This document shows, piece by piece, positions 1 through 64,000 of a stretch of DNA of 64,000 nucleotides. The stretch lies in contig CAYRYV010000013.1 in assembly GCA_964428565.1 (NCBI GenBank), positions 1-64,000 of the forward strand, in the 5' to 3' direction. The notes below the pieces were generated by a model. It was not told where the DNA came from. It did no database searches and worked only from the letters and a program-made list of their open reading frames with translations. Both the position numbers and the translations under genes were made by a program. Within the stretch, counting starts at the first letter, position 1, and each line of letters begins with the position of its first letter. The stretch comes from an uncultured Desulfobacterales bacterium (GTDB taxonomy: Bacteria > Desulfobacterota > Desulfobaccia > Desulfobaccales > Desulfobaccaceae).

Positions 1-1
1 T

Positions 2-48
2 CCGGGGGAGGGGGCAAGGGTCGTAAGACCCTTGGCCCCCTCCCCCGG
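2..48 (+). terminator. Near-perfect 19-bp-stem GC-rich hairpin followed by a T/C-rich tract; likely an intrinsic terminator of a gene upstream of the window
   Basis: CCGGGGGAGGGGGCAAGGG..CCCTTGGCCCCCTCCCCCGG inverted repeat, then tctctcttctcc. Confidence 0.35.
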
Positions 49-130
49 TCTCTCTTCTCCCGCGGCCTGGGCCCCCCGCTCCCGGGGAAGGTGAAAATCG
101 GCAAAAGTATCCGCCTGGGTAAATTATTTC

Positions 131-169
131 TTGACAGCGCCGCCGACTATATGTTATTGAGTCTCTATT
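131..169 (+). promoter_or_regulatory. fur promoter region: -35-like TTGACA (131-136) and 12-mer TGAGTCTCTATT (158-169) ending 4 nt before the fur ATG; the same 12-mer recurs at 649-660
   Basis: Exact 12/12 repeat in two adjacent promoters. No SD in front of fur, so the operator may overlap the TSS or a leaderless start. Confidence 0.4.
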
Positions 170-173
170 GCAT

Positions 174-611
174 ATGAAAACCGAAGCCGACGTCTTTAGA
201 GAATTTTTGGAAAGCAGAGGCATGCGGCCTACCCCCGAACGGCAGGCCATCCTCGCCGAAGTCTTTGCCGAACACGAGCATTTCGACGTGGAAGAGCTCA
301 TCATGCGTCTGCGCCGCAAGGGCCGGCGTCTCTCCCGGGCCTCGGTCTATCGCACCCTGTCTCTGTTGGTGGCCAGCGGCCTGGTCCAGGCGGTCTATTT
401 CGAAGATGGCCATATGCATTACGAACATGTCTACGGCCATGATCATCACTGCCACCTGCGGTGTCTGGGTTGCCGGGAGATCATCGAATTCACCAGCGAC
501 ATGGTGACCGAGGCTGAAAAACGCCTCGGACAGGACTACGATTTCCTCATCACCGGCCATCGCCTGGAGGTCTTCGGGTATTGCGCCGACTGTCGCCGGG
601 TATTGAAATAA
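174..611 (+). CDS. fur: Ferric uptake regulator family transcriptional repressor (Fur/Zur/PerR)
   Basis: N-terminal wHTH-like region and C-terminal HHCHLRCLGC...GYCADC metal sites. Alignment to E. coli Fur places the start at MKTEADV (ATG 174); the track's 168 start is TTG. Confidence 0.85.
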   Translation: MKTEADVFREFLESRGMRPTPERQAILAEVFAEHEHFDVEELIMRLRRKGRRLSRASVYRTLSLLVASGLVQAVYFEDGHMHYEHVYGHDHHCHLRCLGCREIIEFTSDMVTEAEKRLGQDYDFLITGHRLEVFGYCADCRRVLK

Positions 612-648
612 GCGGCAGCGGAAATTTTTTTTATCCATTACTTGCGAC

Positions 649-660
649 TGAGTCTCTATT
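649..660 (+). promoter_or_regulatory. Second copy of the TGAGTCTCTATT motif, upstream of the Fur-CTD paralogue
   Basis: Identical 12-mer to 158-169. Confidence 0.4.
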
Positions 661-683
661 TTAACAGCATCAGGAGAAATACC

Positions 684-1037
684 ATGGCCCGAAATTTCCC
701 GTTCCCGGCCCGCTTTCTGGAACTCCTGCAGCTCCTGCGGCCGACTCCCCCGGGGCTGGCCCGCACCGGCGCCACTCACCCAGGGGAACTCGCCGCCCCG
801 CCCCGGCCGCGGGGTGAGGCCACCTCTGACTTCCTCCCCGCCGCTGCCCTGCCCCCGGCCGGCGATGAACCCTGGGACCGGCTGCAGTGCCTGGGGTGCG
901 GCCGGATCATCGCCCTGCGGCAGGAGCGCTTGCCCCGGGACGTCCGCGCCCTGGCCCGATCCCACGACTTTCAGGACCTCGGGCATCGTCGGCTGTGGTT
1001 CGGCTTCTGCCCCCGCTGTCAGGGAAAACGGCAGTGA
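684..1037 (+). CDS. Fur-like C-terminal-domain-only protein: Pro/Ala-rich N-terminus with no DNA-binding domain, and a Fur dimerisation/metal-binding domain with CLGC...CPRC
   Basis: CLGCGRIIAL...DFQDLGHRRLWFGFCPRC aligns with Fur CLGCREIIEF...DFLITGHRLEVFGYCADC. AGGAGA SD 7 nt upstream of ATG 684. Confidence 0.6.
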   Translation: MARNFPFPARFLELLQLLRPTPPGLARTGATHPGELAAPPRPRGEATSDFLPAAALPPAGDEPWDRLQCLGCGRIIALRQERLPRDVRALARSHDFQDLGHRRLWFGFCPRCQGKRQ

Positions 1038-1113
1038 TCCGGGAGGATATTTTTTTTCGCAGATATAAGAGACTGAATCTCATTTTCTAAAACTTCTTAA
1101 GGAGGAATGTCCT

Positions 1114-1524
1114 GTGCCTGGTTTCCCCGTATGTCTTACCGACCACCGCACCCCGTCCCTCACCGGCGCCGCCGGCCCCCCGGCTTCGGTCGCCCCTCAC
1201 CCCGGCCTCGACCCGGAAGGCCCCGAAAACGGTGCGCTTGCCCCCGCGTTGTCCCGGGAACCCGCCATCCCTCTGGGATTGCTCGCCCCGGGCGAGAAGG
1301 CCGTGGTGGTGGATATCCGCGGCGGCAGACGGCCCCACGGCCCCGGTTGCTGTGGCCACGGCTCCCTCTCCCGCCTGGAGGATTTGGGACTCCGCCTGGG
1401 AAAGACCCTCGAGGTCCTCAACAACCGCGGCGCCTGCCCCCTGCTGATCAAAGTGGACGAATCGCGGCTCGCCCTCGGCCGGGGAGTAGCCATGAAAATA
1501 CTGGTGCGGAGGGTGCAGTCATGA
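1114..1524 (+). CDS. feoA: FeoA family protein, first copy, with a long Pro-rich N-terminal extension; exact start uncertain
   Basis: C-terminal ~75 aa (LAPGEKAVVVDIRGG...LGRGVAMKILV) is a FeoA/SH3-like domain. GTG 1114 lies 8 nt after AAGGAGG; alternative TTG at 1249. Confidence 0.55.
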   Translation: MPGFPVCLTDHRTPSLTGAAGPPASVAPHPGLDPEGPENGALAPALSREPAIPLGLLAPGEKAVVVDIRGGRRPHGPGCCGHGSLSRLEDLGLRLGKTLEVLNNRGACPLLIKVDESRLALGRGVAMKILVRRVQS

Positions 1525-1763
1525 ATCTGACGCAGGTGAATCTGGCCCAGTTGCCCATCGGCAAAGCCGGACGGATCGTCCGCCTGGAGGCCCAGGGGCC
1601 CCGCAAAAGACGCCTGATGGACATGGGGGTGATCGTCGGCCAGCAGGTTCAGGTGGAAAAAGTCGCGCCCCTGGGCGACCCCCTGGAGGTCATCATCAAG
1701 GATTATCGGCTCTCGCTGCGGAAAATCGAAGCCGAAAGCGTCATGGTGGAGGTGTTGCCATGA
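1521..1763 (+). CDS. feoA: FeoA family protein, second copy
   Basis: MNLTQVNLAQLPIGKAGRIVRL...IIKDYRLSLRKIEAESV. ATGA overlap with the upstream feoA and with feoB. Confidence 0.8.
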   Translation: MNLTQVNLAQLPIGKAGRIVRLEAQGPRKRRLMDMGVIVGQQVQVEKVAPLGDPLEVIIKDYRLSLRKIEAESVMVEVLP

Positions 1764-3952
1764 AGCCCGGGAGCGACACCCGTCGTCAGGCCATCACCGT
1801 GGCGGTGGCCGGCAACCCCAACTCCGGCAAGTCCACCCTGATCAATGCCGTGGCCGGCACCCGGCTGCAGGTGGGTAACTGGCCCGGCGTCACGGTGGAA
1901 AAGAAGGAAGCCCACCTCGTCCACGAGGGGCAGGACCTCCGCCTGGTGGACCTCCCCGGCACCTACAGCCTCAGCCCCTATTCCCAGGAGGAGATCGTCG
2001 CCCGGGATTACCTGGTGCAGGACCGGCCCGACGTCCTCATCGACGTCGTGGATGCCACCAACCTGGAGCGCAATCTCTATCTCACCATGCAGCTCTTGGA
2101 GTTGCAGCGGCCGGTGGTGGTGGCCCTGAACTTCTTCGACGAGGTCCGGAAAAAGGGCCTGGACATCAATATCCCGGCCCTGGAGGAGGCCCTGGGGGTG
2201 CGGGTGGTGCCCACCGTGGCCTCCCGGGGCGAAGGTTTGCAGGAGTTGCTGACCGCCGCCGTCGAGGCCGGGCAAAACGGCGGCCGCCGCCCCCCCCGGC
2301 AGTTGACCTACGGCGAGGACCTGGAACGGGCCGCCCAAAGCCTGGAGGACCGCCTGCAAAAGCGTTATCCCGGCCTGGCAGATCGGTATCCCCTGCGGTG
2401 GCTGGCCTACAAGCTCATGGAAGGCGACCCGCTGGCCCTCCAGGAGGCCAACCTGGATGCCGAGGCCGCCGCCTGGGTTGACTCGTCGGCGGCGGTCAGG
2501 CACCTGAAGAGCGGTCACGACGCGGACCTGGAAGGGTTGTTGGCCGAGGCCCGGCACGGCCTGGCGGCCGGTCTCACCCGGGAGGTGATGAAAAGACCCG
2601 GATGGACCAAGGTGGAACTCACTGAGCGCCTCGACCGCATCGTCCTCAATCGGGTCCTGGGCATCCCCATCTTCCTGGTGGCCATGTGGCTCATGTTCAA
2701 ACTCACCTTTGATCTGGGCAATCCCTTTGTCGACTGGGTGGACGGCGTCTTCAGCGGCCCCCTGACCCGCTGGACCAAAGACCTGCTCACCTTTGTCGCC
2801 GCCCCCGAGTGGTTTGTCTCCCTGGCCACCGAAGGCGTTATCGCCGGCGTCGGCACGGTCCTGACCTTCGTGCCCCTCATCTTCGCCATGATGTTCTTCA
2901 TCACCCTCCTGGAGGGCAGCGGCTACATGGCCCGGGCCGCCTTCGTCATGGATCGGGCCATGCATCTGCTGGGCCTGCACGGCAAGTCCTTCATCCCCAT
3001 GATCCTGGGTTTCGGCTGCAACGTGCCGGCCATCTATGCCACCCGCGCCCTGGACAATCCCCGGGACAAGGTGCTCACCGCCCTGCTGATCCCCCTCATG
3101 TCCTGCGGCGCCAAACTGCCGGTCTATGCCCTGTTCACCGCTCTCTTCTTTGCCGACCGCGCCGGCACCGTCATCTGGTCCTTGTACGTGCTGGGCATCG
3201 TCCTGGCCATGGTCATGGGGATCATCTTCAAGAAAACCCTGTTCCGGGGCGAGACCCCCCTGTTTGTCATGGAGTTGCCCCCTTACCGCTTTCCCACTCT
3301 GAAAAGCCTGCTGATCCACACCTGGGAGAAGGGCAAGCACTTCATCATCAAGGCGGGCACCTATATCCTGGCCGTCTCCGTACTCATGTGGTTCCTTCTC
3401 CATCTCCCCTGGGGGGTGGTGGACAAGCAGGATTCGGTGTTGGGCCGCATCGGCCAGGGGCTGGCCCCCGTCTTTCAACCCCTGGGATTCGGCCAGTGGC
3501 AGGCGGCCTCCTCCCTGGTGACCGGCTTTGTCGCCAAGGAGATCGTGGTGGCCACCATGGGGCAGATCTACGGCAAAGAGGCAGAATCGGAAGAGACGCC
3601 CTCCTTCGGCGAAGACCTCAAAGATATCGCCGTTTCCTTCGGCCAGGCCGTCATGACTGCCGGCCGCAATGTGGTCTCCACTTTCGGGGTCGCCACCCTG
3701 GCCGTCGAAGACGACGACAAGACCAAAGACTGGCGGGACGCCCTGCGGGAGCAATTCAGCCCCCTCAGCGCCCTGGCCTTCCTGGCCTTCACCCTGCTGT
3801 ACATGCCCTGTATGGTGACCGCCGTGGCCTATAAGCAGGAATTCGGCACCTGGAAATGGTTCGGGCTGGCCACCGGCTACGGCCTGCTCCTCGCCTGGCT
3901 GGTGGCCCTGATCATCTACCAGGGCGGCGCCCTCTTGGGATTAGGAGGTTAA
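1760..3952 (+). CDS. feoB: Ferrous iron transport protein B
   Basis: N-terminal G-domain GNPNSGKSTL, C-terminal polytopic membrane domain, 730 aa, translationally coupled to feoA. Confidence 0.95.
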   Translation: MKPGSDTRRQAITVAVAGNPNSGKSTLINAVAGTRLQVGNWPGVTVEKKEAHLVHEGQDLRLVDLPGTYSLSPYSQEEIVARDYLVQDRPDVLIDVVDATNLERNLYLTMQLLELQRPVVVALNFFDEVRKKGLDINIPALEEALGVRVVPTVASRGEGLQELLTAAVEAGQNGGRRPPRQLTYGEDLERAAQSLEDRLQKRYPGLADRYPLRWLAYKLMEGDPLALQEANLDAEAAAWVDSSAAVRHLKSGHDADLEGLLAEARHGLAAGLTREVMKRPGWTKVELTERLDRIVLNRVLGIPIFLVAMWLMFKLTFDLGNPFVDWVDGVFSGPLTRWTKDLLTFVAAPEWFVSLATEGVIAGVGTVLTFVPLIFAMMFFITLLEGSGYMARAAFVMDRAMHLLGLHGKSFIPMILGFGCNVPAIYATRALDNPRDKVLTALLIPLMSCGAKLPVYALFTALFFADRAGTVIWSLYVLGIVLAMVMGIIFKKTLFRGETPLFVMELPPYRFPTLKSLLIHTWEKGKHFIIKAGTYILAVSVLMWFLLHLPWGVVDKQDSVLGRIGQGLAPVFQPLGFGQWQAASSLVTGFVAKEIVVATMGQIYGKEAESEETPSFGEDLKDIAVSFGQAVMTAGRNVVSTFGVATLAVEDDDKTKDWRDALREQFSPLSALAFLAFTLLYMPCMVTAVAYKQEFGTWKWFGLATGYGLLLAWLVALIIYQGGALLGLGG

Positions 3953-3958
3953 CCCATC

Positions 3959-4099
3959 ATGATCGATACCTTGTTGGCCGGCGCCATCATCATCGGCGCC
4001 CTCTATCTGCTCTACCGCTCCCTCTGGAAAAAGCGGGGCTATTGCCCGGGATGCGCTTCCCCAACCTGCCCGGTAAAACGGGAAACGACAAACACCTGA
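3959..4099 (+). CDS. FeoB-associated Cys-rich small membrane protein (46 aa); not in the ORF track
   Basis: MIDTLLAGAIIIGALYLLYRSLWKKRGYCPGCASPTCPVKRETTNT: one TM helix plus a CxGCxxxxC tail; AGGAGG 10 nt upstream; directly after feoB. Confidence 0.7.
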   Translation: MIDTLLAGAIIIGALYLLYRSLWKKRGYCPGCASPTCPVKRETTNT

Positions 4100-4295
4100 T
4101 TCAGCCTGGACGAATTAGGCGCCTGCGACAAGGAGGATAAAAAGGAGGATAAATCGGAAAACCAGGTGGATGCAGTAAGGTTTTGGGATCCGGTGCCTGC
4201 AGGTGCATCCTGCCCATCCCTGAATATGGCTGGAGAGCCGGCAGCCGTGCCGTTCATCAGACTCAGGCAGCGACAAAACACAAGGAGGAAACGTC

Positions 4296-5042
4296 ATGAA
4301 AAGGTTGTTAATGGTGACCATCGCTGGTGTTTTCCTGATTATGACTTTCAGCCTGGCGGGAGCGGCTCAGGTTATAGTGGACGCCCCGAGTACGATAACT
4401 GTGGATGGCGTCCCCTACACCCTCGTGAGCCCGGCACCCGACTACAGCGGCCTCATGTGGGAGGAGATTCCCGTCGGGAAAGCCTGTCTGTGCAAGATGT
4501 CGGCCTTCCGGGCCCTGCAGGCGTTGGGAACCTTCCTCTCCCTCAGCGAATTCTCCAGCGCCCAGCTAAGTATCGTCACCGGCTGGAACACCCATGGTCC
4601 CGAAGAACTGTTCGTGGATAGCCTGACCTGGGTGAAGGGGACAAATTTCGCCTACGCTGATCCCATAACCTCAGGCTCTCTGTTGACCCTGGCGGACGCC
4701 TGGTACGAATTCACATATTCGGGGGTCATCTACAGGGTTGCCCATGATTCTTTCAATTACCGCTTTGCGCACGTTGAGACTCATGCCGGCTATCACCCGG
4801 ATTGGGATTTCTTCGACTACCGGCTCTTTATTCAAACCACCGGCGGCTCGACACCTGAAAAGGATTATTTCAGCAGTGTCATCAGACCGCAGATTGTCGC
4901 CAATTTCAGGGGCGAAACTTGGTTCGAGGTGAACGCGGTGCCGATTCCCGGTGCGGTCTGGCTGCTTGGTACGGGTATCATGGGGTTGGCTGCCAGGCGC
5001 TGGAGGATGGCCCGCCGCGATCAAAACGGTAGCTCGACCTGA
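4296..5042 (+). CDS. Secreted protein with a C-terminal PEP-CTERM-type sorting signal (exosortase substrate), in a lower-GC islet
   Basis: N-terminal signal peptide; C-terminus VPIPGAVWLLGTGIMGLAARRWRMARR (VPxP + TM + Arg cluster); good SD AAGGAGG. Confidence 0.7.
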   Translation: MKRLLMVTIAGVFLIMTFSLAGAAQVIVDAPSTITVDGVPYTLVSPAPDYSGLMWEEIPVGKACLCKMSAFRALQALGTFLSLSEFSSAQLSIVTGWNTHGPEELFVDSLTWVKGTNFAYADPITSGSLLTLADAWYEFTYSGVIYRVAHDSFNYRFAHVETHAGYHPDWDFFDYRLFIQTTGGSTPEKDYFSSVIRPQIVANFRGETWFEVNAVPIPGAVWLLGTGIMGLAARRWRMARRDQNGSST

Positions 5043-5093
5043 CGGGGATGGTAAACGGATAACCCCGCCCAGCAAGCACACAGGAGACTCGCC

Positions 5094-5300
5094 ATGGTGA
5101 AAATGGCTCTGAATTTACTGGCCCTGGAGCAGGAGATTAAAAACCTCCGGAACTATATGAATCAACTGCGCCGGGACTCTCGGTCTGGTGACGCCGGTCC
5201 GGTGACCAGCCACCTCCAGGACCGTTTGGACCTCATGGACGCCCACCTGCGCGCCGCCCTGACGGCATGGCCGCAACTAAGCCTGGACTCGCCGGTGTAA
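5094..5300 (+). CDS. Small helical hypothetical protein (68 aa); paralogue of the next gene
   Basis: SD AGGAG; shares the L-E-x-[ED]-[IV]-[KR]-x-L and HL-x-D-x-LD-x-x-D/H-x-HL pattern with 5390-5599. Confidence 0.4.
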   Translation: MVKMALNLLALEQEIKNLRNYMNQLRRDSRSGDAGPVTSHLQDRLDLMDAHLRAALTAWPQLSLDSPV

Positions 5301-5389
5301 TCCGGCTGCCGCGGCGGAATAGGCCGTCCTCGGGCTCGGCCCACCCGCCCCCTGTTCATTAACCTCACTATATTCGGGAGGAACCGCGC

Positions 5390-5599
5390 ATGGGAAGACT
5401 CATCGATGACCTGCTGCACCTGGAGGCGGACGTCAGACACCTCCATGAAGACGTGGAACACATGGAAAAAGACCTGTCGGGACTCGAACAGACCCTGAAC
5501 GTCAGGGATCTCGGCGATCACCTGCGTGATTTGGACCAGCACCTCCATGATGTCCTGAGCCACGTGGGCCATATCCGGATGGAAACGGAAACCAAGTAA
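5390..5599 (+). CDS. Small His-rich helical hypothetical protein (69 aa)
   Basis: SD GGGAGG; HLHEDVEHMEKD and HLRDLDQHLHDVLSH motifs; paralogous to 5094-5300. Confidence 0.4.
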   Translation: MGRLIDDLLHLEADVRHLHEDVEHMEKDLSGLEQTLNVRDLGDHLRDLDQHLHDVLSHVGHIRMETETK

Positions 5600-5673
5600 A
5601 ACAGCTCTCCGGAGCCGGCGTTGTCTCGGCATGGAGCCGCCGGCTCCGGGAGCATGTGGTAAAAGGTGATGCA

Positions 5674-6897
5674 ATGCCGGTTTTTACCAGAATAAGACGT
5701 CCCCTGGCGACCCTGGAGCAGTTTCTTTGTCCTTTGATCGGCACCTGTCTGACCCTCAGGGAACTCCAGAAAATCGCCCGGCGGTTTAAATATGAGGGGG
5801 AGTCCACTCCCTATAACCTCCATACCTGGTTGATCAGGGCTTGTAAAAACTCGCCCCCCGTCGCCAAGTACGTGCAGAAATTCCTCAGCGACAAATATCG
5901 CCCCATCATGCGGCGGCTGGACGAATTCGAGGGCGAGGCCTTGCTCCCCGCCTGGGAAGAGGCGGTGCGGGAAGGTCAGGTGGCCGGAGCCTTCTGGGCT
6001 CTGCTCACCCGCCTGGATGTCCCCGACGCCGTCATTGAGCAGGTCTTCGGGGAGGTCCACATGATGTCCCACCTGCAGGCGTCCGAGGTCCGCACCGAAC
6101 TCCAGGCCTTTGACGCCCTGCGCCGGGACCGCGACCAGTTGGCCCGGCGCCTTCACAAGACCAGGAGCAATCTGGAAGACCAGCGGTCCCGGAGAGAGGA
6201 ACTGCGTCGCCGCCTGGTCCACCGGGAAACCGAAGTCCGGCAGCTCCGGCGTCAACTAACCCAGACAGACAAGGTCCTGCAAAGCTATCAAGATGCCGGG
6301 GTCCTCACCCGCCTGGAGACGGAAAACCAGACGCTGCACCGGGAAAATAAGGACCTGCGGGCCCGCCTGTCCCAGGAACGCCTCCTCCGGGAGAAGCTCG
6401 ACCAGCGCCTGGCGCGCCTGCAGGAGAGGGCCCAGCAGCGGCGCTCCCGCATTCCGACGCCCGCTCCCCGGGGGTGTCCGCACCTCTGTCCCCGGACTCT
6501 GGCCGCGGCTTGTCCCCTGGGGCCTGAAGCTCAGTGCCCCGGCTTGTGTAATAAAAACATCCTGTTAGTGGGGGGATTGGAGAAACTGGTGCCCTTTTAC
6601 CGGGGTGTGGTGGAAGGCGACTTCGGCGCCTGCTTTCTCCGCCATGACGGCGACTTCCATCAGGGACAATCCTGTCTCGCCGGGCTGGTCAAAAAGGCCC
6701 ACGCCGTCATCTGCCCCATCGGCGTCAATAGTCACGACGCCTGCCTGTGCGCCAAGAAGCTTTGCAAGAGGCTGAACAAACCCTGTGTCATGTTGCCCAC
6801 GGCCGGTCTGGGAGTCCTGAAGCAGACCCTCCAACAACTGGCGGACAAAGAAGCCGCCCGGGGGGATACTGGGCCGGATCTGCCCCCGATCCAATGA
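5674..6897 (+). CDS. Coiled-coil protein with a C-terminal DUF2325-like Cys-containing domain
   Basis: Long Arg/Glu-rich coiled-coil in the middle; C-terminal ILLVGG...CPIGVNSHDA...CK pattern typical of DUF2325; ATG 5674 after AAAGGTGA. Confidence 0.5.
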   Translation: MPVFTRIRRPLATLEQFLCPLIGTCLTLRELQKIARRFKYEGESTPYNLHTWLIRACKNSPPVAKYVQKFLSDKYRPIMRRLDEFEGEALLPAWEEAVREGQVAGAFWALLTRLDVPDAVIEQVFGEVHMMSHLQASEVRTELQAFDALRRDRDQLARRLHKTRSNLEDQRSRREELRRRLVHRETEVRQLRRQLTQTDKVLQSYQDAGVLTRLETENQTLHRENKDLRARLSQERLLREKLDQRLARLQERAQQRRSRIPTPAPRGCPHLCPRTLAAACPLGPEAQCPGLCNKNILLVGGLEKLVPFYRGVVEGDFGACFLRHDGDFHQGQSCLAGLVKKAHAVICPIGVNSHDACLCAKKLCKRLNKPCVMLPTAGLGVLKQTLQQLADKEAARGDTGPDLPPIQ

Positions 6898-6965
6898 GCG
6901 TTGCCGCGGCGCACCCCTTGCCGGCGCCTGTAAACGATAATCCTTACAACCTCGAGAGGTGAAAC

Positions 6966-7334
6966 ATGTCGAATGCCTTCAGACTGTATCTAAGAGTCAT
7001 GGACGGTCACTTGCAGATAGTTCCCTGGGGGAACCTCACTGATAGCGGCGTGGACCAGATTTTGGGTGCGGCCCAGGCCGGACTGCGGGTCTTTCCGGTG
7101 ATCGTGGTGGACCTGCACGACGCCCGGGACCTCCCGGAGGACGCCCTGGCCCGGCTGGAAGCGGGCCTGCGGCAATTGGTGGCCGCGAGAGGCCTGGTTT
7201 TGGGGCTCGAGCCGCAAAAATGGACCCTGCAGACGGCGCCCCCGCACTCCTGCCAGTGCCAGGGAGACTGCCGTAATTGCCCCTGTAAATCCCACGCCGA
7301 CCCGGAATCCCGGAAGCAGGCGGAAAACGCCTGA
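6966..7334 (+). CDS. Hypothetical protein with a C-terminal Cys-rich tail (SCQCQGDCRNCPCKSH)
   Basis: SD GAGAGGTGA; 122-aa ORF with coding-like composition. Confidence 0.45.
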   Translation: MSNAFRLYLRVMDGHLQIVPWGNLTDSGVDQILGAAQAGLRVFPVIVVDLHDARDLPEDALARLEAGLRQLVAARGLVLGLEPQKWTLQTAPPHSCQCQGDCRNCPCKSHADPESRKQAENA

Positions 7335-7420
7335 CCGCCGGGGACCGCCTCCAGGTCCGCCCTCGGGAAGTGTGCCGTTTCCGTATCCGGCTTTATGCCA
7401 TCAAACTATGAGGAGGAAGA

Positions 7421-7627
7421 ATGCCGGCCTATCGCTACCAGTGCGTCCATTGTCAGGCGCGGGAAACCCGGATCGGCGGACTGGACGACCATCTGGCCGT
7501 CTGCGCCTCCTGCCGCCATGTGATGCTGCGTCTGGATCTGGATCTGTTCGCTCCCTATTTTTCACCCTCATCGGCCGGGTGCCCGTCGCACCGGAAACCT
7601 GACCTCATACTGTCGACAAGGAGATAA
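7421..7627 (+). CDS. FmdB-family zinc-ribbon putative regulatory protein
   Basis: MPAYRYQCVHCQ...AVCASC (CxxC...CxxC) typical of FmdB/CxxC_CxxC_SSSS; strong SD GAGGAGGAAG. Confidence 0.55.
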   Translation: MPAYRYQCVHCQARETRIGGLDDHLAVCASCRHVMLRLDLDLFAPYFSPSSAGCPSHRKPDLILSTRR

Positions 7628-7632
7628 TTCGG

Positions 7633-8685
7633 ATGAACACCCTGAGTCGGAGTTTTGCCTTGATCTGCGCCTTTATCCTGCTGATATCGTCTGCCGCGGG
7701 CGTCGCCGCCCAGGAAGGGGACGCCCGGGCCCCGGAGCCGCCTGCCGCCGCTCAGGCCCCGGCCTGCCCCCCGGCCGAGGATGAGTGCCCCGCCACCTTC
7801 GGGCCCATCATCACCGATACCGCTGTCCCCATTGAAAAAGGACAATTCGCCGTGCAGCCCACCTTCGGCCTGAGCTTCGTCACCAACACCTTCAGCCCTA
7901 GCTGGCGGCGGGTGTCGGCCGGCGGCGATTTTACGTCCTTCTCCATGGACTACAAGTTCACCTACGGCCTGCTCAACGACCTGGAGGTCTTTGTGGTGGT
8001 CCCCTACATCCACAACTGGGCCGCCAGAGTTGATGCCCCGGGCCCCAACGGCGAGCGCTCCGCCAATTTCGGCGGTATCGGCGACCTCAACCTCACCCTG
8101 AAATACCGGCTGCTGGAAGAAAGCCCCGTCTTGCCCACCGTGACCGCCCTCTTCGCCACCGATTTCCCCACCGGCCATTATCGGCATGTGAATCCCGGCC
8201 GTCTGGGCGCCGACGTCCTGGGAGGCGGCTCGTACGTCTTCACCACCGGCTTGAACTTCTCCAAGTATATTAAACCATTCATCTTCTACGCCAACATCTG
8301 GTATTCCATGGGCACCGACTACACCATCAAGGAGGATCGCTCCGCCTTCTTCTGGGATGACGAAGGCGAACTGGCGGAGACCGACCCCGTCCCCACCAAC
8401 GTCCGCCAGCACCCCCGGGATTTCGTCACCCTCAATCTGGCCGCCGAATATCCCCTGAGCCGGAAGTGGGTCGCCCTGCTGGAACTCACCAGCCGTTGGG
8501 ACGCCGGCCGGCTGATCGGCCATAAGAGCAACGTGCCGCCCGGGGCTTTGCTCTCGGTGCTGCCGGGCATCGAGTATATGGCCACGGACAAGTTCTCCCT
8601 GGCCCTGGGGGTGAACGTCGATCTTTTCGGCAAACACACCGACGTCACCGTGACCCCCCTGTTGTCCATGGTATATGCCTTTTAA
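7633..8685 (+). CDS. Outer-membrane beta-barrel protein, possibly transporter/MetA-pathway family
   Basis: Signal peptide, alternating amphipathic beta-strand pattern, C-terminal ...MVYAF with terminal Phe; SD AAGGAGA. Confidence 0.55.
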   Translation: MNTLSRSFALICAFILLISSAAGVAAQEGDARAPEPPAAAQAPACPPAEDECPATFGPIITDTAVPIEKGQFAVQPTFGLSFVTNTFSPSWRRVSAGGDFTSFSMDYKFTYGLLNDLEVFVVVPYIHNWAARVDAPGPNGERSANFGGIGDLNLTLKYRLLEESPVLPTVTALFATDFPTGHYRHVNPGRLGADVLGGGSYVFTTGLNFSKYIKPFIFYANIWYSMGTDYTIKEDRSAFFWDDEGELAETDPVPTNVRQHPRDFVTLNLAAEYPLSRKWVALLELTSRWDAGRLIGHKSNVPPGALLSVLPGIEYMATDKFSLALGVNVDLFGKHTDVTVTPLLSMVYAF

Positions 8686-8709
8686 TCGTCCCGAAAGGAG
8701 GACCATCCT

Positions 8710-9177
8710 ATGAAACGCTGGCTCTGGGCGGGCGTCGCCCTCGTAAGCCTCACTGCCCTGTGTTGGACCGCGACCGGCTCATCCTGGGCTCAGGGCCGGG
8801 GACAGGGCTTCCGGCCGTGCCCCTATACGCCCTATCTCTGCCCGGTGAAAACCGCCTGTCAACCCTTTGAAGAGGACGGCAAAGTGACCCAGGTCCTTAC
8901 GGAAACCCTGGAAAGCACCATGCATCCCGGCATGGCCCTGCTGCTGGACACCAGGACCCGGGGGCCGGTGCACGTCCACCTGGGGCCGGTCTGGTATCTG
9001 GAGCGCCAGGAGTTCGAACTGCGCCCTGGCGATGAAGTGCGGATCACCGGCATGTGCGAACAGGCCAAGGACGGCAAAACGGCGGTGATCGCCTACGAAC
9101 TCACCCGGGGAGAGTATACGCTCCACCTGCGGGATTCCCAGGGCCGCCCCCACTGGGAGGCCTGGCGTCAGCGTTGA
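8710..9177 (+). CDS. Periplasmic hypothetical protein with signal peptide and Cys pairs
   Basis: MKRWLWAGVALVSLTALC signal; CPYTPYLCP...C motif; SD AAGGAGGA. Confidence 0.5.
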   Translation: MKRWLWAGVALVSLTALCWTATGSSWAQGRGQGFRPCPYTPYLCPVKTACQPFEEDGKVTQVLTETLESTMHPGMALLLDTRTRGPVHVHLGPVWYLERQEFELRPGDEVRITGMCEQAKDGKTAVIAYELTRGEYTLHLRDSQGRPHWEAWRQR

Positions 9178-9292
9178 GTCCTTCTTGGGGAAGTATGGCC
9201 TAGACCCGGAAGCGCATCCGAGGGCTGGGAAGGCCCCCTGCCCTCCCCCCCCAAAGCCCGGTGGCCATGCCTTCACCTTGGCATGAAATGCG

Positions 9293-9330
9293 TGAGGCGC
9301 AGGGAGGGGTGTGCCCCCGCCTGCGCCTCA
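9293..9330. terminator. 11-bp perfect inverted repeat TGAGGCGCAGG/CCTGCGCCTCA between convergent genes (possible bidirectional terminator)
   Basis: Hairpin in the 208-bp gap between the 9177 (+) and 9386 (-) gene ends. Confidence 0.35.
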
Positions 9331-9385
9331 GTCTGACTGCATGATTACGGTTGACGGCTTCGGATCAAGGTGTCGGGTCGAAGGC

Positions 9386-12325
9386 TCAAGCCGACCGGAG
9401 GAACTCCTTCACCAGACGATCCCATCCCAGTTCCGGGCACTGCCCGTAAACGTCGTCGATGAGCGAGCCACCGGCCTGGAGGGTGGCGCCCACCGACGGT
9501 TCCAGCATCCCCAACAGCCGTGAGGTTTCCTCTTCGATCCAGGCCGCCGAGCCCTCGCCGGAGATCAGGGTATCCAGGTCCGGCCTGAGGTTGATGGCGG
9601 CGACGAGCATCATCCAACCCTCGCCGTAGGGATCGTCGTGGATCAGCCCGGGTCTCTTGAGGATCTGGGGGTTCACCTCTTCAATGACGCCAGCCACCGG
9701 CGCCAGCACCCCGGCCCGTTCATTCCGGCGCAAAAGCGCCAATGCCGTCTTCTCCCGGCGAATCTCTTCGCCGATGACCGGCATCTGGATTTCTTCGCTG
9801 GAACCCAGGAGCTTTTGGGAAAAGTCATCCATGCCGATGCGCACCCGCCCGCCGGACTCCAGGGCGACCCAGGTATGGCCCAGATGCAGGTAACGGGACG
9901 TCGGCACCTTGATCCCGAAGACTTCTTCGAGTTGCTCCACCAGCTTTTCCAGGCTGACGGCGATTCCCTCGTAGGACTGGACCATGCCGGCGGACTCGGG
10001 GGCCCCCTTCAGCAGCAGGTCCAGGGCGTTTTTCAAGAAATGCCGGGGCAGGAAGGCCGTTCCCGGCCGGACCCGGTTGGTGACCACGGCCGTGGCGGTG
10101 ATCACGCTCTCCGGGGTTGAGGTCTTGAAACGTTCTCCCGACCGGATGCCCAGGTTTTGGGCGTCCTCGGCGCTGATCTCGACGAGCACTTCCGGCTGTT
10201 CCCGGTATTCAAAGGTATAGGTGTAGGCCGGGGGGACGGTCCGATGCTCTTTGAAGGCCGTCCCGGTGGCCAGCCACACCGGATAGGCGTCGTCCGTGGT
10301 CGCGGCCAGGCGGCGCAGGTTGATCATCAGTTCATCCACGGCGTCGATCAGGTCCCCCGGGGCGTTGGCGGCCAGGGAGTGGAAGAGAAGCCGGCTGGGA
10401 GCGATGCCGGCCTCCGCCAAGAGCTCCTGAACCTGCTCCACCCCCCATTGGGCGCACAGATTGCCATGAGTCGATTTACAGTTGTCCTCCGGGCAGGAGA
10501 GCACCAGCACCCCGTCTGCTCCGGCAGTGAAGGCCTCCAGCAAATACGCCGGATCGACCTTGCCGGCGCACGGCACCTTGACGGGGGTAAAGCCCAAGGG
10601 CAGGGAGGCGCTGTGCAGCTTGACGGCGCTCTGATAGGCCTCCCAGGCGGAATTGCGGCACATATACGCCACGATCCGGGGGCCTAATTGGGGATCGAAG
10701 GCCGTCAGCTGCGCCGCCATCTGCTCATCGGTGAAGTTCCGGAGCTGAATGGCGTCGTTGGGACACTGGCTGGCGCAGATGCCGCAGCCCTGGCACGCCA
10801 GTTCATTGATCACAGCCCGATTGTCCCAGGTGATGGCCCCGTGCGGACAGAAGCGGTAGCAGGTGAGGCAGAACACGCACTTGCCCCGGTCCACTACGGC
10901 CCGCCCCTGTAGAGCGACGGCCTGACCCTGACCCAGAAGGACCTGGATGTCATTGATGGCGGCGCTGATGTCGGTGTCGGTCTCCTCCCGGTCCATGATC
11001 CCCCGGCCCGGCCCCAGGACATATACGCCCCGCCGGGGCGTGGCCACCGGCGTATGGTGGACGTTGCCGGACTGGAGAAAGCCCCCGGCCCCCTGGGGCA
11101 GACGCAGCCGCGCCGCCAGCCCGGCGTTTTCTTGGGCCCCCCGGCAGTGTTCGTCATACACCACCAGATTGGCCTTCAGGCCGAGACGCTCCCGGATGCT
11201 GGGTTCCAGAAACTCCACCAGCAGGCCCTCGTCCGCCGCGCTGATGGTCGGGCAGTCATTGAGCTTGATGACCACCAGACCGGCATCCTGGGCGGCCTGG
11301 AGGGCCCGCTGTAGATCCGGCCCCGCCACCTTGGTGCTGCCCACCAGCAGATACACCTTGCTGCCGGCGTCCAACAGGCGGGCCGACGCCTTCAAGACCC
11401 GCTCCAGGGCCAGGGGATGGCTCTCCCCCGCCAGTCCCAGCAGGACGGTGACGGTTTCCGGTTTATCGGTTGCGGATTCTCCGGCCAGCTGCGCTTCCAG
11501 CCGGGTCAGGGAGATCACTCCCGGGTGATCGGCAATGCCGAAACACCGGGGGTCGTCCTGCAGGTGCAGCTCCGGGGCGAGCACAATCGCCCCCACCTGC
11601 TCGGTGAGACATTCCTGCGGGGTATCCAGGCGCACGGTGAAATTTCCGGTGACGCCGCTGACATCCCTAAGCCGGGCGTCGCAGATCACCTTGATCAGGG
11701 GCTGCTCCTGGACGTTCCGGATCAATTGGGCGGTAGCGTCCCCTGCCGCGGCCTCCTCCGCGTATTCCCAGGGGAGCGGCGCAAGTTGGGGGTGGGGGCC
11801 CGCCAGCAAAACCGGATAGCTCAACTCCGCCAGCTCCCGGGCAGTCTGCAGGGCGGCGCCGGAATCGCCCCAGATCAGCACCTGCCGGTTGACGGCAATC
11901 GCTTGCGGGGTGATGGGACTGGCCAGCCCCGCCTGGGAGGCGGCCTGCCGGATCATCTCCAACCCTTTGGCCCTCCGGCCGCTTTTTTCCGGGTGTTCTA
12001 AGGCCGCGGTCAGATCAACCTGCAGGAGATACTCCGGGTTCAACCCCAGCTCTCTCCGCAACAGGCGGGTCACCCCCGCCCCGCGCCGCTCCGGGTCCTG
12101 GGCCACCAGGAGCACCGGATTCAGTTCCTGCTCCCGGCCAAGGAAGGCGCGCACCTCCTCTTCCTGCTCGGCTGCCGGCCGGCCGGTATCCATGGACAGC
12201 ACCCGGCAGTTCGGCAAGCTGGCCACCGCCTGGAAAAAGTCCTGGGCATCGAGTCCGGCGCCGGCAAGCTCCGGGCCGGACATAAGCAAGATATTGAGCG
12301 GTCTTAACGAATCGGCTAGAGTCAT
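9386..12325 (-). CDS. 979-aa multidomain oxidoreductase: degenerate N-terminal region, FAD/NAD(P)-binding HdrA-like region, 2x[4Fe-4S] ferredoxin, MvhD-like domain, molybdopterin-dinucleotide-binding-like domain, C-terminal glycine-cleavage-H-like domain
   Basis: CVFCLTCYRFCP...CQGCGICASQCP (ferredoxin); RIVAYMCRNSAWEAY...KVPCAGK...LSCPEDNCKS (MvhD); GTAFLPRHF (MopB C-terminal-like); PYGEGWMMLV (GcvH-like); SD AGGAGG. Confidence 0.75.
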   Translation of the reverse strand: MTLADSLRPLNILLMSGPELAGAGLDAQDFFQAVASLPNCRVLSMDTGRPAAEQEEEVRAFLGREQELNPVLLVAQDPERRGAGVTRLLRRELGLNPEYLLQVDLTAALEHPEKSGRRAKGLEMIRQAASQAGLASPITPQAIAVNRQVLIWGDSGAALQTARELAELSYPVLLAGPHPQLAPLPWEYAEEAAAGDATAQLIRNVQEQPLIKVICDARLRDVSGVTGNFTVRLDTPQECLTEQVGAIVLAPELHLQDDPRCFGIADHPGVISLTRLEAQLAGESATDKPETVTVLLGLAGESHPLALERVLKASARLLDAGSKVYLLVGSTKVAGPDLQRALQAAQDAGLVVIKLNDCPTISAADEGLLVEFLEPSIRERLGLKANLVVYDEHCRGAQENAGLAARLRLPQGAGGFLQSGNVHHTPVATPRRGVYVLGPGRGIMDREETDTDISAAINDIQVLLGQGQAVALQGRAVVDRGKCVFCLTCYRFCPHGAITWDNRAVINELACQGCGICASQCPNDAIQLRNFTDEQMAAQLTAFDPQLGPRIVAYMCRNSAWEAYQSAVKLHSASLPLGFTPVKVPCAGKVDPAYLLEAFTAGADGVLVLSCPEDNCKSTHGNLCAQWGVEQVQELLAEAGIAPSRLLFHSLAANAPGDLIDAVDELMINLRRLAATTDDAYPVWLATGTAFKEHRTVPPAYTYTFEYREQPEVLVEISAEDAQNLGIRSGERFKTSTPESVITATAVVTNRVRPGTAFLPRHFLKNALDLLLKGAPESAGMVQSYEGIAVSLEKLVEQLEEVFGIKVPTSRYLHLGHTWVALESGGRVRIGMDDFSQKLLGSSEEIQMPVIGEEIRREKTALALLRRNERAGVLAPVAGVIEEVNPQILKRPGLIHDDPYGEGWMMLVAAINLRPDLDTLISGEGSAAWIEEETSRLLGMLEPSVGATLQAGGSLIDDVYGQCPELGWDRLVKEFLRSA

Positions 12326-12534
12326 CCTGTTACCTCCTGCATCAGTAAGGTTAATCCCGGCGAACCGTTTTCATTGACTACCTTACCTCAGCAAATGTTA
12401 TGCCATGCCTCTATTATTCATGATATGAAGAGGTTATCCATAATTGTTCCCCAGCCCCCCCTTCCTTGCGTGCCGGGAAGTTCAACAACTATGAGGCGAT
12501 TTCCATAACATACAAAAATCACTGAATATTATAT

Positions 12535-12551
12535 TGTTTAATAATTAAACA
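12535..12551. promoter_or_regulatory. Perfect 8-1-8 palindrome TGTTTAATAATTAAACA in the 464-bp AT-rich gap inside the hdr cluster
   Basis: Related copies TGTACAATAATTAAACA (22934-22950) and TTGTTTAATATTATTAG (about 23448-23464). Confidence 0.4.
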
Positions 12552-12789
12552 CCACTTTAACACCGGTGTTTCCTGGTTATTCTGTCATCAAGGCGTTAGC
12601 GCTGGCGCCCGTCTTCCCCCTCGGGAAAGGGTTTTTTCCGGCAGTGGCCCGCACCCCGCGGTGGTGTCGCGCGCCGCTCTTCCCGTGAGGCCACCGCTCA
12701 CGCCGCTAACTCCGGCACGCGGGCGTCCGCCCCTCACTTCTTCGCCGATCTCCAGGCCGTCGGCATCCGGGGAAGCAGCTCAGCTCACC

Positions 12790-14052
12790 TCAGGCCATCG
12801 GGGTCCCGCTCCTTCCCTCCAGATACTGGCGCACCTGCTGAACCGAACGGGTCGCCTGGGCGATGCATTCCACAATACTTTGCGGACCGGTGGCGGTCCC
12901 GGCCAGAAAGACCCCGGGAGCTTCGGTAACGCCGCCCGCCGGGCTGTCCTTCAGGAAGCCATCGGGGGTCTTCTCCAAATGCAGCATCTCCGCCAGCTTG
13001 TCATTGTCCAGGCCCGGGGCGATACCCACCGCCAGCACCAATAGATCCACCACCCGGAATAGCCCCTTCCCCGTAGTCTCGTCCAGGAAACGCAGCCGTA
13101 AACTCCCGTCCGCCGTGGCCGTCAGGTCTCCGGGGAGGGCCCGGATCAACTCGATTTCCCGTCTCACCGTGGCCTCGAACTCCTGGGGGTCGGGCCCGAC
13201 ATTTTGCAGGTCCATGTAAAAAGTGGTCACCTTGCACTCCGGCCACCGATGACACACCAGGCGGGCCAGACGCAACCCATAGGCGCAGCACACCCGGGAG
13301 CAATACGTGTGCTCCCGGTCACGGCTGCCCACGCACTGGATGAAGGCCAGATGCCGCACCGGCCGGCCGTCGCTGGGTCTCACCAGAATCCCCCCCTGAC
13401 GGACCATTTCCTCCAATTCCTCGCCCGTGATGATGTTGGGCAACTGGTAATTGGTGTAATCCCCCCGGGCGGGAGGCGGCGCCGGTTGATAACCGGTGGC
13501 GACGATGAGGCTCGGGGTCTCCAGTTCCGTCACGGTCTCGGCCCGGCCCAGGTCGATGGCCTGGGTGGGGCAGATATCCTGGCATCGGCGGCAGGAGCCG
13601 TCCTGAAAATACCGGCAGGCGCCCGGATTCACCGCATAACGGGGATGATTCTCAGCGGAGGCGGCGCTGACGACGCCTCCCGGAGCCGGGCACTCCTCCA
13701 GGCACAGGCCGCAATTCGTGCAGAGGTGCGGATCAATGACCTGGGGCTGGGACTTCAGGGTCAGGTGCAGCAGACCATTCTCGGACCGGCTGGCCATCAA
13801 CTCCGTATGAGGATAAAAGGTGAGGCCCGGCGCCGCCATCAGGTCCCGCAAACCCTGCTCGACCCGGCAGGCCCCGCATTTCTGGCAGGCATCGGTGGCC
13901 TTGCAGCCGAAGCTGGCGGCCCGGCCGCCGAAAAAGGGGCTCTTCTCCACCAGGACCGCCGGGAGTCCCGCCCGGCTTAACTCCAGGGCCGCCGTAATCC
14001 CGGTAATGCCTCCGCCCAGAATCACCACCGGATTGACTTTGTCGTTCTTCAT
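12790..14052 (-). CDS. hdrA: Heterodisulfide reductase subunit A-like flavoprotein (short HdrA)
   Basis: GGGITGITAALEL FAD motif, multiple CxxCxxC ferredoxin motifs, FIQCVGSRD...CSRVCC HdrA signature. Confidence 0.85.
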   Translation of the reverse strand: MKNDKVNPVVILGGGITGITAALELSRAGLPAVLVEKSPFFGGRAASFGCKATDACQKCGACRVEQGLRDLMAAPGLTFYPHTELMASRSENGLLHLTLKSQPQVIDPHLCTNCGLCLEECPAPGGVVSAASAENHPRYAVNPGACRYFQDGSCRRCQDICPTQAIDLGRAETVTELETPSLIVATGYQPAPPPARGDYTNYQLPNIITGEELEEMVRQGGILVRPSDGRPVRHLAFIQCVGSRDREHTYCSRVCCAYGLRLARLVCHRWPECKVTTFYMDLQNVGPDPQEFEATVRREIELIRALPGDLTATADGSLRLRFLDETTGKGLFRVVDLLVLAVGIAPGLDNDKLAEMLHLEKTPDGFLKDSPAGGVTEAPGVFLAGTATGPQSIVECIAQATRSVQQVRQYLEGRSGTPMA

Positions 14053-14070
14053 GGGAGTTCCCTATTCCTG

Positions 14071-14955
14071 TCAGACACCGGCCTTCTCCAGGACAAGAGC
14101 CATCAGGTCGCCCCGCCCCCGGGCCTTGACATAAACGCCGTCCGCAAGTTTTTGCCCTTTGATCTCCTTGAGCAGACGTCCGGCAAGAGCGGCGCCTTTC
14201 TTCAAGACTTCCTCGGGATCACTGTCGGCCAGTTCCTTCACCATCTCCGGCGGCAGTGAATACACCTTCCGGTGACTACCTTGACTGGCCTCCTCCACTT
14301 CCGCAGCCTTGGGGACCTTGACGCAGGCCAACAGCTTGACGCCCTGGAGATCCACCAACTTCCTGAATTTTTCGAGCTTCTGGAGGTCAAAGACAGGTGC
14401 GGTGACGAAAAATTCGGCGCCCGCCTCCAGCTTTTTCCTGACCTTCAGGAGCTGGGGAGCCACCGGCTCGGCCTCCGGGATCAGGACCGCGCCCAGGCAG
14501 AACTGAGGATTGCCTTTCAGGGAAAGACCGGCGCTGTCATGACCCTCCATCAGCCCCCGGGCGATTTGCAGGAGCTGCACCGAGTCGGCGTCGTAGACCG
14601 GCTTGGCGTCGGGATGATCCCCGAGCGTGACGTAATCGCCGCTCAGGGTGAGGATATTTTCCAGACCCAGGGCGCCGGCCCCCAGGAGATCGCTCTCCAG
14701 GGCCAGACGATTGCGATCCCGGCATGTCATGAGGAGCATGGGTTCTTTACCCGCCTGTTTCACCAGCGCCGCGGCCGCCAGGGCCGAGAGCTTCATCTTG
14801 GCGTGCTCCATGTCCGGGATGCCAAAGGCGGTCACCTTCCCGTCGAGGGATTTCACGGGAGCCAGCATCCCCTCCAGGTCGATGCCCTTGGGGGTTTTTA
14901 CTTCCATGACGATGGGGAACCGGCCGCCCTCCAAAGCTTCCTTAAGTTTACTCAT
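14071..14955 (-). CDS. metF: Methylenetetrahydrofolate reductase catalytic subunit (MetF-like)
   Basis: TIM-barrel MTHFR motifs (FPIVMEVKTPKG..., FFVTAPVFD); start taken at MSKLKEA with SD GGAGAT 11 nt upstream; sits next to metV/hdr/mvhD as in acetogen MetFV-Hdr-Mvh complexes. Confidence 0.8.
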   Translation of the reverse strand: MSKLKEALEGGRFPIVMEVKTPKGIDLEGMLAPVKSLDGKVTAFGIPDMEHAKMKLSALAAAALVKQAGKEPMLLMTCRDRNRLALESDLLGAGALGLENILTLSGDYVTLGDHPDAKPVYDADSVQLLQIARGLMEGHDSAGLSLKGNPQFCLGAVLIPEAEPVAPQLLKVRKKLEAGAEFFVTAPVFDLQKLEKFRKLVDLQGVKLLACVKVPKAAEVEEASQGSHRKVYSLPPEMVKELADSDPEEVLKKGAALAGRLLKEIKGQKLADGVYVKARGRGDLMALVLEKAGV

Positions 14956-15628
14956 GGACGACATATCTCCTCTTGTAAGCCGGGTGGATGACGGTACCCG
15001 GGGTAGTGCCCCGCCCGTGGGGATGGAGCGGTAGGATCGCATCGATCTGCTCCAGCCTTCCCTGCTGTTCCAGCCTGGCATAGATTTCACACCAGGCGCA
15101 CTCCCGGTCCGGATTCACCTCGCATTTTCCCTGGACGTTGCCGCCGCAGGGGCCGTTGAGCAAGCCCTTGGGACACATGGTTTGCGGGCAAATCCCCCCG
15201 GTAACCCCCAGGTAACACTGATGGCAGGCTCGGCAGCGCTCGGTATACCACCCCGCCTCTTCGTTGACCCCGATGAAGGTGGTGTTGAGGGCCGGGAAGA
15301 CCGGTTTCATGCCGGACATTGCCGCCAGGAACTGCACCCCGGCGCCGCAGGCCGTCGAAATGACTACGTCGTAGTCGGCCACCGCGTCGCTCAGGGGCTG
15401 AATAAACTCCCGGTCGCACTGGCGCTCCACCGTCATCTCGCCGATCTTCGGGTGCTTGCCTTCCTGCCCCCAGGCGAGCTTCAGTTGCGAAGCCAACAGC
15501 CCCACCTCTTTTTCCCCGCCTACCAGGCAAACCGCCACACAGGTGCCGCACCCGGCGATGAGAATCTTCTCATAGGGCGCCACCGCCGCCTTGATCTCCG
15601 CAAAAGGCTTTCGTTCCGCGATAATCAT
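14948..15628 (-). CDS. metV: MTHFR small subunit MetV-like (MTHFR C-terminal zinc-ribbon-like domain) protein
   Basis: Cys-rich (GCGTCVAVCL..., CRACHQC...CPQTMCPKGLLNGPCGG) like MetV; ATATGA overlap with the upstream mvhD stop. Confidence 0.7.
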   Translation of the reverse strand: MIIAERKPFAEIKAAVAPYEKILIAGCGTCVAVCLVGGEKEVGLLASQLKLAWGQEGKHPKIGEMTVERQCDREFIQPLSDAVADYDVVISTACGAGVQFLAAMSGMKPVFPALNTTFIGVNEEAGWYTERCRACHQCYLGVTGGICPQTMCPKGLLNGPCGGNVQGKCEVNPDRECAWCEIYARLEQQGRLEQIDAILPLHPHGRGTTPGTVIHPAYKRRYVVHE

Positions 15629-16089
15629 ATTTGCACCGCCAGTTCTTGTTCTTCCGGGACCATGGCCTCCGGTGTCCAGTTTGGGTTCAGGGGACTGGGC
15701 CCCAACCGTTTGACTCTTTCCACCATTTCATTCACTGCTATCACCCACTTGGGGGCGTCTGAAGCAGCCACCTCATACATGATCAGGCGTTCTGAGCCCA
15801 GACCGCATTCATCCAGCAAGTTCTGGCCATATTCCACCCGTTCGCGGGCCCGCAGATTCCCTTCCAGGAAATGGCAGGTGCCCGCCTCGCAGCCACTCAC
15901 CATAACGCCGTCGGCCCCGGCCTCGAAACCCCTCAGAATATGCAGGATGTCAATCCGGCCGGTGCACAGGTACTTGACGATCCGCACGTTGGGCGGATAC
16001 TGCATCCGGGCCGACCCCGCCATATCCGCGGCCGTGTAGGTGCAGTAGGTGCACACCAGGGCCAAAATCTTAGGAGTAAATTCTGTCAC
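15625..16089 (-). CDS. mvhD: Methyl-viologen-reducing hydrogenase delta subunit family protein (MvhD), Cys-containing copy
   Basis: ILALVCTYCTYTAADMAGSARMQYP...YLCTGRID...GCEAGTCHF MvhD hallmarks; start GTG 16089 chosen by alignment to the paralogue (the track's ATG 16110 lacks an SD). Confidence 0.8.
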   Translation of the reverse strand: MTEFTPKILALVCTYCTYTAADMAGSARMQYPPNVRIVKYLCTGRIDILHILRGFEAGADGVMVSGCEAGTCHFLEGNLRARERVEYGQNLLDECGLGSERLIMYEVAASDAPKWVIAVNEMVERVKRLGPSPLNPNWTPEAMVPEEQELAVQI

Positions 16090-16195
16090 TTTTTCTCGAC
16101 TCCCACACATGGGGTGACCGTCGGCCAGGGCTCGCAGAGGGCGCTAAATATGACCATATATTGCACGTCCAGGTCAGGCCGTTTCGACATGGCCT

Positions 16196-16657
16196 TCAGG
16201 TTTGCACCGCCGGTTCTTGTTCGCCCGGAACCACAGCCCCCGGTATCCATTGCGGACTCAGAGGACTGGGGCCCAGAGCCTTGACTTTTTCCGTCATTTC
16301 CTTAACCACGGCAACCCATTTGGGGGCATCGGAGGCGGCGATCTCATAGAATGCCAGACGCTCGGCCCCCAGGCCGCATTCTTCCAGTAAGTGCCGTGCA
16401 TATTCCACACGTTCGCGAGCTCTGAGATTTCCTTCCAGGAAATGGCAGGTGCCGGCCTCTCAGCCACCCACAAATATGGCGTCGGCCCCGGCCTCAAACC
16501 CTTTTAAAATATGCAGGATGTCAATCCGGCCGGTGCACAGGTACTTGACGATCCGTACATTGGTCGGATACTGCATCCGGGCCGACCCCGCCATATCCGC
16601 GGCCGTGTAGGTGCAGTAGGTGCACACCAGGGCCAGTATCTTCGGGGAAAATTCCAT
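16196..16657 (-). CDS. mvhD: MvhD paralogue with in-frame TGA (16460-16462) at the position of the conserved Cys (GC-EAGTCHF); proposed selenocysteine-containing MvhD, 153 aa read-through
   Basis: Track ORFs 16460..16657 and 16196..16408 are in the same frame and ~80% identical to the downstream mvhD on both sides of the TGA; the TGA replaces a TGC codon; SD GAGGAGA before ATG 16657. Confidence 0.6.
16427..16443 (-). other. Candidate SECIS-type hairpin (AUUUCCU-GGA-AGGAAAU) starting 16 nt 3' of the in-frame UGA
   Basis: 7-bp perfect stem seen directly in the sequence; the same region in the Cys paralogue has one wobble pair, so this is not discriminating on its own. Confidence 0.25.
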
Positions 16658-16666
16658 CTCGTCTCC

Positions 16667-19600
16667 TCAACTTCCGGCGCTGACGCCGGCCACCGGCCAG
16701 GATTGGCCGATGGCGCCGATTTTGGCGATGAATTGCTCATCCAGGTTGTGGTTCACGACAATGGCCTTCCGGGGACAGGCGCTGGCGCAGTTGCCGCAGC
16801 CCTGGCAGGCGGCGGGGTCAATGAACACCACGCCTTCGCTTTCATCCATCTTGGGCACCCCATAGGGACAGGTGCGGGCGCAGGTAAGACAGGCGACACA
16901 TTGTAACGGATTCACCTGCGCCACGGATCCGGCCACATACATCTCCTCCTGGGATAGCACCCCCAACGCCCGGCCGGCCGCACCCTTGGCCTGGGCCAGA
17001 CTCTCTTCCAAGAACTTGGGACTGTGCGCCAAGCCGCACAGGAAGACGCCGCTGGAAGCGAAATCCAGGGGCCGCAATTTCAAGTGGGCCTCCATGAAGA
17101 AACCGTCGGCATCAAAGGGCAGCTTGAAGATCTTGGCAATTTCCCGGCTCATGGGGTGAGGCCGGATGGCTGCCGACAGGACCAGGTAATCAGCCGTGAG
17201 CGCCAGCTCCGCCTGCAGCATTTGATCGAAGACCTTTATCTGCAGCCCCCGGTCCGTGGCCTCCACCTCCGGCTTCCGCTCCGGATCAAAGCGGACAAAC
17301 TGGACTCCCAAATCCCGGGCCTTCTTGTAGTACAACTCCTTGAGGCCGTAGGTCCGGATATCCCGGTAGAGGATGAAGACCTGGGCGGCGGGATTGCTCT
17401 CCTTGATGGTTATGGCGTTCTTGATGGCCTCGCCGCAACAGGTGCGGCTGCAGTACTGGTGTTCCGGCTCCCGGGAGCCGACGCATTGAATCATCACTAC
17501 CTTGGGCACGGACCCTAATCCCTGGGGGCGGTCCGCCAGCATGGACTCCATTTCCGCTTGGGTCAGGACCCGGGAATCCTGGCCATAGAGATACTCCTCC
17601 GGCTGATATTCCACCCCGCCGGTGGCGATCACCGCCGCGCCGTAATCCACCTCCCAGCGGTCATCGCCCGCTGCCAGGGTGCTGTGGAATTTGCCGATAC
17701 TGCCGGACACATCCACGACCCTGGTATTGACCCGCCAGTCGATGCGGGGATGGTTTTCCACCCGGCGCACCAGCTCCTCGAGATAGGGTTGAATTTCATG
17801 GCCTTCCAGGGTGCGTTTCATCCGCCTGGCCAGGCTGCCGCCCAGCCGGTCGCCCATCTCCGTCAGATAAACCTGGTAACCGCTGTCGGCAATAGTCAGC
17901 GCGGCCGTCAAACCGGCCAGGCCGCCACCCACCACCAGGGCCTGCTGGCTCACCGGGAAGAGCAGATCGTCCAGAGGCCGTAAAATCGCCGCCCGGGCCA
18001 CCGACATCTGCACCAGTTCCTTGGCCTTGTCCGTGGCCAGCTCCGGCGTCGCCTGGTGGACCCAGGAGTCCTGATCCCGGATGTTGGCCATCTCAAACAG
18101 GTATTTGTTCAAACCGGCCTTCCGGAGGTTCTCCTGGAACAGGGATTCGTGGGTGCGGGGGCTGCAGGAGGCCACCACAATCCGGTTCAGGTTTTCGCGT
18201 TCAATCACCTCGCGCATGTTGTCCAGCGAATCGGTGGCGCAGGTGAAGGTATAGTGGTCGGCGTACACCACGTGGGGGAGAGTCCGGGCGTAATCGGTCA
18301 CCGCCGCCACATCCACCACCGCGGCGATGTTGATGCCGCAATGGCAGATGAAGACGCCGATCCGGGGCTCTGCGCCGCTGACCTCCTGCTCCGGGGGATA
18401 TTCCTCCTTGGACAGCAGGGTGCCCCGGGCTTCGGCGAGCAGGGCCGCGGCGGCTCCGGCCGCCCCGGAAGCCTGGCCCACGGTCTCCGGGATGTCTTTG
18501 GGAGACTGGAAGACGCCGCACGTAAAGGCCCCCGGCCGCGAGGTGGAAACCTGTTCCAGGGGCGGACTCACGACAAAGCCCCAGCGGTCCGTGTCGATGG
18601 CGCAATGGGCTGCCAGTTCCTTGGTGGCCGGATGGGGGACCAGACCCACGGAGAGCACTACCAGATCAAAAACCTCGGTTTGTATGTGGCCGGATTCATC
18701 GGCGTAACTGAGCTCCAGGTTCTGCGTACTGGGATCCTGGGCCACCCGGGAAACCATGGCCCGGATATAGCGTATCCGGTGGTCGGTCTTGGCCCGTTCG
18801 CAGTAACGGTCGAAGCCCTTCCCCTGGGCCCGTAGGTCTATATAAAAGATGGTGGATTCGATATTGTGGTCATGCTCCTGAGCGATAATAGCCTGCTTGG
18901 TGGCATACATGCAACAGACGTAGGAACAGTATTCCCGGCCGCAGGAGGCGTCCCGGGAGCCCACGCACTGGATCCAGGCCACCCTCCGGGGCGGTTTGCC
19001 GTCGCCGGGGCGCAACACATGGCCGTCATAGGGACCGGTGGCCGACAGGAAACGTTCGAACTGCAGCGAGGTCACGACGTTGGGATAGCGTCCCCACCCA
19101 TATTCGGGTTTGAGGCCGGCATCGAAGGGCCGGAAACCCGGGGCCAGGATCATCGCCCCCACCTCGAGTTGCCGGGTCCGGGGCTGCATGCTGTGGTCGA
19201 TGGCCCCGGCCTGGCAGGCAATCACACACTGCATACATTCTGAGCACCCGCCGCAATTGAGACAGCGTTCCGCTTCGGCCACGGCTTGGGCTTCGGGGTA
19301 GCCTCGGTTGATTTCCTGAAAGCCTTTGACCCATTCGGCATGAGGCAACTCCGGCATTACCGCCCGGCGCCGGGGAGTAAGTTTGTCCGGCACGGGCAGC
19401 CAATTGCCTTGTTCCGGGGGAACGGGCCGCAGGGGCAGTTCCCGCCCTTCCCGCAGATCCTGACCGTTGAGGTAGCGGTCGATGGACAGGGCGGCTTCCC
19501 GGCCGGCGGCCACCGCGGCGATGGCGATATAGGGACCGGAAACCACGTCGCCGCCGGCAAAGACGCCCTCCCGGCCGCTGGCCAGGGTCACCGGGTCCGT

Positions 19601-21211
19601 TTCGATGAGACCCCGCGGGGTAAGGTTGATGCCGTCCGCCTCGGTGAGAAAAGCGAGGTTGGTCTTCTGGCCGATGGCCATAATCACCACATCGGCATTC
19701 CGGGTGGTGGTTTTGTCTTCCCGATAGGTGGGAGCGAAACGCCCCTGTTCGTCAAAGACCCGTTCCACGGCCTTCAGTTCGAGGCCGCTGACCCGGCTTT
19801 CCCGGCCCAGAATCTGCTTGACGCCCCACCGATGGATAATCTCGACCCCTTCCTGTTCCGCCTCGGCCACTTCCCAAGGGGAAGCCGGCATCTCTTCCCG
19901 GGTTTCGAGGGCGATCAGAGTGACCTTGGCCCCTTGGCGCCGGGCCGTCCGGGCAACGTCCATAGCCACGTTGCCGCCGCCGATAACCGCCACCTGCTTG
20001 CCCTGAAAATCGAACTGCTGACCGGAAGCGGAATCCTTCAGGTACTCGACGCCCCAAAGGACTCCCTGAGCATCGGCCCCGGGCACCGGCAGACGGATGG
20101 AATCCTGGGCCCCCACGCCGATAAAGACCGCCCGGAAGCCCTTCTTGGTGAGCAGATCGTCTATGGTGTTGCCGGGGCCGCCGATGGGCGAGTTATACCG
20201 GATGTCCACTCCCAGGCGCTGGATGTAGTCAACTTCCCGTTGGAGGACTTCCCGGGGCAGGCGATACTCGGGGATGCCGTAGCGCAACCAACCGCCGGCT
20301 TCGGCGGCAGCCTCGAAAATTACCGCTTTATAGCCTTGGCGAGCCAGATGATAGGCGCAGCTTAAACCGGAAGGACCGGCCCCGATAATAGCCACGGACT
20401 CCTCCCGCGGCTGGATTTCAGGGATCGGCAACGCCTGCCAGTCCACGGCGTCGGCCACAAACCGCTTCAGGTTGCAGATGGCCACGGGCTCGTCCACTTC
20501 CTGTCGCCGGCAGTCGGACTCGCAGGGATGGGGACAAATGCGGCCGATGACGCCGGGCAGCGGCAGCCGGTCCATGATGAGGGACAGGGCCTCGGGAAAT
20601 TTCCCCGCCTTGATGAGCTGCACGTAGCCCTGCACGCTCAGATTCGCCGGACAGGCCCGCACGCAGGGAGCCCGGTCCAGTTTCTTGATGGCATAGTAGG
20701 CCGGAATCGCCTGGGGGAAGTGCCGGTAAGCGGCATGGCGCACGCCCAGGCCCTCATCAAAGGTCGAGGGCAGTTCCACCGGGCAGGCCTCCGAACAAGC
20801 CCCGCAGGCGTTGCATTTGGCCATGTCAATATAGCGGGGCTCCTGGCGAAGGGTGATGGTGAAATGGCCCGCCTCGCCCTCCACGCCGGCAATCTCAGAC
20901 TGGGTGACGATCTCAATGTCCGGGTGCCGGGCCACCTCAATAAGTTTAGGGGAGATCAAACAGGTGGAGCAGTCGTTGGTGGGGAAGGTCTTGTCCAACT
21001 GGGCCATGACCCCGCCGATGGAAATGTCTTTCTCCACCAGATAGACCTTAAAACCCGCATTTGCTGCGTCCAGGGCGGCCTGCATACCGGCGATACCGCC
21101 CCCCACCACCATAATGGCGCCGATTTTGGTCTTTGCAGTAGTCATAGATTTTTTTCGTCTGGAATTGGCGTGGGTATCCACTAGTGTAAGTTTTGCCCGG
21201 CGTTTCATCAC
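16667..21211 (-). CDS. Giant HdrA-like flavoprotein fusion (HdrL type): HdrA FAD/FeS domains, a GltD/NfnB-like NAD(P)H-binding domain, and a second HdrA-like module with C-terminal 2x[4Fe-4S]
   Basis: 1514 aa; repeated GxGxxG FAD motifs (VVGGGIAGM, IIGAGPSGL, VIGGGNVAM, VVGGGLAGL), many CxxCxxCxxxCP clusters, HdrA signature CVGSRD...CSxxCC twice; AAGGA SD; TGATGA overlap with the hdrB stop. Confidence 0.85.
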   Translation of the reverse strand: MMKRRAKLTLVDTHANSRRKKSMTTAKTKIGAIMVVGGGIAGMQAALDAANAGFKVYLVEKDISIGGVMAQLDKTFPTNDCSTCLISPKLIEVARHPDIEIVTQSEIAGVEGEAGHFTITLRQEPRYIDMAKCNACGACSEACPVELPSTFDEGLGVRHAAYRHFPQAIPAYYAIKKLDRAPCVRACPANLSVQGYVQLIKAGKFPEALSLIMDRLPLPGVIGRICPHPCESDCRRQEVDEPVAICNLKRFVADAVDWQALPIPEIQPREESVAIIGAGPSGLSCAYHLARQGYKAVIFEAAAEAGGWLRYGIPEYRLPREVLQREVDYIQRLGVDIRYNSPIGGPGNTIDDLLTKKGFRAVFIGVGAQDSIRLPVPGADAQGVLWGVEYLKDSASGQQFDFQGKQVAVIGGGNVAMDVARTARRQGAKVTLIALETREEMPASPWEVAEAEQEGVEIIHRWGVKQILGRESRVSGLELKAVERVFDEQGRFAPTYREDKTTTRNADVVIMAIGQKTNLAFLTEADGINLTPRGLIETDPVTLASGREGVFAGGDVVSGPYIAIAAVAAGREAALSIDRYLNGQDLREGRELPLRPVPPEQGNWLPVPDKLTPRRRAVMPELPHAEWVKGFQEINRGYPEAQAVAEAERCLNCGGCSECMQCVIACQAGAIDHSMQPRTRQLEVGAMILAPGFRPFDAGLKPEYGWGRYPNVVTSLQFERFLSATGPYDGHVLRPGDGKPPRRVAWIQCVGSRDASCGREYCSYVCCMYATKQAIIAQEHDHNIESTIFYIDLRAQGKGFDRYCERAKTDHRIRYIRAMVSRVAQDPSTQNLELSYADESGHIQTEVFDLVVLSVGLVPHPATKELAAHCAIDTDRWGFVVSPPLEQVSTSRPGAFTCGVFQSPKDIPETVGQASGAAGAAAALLAEARGTLLSKEEYPPEQEVSGAEPRIGVFICHCGINIAAVVDVAAVTDYARTLPHVVYADHYTFTCATDSLDNMREVIERENLNRIVVASCSPRTHESLFQENLRKAGLNKYLFEMANIRDQDSWVHQATPELATDKAKELVQMSVARAAILRPLDDLLFPVSQQALVVGGGLAGLTAALTIADSGYQVYLTEMGDRLGGSLARRMKRTLEGHEIQPYLEELVRRVENHPRIDWRVNTRVVDVSGSIGKFHSTLAAGDDRWEVDYGAAVIATGGVEYQPEEYLYGQDSRVLTQAEMESMLADRPQGLGSVPKVVMIQCVGSREPEHQYCSRTCCGEAIKNAITIKESNPAAQVFILYRDIRTYGLKELYYKKARDLGVQFVRFDPERKPEVEATDRGLQIKVFDQMLQAELALTADYLVLSAAIRPHPMSREIAKIFKLPFDADGFFMEAHLKLRPLDFASSGVFLCGLAHSPKFLEESLAQAKGAAGRALGVLSQEEMYVAGSVAQVNPLQCVACLTCARTCPYGVPKMDESEGVVFIDPAACQGCGNCASACPRKAIVVNHNLDEQFIAKIGAIGQSWPVAGVSAGS

Positions 21212-22053
21212 AACAATCCTTTATTCCGCAGTAAAGGCCGGGGGTCCACCAAATGGCGGGCCAGCCAGGCGGCGACCTCCGGGTGCCCCAGGGCCAGTCC
21301 GATCAGTTCGGTGAAATAGAACACCGGCAAGTAATAGTTCTTCCCTGCCTTCTTTGATATGCGGCCCTGGGAGAGGTCCAGATTGGCCTGGCACATCTGG
21401 CAGGCCACCACGAAACACTCGGCCCCGGCCGCCAGAGCCCGGTCATAGAGGCGCCCCACCAGAGTATCAATGAGATCCGGCCGGGCCATCGCCAGGCCGG
21501 CCCCGCAGCAGTCGGTCTTATAGGACCAGTCGAGAGGGTCGGCCTGCAGGACCTGAAGCAGGCGCTCCATATCCTTGGGGTTTTCGCAATCCACCTTATC
21601 CGTGATCTCCGGAGGCCGGGATGCCAGGCAACCGTAGTAGCCCACCGCCTTCAGACCGGTGAGGGGCCGTACCGTCTTCTGTTTCAGGATGGACAGAAAT
21701 GACTCCTGGGAGAGAAATTCCAATAGATCCCAGATCTTTGTCCCATTTTTCCGACCAACCGGAGTCTCTTGCCGGCGGTTCTGCTCCTTTTCGGCGGCCT
21801 TGAGGCGGTTGAAGCACAAGGCGCAGGGGACCACCAAATCCATACCGGTTTGCCGGGCCAACGCCAGGTTGCGAGCCGGCAGTTCCAAAGAGAGTCGATG
21901 GTTGATACTGTGAGCCGCGCTGGCGCCGCAGCAGTTCCAATCCTCCAGTTCCACCAACTGCAGGTCCACGAGGGGAGCGACAGCGGCAATGGAGGCAGCA
22001 TAATCCGCCGCAGTGCCTTCCAAAGAACAGCCGGGGTAATAAGATACCTTCAT
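21208..22053 (-). CDS. hdrB: Heterodisulfide reductase subunit B (two CCG domains)
   Basis: YYPGCS...CCGxxx and YYGC...CCGAG motifs; start at MKVSYYPGC (ATG 22053) after AAGG. Confidence 0.8.
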   Translation of the reverse strand: MKVSYYPGCSLEGTAADYAASIAAVAPLVDLQLVELEDWNCCGASAAHSINHRLSLELPARNLALARQTGMDLVVPCALCFNRLKAAEKEQNRRQETPVGRKNGTKIWDLLEFLSQESFLSILKQKTVRPLTGLKAVGYYGCLASRPPEITDKVDCENPKDMERLLQVLQADPLDWSYKTDCCGAGLAMARPDLIDTLVGRLYDRALAAGAECFVVACQMCQANLDLSQGRISKKAGKNYYLPVFYFTELIGLALGHPEVAAWLARHLVDPRPLLRNKGLL

Positions 22054-22060
22054 AAATGCC

Positions 22061-22642
22061 TTAACCCCCTGCACGTTTAAAGATTTCGTTGATTTCATCC
22101 CGCCCCTTGAGGGCTGGCGGGCCAATCGGGCGTAAGCGGCCGCGTTTGAAGAGGGCCCAACCCAACTTGGCATTTTCCCAAAGCTCCTGAAGTTGCGGTC
22201 GTCGCCGAAGTTGATACAGGGTGAAGCGGCGCATCAACGCCACCTCCGGCAAGCGGCCGCCAGCCCGACGGAGGCTGTCCAGGAAGAAGCGCTGGAAGGC
22301 CGCCACCTCCGGCTGGTCGACGGCTTTGCCCTGCCGAATCGCCTCCTCTTTGAGCCAGTCCATGACCCCGGCGATGTCAATGCCGTTGGGGCAGCGAGTG
22401 GTGCAGGTGACGCAGGAGGCGCAGACCCAGATGGTCCGGCAGCCCAGAAGCATCTCCGTCTGACCCAGGAGAGCCAGGCGTATGACCCGGTCCGGGAGCA
22501 GATCCATGGCGAAGGTCAGGGGACAACCGGCAGAACATTTCTTACATTGAAAGCAGGCGGACAATTGAATAGCGGCCTCTTGAGAGAGACGTTCCTGCAG
22601 TGAAAATGCCGGGGCCAGCGGTTGGTTGATATTGAGTTCCAT
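22061..22642 (-). CDS. hdrC: Heterodisulfide reductase subunit C (2x[4Fe-4S])
   Basis: CFQCKKCSAGCP and CASCVTCTTRCP ferredoxin motifs; SD AGGAG 9 nt before ATG 22642. Confidence 0.8.
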   Translation of the reverse strand: MELNINQPLAPAFSLQERLSQEAAIQLSACFQCKKCSAGCPLTFAMDLLPDRVIRLALLGQTEMLLGCRTIWVCASCVTCTTRCPNGIDIAGVMDWLKEEAIRQGKAVDQPEVAAFQRFFLDSLRRAGGRLPEVALMRRFTLYQLRRRPQLQELWENAKLGWALFKRGRLRPIGPPALKGRDEINEIFKRAGG

Positions 22643-22879
22643 GAAGACAGGCTCCTGATTATCGGTTGGCATCTATGCCCGGGTCAGACCCCATACATAA
22701 CACAAAACAGATTTCAGGCTGCCCGGGGCTTACAGGGCCTTAAAAATTCCTCCGGTCCACTTGGACCCGGACAAAATATATTGTTAATGCAATTTCGTTG
22801 CCATAATTTAAATAGCCGTGATATCGGCATCTTCATTATCAACAAGATGTCTGCCGGGACCGGAATTTGTCGAAATAAC

Positions 22880-22897
22880 CAACATAAGATTGTTCAG
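22880..22897. promoter_or_regulatory. Rex-like operator candidate TTGTTCAGAATTTCACAA in the hdrCB-hdrL-mvhD-metVF promoter region
   Basis: Matches the Rex consensus TTGTGAA-N4-TTCACAA at 12 of 14 defined positions; AT-rich promoter island. Confidence 0.35.
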
Positions 22898-22933
22898 AAT
22901 TTCACAACGTATTAATATTATTGAAATCTATCT

Positions 22934-22950
22934 TGTACAATAATTAAACA
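22934..22950. promoter_or_regulatory. TGTACAATAATTAAACA near-palindrome (second copy of the 12535 motif)
   Basis: 15/17 identity to the perfect palindrome at 12535-12551. Confidence 0.35.
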
Positions 22951-22982
22951 GGCCCCCGTTCCAGAAGGCGCTACGCCTCCAC

Positions 22983-23405
22983 CTAACGAACCGCAACCGC
23001 CCCGGTAGTCAAGACTGCTGCAATGGCCGCTTTGATCTCATCCTCGGTAAAAGGTTTTTGCAGATAGTCGGCAGCCCCCAATTTCAAGGCATCGACAGCG
23101 GAGGCCACGGTGGAATAACCGGTGATGACGATGACTCTGGTTTCGGGCCACTGCCGTCTCACCTCCTTGATGACCTCCATGCCATCAATATCCGGCAAAA
23201 GCAGGTCGGCCAAGATCAGATCATAAGATTTCCGGCGGAACATCTCCAGGGCCAGTTGGCCTGTTTGGGCCCAATCCACTTCATAACCGGCTTCGCCGAG
23301 GACCATTTGCAACCCTTTGGCCACATTGGTCTCATCTTCCATCAACAGAATTTTCGACAACGACGCCGTCTGGGGCCCGGCAGTTGGTGGCAAAGCACAC
23401 ATCAC
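22983..23405 (-). CDS. Single-domain response regulator (CheY-like receiver)
   Basis: KILLMEDE...DLILADLLLPDIDG...YLQKPF receiver motifs. Confidence 0.8.
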   Translation of the reverse strand: MMCALPPTAGPQTASLSKILLMEDETNVAKGLQMVLGEAGYEVDWAQTGQLALEMFRRKSYDLILADLLLPDIDGMEVIKEVRRQWPETRVIVITGYSTVASAVDALKLGAADYLQKPFTEDEIKAAIAAVLTTGAVAVR

Positions 23406-24522
23406 CTTTCCTCTGGGAAAAATGCACTCAGCTACAGGTTCAGCAATCTTCGTGCCTATCCCGGGAATTGGTCATTGTTTAATATTATTAGTTATAACTA
23501 ACAGTTAATAGAAAGAGGGGTGACGGGAAAGCGGGTAGCGTATGTTTATTTATACGGAACTGCAACGAGACATGGATTTTGACTAAATATATTATAATGT
23601 TATGTGGGTATAGAATAATATACACATACGCCGGGTTGCTGAATGCATCAGATAAAAAGGTCTCGCTTAGGTTCTCATACTGGAATTGGCGGCCCTTTGT
23701 TCCCCTCCTCGGGTTGGGGATAAACAAAAAAATTTAATCTTATCAAATTGATGGATTTTTTTTTAAAACCGCCCCCCGTTTTTCGGACATAAGTATTTCT
23801 TAAGCCGCCTGAGCGCTCGAGCCTGTGCGAGCCCTGCTGCCTTGGCCTGCCAGGGACTCAGAAAGGCGTTTGTTCCACCAGCCGCTCCCAAGTGGAGATG
23901 TTCACAAAGCCACGAATCGCTCCCCTCCTGAATGTTACAGAAAACTCGCCCGCAGATGACTCTCCCTCAGGTCCGGATGAGGGGATCGCCTTTACGGCCC
24001 TTCTCCCGGAAAAGCAGGTCCAGGGATTCGCCCGGAAGATACGCAGCACCGCCTCCCGTTTCCGGGAAGCCGTCCAACGTTGGCCCGGGGCCAATGGCCC
24101 CACCTCGTGCGTCAGGCCGCTTATGTGGTCGCCGTGGAGCGCGTCGTGGACGCGCTGAAACTCCGGGGCTGGGTTTAACCCGGGCCCAAGGAACCGATTA
24201 TGCTGGGTTCAGGGGAAAGAATCTGATAATATTTCTCTATCGTTGACAGCCTGCAATGCGGGCAATCAGCGCTGAGAGAGGAAATCCTTACTGGACAATC
24301 GCGTAGATTTCACTGCAAATCTGCTGTAGCACTCGTAAGGGGATGGTTTATCAAGATAATCTGAAAAGATTTCCCTGCCATCCCCTTATTCAGCTTTCTC
24401 ACGGGGGCGGGGGTGTCGGCAAAAGTTGTACCGGCTTAACCGATTATGGCGTAGAAATGGTACAATATGCTGTTCTTTCAGTATAATCTGGCCAACAGAC
24501 TTTTCATGAAATGAGGTGTTAC

Positions 24523-25371
24523 ATGGCAACTTATGATTTTGACAGAGTTATACACATGGCAATGCAGAAAGGCCCCATGCGGGTGATTGTCATTATCGGC
24601 ATTATTCTGTTGCTCTTTCTCTTTACACGTCCATGGGTTCAGGTCGGGGCGGGGGAAAGAGGAGTGGTCCTTAATTTCGGTGCGGTCCAGGAGTATGTTC
24701 TGGGAGAAGGGCTGCACTTCAGAATACCTGTCGTGCAGACGGTGGCCCTCATGGATGTCAAGGTGCAAAAATCCTTGACCAACGCCGCGGCCTCATCCTC
24801 CGATCTGCAGGAAGTCAGTTCGGAAGTGGCGCTCAATTATCACATAATTCCGGATAAGGCGAACATCGTCTATCAGACCATCGGCTTATACTTTAAAGAT
24901 CGCATCATTGATCCGGCAGTTCAGGAAGTGGTCAAGGCGGTGACGGCCAGGTACACCGCCGAAGAGTTGATTACCAAGCGGCCGGCGGTAAGCGAAGCCA
25001 TGCGGACTACCCTGAGTGAAAGACTCCTGGAGCATAATATCGCAGTTGATGCCTTCTCCATCGTCGGGTTCAGCTTCTCCAAGATCTTTATGGAAGCCAT
25101 CGAGGCCAAACAGACGGCCGAACAGCTTGCCCTCAAGGCGCGCCGGGACTTGGAGCGGATTAAGATCGAGGCTGAACAAAAGATTACCGCGGCCACGGCA
25201 GAAGCGGAGTCCTTGCGGCTTCAGCGGGCCAATATCTCTCCCGATCTGATCGAGTTGCGCAGAGTTGAGGCCAATCTCAGGGCCATAGAGAAGTGGAACG
25301 GCATTCTACCGCAAGTTACCGGTGGCGGCGCAGTGCCGTTTATCGGCATCGGGGAAACGCCGAGGCGATAA
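24523..25371 (+). CDS. SPFH/band-7 (prohibitin-like) membrane protein
   Basis: N-terminal TM helix, SPFH core, C-terminal coiled-coil (EAIEAKQTAEQLALKARRDLERIKIEAEQ); SD GAGGTG; lower GC. Confidence 0.8.
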   Translation: MATYDFDRVIHMAMQKGPMRVIVIIGIILLLFLFTRPWVQVGAGERGVVLNFGAVQEYVLGEGLHFRIPVVQTVALMDVKVQKSLTNAAASSSDLQEVSSEVALNYHIIPDKANIVYQTIGLYFKDRIIDPAVQEVVKAVTARYTAEELITKRPAVSEAMRTTLSERLLEHNIAVDAFSIVGFSFSKIFMEAIEAKQTAEQLALKARRDLERIKIEAEQKITAATAEAESLRLQRANISPDLIELRRVEANLRAIEKWNGILPQVTGGGAVPFIGIGETPRR

Positions 25372-25397
25372 TCGAAAAAACTGAAACGGGTGAGCAA

Positions 25398-25690
25398 TGC
25401 TGCAAGCCCAGATGATAGGCAGCGGCATACCGGCGTTGGACGAAATCCTGGATGGGCTGCGGTGGGGGGATAATGTCGTCTGGCAGGTGGATGGACTTGA
25501 TACTTACCTGAGAGTGGCCCTTTGTCCGGCAGGCCCTGCAAGACCGCCGTACAGCCATCTACATGCGTTTTAGCCTGGATGCCAATATCCTCGAACCGCT
25601 TTCCGGGTATATCACCGAAGAAGTTGGCCCCCGACCCGGTTTTGAGTCGTGCGGCTTTTTGAATGGTATGCCACCGGAAAATACTCACTG
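25398..25690 (+). pseudogene. Decayed, frameshifted fragments of an ATPase-like gene (remnant of a RecA/KaiC-superfamily GIPALDEIL..GL motif) next to the tRNA pair
   Basis: Short ORF MLQAQMIGSGIPALDEILDGLRWGDNVVW... continues in another frame and lacks a P-loop; no intact gene. Confidence 0.3.
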
Positions 25691-25853
25691 AAACAGCGGA
25701 AGCTTCTGGATTTCATACGTTCGAACTGCACGTTATAAGGATGGCGAGCTGCAGCCGGAGTTCAGGCAACCATTTGATATGATTTTCAAATATAGCCAGG
25801 AAGCCGAAAAAGAAAAAGCAGAAAATCCTGATGGTCTTCCGCCTTTGGAGGTA

Positions 25854-25931
25854 TGGCGTCCCCAACCGGATTTGAACCGGTGTTGCCGGCGTGAAAGGCC
25901 GGTGTCCTGGACCAGGCTAGACGATGGGGAC
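25854..25931 (-). tRNA. tRNA-Glu (anticodon UUC)
   Basis: Cloverleaf read by hand: acceptor GUCCCCA/UGGGGAC, anticodon loop CUUUCAC, T-loop UUCAAAU, CCA encoded; close match to E. coli tRNA-Glu. Confidence 0.85.
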
Positions 25932-25936
25932 GCTTG

Positions 25937-26012
25937 TGGTGGGCCGTGTTGGACTCGAACCAACGACTCTCTGCTTAAAAGGCAGATACTCTACCGACTG
26001 AGTTAACGGCCC
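25937..26012 (-). tRNA. tRNA-Lys (anticodon UUU)
   Basis: GGGCCGU...ACGGCCC acceptor, anticodon loop CUUUUAA, T-loop UUCGAGU, CCA encoded; 5 nt from tRNA-Glu. Confidence 0.85.
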
Positions 26013-26409
26013 AAACATAATATTCATAAACTGCGCTCCGCTGTTTGTCAAGGCAATCTGCGGAGTTCTTATGCGTTAACCCAGCGGTTCGGGCCGAGTT
26101 GATTGGGGGAGAATATACCCGATCGTCTCCGTGAAGGCAAGCAGTAAAGTGCAGGTTTGTCAACAGCACGTCCAGATGTCCGGTTTTCATGGCACAGGTA
26201 CTGTCCGGTTGACTTTTGGGAAGAGTTCTCATGTCATCGCGAGGTCACACTGGATGACCGGGCCACGCCGGGGAGCGACCCGGGAGCCGGAGTGAGCCCG
26301 GGGATGGAAGAGCAGCACGTTTCCCATTGCCAAGTTTTCCCCTCTGCGCGACCCCCCGGGCGATGGAATCCGGGGTTCTGAGGGCTGGCCCTCAGGGTGG
26401 CGCACCCGG

Positions 26410-27000
26410 GCCCAGGGGGGGCAGAGGCACACCACCCCGGCAAAAGAGGTACGCGAGGTGTACCGGGGTACCGGGAAAAAATCGCGGGCCCCCCGGTACA
26501 CCGGGGGCGGACGTAGTCACCTTTCTGGCATCATCCTGAATTCCTTCATTATTCATCGCACAAGCCTCATGTCAACGAGCCGGCGGCGTCACGCCGGGGG
26601 CCGGTACCGGCCGGAACAGGTACCGGTTTGTACCGGGGGTGTACCGGGTAAGTCGGTTGTGAGCGCCGGTGGACCGCGGTACCGGTACGGGCCGTCAGCC
26701 GCAAGCGGTGAGTCGGGGACGGGGCGGCCGCTACGCCGGGCGGCGGCGTCCATGGGAGAAAGTGTAACGGAAACGGGCGGGGGTTTCCAGAACAGATGAG
26801 ACACATAGGACACATGTCACAAAATCGTAACGGGGGGAGCATTTTTGGGGGCGCGGGGCGGCGGCGGGGAGGCACCAAAGAAAAAGAAATCCCCCCGGCC
26901 CCCCTTTGTCAAAGGGGGGGCGAAAGGAAAAGAATGGTGGCCAAGCACAGCTTGGCAAAATAATAACGTGCCCAAGTACAACTTGGGCACGAGAAAAAAA
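26410..27000. repeat. Composite non-coding repeat, copy 1 (block B ~26410-26660, block A ~26800-27000); inverted relative to copy 2 at 60521-61170
   Basis: Manual reverse-complement alignment: block A ~95% identical over ~210 bp, including twin hairpins CGTGCCCAAGT-TGT-ACTTGGGCACG and GCCAAGC-TGT-GCTTGGC; block B ~85% over ~230 bp, with GTACCGG/GGTGTACC iterons. Confidence 0.75.
26937..26995 (-). terminator. Intrinsic terminator of the IHF/HU gene: hairpin CGUGCCCAAGUUGUACUUGGGCACG + UUAUUAUUUU, followed by a second hairpin
   Basis: 11-bp perfect stem, 3-nt loop, U-tract on the minus strand directly downstream of the 27092 stop. Confidence 0.6.
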
Positions 27001-27091
27001 GGGCGTTGCCCGCGGGGGCTGGGGAGCGGGACGGGGGGAAAGACAGCGGGCGGAGTTTTTCAGGTGACTACAGATCGACGGAGCAGGGCGG

Positions 27092-27379
27092 TTAATCGTG
27101 GCCGTTAATTCTTTGGCGCAAGATCCCGGAGATCTTAAAGATCACCACTTTGCGGGCCCGTAAGATGAGGTCGGAGCGGGTCTGGGGATTGCGCCCCCGC
27201 CGGGCCTTTTTTTGGCGGACGGAGAATTTGCCGAAGCCGCTGATCAGGATGTCTTCTTCCGCCGCCAATGTCCCCTTCATGATCTCCAGGACTCTTTCCA
27301 CCGCGGCGCGGGCCTCGGGTTTGCTCAACCCCGAGACTTCGTTGATGTTCTGGATGACCTTTTCTTTGGTGAGCGCCAT
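27092..27379 (-). CDS. IHF/HU family nucleoid-associated DNA-binding protein
   Basis: GFGKFSVRQKKARRGRNPQT...beta-arm motif; start MALTKEK with SD AGGAAAGGA. Confidence 0.85.
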   Translation of the reverse strand: MALTKEKVIQNINEVSGLSKPEARAAVERVLEIMKGTLAAEEDILISGFGKFSVRQKKARRGRNPQTRSDLILRARKVVIFKISGILRQRINGHD

Positions 27380-27520
27380 GGCGATTGATCCTTTCCTTAT
27401 CGGCAGACGGACGGTCTGAAGGCCAGCTAACAACACTGTAACGCATTATTAATAAATAGAAAAATCCTGTCAAGCATTTTTTTGTGTTGTCGTGAAGCCC
27501 ACCCCCGGAAATTCCCGGGA

Positions 27521-28273
27521 TTATTCCAGTCCGGTTAGCAGGGCCAGGCAATTGGCTCCCAGATCGGGGAGGTAGTAGCCGCCTTCCAGGAGGGCGAACC
27601 GGCGTCCCTGGCAGACCTCGGCGGCGGCCTCCTTGACCCAGGCCCCGATCTGACGGTAGTCCCCGGTTTGCAAGATACCGCCCCAGTCTTTGACGTAGGT
27701 GTCGAAACCCGCCGAGATGCCGATGAGATCGTAATGCCGATGGGCCGCCAGGACGTCCTGCACCTGTTGAAGAAAACTTTCCCGGTCGGGGGTCTCGATA
27801 TTGGCGACGACCACCTCGGGGCGCTTCGCAAAGAAATTAACCGTACCGTCGCCATAATGCAGATCGATATCCAGGACCAGCGCCCGGGAGATCTGCTTTT
27901 CCCGGAGGAGCTTTTCCAGGGCGATGGCCATGTTGTTGAAGAAGCAGAAGCCCCAGTGGCTGCCGGGACTGGCGTGGTGCCCGGGAGGCCGGATCAGGGC
28001 AAAGGCGGGTTCGCCGGCCAGTCCCAGGCGGGCCGCCATGAGGGCCCCGCCGGCCGCCAGGGCCGCCACTTCATAGAGGCGGGACTGCCGTTTCACTTCC
28101 GCCACCAGCCGGGGGGAGTGCACCAACAGCAGGTCCTCCTCGTCGGCGGGCAGCGGCGGCACCAGGGGATAGCGGCCTTTCAGGGCGTCGATGATGGCGA
28201 GCACCCGGCCGGGATTTTCCACCCCGGCGGTGGGGTAGTCGGTAAGATAGAGATCGTCGTAAATCACTTTCAT
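27521..28273 (-). CDS. Histone deacetylase/acetoin-utilisation (AcuC/HDAC) family amidohydrolase
   Basis: PPGHHA...GFCFFNN...DIDLHYGDGT catalytic motifs. Confidence 0.85.
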   Translation of the reverse strand: MKVIYDDLYLTDYPTAGVENPGRVLAIIDALKGRYPLVPPLPADEEDLLLVHSPRLVAEVKRQSRLYEVAALAAGGALMAARLGLAGEPAFALIRPPGHHASPGSHWGFCFFNNMAIALEKLLREKQISRALVLDIDLHYGDGTVNFFAKRPEVVVANIETPDRESFLQQVQDVLAAHRHYDLIGISAGFDTYVKDWGGILQTGDYRQIGAWVKEAAAEVCQGRRFALLEGGYYLPDLGANCLALLTGLE

Positions 28274-29148
28274 GCCTTACTCCGTATCGCCGGAGTTGCC
28301 GCCATGGTCCTGATCTTGAATTCCAGGGCTCCGAACCGGCAGGCCTCGACGCACTTGAGACAGCGGATACAGCCGGCATCATTGGCTTCCAGGTAGGGGC
28401 TGAGACCGGTGGGGCACTGGCGGACGCACGACAGACAGTGGACGCATTTTTCGCTGTCGTAGGCGAGCTGCAGGACGCTGACTTTGTTGAACAGGCTGTA
28501 AAACGCTCCCAGGGGGCAGAGGACCCGGCAAAAAATCCGGCTGATGAGGATGCTGCCCACGAGAATGACCACCAGCCAGAACACCTTGTGCCAGAAATAG
28601 AAACCGATGGTGGTCCACAGGGAGGGTTTCACCAGCAACAGGGGAACAGCGCCGGTAAGGGTCCCGGACGGGCAGAGCAACTTGCAGAACCAGGGGGAGC
28701 CCAAGCCCAGCTGGTCCACGAGCAGGAGGGGCAGCAGGATCGCCAGCAGCGCCAGGATGACATACTTGCCGTAGGACAGGAACCGGGGCAAGGAAAATTT
28801 CGGGCTGGGGATTTTGTGCAGCAGGTCCTGGATCAGCCCGAAGGGACAGAGCCAGCCGCAGGGAAAACGACCCACCAGGGTGCCGATGAAACCCAGGTAG
28901 CCGAAGACAATCAGCCCCGGTTGCAGGAAACCGGTTTGCGCCGACATGCGCACCGAGCCCATGAAGTGCTGGAGGGCGCCCACCGGGCAGGCCAGGACCG
29001 CGGTGGGGCAGGAGTAGCAATGCAGCCCCGGGTTACAGATGCTTTTCAGGGGGCCTTGATAGATAACCGGTCCGAAGGGAAAGAGCAGATAGGCGTTGGT
29101 CCCCAGGGTCACCAGGGTCTGAATCAGCCGCCGGAAGCGATTCATCAC
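28270..29148 (-). CDS. Polytopic membrane 4Fe-4S ferredoxin-type protein (NapH/MauN-like)
   Basis: FCRVLCPLG motif, CxxCxxC clusters (CVHCLSCVRQCP, CIRCLKCVEAC), multiple TM helices. Confidence 0.75.
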   Translation of the reverse strand: MMNRFRRLIQTLVTLGTNAYLLFPFGPVIYQGPLKSICNPGLHCYSCPTAVLACPVGALQHFMGSVRMSAQTGFLQPGLIVFGYLGFIGTLVGRFPCGWLCPFGLIQDLLHKIPSPKFSLPRFLSYGKYVILALLAILLPLLLVDQLGLGSPWFCKLLCPSGTLTGAVPLLLVKPSLWTTIGFYFWHKVFWLVVILVGSILISRIFCRVLCPLGAFYSLFNKVSVLQLAYDSEKCVHCLSCVRQCPTGLSPYLEANDAGCIRCLKCVEACRFGALEFKIRTMAATPAIRSKA

Positions 29149-29276
29149 CCCACCCCGATACAGGACAGGCAGATGGCGGTGGCATTGCTCAGCAGCGACG
29201 AAATCTCCCCGATATTGACTCCCCAGATGAACAGCAGGGTAAAGAGAATCAACAGGTAGAGCGTAGACCTGGGCAT
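29145..29276 (-). CDS. Small hydrophobic membrane protein (43 aa), translationally coupled (ATGA) to the FeS membrane protein
   Basis: MPRSTLYLLILFTLLFIWGV...; SD GGGAGGGG 5 nt before ATG. Confidence 0.35.
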   Translation of the reverse strand: MPRSTLYLLILFTLLFIWGVNIGEISSLLSNATAICLSCIGVG

Positions 29277-29501
29277 TATCCCCTCCCTGGCAATGTTTAG
29301 CTGTTTGTCATTATAAGCCCTCTGGCCGAACAGGCAATGCAAAACTGCGAAGTAGCTCTTTTTGTTTCATGTCTTGCAATTCTCCCGGGGGTTTGTATGT
29401 TAAAATAGCATTAATATGATATCCGAGACATACCCGGGCGGCCGGGGCGTGCCGGTGGGGGACGCCCACGGCGGCCTGTCGGGGGTATGGAGAGCCGGGA
29501 A

Positions 29502-30035
29502 ATGGGAAGCAAAAGAGGCCGCGTGGCCGTCATAGTCGCCGACATGATCAGGGATTTCATCGAGCCGGAGGGCTCATTGTATGTGGGGGAGCCGGGCCGG
29601 CGGATTCTGCCCTACGTGGCCGCGACGGTGGCGGACATGCGCCGCCAGGGGGCGGCCGTCATTTTTCTGTGCGACGCGCATGCGGAAGACGACCGGGAAT
29701 TCAGCCGTTTTCCGCCGCACGCGGTGCGGGGCACCCGGGGGACAGAGCTGGCGCCCCCGCTGACCCGGCAGCCCGGTGATCACCGGGTGGATAAAACCCG
29801 GTACAGCGGCTTCACCGGCACCGTCCTGGACGAGGTGCTGCAGCGGGAGGGCGTGACCGAAGTCCATTTGCTGGGCGTCTGCACTTCCATCTGTATCATG
29901 GAGACGGCCCGTGACCTGGATGACCGGGGTTACGCGGTGGTGGTCCACCGCCACGGGGTGGCCGATTTCGACCCCGAGGCCCACGAGTGGGCTGTGGCCC
30001 GCATGCAGCGGCTCTTCGGAGTCCGGATCATCTGA
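29502..30035 (+). CDS. Isochorismatase-family cysteine hydrolase (nicotinamidase-like)
   Basis: VAVIVADMIRDF...D/K/C triad context (LLGVCTSICIMETARD); SD GGAGAG. Confidence 0.8.
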   Translation: MGSKRGRVAVIVADMIRDFIEPEGSLYVGEPGRRILPYVAATVADMRRQGAAVIFLCDAHAEDDREFSRFPPHAVRGTRGTELAPPLTRQPGDHRVDKTRYSGFTGTVLDEVLQREGVTEVHLLGVCTSICIMETARDLDDRGYAVVVHRHGVADFDPEAHEWAVARMQRLFGVRII

Positions 30036-30193
30036 GCGCCGGCGGACCGCCCTCCGGCTCCCGGCCGGCGGGGCCCGACGCGGCGGACAGCTTGTCCGCA
30101 CAAGCCCGGAACCCGGCCTCGATATCGGGGGCAGGGTGTCAGGCGCCCAACAGCGGCACAGTCGGATGTATGCAGCAACCGGGGAAAGGCGCC

Positions 30194-30397
30194 TCAACCC
30201 AAATCGAGGACATGGATGCAATGCACCGGGCACTGAGCGACGGCGTCCTGGATGATGTCGGCGGCACCCTCTGCGGGGCGGATGACCCGGGCGTATCCCA
30301 CTGACTTGTCCACCCGGAAGACCTCCGGGCACACGCCCTGACATCCGCCGCAGGTGATGCACTCCTGCCTCACCACCACGACATACCGTTTGCCCAT
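30194..30397 (-). CDS. Small [4Fe-4S]/[3Fe-4S] ferredoxin
   Basis: CITCGGCQGVCP...CP, 67 aa. Confidence 0.8.
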   Translation of the reverse strand: MGKRYVVVVRQECITCGGCQGVCPEVFRVDKSVGYARVIRPAEGAADIIQDAVAQCPVHCIHVLDLG

Positions 30398-30404
30398 CTG
30401 CCCG

Positions 30405-30914
30405 TTACCCTTGCTCTGGCCGGTCCCGCAGGGCCAGCCGGTCTTCGAGTTCCCGGAGGCGTCGCTTCATGTTCCGGTCCTGTTCCCACCGGGCCGTAAC
30501 TTCTCGCAAGATCGCGGCGACCCCCATGAGCCCATCGTCCCCCGCCGCCGGCACCGGGATAACCGTGAATTCCACGGAGAGCCGGCGGCCGTCCCGGTGC
30601 ATCGCCGGCACCGTTAGCAGCTCCCGGCCGTAGCGGGTGACCCCGCCGGCCATCACCCGGCGGTAACCATCCCAATGGCGCTGACGCAGATTTTCCGGAA
30701 TAATGATATCCAGACTCCGGCCCACGGCCTCGGCCTCCCGGAATCCGAAGACCGCCTCGGCCCCGGCGTTCCAGAGCCGGATGATCCCCTCCCGGTCGGC
30801 AAAGATTATGGCGTCCGGGGCGCCCGCCACGATGCGGCGACAGAGATATCCCCGGTCCTCAGTGGGCACGTCCGCCCTCCCGGCCTGCAGGCCCGGCCCT
30901 GGCCCGTCGGCCAT
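30405..30914 (-). CDS. Single PAS-domain protein
   Basis: IIFADREGIIRLWNAGAEAVFGF...GRRLSVEFTV PAS-fold pattern; N-terminal extent uncertain. Confidence 0.65.
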   Translation of the reverse strand: MADGPGPGLQAGRADVPTEDRGYLCRRIVAGAPDAIIFADREGIIRLWNAGAEAVFGFREAEAVGRSLDIIIPENLRQRHWDGYRRVMAGGVTRYGRELLTVPAMHRDGRRLSVEFTVIPVPAAGDDGLMGVAAILREVTARWEQDRNMKRRLRELEDRLALRDRPEQG

Positions 30915-30947
30915 CGTTTGTTCCCGTAAGTGACGGCTCGGTCCGGC

Positions 30948-31151
30948 TCAGTTTTCTTCCTGCCAGTGAATGCACTGCGCCGGGCACTGGTCAATGGCAT
31001 CCTGGATCAAGTCCTCCGGGGCGCCGTCGGGATCGATCACCGTGGAATGTCCCAGCGCCTCGTTGAGCTTGAAGACCTGGGGGCAGACGGCTTCGCAGTT
31101 GCCGCAGGCGATGCATTCTTCCTTGACGATGTAGGGGAAACGTTTCGGCAT
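30948..31151 (-). CDS. Small ferredoxin, paralogue of 30194-30397
   Basis: CIACGNCEAVCP...CP, 67 aa, ~50% identity to the other ferredoxin. Confidence 0.8.
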   Translation of the reverse strand: MPKRFPYIVKEECIACGNCEAVCPQVFKLNEALGHSTVIDPDGAPEDLIQDAIDQCPAQCIHWQEEN

Positions 31152-31243
31152 CTTCGTTTTCCTGTGATGGTCGTCTTCGTATGCGGGTTGGCTGAAAAGT
31201 AAGGATGCGGCCCCCGGATGTCAATGGGAAAGTCGGCCTGGCC

Positions 31244-32170
31244 TCAAGGAGACTCGCATTGCAGGCCGATAACTTCGTACAAGGTGTATTCCCCGGTCTT
31301 GCCGGGGAACCGCAGGCTGGCGCAGCGGCCCACCTTGACGCTCTCCTGCACCTGGGCGTAGATGTCGGCGGAAACGAGAAAATGCGTCCCGAGCTGTTTG
31401 TTGGCGGCCTCGATGCGGCTGGCGACATTGACGGCGTCGCCGATGATCGTGGTCTTCTTGCGCCCTGCCGCGCCCACCGTGCCCGCCACGACATCCCCGA
31501 AATGCAGGCCGATGCGGATGGCAAAATCCTTGTGAAAGAGTTCCTGGAGATAGGGCCGGAGTTTCTCGATCTCCTCCAGCATCTCCAGACCCGCCTGCAC
31601 GGCCCGTAGCGCCCCCCGGCGCGGACTCTCGCCCTCGAACCGGGCCATGAACCCGTCTCCCAGATACGTGTCGATATGGCCGCCATGGCGGCTGATCACT
31701 TCCCCCATGCTATGAAAGAAGTGGTTCAGGACGTGAATGACATCGTAGGGCAACAGATTCTCGGAAAAGGCGGTAAAGCCGATGATGTCGGCGAACATGA
31801 TGTGGATTTCCTTCTCCACGCCGGTGGTGCCGGTCTCCGGCCCCACCACGTAGAGGCTGGCAACCTCGCTTTTTTCCCCGTTTTCCTGAACCAGACGGCG
31901 CACGCTGACATCTCCGTGCACGCGCGCCTGGCATCCCAGGCGCACACCCGGCGCGAAGCGGAGGCGTCGAGCCACGGCCTGCTCCTCCTTTCCGGGAGGG
32001 GAGAGATGCTCCCGGCCCTGGACGATCTCCACGCGACAGGTGGAGCAGCGCGCCCGCCCGCCACAGATATGAGCTATAACCTGGCCCGTCCGCAGGGCTG
32101 CATCCACGATGGTTTCCCCGGAGACGGCCTCCACTTCTCCGCCCTCCGGGACAAAGACGATTTTGGGCAT
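31244..32170 (-). CDS. Plant-type [2Fe-2S] ferredoxin domain fused to a class III adenylate/guanylate cyclase catalytic domain
   Basis: N-terminus PKIVFVPEGGEV...CGGRARCSTCRV...C ([2Fe-2S] Fdx fold); C-terminus FADIIGFT...YLGDGFMA...GLHFGDVVAG (CYC domain). Confidence 0.8.
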   Translation of the reverse strand: MPKIVFVPEGGEVEAVSGETIVDAALRTGQVIAHICGGRARCSTCRVEIVQGREHLSPPGKEEQAVARRLRFAPGVRLGCQARVHGDVSVRRLVQENGEKSEVASLYVVGPETGTTGVEKEIHIMFADIIGFTAFSENLLPYDVIHVLNHFFHSMGEVISRHGGHIDTYLGDGFMARFEGESPRRGALRAVQAGLEMLEEIEKLRPYLQELFHKDFAIRIGLHFGDVVAGTVGAAGRKKTTIIGDAVNVASRIEAANKQLGTHFLVSADIYAQVQESVKVGRCASLRFPGKTGEYTLYEVIGLQCESP

Positions 32171-32296
32171 GGTCTGCTGGACTCCCGCTCCCGGTGAGCA
32201 AATATTGCTGCCCTCACCGGAGGTTCATGATAAGATGTTTGGTGTAAGCATTGATAATATAATTCTTTACAGACCGGGGGGCTACAGGAAAACTGC

Positions 32297-33457
32297 ATGT
32301 TTTCATCTACCACCCCAATGCGCTGCAGCCGCCGTCAATTTATCCGGGCCGGCCTGGCCTCGTTGGCCGCGTTGTCCCTGCCCGCCTGGCCGACTCTCTC
32401 CTGGGGTCAGGGAGTGCGCTTCGGCCTGGTCAACCCCCGGCCGGCCGCCTTTTTTACCCCGCTTCCCGGCGGTCTGGTGCGCTGCGACCTCTGCCCCCAC
32501 CAGTGCGAGACGGTGGACGGCGAACGGGGCGACTGCGGCGTGCGGGAGAACCGCCAGGGCAAATATGTCACCCTGGCCTACGGCAACCCTTGCGCCGTGC
32601 ACATCGACCCCATCGAAAAAAAACCCTTGTTCCATGTCCTGCCCGGGAGCGACTCCTACTCCATCGCCACGGCGGGCTGCAATCTGCATTGCAAATTCTG
32701 CCAGAATTGGGAGATCTCCCAGGTGCGGCCCGAAGAAACCTACAATTTCGACCTGTCTCCGGCGGCCATCGTCCAGGCCGCCCGGGACACCAACTGCCCC
32801 ACCATCGCCCACACCTACGTGGAACCCATTATCTTCTATGAATACATGGAGGAGATCGGACGTCTGTCGAAGCCCGCGGGCATTATCAACGTCTGCCATT
32901 CCGCCGGTTACATAAATGAAAAACCGCTCCACGCCCTCTGTGAGGTGCTGCAGGCGGCCTGCGTGGACCTGAAGGCCTTCACCGAGGACTTTTATCGGCA
33001 GATGGTGGGGGCGTCCCTGGCGCCGGTGCTGGCCGCCCTCAAAACCCTGCGGCGCCGGGGGGTATACCTGGAGATCGTCAACCTGGTTATTCCGCAATAC
33101 AACGATAACCCCAGGGATCTGGAAAAGATGTGCGCCTGGATCAAAGACGAATTGGGGGAGTTGACGCCTTTGCATTTCTCCCGCTTCTATCCCCTTTACA
33201 AAATGAAGAATCACTATCCCACTCCGGTGGCGACCCTGGAACAGGCCCGGCAAATCGCTCTGCAGGCCGGTTTGAAATACGTCTATATCGGCAATGTCCG
33301 GGAGAACCCGGCGGAAAATACCCTATGTCACCATTGCGGGCAGCTCATAATCGCGCGCCTGGGGTATCGGGTAATGGAAATCAAGATGAAAGAGGGGACC
33401 TGTGGCTTCTGCGGGACCGAGATTCCCGGGATCTGGCGGCAACCGTCAGCCGTTTAG
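32297..33457 (+). CDS. AmmeMemoRadiSam-system-type radical SAM enzyme, predicted with an N-terminal twin-arginine (Tat) signal
   Basis: VRCDLCPHQCETVDGERGDCGVR + CNLHCKFCQNW (CxxxCxxC) radical SAM core; N-terminus MRCSRRQFIRAGLASLAALSLPAWP resembles a Tat signal. Confidence 0.7.
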   Translation: MFSSTTPMRCSRRQFIRAGLASLAALSLPAWPTLSWGQGVRFGLVNPRPAAFFTPLPGGLVRCDLCPHQCETVDGERGDCGVRENRQGKYVTLAYGNPCAVHIDPIEKKPLFHVLPGSDSYSIATAGCNLHCKFCQNWEISQVRPEETYNFDLSPAAIVQAARDTNCPTIAHTYVEPIIFYEYMEEIGRLSKPAGIINVCHSAGYINEKPLHALCEVLQAACVDLKAFTEDFYRQMVGASLAPVLAALKTLRRRGVYLEIVNLVIPQYNDNPRDLEKMCAWIKDELGELTPLHFSRFYPLYKMKNHYPTPVATLEQARQIALQAGLKYVYIGNVRENPAENTLCHHCGQLIIARLGYRVMEIKMKEGTCGFCGTEIPGIWRQPSAV

Positions 33458-33805
33458 GGCTCAGGTCCAGATCGGGCCGTTCTCCTTTTTTCATGTCTGC
33501 AGTGGCAACGAATCCCGCTTTTCAAGGGGTTGGCCGGTTCTCCCCATCAGACCCGACAGCTGGCGGGAGGTTGGCAAAGCCCTGGCGGCGCCGGGCGGGA
33601 AAGAACCCCAGCTCTTTCTTGGCCACCGGCAAAGCAGCCGCGCGGTCCCGGGGAAGATTTTACGCAGGTCCAGTATTAAAGGGGAACAGACATTGTGCCG
33701 ATGACAACGCGAAGTTAAACTCTCAATATGCATTTACTGGCTGGCCATTGCGCCGCCGCTAGTCTGAATCGAATGAGGTCTGTATCGGCCCGGAAGGAAA
33801 TCCCC

Positions 33806-34957
33806 ATGCATGCGCTCACCCCTTCTCCCCAGGACAGTTACTTTGCGCCGCCGGAGCGCGCCGACGCCGAACTATTACGCCTGGAAGTCGAAGTCACCAG
33901 TAAAAATCCCATCATCGACGGCCTCTTGAAAACTGTCGGCGGCCTGCTGGCGGTGCTCAATGAACAGCGGCAAATTCTGGCCCTTAACGACACGCTGCTG
34001 TCCAGTTTGGGCCTGGAAGACGTGCATCAGGCTTTGGGTCTGCGTCCCGGTGAAGCCATTAACTGCATCCACGCCCGTGAGCTTCCCGGCGGTTGCGGCA
34101 CCACCAAGTTTTGCGCCAGTTGCGGGGCCGCCATCGCCATCGTGTCCTGTATGGAGAGTGACCACCCGGAGGAGCGGTTCTGTGTGGCCACCGCGAAAAG
34201 ACAGGACAAGGAAGTGGATATTTGTTTCAGCGTGCGCGCCTGTCCCGCCAGACTGGAGGGGCATCGCTTTATCCTGTTATTTCTCCAGGACTGCACCCAG
34301 GCCCAACAGCAGGCGGCCTTTATGCGCGTCTTTTTTCATGATATCACCAATATCATTCATGGCGTGCAGAACGTCGGCGATTTACTGGCGCTGCCGGACG
34401 CCGCCCCCAGCCCTGAAATCACCAACCTCCTCCAGTATTACCTCACCCGGCTGACCACCGAAGTGAAAATTCACCAGATCCTGTTTAAAGACGGCGAGAT
34501 GGACTATAAGCCCCGCTGGCAGACGGTCTCGGTCAGATCGGTGCTGCAGGAAATCCAGCGGTATTTTTCCCTGCATCCCTTGACGCAGGGCAAACGCCTC
34601 GTCATCGCCGACGACTTGCCGGCCGACTCCTTCCAGACGGACATCACCCTGCTGTTGCGCATTCTCGGCAACATGCTAACCAATGCCCTGGAGGCCGCCG
34701 AGCCCGGCGATGAAGTCAAATTATGGGTCGAGCCGCAGCCGCAAGCCCTCTCTTTTTGCGTCTGGAACCGCCAGCCGATCCCCGAAAAGGTGGCCCTGCG
34801 GATATTTCAACGCAACTTCAGCACGAAATATGAATCCGGGCGGGGCTGGGGCACCTTCGCCATGAAGCTGTTCGGCGAGCGGATTCTGGGCGGCCGGGTA
34901 AGCTTCACCACCTCCGAGGCCGCCGGCACCGTATTTCGCTTCTCCCATCCGCAATGA
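33806..34957 (+). CDS. Sensor histidine kinase with an N-terminal Cys-rich sensor domain
   Basis: FFHDITNIIHG (H-box), LGNMLTNALEA, GxGWG ATP-lid; sensor has CGTTKFCASCGAAIAIVSC. Confidence 0.7.
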   Translation: MHALTPSPQDSYFAPPERADAELLRLEVEVTSKNPIIDGLLKTVGGLLAVLNEQRQILALNDTLLSSLGLEDVHQALGLRPGEAINCIHARELPGGCGTTKFCASCGAAIAIVSCMESDHPEERFCVATAKRQDKEVDICFSVRACPARLEGHRFILLFLQDCTQAQQQAAFMRVFFHDITNIIHGVQNVGDLLALPDAAPSPEITNLLQYYLTRLTTEVKIHQILFKDGEMDYKPRWQTVSVRSVLQEIQRYFSLHPLTQGKRLVIADDLPADSFQTDITLLLRILGNMLTNALEAAEPGDEVKLWVEPQPQALSFCVWNRQPIPEKVALRIFQRNFSTKYESGRGWGTFAMKLFGERILGGRVSFTTSEAAGTVFRFSHPQ

Positions 34958-35088
34958 GGGCCCGGTTCAGTCAGTCGTCCCGATGGTGACCGGCTACTGG
35001 CAAAACCAAAAAAATTTACACGGAAAACCGATCAGTTCACCGCTACGCTCAGATCCATGAGACCTTCATAATCCTGTAAGGAGTTCCG

Positions 35089-36183
35089 GTGTCCTGCCGC
35101 AGCGGTATTATCGGCCTGCCCAACGTGGGCAAATCCACTCTCTTCAACGCCCTGACCGCCGGAGCGGCGGAGGTGGCCCCCTATCCCTTTACCACCATCG
35201 CTCCCAACGTGGGTATCGTGCCGGTGCCCGATGAGCGGCTGCGGCGGCTGGCCGACCTCCTCAAACCCCCCAAGGTTACCCCCACCGCCATCGAGTTCGT
35301 GGATATCGCCGGTCTCATCAAAGGCGCCAGCCAGGGCGAGGGGCTGGGAAACCAGTTTTTGGCCCATATCCGGGACGTGGACCTGCTGGTGCACGTGGTG
35401 CGGGTTTTTGAGGCCGGAGACGCTCCCCCCGCCGGCGGCGATCTCGATCCGGTGCGGGATTTGGAGGTGGTGGAGACCGAACTGCTCCTGGCCGACCTCG
35501 AAATCGTCAGCCGGGCCAGAGTCAAAGCCGAGAAGCAGGCCAAGGGGGGCGACAAGCATTATCTGGCCCTGGCGGCCCTCCTGACCCGGGTCCAGGAAGC
35601 TCTGGACCAGGGCCGGGACGTTGGCGGGCTGGCCCTTTCCGGGACCGAGCGGGAGATGCTGCAGGAAACTCCGCTCCTCACCCGCAAGCCCGCACTGCTT
35701 GTGGCCAATATCAGCGAAGCGGAATGGCAGGCCCGCCGTTACCTGCCGGCCCTGGAGGCGGCGGCCGCGGCCCGGAGCCTCCCTCTGGTGCCCATCCTGG
35801 GGGCCGTGGAGGCGGAAATCGCCTGCCTGCCCCCGGCGGATCAGGCGGACTACCTGCGGGCCTACGGCTTGGAGGAATCCGGCCTGAGCCGTTTGGTGCA
35901 GGAAAGCTACCGGCTGTTGCACCTCATCACCTTTTACACCATCGTGGGGCCGGAGGTGCGGGCCTGGACAGTGCCCGCGGGCACGCCGGCGGTCCGCGCC
36001 GCCGGCAAGATCCACTCCGACATGGAGCAGGGCTTCATCCGGGTGGAGGTGATGAGTTTTGCCGATCTGTCCCGCCTGGGGAGCGCCGCCCGCGTCAAAG
36101 AGGCGGGGCTGCTGCACAGTGAAGGCCGGGACTACGCGATCCAGGACGGCCAGATCCTCTTGTTTCGCTTTCAGAAGAAGTGA
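35089..36183 (+). CDS. ychF: Redox-regulated ribosome-associated ATPase YchF (Obg family)
   Basis: GLPNVGKSTLFNALT, TGS C-terminal domain, 364 aa. Confidence 0.95.
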   Translation: MSCRSGIIGLPNVGKSTLFNALTAGAAEVAPYPFTTIAPNVGIVPVPDERLRRLADLLKPPKVTPTAIEFVDIAGLIKGASQGEGLGNQFLAHIRDVDLLVHVVRVFEAGDAPPAGGDLDPVRDLEVVETELLLADLEIVSRARVKAEKQAKGGDKHYLALAALLTRVQEALDQGRDVGGLALSGTEREMLQETPLLTRKPALLVANISEAEWQARRYLPALEAAAAARSLPLVPILGAVEAEIACLPPADQADYLRAYGLEESGLSRLVQESYRLLHLITFYTIVGPEVRAWTVPAGTPAVRAAGKIHSDMEQGFIRVEVMSFADLSRLGSAARVKEAGLLHSEGRDYAIQDGQILLFRFQKK

Positions 36184-36213
36184 TCAACTGATCCCTTATC
36201 ATGAACCAGGGCC

Positions 36214-36948
36214 ATGGCCGCAACCACCATTTTTCTTAACTCACTGTTAGACTTCTTTTTTCCCCGATTCTGTTTGTTCTGCGGGGAGTCGGCGGAGCCT
36301 GTGCCCGGTGCGGTGGTGTGCACCTCCTGTCAGACGCAGGTTCGGCGACTGGCCCCGCCCTTTTGCCGCCAGTGCGGGGCCCCCTTTGAGTCCTGCGGAG
36401 CTTCGGAGGATATCTGCCGGGACTGCCTGGCGGAACCGCCCCCCTTCGCCCGCGCCCGGGCTGCCCTCTATTATGAAGGGCCGGCCCAGGAGGCTATTCA
36501 CCGGCTGAAATATCAACGTCAAATGGTTTTTGCCCGCCCCCTCAAAATGTGGTTGGCCGCTTCCCCGGCAGGGTGTGAGTTGGCGGCGGCGGCCGATCTG
36601 CTGCTGCCGGTGCCCCTGCATCCCCAACGCCTGCGCCAGCGCGGCTTCAATCAATCCCTGTTGTTGGCGCAAGCCTTTCCCGGACGCCCGCTGGTACGGA
36701 ATCTCCTGGAGCGTCACCGGCAGACTAGCCCGCAGGTCGATCTGGACGGCCAGGCCCGCCGGGAAAATATCCGGGATGCCTTCGGTGTGCGGGATCCCGG
36801 GGCGGTGGCCGGGAAGAAGGTGCTGGTCATCGACGATGTCTTTACCACCGGGGCGACCGTCTCTGAATGCGCCCGGGTTTTATTGGCAGCCGGGGCCGCC
36901 CGCGTGGAGGTGCTGACCGTGGCCAGGGTGGGATATGCGACAGTGTGA
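36214..36948 (+). CDS. comF: ComF-family phosphoribosyltransferase-domain protein
   Basis: N-terminal Cys4 (CLFCG...CTSC...CRQCG), C-terminal [14 protein letters not shown] PRTase motif. Confidence 0.75.
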
Positions 36949-36964
36949 TACGCGGTTTAAAGTG

Positions 36965-37462
36965 ATGTCCCGGGATGAGGCCGTCTGGCGGGTGGAGCAG
37001 TCCCGCCAACGGGGCTGGCGGGTGGTCTTCACCAACGGCTGTTTCGATCTGCTGCATCTGGGACACGTGCGCTATCTGGAGGCCGCCCGGTCCCTGGGGG
37101 ATCTGCTGGTGGTGGGCGTCAACTCCGATGACTCGGTGCGCCGTTTGGGCAAGGACCCCAGCCGGCCGGTGGTGCCCCAGGGCGACCGCGCCCAGGTGCT
37201 GGCGGCCCTGGCCTGTGTGGACATTGTCGTCGTGTTCAATGAAGACACGCCTCTCACCCTCATTGAACGCCTGCGGCCCGATGTGTTGGTCAAGGGCGGG
37301 GACTACACCCCCGAGGCCATCGTGGGCCGCCGGGAAGTGGAGTCCTGGGGGGGAGCGGTGCAGGTCATCCCCTTGGTCCCGGACCGTTCCACCACCCGGC
37401 TCCTGAATGCCATCCGGGGCGCCGGGGGGCACAGTCCCCCCCCCGACGACCCAAGCCGATGA
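36965..37462 (+). CDS. D-beta-D-heptose 1-phosphate adenylyltransferase-like cytidylyltransferase (RfaE domain II/HldE C-terminal type)
   Basis: [18 protein letters not shown] (HxGH nucleotidyltransferase motif); start uncertain (36935 or 36965). Confidence 0.7.
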
Positions 37463-37766
37463 GGCGTTCCCGACGCCGGGACCCGGCCCTTCGGGGAGCC
37501 CTCCCCGAACTTTCGACTCCGGCCGTATCGCCTTCCGGCGCCAGCGCCTTGACCGCTCTGCGGGTTTCCGGCCATTGCTAGTCAAGCGAAATAGTTTGTG
37601 CGCAAGTTATCAGTTGTTTTTCATTAAGTTAATGTCCCCCCTGACCGATAAAAATATGAGAACACCCCCACCTGGTTGCCGATGGTGAGGTTTTTGAGCG
37701 GTTAACTGCTCTTGAGTGGTCCGAACCGCGCCGCCCGCGCGGGCGCGCATTTCTCGGAGGTCTCCT

Positions 37767-40529
37767 GTGGCTGGGCCGGACACACGCCGGGTGCTGCTGG
37801 TCAATGACGATTCAACCCAACTCCGGTTAATCGCCAACATCCTGGAGTCAGGCGGCCATAGGGTCATTTCCTGCGACAGCGCCGAAATGGCCCTGGAGAT
37901 CCTGGCCGACCAGGCCCCCCCCGATCTCATCGTCACCGACCTGCACATGCCCGGTATCGACGGCTGGCGGTTCTGCCGCCTCCTCCGGTCCCCCGAGTAC
38001 CCGCAGTATAATCAGACCCCCATCCTGGTCGTCTCCGCCACCCTGGCCGGCGACCATACCCGTCAGATCACCCGGGACCTGGGGGCGAACGGCTTTCTCG
38101 CCCTCCCTTGCGCCCCCGCAGAATTCCGTCGCTGCGTCTCCCTGGTCTTGGACGGTTTGTCCCCCCATGCCGCCCCCAAAGTCCTCATTGTCGAAGACAG
38201 CCCCACCCTGGCGACAATTCTGCGACGCGCCTTTGAAAAACACGACTATACAGTCCTGGTGGCCGAAACCGGGGCACAGGCCCGGGAGTTGTTTGCGGCA
38301 AACCGGCCGGAGGTGGCGGTGCTGGATTACCATCTCCCCGACCTCACCGGCGATCAGCTGCTGATCGAATTTAAGCAGCCGGGGTCCTTGGCGGCGGTCA
38401 TCATGATGACCTCCAACCCCAGTCCCGGATTGGCGACCCATTTCTTACGCCTGGGCGCCGACGGCTATCTCCGGAAGCCCTTTGATCCGGCATATCTGTT
38501 CGCCCTCTGCGAAAAAGCCCAGCGGGAACGGGCCCTGTTGCGGGTGGAGGAGATTTTACAGACCCGGACGCAAGAACTTCGGGAATCTTTCGCCCAGCTG
38601 CAGGTTAGCGAAGAAAAGTACCGCAGTCTCTTTGAAAATGATGTCATCGGCATTTTCCACAGCACTCCCGAGGGCCGGTTTCTCAAAATCAATAAAGCCC
38701 TGGCCCAGATGTTGGGCTATCCCAACCCCTCTGAGGCCGTCAGGTCGATCACCGACATCGGCTCTCAGGTGTATGCCGACCCTCAACGCCGCAGTGAAAT
38801 CCTCAAAACCATCAGTCGCCGCAGCCGGATTTCCAAGTTCGAGGTGGAGTTCCGCCGGCGCACGGGGGAGGTCTTCCTGGGCAACCTGAACCTGCAGGCG
38901 GTGAAGGACCGGCGGGGAGCCATCTCATATCTGGAAGGATTCGTTGAAGACATTACGGAGCGCAAGCGCGCCGAAGAGGCCCTGAAACTCTCCGAAGAGA
39001 AGATGCGTCTGGTAATCGAATCCTCCCCCATCGGTATCATCATCACCCAACACGGCAAATACCTCTTTGTCAACCCGGCGCTGGTAAACATGTTCGGGTA
39101 TGACAGCGCCGACGAGATTATCGGCCAGGCCAGCGGTTCCCGGTTTTATGCCGAAGAGCAGGAACTGGTCGCGCAAATTCAGGTGGGGGGCGCGCCTCGC
39201 CAGTTTTGGCCCGGCTCCCTGGAGGCCCGGGGAATCAAGAAGAGCGGTGAGATCTTCGAAATCAATGTCTGGCTGCAGGAGATTGATTACCAGGGGGAAC
39301 CGGCGATCCTGGAATTCATCATCGATGTGAGTGAAGCCAAAACCTTGCGGGCCCAGTTAATGCAATCCCAAAAACTGGAGGCCGTCGGCACCCTCGCCGG
39401 TGGTATTGCCCATGACTTCAACAACATCCTGGGCGCCATCATCGGCTATGCCGAAATGGCCCTGGCGCAACTCACGCAAGATAGCCCCGTGCGCTACAAT
39501 CTGATGCAGATCTTAAATGCCGGTCAACGCGCCGCCGACCTGGTCAACCAGATCTTAACCTTCGGACGCCCCCGGAAACAGGAGATGAAGCCCCTCAGTC
39601 TGGCCCCGCTGATCGAAGAGTCCTTCCGTTTCATGCGATCATCATTGCCGGCCACCATTGAGATCAACACCACTCTGGAGGCAAAAAACGATTATATCTT
39701 GGCCGACATGACTCAAATCCACCAGATCCTGATCAACCTCTGCACCAATGCCGCCCATGCCATGCGCCATGCCGGGGGCACTCTGGAAATCGGCCTCCGG
39801 GAGGTGAAGTTCGACCACACCAACGCCTCCCCTCTGCAAAATCTCAAATCCGGAGTCTATCTGGAGCTGTCGGTGCGGGATAGCGGGCATGGGATGGAAG
39901 AGCACGTCGTGGAAAGGATCTTCGATCCGTTCTTCACCACCAAGGAACCCGGGGAAGGCACCGGCATGGGACTAGCGGTCGTGCACGGCATCGTCCAGGC
40001 CCACGGCGGCGCGATCCTCGTCAGCAGCCGGCCCCGGAAAGGCACGACCTTTAACATCTATCTCCCCCAGCTCAATGGGGCATCAGCGACCTTTGTTTCG
40101 AAAAAATCTGTTCAACCGGCGCTCACCAGCGGTCATGAGTGTATTTTGTTGGTGGATGACGAGCGGGACCTTATCGAGATCGGCCAAAAAATGTTGACAC
40201 GGTTGGGCTATGAGGTTGTGGCGCAGGCCGACAGCCAGGTAGCCCTGGACATTTTCAAGGAAAACCCCCAACGCTTCGATCTCATTATCACCGATCTAAC
40301 CATGCCTGCGCTCACCGGAGTGGAGTTGGCCCGTGAGATCCTGGCCGTGCGTCCCGATATCCCCATCATTTTGTGCACCGGCTATTCCGAAAGTACTACA
40401 CCCAAAGAGGTCCTGAACGTCGGTGTCCAGGAATTGATTATGAAGCCCGTGCGTATGTCGAGCCTGGCTCAAACCATTCGAAAAACCCTGGACAACCGCG
40501 CCGTCCTGCCTGAACCGCAGATTTCCTGA
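37767..40529 (+). CDS. Hybrid sensor histidine kinase: 2x REC, PAS/PAC, HisKA, HATPase, C-terminal REC
   Basis: Receiver motifs (LLVNDD..., ILIVEDS...), PAS (FENDVIGIFHS...), H-box GGIAHDFNN, G-boxes, C-terminal ILLVDDE...DLIITDLTMP; GTG start after GGAGG. Confidence 0.8.
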   Translation: MAGPDTRRVLLVNDDSTQLRLIANILESGGHRVISCDSAEMALEILADQAPPDLIVTDLHMPGIDGWRFCRLLRSPEYPQYNQTPILVVSATLAGDHTRQITRDLGANGFLALPCAPAEFRRCVSLVLDGLSPHAAPKVLIVEDSPTLATILRRAFEKHDYTVLVAETGAQARELFAANRPEVAVLDYHLPDLTGDQLLIEFKQPGSLAAVIMMTSNPSPGLATHFLRLGADGYLRKPFDPAYLFALCEKAQRERALLRVEEILQTRTQELRESFAQLQVSEEKYRSLFENDVIGIFHSTPEGRFLKINKALAQMLGYPNPSEAVRSITDIGSQVYADPQRRSEILKTISRRSRISKFEVEFRRRTGEVFLGNLNLQAVKDRRGAISYLEGFVEDITERKRAEEALKLSEEKMRLVIESSPIGIIITQHGKYLFVNPALVNMFGYDSADEIIGQASGSRFYAEEQELVAQIQVGGAPRQFWPGSLEARGIKKSGEIFEINVWLQEIDYQGEPAILEFIIDVSEAKTLRAQLMQSQKLEAVGTLAGGIAHDFNNILGAIIGYAEMALAQLTQDSPVRYNLMQILNAGQRAADLVNQILTFGRPRKQEMKPLSLAPLIEESFRFMRSSLPATIEINTTLEAKNDYILADMTQIHQILINLCTNAAHAMRHAGGTLEIGLREVKFDHTNASPLQNLKSGVYLELSVRDSGHGMEEHVVERIFDPFFTTKEPGEGTGMGLAVVHGIVQAHGGAILVSSRPRKGTTFNIYLPQLNGASATFVSKKSVQPALTSGHECILLVDDERDLIEIGQKMLTRLGYEVVAQADSQVALDIFKENPQRFDLIITDLTMPALTGVELAREILAVRPDIPIILCTGYSESTTPKEVLNVGVQELIMKPVRMSSLAQTIRKTLDNRAVLPEPQIS

Positions 40530-40583
40530 AACCGACCGTTTCCCTGGGGACATCATCTGGCCGTCCCGGTCACCGGCTGCCTG

Positions 40584-43481
40584 TCAACCCTGGCAGGCCG
40601 TGCGGTGCGGGCACCAGTCGCAATGCCGGTCCTTCCGGGGGTGGAAATCACCCGCTGCCAGCATGTGCCGGAGCAGAAAGGAAACGGCCCGGGGCGCATA
40701 ATCGGTGATCACCCGGCGCCGCTCCTCCGGGCGCCACCGTTCTTTTTCCGGGAAAAACCACACCTCCGCGCCCCCCTTGTTCAATTCCACCCAACCCGCG
40801 TTCGCCGCCAGCCTCTCTGCAGCCTGGCCGTGCAGAAACAAATACGTGGGCAGTTGCACACTCCCCCACTCCTGGGCCAGCTCCCGGAAGAACTCAGGAT
40901 CGGCCAGGAGTGCAGGAGATGCCGCCGACAGCCTGTCCCATAACGGGTTGTCTTTCCAGGCCCGGACGTGCGTCGGGGGGATCCGGCCGGTCTTATAATC
41001 CAGAATGTATAATCCTCCGGGACGTTCATCCACGCGGTCCACCCGGCCCCCCACCAAAATCCGGCGGTCATTTACCAGCACGGTGGCGGTCAAATAGTTT
41101 TCCAACTCCCGGATAGTGGTGGTCACGCCGGTGTGCAAAAAGGCTTGCAGCTTTGCCCTTCCTGCTTTTTCCAATTGGCGGCGCACTTCAAATCGCAGGT
41201 TTTTAAAAAACCCCGCCCCCGTCAGTCTCCGGAGATAAAGGTGCACTAATTCATCGACCGGCAGGGAGCTGTAGTCGATTTCCTGATCCCGGTAGCGGCT
41301 GAAATACTCATTGAGGACCGCGTGCATCAACTCCCCGAAGGCTCCCGGAGCCGCCTCCTCGCTGATCTCTTCCAAAGGCCTCAATCTCAGGACATGGGTG
41401 TAGACGAAATTGACGGGGCAACGGAGGTAATCATCCAGGGCCGAAACGCTCACCGGCCGGGAAGTCAACCATTCCTCAAGCCGAGCTTGCAGTGCCGGGG
41501 TGCGGGGGAGGGGCCTGGGATTGGTCGTCAGGCTACGGATCTGAAAGGCAATGGGGATTAACGGCGGTTCTCCCGCCACCGCCACCCTGCCCTGTCGCTG
41601 TTCCTCCGCCCACAGGAGCTGCTCGACAAAACGGCTGCGCATGGATTTCTCAAAGCGGTCACCGGCGGCCTCCACTCCGCTATGGTAGAGGAAAACCGCT
41701 TCCTGCGCGCCCTGCACCAGCCGATAGAAGTTGTATGCGGCCACCTGATCCCGGCCGCGGCTGTCGGTCAATCCCAACACGTGGCGTAAGCCGTCGGGCA
41801 GCAGCGGGTCATAGGCCGCCTGGCCGGGGAGCACCTCTTCGGTGGCGTTGATGATGATCACCCGGTCGAACTGCAGCAGGCGGGTCTCCAGCATCCCCAG
41901 GACCTGCAGACCGGTCAGGGGTTCGGCCTCAAAGGCCACCCGCTCACCCTTTATCACCTCTTTCAAGATTGCGAATAATATCTGCGGCTCAAACTCCTGA
42001 CGGCTCATGAGGTTGTCCTGCAACGTGGGCACGACCTGATGGAGCATCCGGTGCAGAACTTCGGCATCCAGGGGAAAGCGCGCCCACAATTCGTTGCCGG
42101 CGAGACGCAACAGGTTCACCACGCCCTCCAGGGCCGCCGCCAGGTCCGTCAAGGTGCGCGTCTTCTCCCACCGGCGCAGGGCTATCTCCCTCAGCCTCTG
42201 CAGCAGTTCCCGCCCGGTCCCGGGGGCCGCGTCCTCCGGCAAATCGTCGTTTGCCGGCACCCAGGTATAAGGGTCGCTATACTTCTGCCCCTGGCGGATG
42301 GCCAACTCCCAGAGGCGCAGGATTTGCCGCCAGGGACGGCCGCCCTCAGGGCCGAGCATCTTTACGTAGGGGTGACGGAGAAGCTTGAGGAAGGGACGCC
42401 AGAAGTACCCCCCGTCCGGGTTGCGGGTCTCCTGGAGCTCCATCAGAATCCCGATAAGGCCGGCCAGAGTGGTCCGGGCCAGGGGATACCCCAGGGTGAT
42501 GTTGACCTCCTTCTCCGGCAAGTGGTGGAGGACCGGCATGAGCATGTCCTCCCGGGTCAACACGACGGCTGTTCCTTCCCGGGGGGCAGCCGCCAGTTCG
42601 CCGGCCAACGCGGTTAGTTGGGAATGGAGGTCGTAGCCCTCGTAAAATCTGACCCGGGGTATAGTCCCGGCATCCCCGGTCCCTGTCGGGCACGCCGCCG
42701 TCGCCTGCCAGCGCGCCAACCATTCCCTGTGCAAGCCGCAGGCCCAATGTCCCGGCTTGCCCCGGGCCAGGGCGGGGTCGCTGTGCCAGACGATGGTGGC
42801 CTGGCCTTTCTCCCACAAACGCCGCAGGATCACCTCTGCGGCTCCCCTGAGGGCGTAGAAGCCGGCGAAGTAATAATGTCTGTCGGTCAGCCGGGGCGCA
42901 ATTTCCCCCCAGCGGCGGGCTGCCTGAAACAGATCGTATCCCGGCGTCGTCCAGCGACGGTCGTCCAGTTGGGCGGTGTAATACCGATAAATGGTGTTCA
43001 GGTGTTCCAGGAGCGCCGCGGCATATTCCAGCACTTCCCCCCGCACATGCAACAGACTTGCAGGCTCCCGGTTCTGCCCGAACAGGTCTTCCAGCAAGGC
43101 GGCCAGGCGCACTCCCCAGGGAAAGAATTTCTCCCGCTCCAGGGGCAGGCGCGCCAGCGGTCCCGGATAATTACCACGCAGTTCCCCTAATATGCCAAAG
43201 AGCATCTCGACCTGGTCCAACACGCCCAGGTTCTTCACCGGCGCCGGCTCCAACTCACGCCGCCACTCGCCGACCACTTCCCGGATAGCCGCCACCTTGG
43301 GTAGCCTGCAGGGTTTGGGCAGTCTCCCATCCGCCGCCAGATGCCGGCGCAGATAACGCCGGGGGCGATCGTGTGGAAAAACCACGATCACCCGCGCCAA
43401 GTCCTCTTCCCTGCTAATAATCAGGTCGGCCAGAGGCGCCAGCAAATCCCGTCGCCAATCAAAAATGATGATGGGCTTCAT
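40584..43481 (-). CDS. AddB-like PD-(D/E)XK nuclease subunit of a helicase-nuclease complex, with a C-terminal Cys cluster
   Basis: 965 aa, no Walker A; C-terminal GRVDRVDE...LYILDYKTG nuclease core and HCDWCPHRTAC Fe-S-type motif; ATGA coupling to the upstream helicase. Confidence 0.7.
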   Translation of the reverse strand: MKPIIIFDWRRDLLAPLADLIISREEDLARVIVVFPHDRPRRYLRRHLAADGRLPKPCRLPKVAAIREVVGEWRRELEPAPVKNLGVLDQVEMLFGILGELRGNYPGPLARLPLEREKFFPWGVRLAALLEDLFGQNREPASLLHVRGEVLEYAAALLEHLNTIYRYYTAQLDDRRWTTPGYDLFQAARRWGEIAPRLTDRHYYFAGFYALRGAAEVILRRLWEKGQATIVWHSDPALARGKPGHWACGLHREWLARWQATAACPTGTGDAGTIPRVRFYEGYDLHSQLTALAGELAAAPREGTAVVLTREDMLMPVLHHLPEKEVNITLGYPLARTTLAGLIGILMELQETRNPDGGYFWRPFLKLLRHPYVKMLGPEGGRPWRQILRLWELAIRQGQKYSDPYTWVPANDDLPEDAAPGTGRELLQRLREIALRRWEKTRTLTDLAAALEGVVNLLRLAGNELWARFPLDAEVLHRMLHQVVPTLQDNLMSRQEFEPQILFAILKEVIKGERVAFEAEPLTGLQVLGMLETRLLQFDRVIIINATEEVLPGQAAYDPLLPDGLRHVLGLTDSRGRDQVAAYNFYRLVQGAQEAVFLYHSGVEAAGDRFEKSMRSRFVEQLLWAEEQRQGRVAVAGEPPLIPIAFQIRSLTTNPRPLPRTPALQARLEEWLTSRPVSVSALDDYLRCPVNFVYTHVLRLRPLEEISEEAAPGAFGELMHAVLNEYFSRYRDQEIDYSSLPVDELVHLYLRRLTGAGFFKNLRFEVRRQLEKAGRAKLQAFLHTGVTTTIRELENYLTATVLVNDRRILVGGRVDRVDERPGGLYILDYKTGRIPPTHVRAWKDNPLWDRLSAASPALLADPEFFRELAQEWGSVQLPTYLFLHGQAAERLAANAGWVELNKGGAEVWFFPEKERWRPEERRRVITDYAPRAVSFLLRHMLAAGDFHPRKDRHCDWCPHRTACQG

Positions 43482-46400
43482 GCCGTCAGGTCCCCGGAAA
43501 CCTCCACGATCTGCTCTTCGTCCAGATAAATCAGCAGGCCCCGCACCGACCGCCGGCCGGGCTCCCGGCGCAGTTCCGGCAACCCCGCCAGCAGCCGCAG
43601 GTACCACCGCACCTGATCGCCATGGTCATCACTGGGTTTGCCGGTCTTATACTCCAGCACCACCGCCTCGGTGTCGGTTACCGTCAGATGGTCCAGCCGG
43701 TAAACGGCCCCCTGTTCATCCAGTATTTCCACCTCCGCCTGGCCCTGTTCCTTTAAGGAGACCAGTTCCGGCACCCCCAGAACCCAGGTGAGCCGCTTTT
43801 CCAGGTCAACCCGCATCCCGGGATCCAAATGCGGCCGGGGAGCATACGCCAGCGCCAGGTCTACCGCCCGGCGGGCATCGGCGGCCGGATCACCGCGGGG
43901 ACGCACATATTCCAACGCCAGGTGGGCCAGTTCCCCCCGGCGGCGTTCGCGGGTCGCTTCTTCTTCCAGGTTGTTGCGGAAGATCTTCAGCCCGGGCAGC
44001 CAGGCCATGGGCATAAAACCAGCCTCCGGGACGTGAGCCTCCGGCTTGAACGCTTTCAGAGGCTCCCCTGACGCGGGTTCGACCGCCTGTCTCCGGGCCG
44101 GCCGCGGCGCGCCGCTGGTATAGCGTACTCCGCTTTCTGCCGGTCCCAGGCATGCCAGCAGGACGGCCAGACCCGCCGTCAAGGGGGAGCCCCCTTTCTG
44201 GGAATCGTTGCGGGTTATAAAGGCGTAAAATTCGTCCACCGCCCGGGTCCAGGCCACGTAGACCAAGTTGAGGCTTTCCAACAGCGCGTCGCGTTGGTAG
44301 CGCCAGTAGTTTTCCCCCAAATCCGTAGTCAACGGCACGATGATCCAATCATCCCCCCACGCCGTCTCGGTCAGCCGCTCGGTTTTTACCGGCCAGTGAT
44401 GGAAGGGAACGATTACCACCGGAAATTCCAGCCCCTTGGCCTTGTGGATGGTCATGACCCGCACCGCCTCGACGTTTTCCGGCAAAGGAGCCCGTTCCTT
44501 AACCCCGTCGCGTCGCCAGTAGTCCAAAAAGGCCGCCAGCGATTGGCAATCGTGTTCTTCTGCCAGATGCACCAGTTCCAGGAACCGGCGCAGAAAAATC
44601 TCGTCCTCGGGATAACGTCCGAGGAGTTGAAAATGCTTGATGATCTCCTGGATCACATCATAAGGGCTCATTAACCCGCTCTGCCGGTAAAAAGGCTCTA
44701 TCCACGTACGCCACGGGCCGGGAAAATCACGTTGGAAAGTCTTGTACAGGGAAGGGCCGGTCTGCCGGGCCAGCCATGCCACCAGGACCTCCGGGCCCAG
44801 GCCGCTCACCGCCTGAAACACCTCGGCTCCCGACACGAAATTCCAAAAATCCAGGTCATGGTCGGGGTAATCCAGAAAACTCAAAAAGGCCAGAAGCTGT
44901 CGGATGAGCGGGTGGTCCGCCAGATGCAGGCTGTTTTCCGTCACCAGGGGAATCCCCCAGTCAATCAGCCAGCGGGACACCTCCTCCGCCTCCTGGTTGC
45001 GGCGCACTAAAACGGCCACGTCGCCCCATGGCCGCCGCCCCTGCAGCTCCCGGAGTATCTGGTGCAACGCCGCCGCTGCCTGTTCCTCCAGGTCCTCCTG
45101 GTGGCGCCCCCGGAGCTCCCGCAACTCCACATACCCCCCCTCCCGCTCCGGGGCCGCGGGCATGGTCTGTTCCGCCTGCCGGTAGGCGTTCTCCAGGGTG
45201 TCTGCCAACTCCGCCGTCCATAGCGGCGGCGCCTTGTCTCCCGCCAGGGCCCGGGCCAACCGCCCGCAGATTTCCCGGTCCTGCAGTTGCCCGAATATCC
45301 GGTTGGTGAAGTCCACCAGGGTCTGCCGGCTGCGCCAGTTGTGGGGCAGGTATTCCGCCGCCGGCGGCTGGCCTCCCAGATCCCGGGCCGCCTCGTCCAA
45401 CAATTGCCAGTCCCCGCCCCGCCAGCCGTAAATGGCCTGTTTGACGTCCCCCACCAGCAACAGGCCGCCCCCCTGATCCCGGCATTCCCGGGCCAGGGGC
45501 AACAGCGCGCCCCATTGCTCTCTGCTGGTGTCCTGAAATTCGTCGATCAGTAAATAACGCAGGTTGGCCCCCAATCGGCACAGGGCCAGGGTTACGCCCC
45601 CTCCCGCCCGCAGCAGTTGAGTCACGGCCCGCCCCCAGGTCCGCCCGGAAACAATCCCCGACCGGTGCGGATACGTGGTGAAATCCCGGGCCAGCACCTG
45701 TCCTATGGCCGCGAAAGGCAGCCAGTGCAATGCCTGGGAGATGAGGTGCCGTTTCCGGCGGTAATCGGTGTAGGCCGCTTTGAACTCCTGGTAACGGGCG
45801 GTGGCGGCAGGGGTTGTCCGGGAACGTGAGGCTTTGCTCAGACACTCCTCTAAACTGTCCTTCTCGGCAAACTTCGAGTCCGGCAACGCCCCCCCGGGTG
45901 TGCCGGCGGCCAGCTTGGTTAAAAAAGTGCTGAAGTGATGCACGCCGCTCAGGTCAGCGTCATGCATCGCCGCCATCAGGGATTCCCGGGCTGCTTGCAG
46001 CCGCCCATGGCTCTCTTCCAGCCCCCGCTCCAGGTCGGCGGCCGCTGCCAGGCGCAACTCCTCCCGGCCGCTGAGATACTCGAAGGCCTGCTGGCTTCTC
46101 TCCCGCAACGGGGTGTCCAGGCGGAATCCCGCCTTGCCCTCCCGGAAGATCAGGCTGTCCAGGGCTGCTTCCAGGAGATGACGCTCCGGGTGGCCCCCTT
46201 GCTCTGCCCGGAATAAGAAGGCGTCGAACAGGTCCTGGAAGATCCTCGTATCGTCGAACTCCACCGTGAAGTCGGGGGACAGGCCGAGGTCAAGGGCCCC
46301 GAGGCGCAGGCAGAGATGCAACAGGCTGTCGATGGTGCGAATATTGAACTGCTGATAGCCGCGCAACAGGAGGGTCAACCACCGGGACGCCTGCCGGGGG

Positions 46401-46663
46401 GTTAAGGCCGCCGCCGGCCCGTCGGCCTCCTGCCCCAGGGCTCGCCGTTTCAGGCTGGAGATCACCCGCGCCTTCATCTCCGCCGCCGCTTTGTTGGTGA
46501 AGGTGATGGCCATGATCTCTTGCCACCCGTAGCCCTCGCCGTCCCCCGACAGGACGCAGGCCGCCAGGGGCTGCTCCTCGGAACCGGCCAACAGCTTCAG
46601 GAAAAACTGGGTGAGCGCAAAGGTCTTGCCGCTGCCGGCCGAGGCCTTCACCCGTCTTAACAT
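43478..46663 (-). CDS. AddA/UvrD-family ATP-dependent helicase-nuclease subunit
   Basis: ASAGSGKT Walker A, ITFTNKAAAEM, DEFQDT, TIHKAKGLEF, C-terminal RLDHLTV...VLEYKTG nuclease motif; SD GGAGGG. Confidence 0.8.
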   Translation of the reverse strand: MLRRVKASAGSGKTFALTQFFLKLLAGSEEQPLAACVLSGDGEGYGWQEIMAITFTNKAAAEMKARVISSLKRRALGQEADGPAAALTPRQASRWLTLLLRGYQQFNIRTIDSLLHLCLRLGALDLGLSPDFTVEFDDTRIFQDLFDAFLFRAEQGGHPERHLLEAALDSLIFREGKAGFRLDTPLRERSQQAFEYLSGREELRLAAAADLERGLEESHGRLQAARESLMAAMHDADLSGVHHFSTFLTKLAAGTPGGALPDSKFAEKDSLEECLSKASRSRTTPAATARYQEFKAAYTDYRRKRHLISQALHWLPFAAIGQVLARDFTTYPHRSGIVSGRTWGRAVTQLLRAGGGVTLALCRLGANLRYLLIDEFQDTSREQWGALLPLARECRDQGGGLLLVGDVKQAIYGWRGGDWQLLDEAARDLGGQPPAAEYLPHNWRSRQTLVDFTNRIFGQLQDREICGRLARALAGDKAPPLWTAELADTLENAYRQAEQTMPAAPEREGGYVELRELRGRHQEDLEEQAAAALHQILRELQGRRPWGDVAVLVRRNQEAEEVSRWLIDWGIPLVTENSLHLADHPLIRQLLAFLSFLDYPDHDLDFWNFVSGAEVFQAVSGLGPEVLVAWLARQTGPSLYKTFQRDFPGPWRTWIEPFYRQSGLMSPYDVIQEIIKHFQLLGRYPEDEIFLRRFLELVHLAEEHDCQSLAAFLDYWRRDGVKERAPLPENVEAVRVMTIHKAKGLEFPVVIVPFHHWPVKTERLTETAWGDDWIIVPLTTDLGENYWRYQRDALLESLNLVYVAWTRAVDEFYAFITRNDSQKGGSPLTAGLAVLLACLGPAESGVRYTSGAPRPARRQAVEPASGEPLKAFKPEAHVPEAGFMPMAWLPGLKIFRNNLEEEATRERRRGELAHLALEYVRPRGDPAADARRAVDLALAYAPRPHLDPGMRVDLEKRLTWVLGVPELVSLKEQGQAEVEILDEQGAVYRLDHLTVTDTEAVVLEYKTGKPSDDHGDQVRWYLRLLAGLPELRREPGRRSVRGLLIYLDEEQIVEVSGDLTA

Positions 46664-47150
46664 CCTCTGCCCTCCCTCACCGCCGCTTGCCCCCACCGTC
46701 TGCCCCGGTGCTCCCGGCCGGCGCCGCCCCGATCATCTCTACCCCCATGCCGGCCGGGGCGCGGGATACTCCCCCGCCCGGTTTCACCTCCCGCACCCGC
46801 CAACCGACCCGACCCTGCTCTGCCTTTACCGGATATTTTATCTCCCGGCCGGCGGAAATTTCCCCCCGGAAATGTATTCTTGTGTTTTTTTAAAATTTTA
46901 CCCTCGCCGCGGCGTTTTTTTGATATAATTATTTTTATCTGTATCAACATACCGTATTCTCATGACGATTATCCCGAAAATCGAGTAATGCCTTTCTTCT
47001 CGAGGTGTTGTCCCGTCAGTCTGTCCGGTTTGACGGGAGTGCGGGGTGATGACCTGGCGTGACCGGCAAAAATGGCGGGGCCGGCGCCGACGGGAAGATG
47101 TTTGCCGGGGACCTCTTGCATCGCTTACTAGCAATAACTATCTCTAAACC

Positions 47151-47825
47151 ATGACTCGATCCGAAACCTTCCCGTTACTGCCCACGGGGGTGATGCGGCA
47201 CAACGGTCACGTAACCCGTTGGGATCGCAACCTCCTGAACCGTCATCCCAGCGGCTTGTTATGGTTTACCGGCTATTCCGGCGCCGGCAAATCCACTCTG
47301 GCCCACGGCGTGGAAAAGGAACTCCACAACCGCGGCATCCGCGCCTATGTCTTGGATGGCGACAATGTCCGCAGCGGCATCAATGCCGACCTGGGGTTCA
47401 GCCCCGCCCACCGGCGGGAAAATCTCCGGCGCACCGCCGAAATCTCCCGACTGCTCGTTGATGCCGGGCTTATCGTGCTGGCCTCCTTCATTTCTCCCTA
47501 CCGGGCGGATCGGGCATTACTGCGGCAAACTTTTCTCCGGGATCATTTTTATGAAATCTACGTGAAATGCTCGCTGGCGGAATGTGAACGCCGGGACCCC
47601 CGGGGTAAATACCGCATGGCGCGCCAGGGCCTCATCCGGCATTACACCGGCATCTCTGCCCCTTACGAAGAGCCGGAGCATCCCGATCTGCTCATCGATA
47701 CCGAAGTAACCTCCGTGGCTGACGCCATCCGCCTGATCCTTGCCTTCATGGCCCGCAAAGAGCTGCTCCGGCCCGCCCCCGCCGATTCCCCCCCGTCGAA
47801 CCTCTGGGAGGAGGCTTCCCCCTAA
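47151..47825 (+). CDS. cysC: Adenylyl-sulfate (APS) kinase
   Basis: LWFTGYSGAGKSTLA P-loop, LDGDNVR, SFISPY motifs. Confidence 0.85.
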   Translation: MTRSETFPLLPTGVMRHNGHVTRWDRNLLNRHPSGLLWFTGYSGAGKSTLAHGVEKELHNRGIRAYVLDGDNVRSGINADLGFSPAHRRENLRRTAEISRLLVDAGLIVLASFISPYRADRALLRQTFLRDHFYEIYVKCSLAECERRDPRGKYRMARQGLIRHYTGISAPYEEPEHPDLLIDTEVTSVADAIRLILAFMARKELLRPAPADSPPSNLWEEASP

Positions 47826-47952
47826 GCCCGCCGGCCCCCGTCTCCCCGCAGATTATCTCCCGCCGTCTCTGGCGTCACGAAAATATTGTGGTATAATAGC
47901 CCCGTTGTGCGTACATCCGGGCAACGCAGCGTCCTTCTAGGTGAAAAAATTT

Positions 47953-49230
47953 ATGCGCGTAGGCCGAACCGTCGCCGGCGACCTCCCCCTTATCCACCAC
48001 CAGCGCCGCAGGTCGCGTTTTTTGAAAGTTGTCAATGCCCTGGGGAGCGCCGTGGGTGGTGGCGGGGTCAATCTTTTCCCCCTCACCGAAGACTACCTCC
48101 TCACCCGGGCGCGGCAGCAAACCGGCCTTGACGACTTCGGGGATGAGGGCTTCCGTAAACCCTTGCGGGTCTTGCTGGACGCCTTTCCCGCGGGCGCCCG
48201 CTTGAACTTTGTGGGCCGCCTCTGCGTCCAAGCCGATCTGCTCCGCCTGCTCACCAACCGCTTGCAACTGGTGGCCGACCGCCGGCGGTATCCGGAGATT
48301 GGCGCCGAAGTCATTCGCCGGCCCTGGTTCATTACGGGGCTCCCCCGCAGCGGCACCACCTTTCTCCACGCCTTGTTGGCCCAGGACCCGGCCGGCCGGG
48401 CCCCCCGGGTGTGGGAGGTCATGCATCCCTCGCCGCCCCCGGCAACGGCCGCCTATCACACCGATGACCGCATCGCCCAAACCGCCCGGGAGTTGTGGTG
48501 GCTGCGCGTCCTCATGCCGGACTTCCATCGGGTGCACCTCATCAATGCCGCCCTGCCCCAGGAATGTATTGCCATCACCGCGCACGCCTTTTTGAGTTAT
48601 GTGTTCGAATCCATGTATTATCTGCCGGACTATCGCCGCTGGCATGACGCCCAGGACAAGGTCCCGGCCTATGAGTACCACCGCCGCTTTCTCCAGCATT
48701 TGCAATGGCGTTGTCCCGGGAGCCACTGGGTGCTCAAGGCGCCCAGCCATGCCCTGGCATTGGAAGCGCTGGTGCAGGTCTACCCCGACGCCGGCGTCAT
48801 CATGACCCACCGCGACCCACTCAAGGTTTTACCGTCGTGCGCCAGTTTCACCGAAGTCATGCGGCTGGGATTCATCGACCACCAGGATCGGCGGGAACTG
48901 GCCCAGGAGATCTGCTCCCGCTGGCAGCATGGCTCCCGCCTGATCCTCGAGTCTCATCGGCATCAGCTCCTGTCCCCGTCTCAGCGTGTGGATGTCCACT
49001 ACCCCGATCTTGTGAGGGACCCCTTAAGCGTGGTGCGGGATATCTACCGGCAGTTCGACATGGAATTTTCCAGGCCCGCTCAAGAGGCCATGAAGCGCTT
49101 TCTGGCGGCCCATCCTCAGAACAAAAAGGGCGTCCACCACTATGCCCTGGAGGATTTTGGCCTGCGGGCCGACGAGGAAGCGAGCCGCTTCAAATTCTAT
49201 ACGGATTATTTCGATATCAAGCCGGAGTGA
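47953..49230 (+). CDS. Sulfotransferase-family protein (PAPS-dependent, Sulfotransfer_3-like)
   Basis: 5'-PSB motif ITGLPRSGTTFL, 3'-PB region; directly downstream of cysC. Confidence 0.7.
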   Translation: MRVGRTVAGDLPLIHHQRRRSRFLKVVNALGSAVGGGGVNLFPLTEDYLLTRARQQTGLDDFGDEGFRKPLRVLLDAFPAGARLNFVGRLCVQADLLRLLTNRLQLVADRRRYPEIGAEVIRRPWFITGLPRSGTTFLHALLAQDPAGRAPRVWEVMHPSPPPATAAYHTDDRIAQTARELWWLRVLMPDFHRVHLINAALPQECIAITAHAFLSYVFESMYYLPDYRRWHDAQDKVPAYEYHRRFLQHLQWRCPGSHWVLKAPSHALALEALVQVYPDAGVIMTHRDPLKVLPSCASFTEVMRLGFIDHQDRRELAQEICSRWQHGSRLILESHRHQLLSPSQRVDVHYPDLVRDPLSVVRDIYRQFDMEFSRPAQEAMKRFLAAHPQNKKGVHHYALEDFGLRADEEASRFKFYTDYFDIKPE

Positions 49231-49349
49231 TACGCGGTCCCGGCCTGCCCCCAAATTTCTCTTATCGGTATCCGGTGCGTTGCCATGGTTTTCCACCCCC
49301 AATATCCTTTGCCTGTCCCGTTGCGCCTATCTTCCTGCAGGACTGACCG

Positions 49350-50309
49350 GTGCGCCGTTTCACCCTGATCCTCACCCTGCTGGCGGTGGTCTTTCTGGCC
49401 TGGATGCTTCATCAGGTGGGTTGGGACCTGCTGCTGGCGCACATCCGCCAGGTGGGCTGGTATTGGCCGCTGCTGCTGCTCCCTTACGGCCTGGTGAACC
49501 TTTTGGGAGCGGTTTCCTGGAGGTATCTCCTGATCTCGCCGGCATCGCGGCCGTCGGTGTCCCGGCTCTTTTGGTTGCGCCTGGCGGGCGAGTCCCTGAA
49601 CCAGTTGACTCCCACGGCCTCCATGGGCGGCGAGCCCTTCCGCGTGACCCGGCTGGCCGCCGACGGCGTGCCCTGGCAGGAAGCCGCCGCCTCGGTGGTC
49701 ATTCAGAAGGGCGTCATGGTTACCAGCCTGGTGCTCTTCATCTGCGTGGGGCTGGCCCTGGTGCCCCTGGTGCTCCCGGAGTCCGCCGCCCACCTCGGCT
49801 GGCTCAGCCTGGCCACCCTGGTCCTGGGCAGCGGCGGCGTGGCCTTTGTCATCGTCCAGCGCAAGCATCCCTGCACCGGCATCCTGCGCCTGTTGGAAAA
49901 ATGCCGCCTCTGCCCCGCCGCCCTCAAGGCCAAAGAAGCGGAGCTGGCCAGCCTGGACGCCGCCCTGGCCGGGTTTTACCGGGACCACCCCCACCGGGGG
50001 CTCCTGGCCTTCCTGCTCTTCTTCCTGAGCTGGCTGCTCCATGCCGTGGAGGTCGCGGTCATCTTCTGGCTGCTGGGCCACCCCTTGGGCTGGGGGCTGG
50101 TCGTGGCGCTGGACGCCCTGGCCATGCTCTTCGCCGGACTGGGTTTCATGATTCCGGTTTCCCTGGGGGTGCAGGATGGCGGCAATATCTTGCTGGCCCT
50201 GGGTTTCAACCTGGGAGCGGCCCTGGGCGCGGCCTTTTCCGTCCTGCGGCGCTTGCGGGAGGCCTTCTGGCTGGCCCTCGGGCTGCTAGTGGCGGTCCGG
50301 GAAAAATAG
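49350..50309 (+). CDS. Flippase-like/lysylphosphatidylglycerol-synthase TM-region family membrane protein (UPF0104)
   Basis: 8 predicted TM helices, LAGESLNQLTP...GGEPFR motif. Confidence 0.65.
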   Translation: MRRFTLILTLLAVVFLAWMLHQVGWDLLLAHIRQVGWYWPLLLLPYGLVNLLGAVSWRYLLISPASRPSVSRLFWLRLAGESLNQLTPTASMGGEPFRVTRLAADGVPWQEAAASVVIQKGVMVTSLVLFICVGLALVPLVLPESAAHLGWLSLATLVLGSGGVAFVIVQRKHPCTGILRLLEKCRLCPAALKAKEAELASLDAALAGFYRDHPHRGLLAFLLFFLSWLLHAVEVAVIFWLLGHPLGWGLVVALDALAMLFAGLGFMIPVSLGVQDGGNILLALGFNLGAALGAAFSVLRRLREAFWLALGLLVAVREK

Positions 50310-50375
50310 CATACCCGCTCCCCGGCGCTCTGCCCTCCCCTGCGACTTTGCCGCGGCATAACGACGAGGAACCCG

Positions 50376-50780
50376 ATGAACAAGATACAGCCCGGTCTGA
50401 CCGGTGAGGCCGCACTCGTGGTCGAGGAGAAACACACGGCCCACCACCTGGGCAGCATCGGCGTGCACGTCCTTTCGACCGCGGTGCTGATCGCCCTCAT
50501 GGAGCAGGCCGCCCGCGACCTGATCGACCCCCTCCTGGAGGCGACGCAGCTGACCGTCGGCACCGCAGTCAACATCAAGCACCTGGCGGCCACCCCCGTG
50601 GGCCGCCGCGTCACTGCCCGGGCGGAGCTGTTGGCCGTCCGGGGACGACATCTGACCTTTGCCGTCGCAGCCTATGACGGCGACACCCAAATCGGCGCCG
50701 GAACTCATTCCCGGGCCATTATACGCCTGGCCCGTTTTCTCGCCCGGCTGCCGCGCCACGCCTCCGGGAAAACATCCTGA
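50376..50780 (+). CDS. Hotdog-fold thioesterase-superfamily protein
   Basis: 134 aa, HxxG...central helix pattern (HLGSIGVHVLSTAVL). Confidence 0.7.
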   Translation: MNKIQPGLTGEAALVVEEKHTAHHLGSIGVHVLSTAVLIALMEQAARDLIDPLLEATQLTVGTAVNIKHLAATPVGRRVTARAELLAVRGRHLTFAVAAYDGDTQIGAGTHSRAIIRLARFLARLPRHASGKTS

Positions 50781-51198
50781 GCGGCTGCGCTGACTCCCCA
50801 CCGACCCCCAGCGACCGGGATAGGCCCCCACGGCCCTTCCCTGTCCTACCACCGGGCATACGGGTCCGGACCCGGCGGTTCGGAGGGCGCCGGCCGGCGG
50901 CCACCCCTGCCGCCACCCCGGGCGGCGTTTAAAAAGACTGGCGAGACTTTGTTCGACTGAGAGGTTGGACGGCAGGGGCGGCCTCTCCGGCCGCTGTTTC
51001 CGGATGAGGCCGGGTGTGGACGGATTAATTCTTAACAGACTGCAACTTGGTATAAGATGGGCGTTGGGCGCGGACTGCCGTCTCCGAGCTGTGGTGCCGG
51101 CCCGGCCCCCACGCGCAACCCGGCGGCGTGATGCCGCCGGGTTGCGGTTCCCGGGCTGTCGCTGAGCCCGCGTGGCCCCATCTTCGCCTGCTGGGGGC

Positions 51199-52185
51199 TT
51201 AATTTACCAGGCGGGGGGGGGCCAGCACCCCGTAATTGGCGCCGCCCGGCACCGAGGCCCCCGGCCCCATGCCCAGGGACAGGGGAATGCCCTTGACGAA
51301 TTTATCCCCGCCCGTGGCGTCCACCTGCGTCACCCGGAAGACCAGGAAGCCCTTCACCGGTTTGTTTTCGTTGAACTGGGTCGAATCCACCACCGGCAGG
51401 GTCACGTCCCAGGAGCCCCCGTGGCCGGCCAGCTTCTGCGCCAGCAATTGCAGTACCGAAGTGATCACCCCGTTGTTCAGGCTGATGATGTCGCCCACCT
51501 TGATGGGCGGACAGCTGCCGTTGTTGATGTAGTCGCTTAAGGTGCTGGCGCTGGCCGAATCCGGCGGCACCGAAAACCAGCCGCCCACGTCCGAGGTCGA
51601 GGGGTTGAAGGTGATCTTCTCCGGGTTGCCGCTCTTGGCGTAATCCTCGTTGATGGCGATGGGGACGGTGCCGGCGCCTACGCCCCTCACCCAGTCCATC
51701 ACCGCCGTGGCGCTGGCGGACTCATCGACCGCGTTGATCCCGAAGATCCGGGCGAAGGCCATGGGCACGCCGTTCTTCCGGATGGTCACCCGGACGGTGT
51801 TGGTGAAGGAGTTGCACTGCTGGATGAACTGCCGGGTGGAGTAATCCCAGGTGCCGGTCTCCACCGTCGTGTCTTCCCGGGCCGGCGCCGTGCCTTCAAT
51901 GGGGTTGTTGGCCGCCGCCGCCCCCGCCCGCGCCTCGGCCTGGGCGCAGTTGGGCGGCGAGCCGTAGGTGATGTTGTTGAGAATGTCGGGGTACAGGCCC
52001 CGGGCCCCCGCCAGCGCCGAGGCGTCCGCGGCCCGCTGCAGTTCGCCTTTGACCCCGATGATATGGCCGATGTCCAGGGCCAGACCCACCACCCCCAACA
52101 GGGCGAACAGCCCCAGGGCCGTCATGGCCGCCACTGAACCCGAGTCGTTGCGGCGGAATGTCTTCCAGAATGATTGCATAGCCAA
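51199..52185 (-). CDS. TadG-like Flp-pilus assembly pseudopilin
   Basis: N-terminus FRRNDSGSVAAMTALGLFALLG (TadG N-terminal motif); SD AAGGA. Confidence 0.65.
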   Translation of the reverse strand: MAMQSFWKTFRRNDSGSVAAMTALGLFALLGVVGLALDIGHIIGVKGELQRAADASALAGARGLYPDILNNITYGSPPNCAQAEARAGAAAANNPIEGTAPAREDTTVETGTWDYSTRQFIQQCNSFTNTVRVTIRKNGVPMAFARIFGINAVDESASATAVMDWVRGVGAGTVPIAINEDYAKSGNPEKITFNPSTSDVGGWFSVPPDSASASTLSDYINNGSCPPIKVGDIISLNNGVITSVLQLLAQKLAGHGGSWDVTLPVVDSTQFNENKPVKGFLVFRVTQVDATGGDKFVKGIPLSLGMGPGASVPGGANYGVLAPPRLVN

Positions 52186-52200
52186 TTTCCTTTTAACGAG

Positions 52201-52665
52201 TTACTCGCAACTCATCACCGTAGCGGATGTCAGGTTGATGGAGCTTCCCAAACCGGGAATGAGCCGCCCGATCAAAAACCACGTCTTCCGGGCGCTGACG
52301 CTCACATTGACGCTCTGCCCGGGTGCCCCGGTGGTGTACCCCGGCCCGGAAACCGTGGTGGACAGGTTCGCGTCCGCCGGCAGCATACTCGCGTAATTGC
52401 TCTGGATCCAGCTGCCGATGGACGGACTCAACCCCGACGGGAGAATATGGTTGCCGCTGGCGTCGGTTTGATACCGGGTGCCGTAGCGCGCCCCCTCCCG
52501 GCTGGCGTTGGTGACGATCTGCTTCATGTACCAGGCGTGCCCCATATCGATCACCCCGAACACCAGCATCAGGAATACCGTGCACAGAATGGCGAACTCC
52601 ACCGACACCGCCCCCTCCTCCCGGGCGGCCAACCTGCGGCATCGGCGTCGCATGCTCCCCAACAT
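52201..52665 (-). CDS. TadE/TadF-like Flp-pilus minor pilin
   Basis: REEGAVSVEFAILCTVFLMLVFGVIDMG (TadE motif). Confidence 0.7.
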   Translation of the reverse strand: MLGSMRRRCRRLAAREEGAVSVEFAILCTVFLMLVFGVIDMGHAWYMKQIVTNASREGARYGTRYQTDASGNHILPSGLSPSIGSWIQSNYASMLPADANLSTTVSGPGYTTGAPGQSVNVSVSARKTWFLIGRLIPGLGSSINLTSATVMSCE

Positions 52666-53242
52666 CGCACCCTCCTCACCTAGATGTTGCTGCCCCCGTG
52701 GGGCCTCTCCTGAAAGTTACTGCCCCGCGTCATACCCAACGGGGCAGTTTGTCAGAGCCCGACCCCGCCCCGGCCGCCCTTGGCGCTTCCGGAGCCTTGC
52801 GTTCCCGGCCCTTGCCATGAATTGTCAGTAGTGATGCTTTTTCCTATTCCTCTCCGTTTTATTCATCGGCATTAACTATGAAAACTTAAATTTTGGCGGT
52901 GCCCTTTTTTCCTCTTTCATGGCGGCTTGCCCTCCTCCCGCCCGCAAAAAAAAACCCCCCCACACACCGGTGCGGGGAAGTCTGCTGGAGCATAGAGTGG
53001 CGGTCCCGCGGCCTTGGCCGTTCAGATGCTGGCCGGTGCCCTGGCGCTCTCCGTCTCGGAAAGCTTGCCTTGCCTGTTGAGAATAACTCTCGTTGATAGC
53101 CTTATCGGCCGCCTTTGCTTGAATCTTAAATTTTTTGTCGGGAAAAAATCGCCTCCTTTGGCCGGCCGGCCGGGGCCCGGCCGGTCCCGGGATTCCTTCC
53201 CCGGCGTCCCTTCCATGCCTGGCGGCCTGGCGGCAGCACAAC

Positions 53243-53289
53243 AAAGTCGCCGGCGGATCGGGGTCTTATGCCCATCCGCCGGCGACTTT
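53243..53289 (-). terminator. 16-bp perfect-stem hairpin (AAAGTCGCCGGCGGAT...ATCCGCCGGCGACTTT) downstream of the YcaO gene
   Basis: Long GC-rich inverted repeat just 3' of the 53358 stop. Confidence 0.4.
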
Positions 53290-53357
53290 GTCGGGGTGAC
53301 GGGAGTCCCTGGCCCTCCCCGGCGCTCACCGCGGCGCCACCAGCCGGCGCGCCCGCC

Positions 53358-55091
53358 TCAGGGCGTCGCCTCGGGTTCCTCCAGGGCCGCCAGGGCCTGC
53401 CGGGCGAAGTTCAGTTCCGGGTCCAGGTCCAACGCCAGGCGCAGCAGATGGGCCGCCTCCCGGGGATGGCCCAGTTCCCGCAGGTTGATTCCCAGGTTGG
53501 CGTAGTCGATCCCCGAGCCCGGGTCCAGCTCGATGGCCCGCTCGAAGCACTCCGCCGCCCGCTGGTGTTCCCCCAGCTTGAAATAGCAATATCCCAGCAG
53601 ATGGTGGACCTCCTTGAGGCCCTCATTGGCGGCCCGGGCGGCCAGCAGGGCGGCCTCCGCCCCCCGGTAGTCGCCCAGGTCCTTCAGGCAGGAGCCCAGA
53701 TGCGTGTGGACGCTGGCGATCTCCGCCGCCGGGGGGCCGGCCGCCAGCGACGCCCGGAAGAACTCCAGGGCCTCCGCCGGCCGTCCCAGCCCGTCCAGGC
53801 TCAGCCCCAGAAAAAACAGCACGTCGAAGCGCCCGGGGAAAGCCGCATTCAGCCGGCGCAGGGCCTCCAGGGCGTCGGCCGGGTAGGCGTGGCGGCCGGC
53901 CAGCTTGGCCAGGTGGAAGATGACGTTGGTGTCCCGGGTGCGGGCCAGAAAATGCGCCCCCGGCACCATGACGTAGACCGCCGGCATCTGTATCGCCGGA
54001 TGGGTCGCGTCCACCGCCAGCACCTCCAGCCCCAGCCGATCCAAGGCCGCGACGCACCGTTCGATCTCTACTTTGATATTGTCGTGGGCCAGATTCGGCA
54101 GGGCATGCAACGGCGTCACCGGACCCGGTTGGGTCAGGTAGGCCGCCTCCGTCAGCGTGGCGTACTTGGGGAGCGTCGGGCGGTACGAGGTCTTCTTGTT
54201 GAAGTCGCCGGCCAACTGCGCCACTTCGGTGAGGGCCCGGATCAGGGACTTCTCCGGGTCCGGGGTCGTCCCGGCGGTGAACACGATCTCGCTGGCCTCC
54301 GGGAAGGTCGCCGGATCATAAGCCAGCACCCCCACCGTGGGGATGCCGGTGTCCAGGGAGAAGTCCCGGATGTGCAACTCCACCCCCCGCCTCCGGAACT
54401 TGTCCAGCAACTGCCGGGCGACCGGGTCCTGCACCGAATCCGGGTCGAGGCGCGGCGTGAACAGGCGTTCGTGGCTGATCACCGACCCCACGTGCCGCTC
54501 CACCACCTCGCACAGCCCCTGGAGGATGGCCTCCTCCAGGGTGTTGCCGGCGGCCGGGCCGTTGTATTCGTTGATGAGATAGAACCAGTAGATGGGGATG
54601 TCCACGGTCCGGCCGCGGGTCAGGTTGGCGGCCCCGGTGAAATGCAGGGGCCAGTCCTGATAAAGCCCCGCCGCCCGGGACGCCTCCGGGGAGGTGTCGA
54701 ACAGGGAGCGGGCCAGGGCCGCGAACGGCAGGGGGTTTTTCATCTGCCGGGCGGTGCCGTAAACGAACTCCCGCCCCTTCATGAAGCTGAAGAAGCTGAA
54801 CCGCTCCACCAGTTCCATCAGGGCGCTGGCCTCGGCCTGGGCCGGGGTGGAGCCTTTGCCCATCTGCTTCTGGGTGCCGATGGTGCGCACCGCGTCCACT
54901 CCGCACAGGCTGATGTACACCGGAATGTCCAGGCGGCCGGAATCGATGCGCATGGTGTTCTTCAGCAGGTCCAGTTCCAGGGCGGCGAAGCGCTGTCGCA
55001 CCCGGGCCGCCGTCTCCTCCGGGGTGCAGACCTTGTCCAGGTCGTAGGTATAGTGTTTCACACAATCTTGCAGGTTCCGCGGTATGCTCAT
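53358..55091 (-). CDS. ycaO: YcaO-domain protein of the E. coli YcaO type (YcaO ATP-binding domain + C-terminal TPR repeats)
   Basis: 577 aa; YcaO core in the N-terminal ~400 aa; C-terminal TPR repeats (HLGSCLKDLGDYRGAEAALL..., GYCYFKLGEHQRAAECFERAIELDP...). Confidence 0.75.
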   Translation of the reverse strand: MSIPRNLQDCVKHYTYDLDKVCTPEETAARVRQRFAALELDLLKNTMRIDSGRLDIPVYISLCGVDAVRTIGTQKQMGKGSTPAQAEASALMELVERFSFFSFMKGREFVYGTARQMKNPLPFAALARSLFDTSPEASRAAGLYQDWPLHFTGAANLTRGRTVDIPIYWFYLINEYNGPAAGNTLEEAILQGLCEVVERHVGSVISHERLFTPRLDPDSVQDPVARQLLDKFRRRGVELHIRDFSLDTGIPTVGVLAYDPATFPEASEIVFTAGTTPDPEKSLIRALTEVAQLAGDFNKKTSYRPTLPKYATLTEAAYLTQPGPVTPLHALPNLAHDNIKVEIERCVAALDRLGLEVLAVDATHPAIQMPAVYVMVPGAHFLARTRDTNVIFHLAKLAGRHAYPADALEALRRLNAAFPGRFDVLFFLGLSLDGLGRPAEALEFFRASLAAGPPAAEIASVHTHLGSCLKDLGDYRGAEAALLAARAANEGLKEVHHLLGYCYFKLGEHQRAAECFERAIELDPGSGIDYANLGINLRELGHPREAAHLLRLALDLDPELNFARQALAALEEPEATP

Positions 55092-55251
55092 AATGTCCTC
55101 GTCGGGGGTGAACGGGTGGGCGCCGGGGTCGGGCAGGGGAACGGTGCCCCGAACCTCCCCCGCCTCGCCGGCCGCCAGCTCACTGTATACCAGGAAACCG
55201 GCAACGCCTGCAACCTCCGCGCCGCGGCCGCCGTTTTCCCGCCCCCCCGCC

Positions 55252-55581
55252 TTACGAGGGGATCAGCCCCAACGCCACATTAAAGACGATGTCGATCAGC
55301 GCCCCCTTGAACTTATCCGCCTGCGCCACCCCCATCCCCTTCTGTTTCAGCCCCTCCAGCAGGTCCACGGCGATGCGGGTGGCGATCAGGTCTTTCACCT
55401 CCTCCGGGCTCAGTTGCTGGTCCACGGCCAGCGCGCTCCAGCGCTCCAAATCGCCCTTGTGGGCCTCCAGGGAGGTCTGGGCGTCCTTCACCACGGTGTC
55501 GGCGTATTCCTGCAGGTGCTCCCGGGCATACTCCCGGATCTGCCCCAGGGCCGCTTGGATCAGTCGGTTCACATCCGCCAT
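55252..55581 (-). CDS. Small helical hypothetical protein
   Basis: 109-aa ORF with helical, charged composition; no recognisable domain. Confidence 0.4.
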   Translation of the reverse strand: MADVNRLIQAALGQIREYAREHLQEYADTVVKDAQTSLEAHKGDLERWSALAVDQQLSPEEVKDLIATRIAVDLLEGLKQKGMGVAQADKFKGALIDIVFNVALGLIPS

Positions 55582-55596
55582 GACCGCCGCTCCTCC

Positions 55597-56037
55597 TTAA
55601 TCTTTGGGTTTGGCCGCTTCCAGTTGGATGATCTTGTCGAACCCCTCTTCGATGAGCCGTTGCTTCTCCTGGATGTAGGCCGGCGACAGCGTCGATTTCT
55701 CCCGCCAGCGCTGCAAAAAGCCGCCCATCAGCGGCTGGCCGGGGTCCTTCATCAGCGCCCACTGCTGCGCGGTGACTTCGTTCTTGGGGAGATTGCGGGC
55801 GTATTCATAGGCCTTGTCCATGTCCACCTGCAGTTTCTCCGCCGCCGCCTGATGCTGGCTGTAGGGCTCCGCGGCCTTGGCCATCAGATTGCGGGCCTCC
55901 ACCTTCAGGTCCACCGCGGTCCTGTAAACCTCCGGGCTCTGGGTCGGCCCCATGGGCGCCACCGCCGCACACCCCGCCAGCAGGACCCCCAGCAACCACA
56001 CCGCCACCATCCTGCCACTGCCGCGCTCCTTACACAT
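55597..56037 (-). CDS. Lipoprotein (lipobox LLAGC)
   Basis: MCKERGSGRMVAVWLLGVLLAGCAA signal/lipobox; SD AGGAGG before ATG 56037; the upstream part of the track ORF is likely a non-coding extension. Confidence 0.5.
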   Translation of the reverse strand: MCKERGSGRMVAVWLLGVLLAGCAAVAPMGPTQSPEVYRTAVDLKVEARNLMAKAAEPYSQHQAAAEKLQVDMDKAYEYARNLPKNEVTAQQWALMKDPGQPLMGGFLQRWREKSTLSPAYIQEKQRLIEEGFDKIIQLEAAKPKD

Positions 56038-56245
56038 AACCGCCTCCTGTGCCATGTATTTCAAACCATGCCCGGCGCTCCGGCGCCGGCCTCCGGCTTT
56101 TCCCCTCTCCGGCCCCGCCGCCCCATAATTCTTTTGTATTTCCTCCCCGGTTTGCGATACTATTGACCTTGATCGCTGAGGCCCGGAGGGGGCCGGGACC
56201 CCCGTCCCGCGCCTCCCCTCTAACTTCCGGCCGCCCGAGGTGTCC

Positions 56246-57883
56246 ATGACCGCGCCCTGTAAGTCACCCCCCCCGGTGTTCAGCATTCTGATCCTGGCGC
56301 TCGCTTGCGTCCTGCTGTCCTTCTCTCCGGCCCGGGCCGTGACCCCCGGCGACCTCATCGTGGTCTACAACGCCAACCTCCCGGACAGTCAGGCGGTGGC
56401 CCGGCATTACGCCAAGGTCCGCGGCGTGCCCCCGGCCAATCTGCTGGGGGTGGACGTCACCCGTGAAGAGCGCATGGCCCGGGCCGACTTCGAGCCCAAA
56501 CTGGCGGCCCCGGTGCGGGCCGCGGCCCAACGCCTGCAGAAGGTGGGCCGGACTCCCGTCGTCGTCACCGTCTACGGCATCCCCCTGATCATCACCGGCG
56601 CCCCCGCCACCGCCGCCGACCAGGAATTCAAGTCCCAGGCCGCCGCCCGCTTCAATGACACCCTGGCCCAGCTCCTCCAAACCCTGCTGGAGCTGGACGC
56701 CGCGGTGCCCCCGGCGAAACTGACCCCGGAACGCCTCCGCACGGTCCCCTTCCCCGCCCTGATGAAGGCCGTCCAGGAGACCCTGGCCCGGGCCGTCGGC
56801 GCCCTGAAGCGGTCCCGGGTCCCCGAGGATAAGCGCGCCCAGATCATCACCCTGGCCACCCGCCTCACCGGCTCTCCCCAAGGCCGCGGTGCCGCCGCCG
56901 CCCCCGCGGCGGAGGTCCCGGAGGTCCCGGCGGAGCTCGACGTCCCCGAGGCCGCCCCGCCCCCCGCCTCCCCCCTCACCGACACCCAGGCCCTCTTCTG
57001 GGGCCTGCCCCCGGCCCAGGCCGAGGCCCATGCCCTGGCCGTCCGCTTCCGGTCGGGCCTGGTGGGCGAACTGGTCTTCTGGGAGCGCCAGAACCAGGCC
57101 TACCGCGGCCTGAAGGACACCGCCGCCGTGGACGGCGAGCTCACCCTCGTCCTGGCGGAGGCCTACCACCCCGCTCACTGGCTCCCCAATCCCTTTCTCC
57201 CCGCCTATGACCGGCTGCCCCTCATCCAGGACATCCGGCGGCGCACCGTCATGGTCAGCCGCCTCGACGGGCCCACCCCGGCCATTGCCCGCCGGCTGGT
57301 GGACGACGCCGCCGCCGTGGACAAAACCGGGCTTCAGGGCACCTTTTACATCGACGCCCGGGGCCTTTCCGGGAGCGCCGACAAGGTGGGGAGCTATCCC
57401 TGGTTCGACCGCCACCTGACGGCCCTGGCCGACTTCCTCAAACGGCGCACCAAACTCAAGGTGGTGCTCGACCAGAACCCCGCCGTCTTCCCTCCCTTTT
57501 CCTGCCCTCAGGCCGCCCTCTACGTCGGCTGGTACTCCCTGGGCCAGTATGTGCCCTCCTTCCAGTGGGTCAAAGGCGCGGTGGGCTACCACGTCGCCAG
57601 CGCCGAAGCCACCACCCTGCGGGACAAGGGCAGCCGGGTGTGGTGCAAACGCCTGCTCGAGGAAGGCGTCGCCGCCACCCTGGGCCCGGTGCACGAACCC
57701 TACCTGCACAGCTTTCCCCTGCCGGACCGCTTCTTTCCCCTGCTCCTCACCGGCCGCCTGTCCCTGGTGGAGGTCTACTTCCGCACCGTTCCCTTTGTGT
57801 CCTGGATGCAGGTCCTCATCGGCGACCCCCTCTACACCCCCTTCAAGGCCAAACCCGCCCTGGGGGAGGTTGCCGACGACTGA
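56246..57883 (+). CDS. Secreted hypothetical protein (546 aa) with an Ala/Pro-rich linker
   Basis: Signal peptide SILILALACVLLSFSPARA; no recognisable catalytic motif. Confidence 0.55.
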   Translation: MTAPCKSPPPVFSILILALACVLLSFSPARAVTPGDLIVVYNANLPDSQAVARHYAKVRGVPPANLLGVDVTREERMARADFEPKLAAPVRAAAQRLQKVGRTPVVVTVYGIPLIITGAPATAADQEFKSQAAARFNDTLAQLLQTLLELDAAVPPAKLTPERLRTVPFPALMKAVQETLARAVGALKRSRVPEDKRAQIITLATRLTGSPQGRGAAAAPAAEVPEVPAELDVPEAAPPPASPLTDTQALFWGLPPAQAEAHALAVRFRSGLVGELVFWERQNQAYRGLKDTAAVDGELTLVLAEAYHPAHWLPNPFLPAYDRLPLIQDIRRRTVMVSRLDGPTPAIARRLVDDAAAVDKTGLQGTFYIDARGLSGSADKVGSYPWFDRHLTALADFLKRRTKLKVVLDQNPAVFPPFSCPQAALYVGWYSLGQYVPSFQWVKGAVGYHVASAEATTLRDKGSRVWCKRLLEEGVAATLGPVHEPYLHSFPLPDRFFPLLLTGRLSLVEVYFRTVPFVSWMQVLIGDPLYTPFKAKPALGEVADD

Positions 57884-58004
57884 GGCCGCCTCGCCAGCGA
57901 TCCTTAGCGCGGTGCTCGCCGGTCCCTTCTCCCCGCACCGGGAAAAGGAGTTCTTGATCCTTCCCCCGCTCGGGCTGACCGGCAGCCGGTTGTTCACCAG
58001 CCGT

Positions 58005-59111
58005 CTACAGGAGGAGATGCTCGTTGCCCAGGCGCACGTGTTTCACCCCGGCGTCCCGGGCCACGCGGCGGGCCGCTTCGGCATACTCCCGGGACGTCGC
58101 CGGCAGGTCGTTGAGATAGAACTGGGGGTAGAAGGCGAGCAGGCTGTAGGGGATGTCAGGATTGCGACTGGCGATCAGCCGCGCCAGCCCGTGAATCTCT
58201 TCCAGGTCGACGTAGCCCGGCACCAGCAGGGTGCTGGCCGTCAGCAGCGGCACCTTCGGCCGCTCCTCCACTCTCTGGGCCAGGGCCGCGAAGTTCTGCA
58301 ACGTCTGGCTGTTGCTGACCCCGGTGAGGGCCAGGTGGATCTCTTCGCTGAAGGCCTTCAAATCCACTTTGATGATGCCGCCGTTGGCCAGGGAGCTGGC
58401 CACCAGCGGCTCCAGCCAGCCCGCCGTCATGCTGCCGTTGGTCTCCCAACAGATCCGCAGGGGCGTCCCTCGCGCCACCGCCGCCTCCCGGGCATAGCGG
58501 GCCGCGGCCAACGCATGGGGCAGCTGGGGGCTGGGGTCCCCCCCGAAATAGCAGATGCAGGCGGTTTTGCCGTTCACCGCCGCCGCCAGCTCCCGGGCCG
58601 ACTGCATCTCGCCGGTGAACGTTGATTTTTTGTAGGTCCAGTTCTGGCAATAGAGGCAATTGAAGTTGCAGGCGTGATAAAAGACCGCCAGATTGACCCA
58701 GCCGTACTCGGGGCCGTTGCGATGGGCGTACTGCGGATAGCCCCGGCCGGTGCCCCCGGGGCAGAACCAGTCGGCCACGCAATTGGTGGGCAGGGGGTCC
58801 TGATAGTAACTGACTCCGGCCGCCGCCGGGCTGCCGCCCCGCAGACGCCCCCCCTCCACCCGCCGGGCCCCGCAATAGCCGTAGCCCCCTTCCGGGATGC
58901 GGCAGCGGTGGAAACACAGGGAGCACGTCTTGCCCACCGGGGCCCGGGGAACCGCCGTCGGCAGGCCGAAGGCCTCCCGGGACTGACGGTGCACCGCCTC
59001 CACCTCCGGCCAGGCCCGCCCGAAGTCCCGGCGCAGGCACGGGCCGCAAAAGCCCAGGCGCTCCGAAATGTCCACGCCTTCCTGGCCGCATATCCGACAT
59101 GTGCCCATGGT
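58005..59111 (-). CDS. Radical SAM protein (activase-like) with an N-terminal CxxC...CxxC zinc ribbon
   Basis: CNFNCLYCQNW radical SAM cluster motif; N-terminal CRICGQ...CGPC. Confidence 0.7.
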   Translation of the reverse strand, partial: TMGTCRICGQEGVDISERLGFCGPCLRRDFGRAWPEVEAVHRQSREAFGLPTAVPRAPVGKTCSLCFHRCRIPEGGYGYCGARRVEGGRLRGGSPAAAGVSYYQDPLPTNCVADWFCPGGTGRGYPQYAHRNGPEYGWVNLAVFYHACNFNCLYCQNWTYKKSTFTGEMQSARELAAAVNGKTACICYFGGDPSPQLPHALAAARYAREAAVARGTPLRICWETNGSMTAGWLEPLVASSLANGGIIKVDLKAFSEEIHLALTGVSNSQTLQNFAALAQRVEERPKVPLLTASTLLVPGYVDLEEIHGLARLIASRNPDIPYSLLAFYPQFYLNDLPATSREYAEAARRVARDAGVKHVRLGNEHLLL

Positions 59112-59187
59112 CTCTCCCTGACCGTGGCGGGCCGCTCTCCCCCGGCCCGCTTCCCCGGCGCCCACCTGCAGCCCCGGCCTCCGGACC

Positions 59188-60216
59188 TCAATCAAATATG
59201 CTGGGGTGAGCTTTCTTCGGGGTCTTCTGGTGAAAATACTCCAACGCCCGCCGGGTCACCACGCGCCCCCGGGGGGTGCGGCTTAAAAAGCCGCACTGGA
59301 TCAGAAAGGGCTCGTAGACCTCCTCCAGGGTGTCCCGCTCCTCGCCCACCGCCGTGGCGATGGTGTCGATCCCCACCGGGCCGCCGTCGAACTTCTCCAT
59401 GATGGTCAACAGAATCTTGCGGTCCATGCGGTCGAAGCCCTGGGCGTCCACCTCCAGCAGGCTCAGGGCGGCGTCCGCCGTCTGCCGGTTGACGATCCCG
59501 TCGCTCCGCACCTGGGCGTAGTCCCGCACCCTTTTCAGCAGCCGGTTGGCGATGCGGGGCGTGCCCCGGCTCCGGCGGGCGATCTCCCGGGCGCCCCCCG
59601 CCTCGATCTGCACCCCCAAAATGGCCGCCGCCCGGGTGACGATGACGGTCAACTCCTCGGGCCGGTAGAACTCCACCCGCAGCATCAGCCCGAACCGGTC
59701 CCGCAGCGGCGGGGTCAACAGGCCCGCCCGGGTGGTGGCCCCCACCAGCGTAAAGCGCGGCAACTCCAGCTTGATGGCCCTCGCCCCCGGCCCCTGGCCG
59801 ATGATCAGGTCCAGCTGGAAGTCCTCCATGGCCGGGTAGAGGATTTCCTCCACCACGTGGGGCAGCCGGTGCACTTCGTCGATGAACAGCACGTCCCCGG
59901 CCTTCTGGTTGGTCAGCAGGGCCGCCAGGTCCCCGGGCCGCTCGATCACCGGCCCCGAGGTGGTCTTGATCCCCACCCCCATCTCCTGGGCGATGATGTG
60001 CGACAGGGTGGTCTTGCCCAACCCCGGGTGGCCGTGGATCAGGATGTGGTCCAGGGCCTCCCCCCGCCCCTTGGCCGCCTCGATGGCGATCTCCAGGGTG
60101 CGCTTGGTCTCCTCCTGCCCCACAAACTCGCGCAGCCGCCGCGGCCGCAGCCCCAGTTCCAACCCCAACTCGTCCAACTGCAACCGGGGACTGACAAATC
60201 TCTCCGCACTCTCCAT
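59188..60216 (-). CDS. ruvB: Holliday junction branch-migration helicase RuvB
   Basis: [10 protein letters not shown] Walker A, FIDEVHRL, RuvB winged-helix C-terminus. Confidence 0.9.
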
Positions 60217-60520
60217 AATTGCCCTCAGTCTACCGCACTTTTTTCGACAATACAACCATCTTTCCGCCTCCCCCCCCGTACCGCTCCCCGGTACACCCCC
60301 CGCGTTGCCGGGGTGGCGCCGCCACCAGAGGCTCTTCTCCCCGCTCCCCAACTCCTGCCGGGCAACGCCCTTATCCCGCCCGGCTCCCGCCGGGCCTCCT
60401 CTGGTTTTCTGCTATGACGCCGCCGCCCCCGGCGCGCTCTGTTCCCCCGTCCCGCTCCCCGGCACACCCCCGGCTGTCCCCGACCACGTGTTGCCGGGGT
60501 GGCGCCGCCACCAGAGGTTA

Positions 60521-61170
60521 TTTTTTTCTCGTGCCCAAGTTGTACTTGGGCACGTTATTATTTTGCCAAGCTGTGCTTGGCCACCATTCTTTTCCTTTCG
60601 CCCCCCCTTTGACAAAGGGGGGCCGGGGGGATTTCTTTTTCTTTGGTGCCCCCCCGCCGGCTCCCGGCCCCCAAAAATGCTCCCCACGTTACGATTTTGT
60701 GACATGTGTCCTATGTGTCTCATGTGTGTTGGACCCGACCCCGCTTTTTCTGTACAGTGGTAACCGGGCGGCCACCCCGCCCCCCAAACAAACCAGAAAA
60801 ACAATACGTTTCCTTAACTGGAAACCGGAAACCGGAAACTCACCAGGGGCCGTTAGCCGCACCCGCGGCCGGCGCGCCCCGCCCAAGGATTGGGCTATGG
60901 ACAAACACACGCTGTTGTGCAGCATCTGCAACCACCCGCGGCCGGGTCGCCCTTACCCGGTACACCCCCGGTACAGGCCGGTACCGGTACCGGCCTGTAC
61001 CGGCCCCCGGCGGTCCACCGCCGGCCCGTTGATATGAGGCTTGCGCGATGAATAAGAAAGGAAATCAAGATGATACAGGAAAGGTAACTGCCGCCGCCCC
61101 CCGGTGTACCGGGTAACCGGCGTTTTTTCCCCGGTACCCGGTACACCGGCACGCGCCGGTGTGCCCACGG
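60521..61170. repeat. Composite non-coding repeat, copy 2 (block A 60521-60730, block B ~60950-61170); inverted relative to copy 1
   Basis: Same twin hairpins + U-tract and the perfect 32-bp palindrome GGTACAGGCCGGTACCGGTACCGGCCTGTACC; (GGAAACC)x3 between the blocks. Confidence 0.75.
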
Positions 61171-61305
61171 CCCCCCTCCCCCGGCCATCTTCTCCCTCCC
61201 GCGGCCCCCGCCCCCGGGGTGATTGCGCCTGGGGTCGGGAATATGCTATAGTAGGCTCACGCTGGGGGGCCGCCCTCTGGCGATCTCACTTCCAAGGAGC
61301 TGATT

Positions 61306-61590
61306 ATGGCCACCTTTTTCATGTTCGGCAAATATACCAATGAAGCCCTCAAGGGCATGAGCGCCGCCCGCACCACCAAGGTCCAGGACCTGGTGAAGAA
61401 GTATGGGGGCGACATCAAATCCATGTATGCCCTCCTGGGCGCCTATGATCTGGTTTTCCTTGCTGAATTCCCGGGGGTGGGTCAGGCCATGCAGGCCTCG
61501 GTGGCCTTGGCCAAGGCCACCGGCATTTCCTTCACCACCCGCCCGGCGGTGTCCGTGGCGGAGTTTGATCAGCTCATGGCTGCGGTCTGA
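61306..61590 (+). CDS. GYD-domain protein
   Basis: MATFFMFGKYTNEALKG...LGAYDLVFLAEFP pattern of the GYD family; SD AAGGAG. Confidence 0.7.
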   Translation: MATFFMFGKYTNEALKGMSAARTTKVQDLVKKYGGDIKSMYALLGAYDLVFLAEFPGVGQAMQASVALAKATGISFTTRPAVSVAEFDQLMAAV

Positions 61591-61617
61591 TCCGGCGCTG
61601 GCCGTCGCCGTCCACTG

Positions 61618-62034
61618 ATGCGCTGCCCGGGATGTGGCCGCCGGCTTGATCCGGCTTGTCATGCCGAGCTGATTTGCGACGTGCAGGTCTGGTGCGACGC
61701 CTGCCGCGCCTACGACCCCGAGTTGCTGCGGACCCGGCCGCTGGGCGAACTGGCGGAGTGGGCGGCGCTGATCTGCCGCGCCTTTGACCGGCCGCCGGTG
61801 CCCCTGGATCATGATCCCCAGGCGGCTCACGACTGGCGCCGTTACTGGCAGGGCGACTTCTGCCAGTTGGGGGAGGCCGACCACGGCCGGGGCCGCGTCC
61901 TGCTCTTTCCCCCCGGCTACCGGCTGGTTTCCCTGTGCCACGAACTCGCCCACATCTTCACCGGCGAGGACCACACCCCCGCCTGGGCCCGCACCTTCGC
62001 CGTCCTGGTCGCCTGGGTCAGGGGCCGCCTGTAG
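61618..62034 (+). CDS. Hypothetical protein with N-terminal Cys4 zinc ribbon and an HExxH motif (HELAHIFTGEDH)
   Basis: CPGCG...CDAC; HELAH could be a metallopeptidase-like site. Confidence 0.45.
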   Translation: MRCPGCGRRLDPACHAELICDVQVWCDACRAYDPELLRTRPLGELAEWAALICRAFDRPPVPLDHDPQAAHDWRRYWQGDFCQLGEADHGRGRVLLFPPGYRLVSLCHELAHIFTGEDHTPAWARTFAVLVAWVRGRL

Positions 62035-62164
62035 GCCCCCCGGTCTTCTTCTCCGGGCCAACCTTCCAGGCCGGGCACACAAAAAGGGGCCGGGGGTTGC
62101 CCCCCGGCCCGGTTAAGGTTACTGGTGCGTCAGTGATAGAGAGCGTGGGGCCGTCTCCAATCCC

Positions 62165-62527
62165 TTACTTGGTTCCCTCCTTGCCCTGCTCCTTCACGTC
62201 CTTCGGGGGCTCGGGTTTGCCTTTCTCGCCCGCCGGCTTGTCCGGAGTGGCCGGCTTGGCGCCTTCGGGTTTGCTCATTTCGGTCTTGACGCCTTCTTTC
62301 ACCTTGGCGGGGTCTTTTTCGCCTTCATGAGACTTGGCCAACTGACCGGGGTTCTGCTTCTTGATATCCTTGGTGTCGACCTGCTTGTCCTTGATATCCC
62401 CGGCCTTGGCGGCCTGGGCTACGGGTTTGGCCGGGGGGGTTTTGCTGCCGGTGGCCTCGGCGGACGCGGCCGCCGCCAGTCCCAGGGTGAATACCAAAGC
62501 GGTGGCGGTGGAGATGATCTTTTTCAT
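62165..62527 (-). CDS. Secreted Lys/Pro/Glu-rich low-complexity protein
   Basis: Signal peptide MKKIISTATALVFTLGLAAAASA; KP/KE-rich repeats. Confidence 0.5.
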   Translation of the reverse strand: MKKIISTATALVFTLGLAAAASAEATGSKTPPAKPVAQAAKAGDIKDKQVDTKDIKKQNPGQLAKSHEGEKDPAKVKEGVKTEMSKPEGAKPATPDKPAGEKGKPEPPKDVKEQGKEGTK

Positions 62528-62813
62528 GCAGTGTTTCCTCTCTTTTCTTTGTTATGGGCGCTCCCTGGCGCCTGTCTTAGGTAATTGCAAGGGGTTTGCC
62601 AACCGCTGATAAGACGATAACCTGCGGAATATCGGAGTGAATTTCCTGCGAAGAAAAACGTCCGGCCCCTGCCGGATTGCCGGGGAATCTTAATTTGAAA
62701 AACGCTCCCCGGCCGCGGCCGCAACCCGTATCAATTTGACATTGCGACCCGGCTGCTGCCCCCGGGAGGGCGGGCGCGCCTTCTCTTTCCGAGAATCGGA
62801 TATTTTTGATGTG

Positions 62814-63962
62814 TTAACCGGCGAGGTCCACTGCCAGCGCCGCCGCCCGCCGGGAAGCCCCCGGTCCTCCCAATTCGCCCAGCAGCCGCTCCACGCCCCG
62901 GCGCATCGCCCTCAGGCGCTCCGGTTGCGTCAGCCAGGCCTGCACCTGGGCCGCAATACCCTCCGGAGTCGCCTCTGCCTGGATCAGCTCCGGGAAGAGA
63001 CCCTCCCCGGCCAGCAGGTTCGCCATGCCGATGTAGGGCACCCGGATGAGCCGGCGGCCCAGCCGGTAGGAGAGCGGCGCCAGCTTATAGACGATGACCA
63101 TGGGCGTGCCCCACAGGACCGCCTCCAGGGTGGCCGTCCCCGACGTCACCACCGCCAGGTCCGCCGCCGCCAGCACCTCCGCGGTCCGCTCCGTCACAAT
63201 GGCCACCGCCGCGGCCGCCAGCCGCCGCACCATGTCCTCCGGCGCTCCCGGGGCCAACGGCAGGACAAACCGGCATCCCGGGGTCCGCCCGGCGATGAGC
63301 CCCGCTGCCGCGCCCATCACCGGCAGTATCCGGGCGATCTCGCTGCCCCGGCTCCCGGGCAGCAGCGCCACCAGGAGTTCCCCCTGACCCACGCCCAAAC
63401 GCCGCCGCAGCTCTGCCCGCGGTGGCAGGGTCGGCAGGGTCTCCCGCAGGGGATGGCCTACGTACGTGGCCGCCACCCCATAGTCCCGGTAGAACTTCTC
63501 TTCGAAGGGGAAGATCACCGCCAGGCGGTCCGCCAACCTGGCCAGGGTGTGCACCCGGTATCGCCGCCAGGCCCACACCTGGGGACAGATGTAGTACATC
63601 ACCCGCAGGCCCAGCCTCTTTGCCATCCGGGCCACCATGAAGTTGAAGTCCGGAAAGTCCACCAGGATAACCACGCCGGGCCGCTGCTGTTGGAGGTAGC
63701 GCCAGATCCGGAGCAGCGCCCGGGCGACATCGGGCAGCTTGGCGAACACCTCGGTGAGGCCCATCACCGCCAGGTCCTCGGCCGGAAACAGGATCTCCAT
63801 GCCTTCCCCGGCCAGCCTCCGGCCCCCGATGCCGGCGAAAGTCGCCCCCGGCCGCAGCCTCCTGATCTCTGCGGCCAGCCGGGCCGCATGCCCGTCCCCG
63901 GACGCCTCTCCGGCGGAGAGGAAGAAAAGCTGCGGGTTGCAGTTCTTCGGCGCCCGTTTCAC
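62814..63962 (-). CDS. lpxB: Lipid-A-disaccharide synthase
   Basis: GT-B fold family motifs (FFLSAGEASGD, LLPGSR, SGTATLE). Confidence 0.85.
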   Translation of the reverse strand: MKRAPKNCNPQLFFLSAGEASGDGHAARLAAEIRRLRPGATFAGIGGRRLAGEGMEILFPAEDLAVMGLTEVFAKLPDVARALLRIWRYLQQQRPGVVILVDFPDFNFMVARMAKRLGLRVMYYICPQVWAWRRYRVHTLARLADRLAVIFPFEEKFYRDYGVAATYVGHPLRETLPTLPPRAELRRRLGVGQGELLVALLPGSRGSEIARILPVMGAAAGLIAGRTPGCRFVLPLAPGAPEDMVRRLAAAAVAIVTERTAEVLAAADLAVVTSGTATLEAVLWGTPMVIVYKLAPLSYRLGRRLIRVPYIGMANLLAGEGLFPELIQAEATPEGIAAQVQAWLTQPERLRAMRRGVERLLGELGGPGASRRAAALAVDLAG

Positions 63963-64000
63963 GCTCGCGGCAACCTTCTCTTGTTGCTGTAATTCTTCAC

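Follow-up and report, generated by a model that had tools for sequence, protein, structure and literature searches.

A probable REP doublet in an inverted, two-copy intergenic composite of an uncultured Desulfobacterales bacterium

Introduction

Repetitive extragenic palindrome (REP) hairpins in single-stranded DNA are bound and cut by REP-associated tyrosine transposases (RAYTs), Y1 HUH enzymes related to the IS200 transposases, and it is these enzymes that disperse the hairpins across intergenic DNA. Work on REPs and RAYTs has so far centred on Proteobacteria, mainly on Gammaproteobacteria. The REP/REPIN and RAYT systems used for reference here are those of Nunvar 2010 (PMC2817692) and Bertels and Rainey 2011 (PMC3116915), together with the structure of TnpA-REP (4ER8, PMC3479197). 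RAYT genes are described as always flanked by two inverted REPs (PMC2817692). The CGTC-tagged REPs, among them Neisseria dRS3 (Di Nocera 2013, PMC3733652), are defined by a CGTC, TGTC or CCTC tag, an 8-9-bp stem with A-T pairs at positions 1-2, a 4-5-nt loop and a CCA tail (PMC3733652). In E. coli, where they form BIMEs, and in Neisseria, REPs are known to be clustered in mosaic intergenic regions (PMC2817692, PMC3733652).

Here we analyse a repeat-dense spacer in a 64,000-nt stretch of DNA from an uncultured Desulfobacterales bacterium (the window). A preliminary description, made from the sequence of the stretch, had proposed that the spacer is a protein-binding platform composed of recombinase, partition or regulator sites.

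Results

Layout of the composite and its two copies

The spacer between ruvB and a GYD-domain gene is 1092 bp long and holds copy 2 of a composite that contains two conserved blocks, A and B. Copy 1 lies elsewhere in the window, with an IHF-alpha gene on one side and tRNA-Lys/tRNA-Glu on the other. The features of the two loci are given below in window coordinates.

59188-60213, minus strand: ruvB, with RuvB_N, AAA_lid_4 and RuvB_C domains
60273-60331, plus strand: direct-repeat unit 1, a CCCCGGTACACCCC head plus GTTGCCGGGGTGGCGCCGCCACCAGAGG, with a 15-bp palindrome at 60312-60326
60444-60517, plus strand: direct-repeat unit 2, with an insertion of ~15 nt relative to unit 1 and a 15-bp palindrome at 60498-60512
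60521-60586, plus strand: Type I REP doublet (very probable assignment), a T-rich tract and CTCG, then H1, then H2
60530-60554, plus strand: hairpin H1, 11-bp stem and 3-nt loop
60565-60581, plus strand: hairpin H2, 7-bp stem
60601-60634, plus strand: Type II hairpin, C7TTT-GAC-AAAG6-CC-G6ATTT
60635-60733, plus strand: rest of block A, 95% identical to copy 1, with three TGTGNC direct repeats
60808-60839, plus strand: GTTTCC-N6-GGAAAC hairpin leading into (GGAAACC) x2.9; copy 1 has only GGAAAC-N8-GTTTCC, at 26788-26769
60952-61003, plus strand: start of block B, a CCGGTAC array with 10-11-bp spacing that includes the 36-bp palindrome at 60968-61003
61007-61024, plus strand: GC hairpin CCGGCGG-TCCA-CCGCCGG, just upstream of the -35-like hexamer
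61029-61056, plus strand: promoter-like site of copy 2, TTGATA-16-AATAAG
61048-61116, plus strand: 22-codon ORF (MNKKGNQDD...), not conserved at the protein level
61092-61128, plus strand: terminator-like two-tier hairpin and T6 (predicted fold)
61131-61147, plus strand: two trailing CCGGTAC units, end of the block B homology
61244-61252, plus strand: the GYD gene's own -10 region, TGCTATAGT; in the closest relative (L031), nothing else of the spacer is conserved
61306-61590, plus strand: GYD gene (PF08734)
26457-27043, minus strand: copy 1 of the composite, in opposite orientation to copy 2
27000-26935, minus strand: REP doublet of copy 1
26920-26887, minus strand: Type II hairpin of copy 1
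27000-26786, minus strand: block A of copy 1
26652-26457, minus strand: block B of copy 1
27379-27092, minus strand: IHF-alpha gene, flanking copy 1
26012-25854, minus strand: tRNA-Lys/tRNA-Glu, flanking copy 1

Block A of copy 2 (60521-60733) aligns with that of copy 1 (27000-26786) at 95% identity over 215 bp, and block B (60952-61147) with 26652-26457 at 84% over 197 bp, while the spacer between the blocks is hardly alignable. An A-then-B composite is therefore present at two unrelated loci in opposite orientation, with the A blocks pointing inward, and the 33.5 kb between the inverted copies consist of ordinary chromosomal genes. Beside the two copies lie ruvB, a radical SAM gene, the GYD gene, the IHF gene, a histone-deacetylase-family gene and tRNA genes. 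At the block edges, metagenome contigs from this organism break off, as expected of repeats.

This layout was compared with several classes of element. Neither terminal inverted repeats nor a target-site duplication were found at the edges of block A, of block B or of the whole composite, which speaks against a MITE. An iteron-type replication origin or partition site was rejected on three grounds: no rep, par or recombinase gene adjoins copy 1 or copy 2, the composite showed no plasmid or phage similarity, and two copies occur in one 64-kb stretch. A diversity-generating retroelement, an integron attC, a phage att site and oriC were discarded for want of a reverse transcriptase, integrase or dnaA context, and in view of mismatches without adenine specificity and of repeats that take the form of inverted 200-bp blocks. 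Apart from two tRNAs, Rfam gave no match at the gathering threshold over the whole window and nothing at E <= 10 for the two copies. A literature search by sequence strings returned primer noise only.

Block A begins with a REP-like doublet and a second type of hairpin

The first 130 nt of block A form three strong hairpins (z = -6.4). The first two, H1 and H2, make up a doublet composed of CTCG-TGCCCAAGTTGTACTTGGGCA-CG plus GCCAAGCTGTGCTTGGC, which scores 81 bits against covariance model R1 (this doublet itself being in the training set) and shares 88-91% identity with doublets of MAG058 and further MAGs. Only two such doublets occur in the 64 kb, both within the composite. The third, a Type II hairpin, belongs to a second dispersed family, of the pattern C5-6 TTT N4-6 AAA G5-6, 2-4 nt, G5-6 ATTT, which is found in several of the MAGs that carry Type I hairpins, often as inverted pairs. 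No transposase was found beside Type II hairpins, and the Type II pairs of locus L025 do not flank a transposase-like ORF.

BLAST similarity of the window to other loci is confined to 60518-60603 and, for the third hairpin, 60602-60634. The rest of block A (60635-60733) and all of block B gave no relatives in the sequences searched. Block A is conserved far better than block B between the copies (95% versus 84%); constraint is one possible reason, and recent gene conversion need not be invoked.

The doublet belongs to a dispersed family with a link to RAYT genes

The H1-H2 pattern was found at 27 loci in species-representative genomes, mostly MAGs of Deltaproteobacteria or Thermodesulfobacteriota, with further loci in Hydrogenedentota, Nitrospirales, PVC and Campylobacterota; MAG058 alone has at least 8 doublet loci. 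The Type I consensus reads as a pyrimidine tract, CTCGTTCCCAAGYTGTRCTTGGGAACG, 10-15 nt and (G/C)CCAAGCTGTGCTTGG(C/G). Roughly 30 of 34 hairpin clusters sit between ORFs, and the orientation of the doublets relative to neighbouring genes is random (12 same, 11 opposite). In relatives, full elements are inverted pairs of the form H1 H2 ... H2' H1' spanning ~150 nt, and REPIN-type inverted doublets of this kind are present in L022 (6075-6235) and L006.

Across 25 doublets, 98.7% of cells are paired and four pairs have changed on both sides, one of them being the swap of T-A to G-C seen in the window. The covariation score of 0.137, compared with 0.037 in shuffles, was reached by none of 500 shuffles. 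The core CCAAG...CTTGG was fixed by the search pattern, so that information for this score comes only from the outer and loop-closing pairs. Among 18 related loci, Rfam returned nothing at the gathering threshold, and the doublet family is covered by no Rfam family.

At several loci, Type I hairpins bracket an ORF of ~180 aa. In three phyla, these ORFs exceed the curated 80-bit cutoff of NCBIfam NF047646 ('REP-associated tyrosine transposase'), with scores of 110.6 (L027, in MAG058; gene at 1401-1934), 96.1 (L021, Campylobacterota) and 104.9 bits (L016, PVC), and each gene has inverted Type I hairpins on both sides. All three also match Pfam Y1_Tnp, although above the cutoff in L027 only. The proteins have the HUH and YIHHNP motifs, share 38-45% mutual identity and match a single PDB entry, the E. 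coli TnpA-REP (4ER8). This arrangement is the classical one: a forward hairpin precedes the start codon by ~40 nt, and directly after the stop codon comes an inverted H2'-H1' pair. Since the Type I hairpins flank RAYT genes in inverted orientation, we take them to be REPs. MAG058 carries both a RAYT gene and the dispersed doublets closest to those of the window (88-91%). We conclude that the element at 60521-60586 is very probably a REP doublet of the RAYT type. The window itself contains no RAYT gene or remnant, tblastn of the spacers being blank even at E = 50.

In L016, the longest frame that covers the RAYT gene begins ~105 codons early by running through REP copies.

Comparison with described REP systems

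Like REPs and REPINs, the elements are short extragenic palindromes dispersed in intergenic DNA, with compensatory changes in their 11-bp (H1) and 7-bp (H2) stems, and in three other genomes they flank a gene that scores as a RAYT. The inverted doublets of relatives correspond to REPINs, whereas the window copies have the direct half only. Unlike in REPs, there is no GT(A/G)G head; on the 5' side stands (T/C)n-CT instead, followed by CG or GG that pairs with a 3' CG or CC. Further differences are that each arm consists of two hairpins, H1 and H2, that the same hairpin core is kept across phyla although the RAYTs have diverged, and that the window, in which no RAYT is seen, has two copies in its 64 kb (compared with at least 8 intergenic loci in MAG058).

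The CGTC-tagged superfamily is compatible in stem and loop. It shares with the Type I family a TTCCC...GGGAA-type stem, 8-9 bp long and starting with two A-T pairs, a loop of 5 nt if the stem is counted as 8 bp (in the Type I family, stem TTCCCAAG, then TTGTA), a CCTC-like 5' flank in some copies and a mosaic intergenic setting. However, the Type I tag is CTCG or CTGG with its last two bases paired, there is no CCA tail, and stem positions 1-2 of the window variant are T-A and then G-C. CGTC-tagged REPs are, moreover, reported without a dedicated transposase, whereas the present hairpins flank RAYT genes. On the grounds of tag, tail and the G-C pair at position 2, membership in this superfamily was rejected.

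With BIMEs and neisserial mosaics the composite shares the long intergenic stretch built of several short repeat modules, the locus-dependent make-up and the kind of side roles that such regions assume in termination, in the stability of mRNA and in the binding of proteins (IHF, gyrase). In a BIME, members of one REP family alternate in orientation and are joined by defined linkers; here, in contrast, each copy has a single doublet accompanied by modules that are unrelated to it and known from this lineage alone, and it is therefore not a regular BIME.

Repeats and palindromes confined to copy 2

The spacer had been singled out for a perfect palindrome, direct repeats and a heptamer triplet. 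The palindrome, CCGGTACAGGCCGGTACCGGTACCGGCCTGTACCGG, is real and perfect, but its length is 36 bp (60968-61003) and not 32 bp as first given; by our estimate, ~1e-6 such palindromes would be expected by chance in 64 kb. The two direct repeats, each with an inverted repeat, are likewise present: units 1 and 2 both contain GGTGGCGCCGCCACC (60312-60326 and 60498-60512). They are just 76% identical over 74 aligned columns because of the ~15-nt insertion in unit 2, and their 39-nt cores (60298-60336 and 60484-60522) are 90% identical. The heptamer GGAAACC forms the run GGAAACCGGAAACCGGAAAC at 60820-60839, or 2.9 units.

In the preliminary description, a chance frequency of the iteron motif across the genome had been named as refuting its reading. 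Within the window the frequency is not that of chance, because CCGGTAC is strongly clustered: 23 sites are present where 6.2 +/- 2.7 are expected, a number reached by none of 100 shuffles, and 21 of the 23 lie in the composite (10 in copy 1, 11 in copy 2). Palindrome, repeats and clustering together bear out the view that the region is non-random.

The perfect palindrome, the 45-bp direct repeats and the heptamer triplet are, however, absent from copy 1 or different there. The counterpart of the palindrome (26636-26601) is imperfect and differs at 5 positions, and these 5 differences jointly render the copy 2 sequence fully symmetric. In place of the two direct-repeat units, copy 1 has one chimeric equivalent (27043-27001); the left flank of its block A is a chimera of sequences that lie ~186 bp apart in copy 2, and the '45-bp repeats' therefore look like a diverged local tandem duplication. 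More generally, the absence of the three features from copy 1 makes them look like products of local duplication, slippage and palindrome perfecting.

Organization of block B

Block B comprises, in order, the CCGGTAC array, the GC hairpin, the promoter-like site, ~65 nt rich in purines, a hairpin plus T run and a further two CCGGTAC units. In copy 1, the GC hairpin (26597-26580) keeps a 6-bp stem with a different loop. The promoter-like site of copy 2 is weak because the final T of the -10 hexamer is missing, while its equivalent in copy 1 (TTGACA-16-AATAAT, 26575-26548) matches the consensus at 11 of 12 positions. For the terminator-like hairpin the situation is reversed, the T run of copy 1 (26507-26476) being 7 nt away from the main stem.

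The short ORF is not conserved as a protein, as the preliminary description had stated: 11 of the first 18 residues are common to copy 1, the differences fall on codon positions as 5/1/5 and the frame is lost after codon 18. The accompanying view that conservation operates at the nucleotide rather than the protein level holds. On the strand opposite to the composite, both copies of block B are open for ~65 codons, yet the peptides are 68% identical at 84% nucleotide identity; this frame was rejected as coding because 68% equals the neutral expectation (manual count). Six-frame translations of blocks A and B gave no match among the called ORFs of the protein collection, a weak negative since the X-joined concatenated query is unorthodox, and the conserved promoter 22-mer had no match in the JGI metagenomes. 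A degenerate CCGGTAC-array pattern gave 99 matches on viral contigs, mostly with a 12-nt period; we read these as unrelated tandem repeats and the pattern as unspecific.

The composite at the loci of relatives

In the closest relative of the GYD gene (85% identity), the end of a polB-like gene lies 50 nt upstream, and the -10 region is all that the two loci have in common. In the closest relative of the IHF gene (87% identity), the downstream spacer of 250 nt lacks blocks A and B; the same contig has a Type I REP doublet at another locus. Among more distant relatives, the genes downstream of IHF differ again, and CCGGTAC clusters are absent from every relative's locus examined. By the source names of the IHF matches, the lineage is close to Desulfobacca. 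Judged by these comparisons, the composite is not part of the control regions of the neighbouring genes. Hairpin H1 (26991-26967 in copy 1), with its tail UUAUUAUUUU, probably ends the IHF transcript there.

Discussion

We consider it probable that the spacer is a REP-based intergenic mosaic without a dedicated function rather than a purpose-built binding platform. Since its best-conserved piece is, with good confidence, a REP element, the spacer would be selfish or structural DNA of a known kind. The modules of this mosaic would be, in order, the REP doublet, the adjoining Type II hairpin and a block B rich in GGTACC-type palindromes that is so far seen in this lineage only. The doublet may have been mobilised by a RAYT in this genome, and the two copies of the composite would have arisen via duplication or transposition. 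Copy 2 would then have been enlarged locally: the direct repeats are best read as a diverged tandem duplication of ~186 bp, the heptamer triplet as a result of slippage and the perfect 36-bp palindrome as a quasi-palindrome corrected by template switching. Any effects on the host would be by-products, such as the probable termination of the IHF transcript of copy 1 by H1 and its U-rich tail and, perhaps, a short transcript from block B.

Several observations argue against a mosaic. The copy number is low, with two REP doublets per 64 kb, and the window lacks a RAYT or its remnant. Only the direct H1-H2 half is present, without the inverted REPIN partner seen in relatives. Two thirds of block A, and the whole of block B, are without relatives, so that for these parts the label 'repeat module' derives solely from their palindromic make-up. 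Finally, the 10-11-bp phasing of CCGGTAC upstream of the near-consensus promoter of copy 1 has the look of an operator or activator array.

That phasing is one reason to ask whether block B is a two-copy small-RNA gene, with a sigma-70-type promoter, a purine-rich transcript of ~65 nt, an intrinsic terminator and the CCGGTAC array as a regulator site. The copy 1 promoter, at 11/12, is on a par with that of the IHF gene in the same scan, no other part of block B is as well conserved as the promoter segment, copy 2 has a two-tier hairpin with T6 immediately after it, and the ORF within the block is not conserved as protein. We nevertheless regard such a gene as unlikely. In neither copy are both signals intact, the promoter being good in copy 1 only and the terminator canonical in copy 2 only: the -10 hexamer of copy 2, AATAAG, lacks the key final T and the promoter scan made no call, and the T run of copy 1 stands off the stem by 7 nt. 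The putative transcripts fold no better than shuffles (z = +0.15 and -0.57) and match no Rfam family, the promoter 22-mer is without a homologue in the JGI metagenomes, and no called ORF matched the six-frame block translations. A broader version, in which block B is a self-contained unit of operator array, promoter, ~65-nt purine-rich RNA and terminator, lineage-restricted so far and travelling with the REP doublet, seems to us quite unlikely; were it true, the REP/RAYT machinery would have carried a small regulatory RNA gene to new loci. The platform originally proposed, bound by a regulator or nucleoid protein and controlling ruvB, the GYD gene, the IHF gene or the tRNA operon, would account for a density of palindromes and phased repeats far above chance, for the palindromic 15-mer that occurs twice 85-300 nt upstream of ruvB, and for an exact (CCCCGGTACA)n array adjoining a -10 region upstream of uvrB on an unrelated metagenome contig. 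Such metagenome arrays may, however, be chance minisatellites, because by our estimate ~2 exact 20-mer matches are expected in ~1e12 bases. The genes flanking copies 1 and 2 are functionally unrelated, the GYD gene retains its own conserved -10 close to the gene, relatives lack the platform, the proposed sites differ between the copies, and CCGGTAC clusters are missing from all of the relatives' loci examined. We find control of these genes from such a platform correspondingly improbable. One part of the original idea does stand, in that the module conserved best is a hairpin recognised by a DNA-processing enzyme, judging by the RAYT genes that it flanks elsewhere; a dedicated recombinase, partition or regulator platform finds no support, given that the features singled out are absent or different in copy 1, that the composite is missing from the GYD and IHF loci of the nearest relatives, and that neither rep, par or recombinase neighbours nor plasmid or phage similarity were found.

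Two further explanations appeal to the composite as a whole. It could be the decayed remnant of a larger mobile element, either a REPtron whose RAYT gene has been lost or an insertion sequence that had inserted into a REP. A REP doublet at one edge of a unit of ~600-900 bp at two unrelated loci would suit this, as would the REPtrons of relatives, which consist of a REP, a gene and an inverted REP. Yet tblastn found no RAYT trace even at E = 50, the block edges show no inverted partner REP, terminal inverted repeat or target duplication, and the six-frame protein search for ORFs over the blocks was blank, which leaves a remnant very unlikely. Alternatively, the inverted copies might recombine and thereby flip the 33.5 kb that they enclose (27000-60521), making this a large invertible region. 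The copies are indeed inverted, their 95%-identical A blocks face inward with 200 bp of near-identity, and short-read assemblies break at them; but repeats alone would account for the assembly breaks, no invertase gene lies nearby, and GC skew is negative on both sides of 60.5 kb, without the sign change that would follow a recent inversion. Of inversion we are highly doubtful.

If the REP-based mosaic is the correct reading, a striking repeat-dense spacer is accounted for as REP-type DNA. Its hairpin, widespread in uncultured Desulfobacterota and present in several other phyla, is linked to a RAYT clade. For REP biology this is a modest but useful data point, a single hairpin core having been kept across phyla while the transposases diverged to ~40% identity. 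In practical terms, Type I hairpins break short-read assemblies and seed spurious ORFs.

Repeats of the composite element in assemblies and reading frames

Short-read metagenome contigs of the source organism terminate within or beside the repeats, and assembly fragmentation is caused by these repeats. The three contig ends fall on the window as follows.

Contig ends on the window
60836, start of L001, within the heptamer repeat (GGAAACC) x2.9
61147, start of L002, at the end of block B, the CCGGTAC-rich block
26971, end of L003, 30 nt inside block A, the block that begins with the REP doublet

REP hairpins can also seed spurious peptides, as illustrated by L016, a PVC locus in which inverted REP hairpins flank a gene for a REP-associated tyrosine transposase (RAYT). 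The longest ORF over this gene (5356-6204, minus strand) has its start ∼105 codons ahead of the point where RAYT homology sets in, and part of the resulting N-terminal extension consists of translated tandem REP copies (...PRSQVVLGN...). An annotation adopting this early start would be wrong.

Dispersed hairpins

A second hairpin family is dispersed and follows the pattern C5-6 TTT N4-6 AAA G5-6, 2-4 nt, G5-6 ATTT. Inverted pairs are a frequent arrangement of this family in Deltaproteobacteria MAGs. No gene associated with it was found, and the family is absent from Rfam.

Members of the second hairpin family
60601-60634, window
26887-26920, window
2286, MAG locus L022
3078, MAG locus L023
5923-6002, MAG locus L025
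6864-6941, MAG locus L025

Hairpins with CCAAGTTGTRCTTGG occur as a tandem pair in four contigs of the IMG/VR viral collection (L131-L134). Their flanks differ (GTCCAAG...CTTGGAT), they score 29-37 bits with the covariance model of the REP doublet, and they may represent a distant hairpin family.

Short sequences near genes

Exact tandem arrays of GGTACACCCCC, with 2.5-5 units, were found in three unrelated JGI metagenome contigs.

Arrays of GGTACACCCCC
6946-6970, L142, directly abutting TATAGT, a -10-like hexamer, with uvrB 90 nt downstream
1020-1084, L143
150-215, L145, in AT-rich DNA upstream of a gene

These arrays may be coincidental, because by our estimate chance alone would yield ∼2 exact 20-mer matches in ∼1e12 bases. 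A DNA-repair gene lies near the array in both settings, uvrB in L142 and ruvB in the window.

The GYD gene has TGCTATAGT as its -10 region (window 61244-61252). This sequence is kept at positions 515-523 of L031, the closest relative (85% identical), whereas the upstream neighbour differs, being ruvB plus the mosaic in the window and a polB-like gene in L031.

Other features of the window

Between 20000 and 26000, G+C is low (0.53-0.56 versus 0.63 overall), and a tRNA-Lys/tRNA-Glu pair adjoins this stretch. Two copies of an AT-rich 54-nt sequence, 72% identical, lie at 12498-12551 and 22897-22950; the low-G+C stretch with this sequence could represent regulatory DNA or an island. The two units of a 300-nt direct repeat, 15625-15924 and 16196-16495, are 571 bp apart and share 76% identity; they probably stem from small paralogous genes arranged in tandem.
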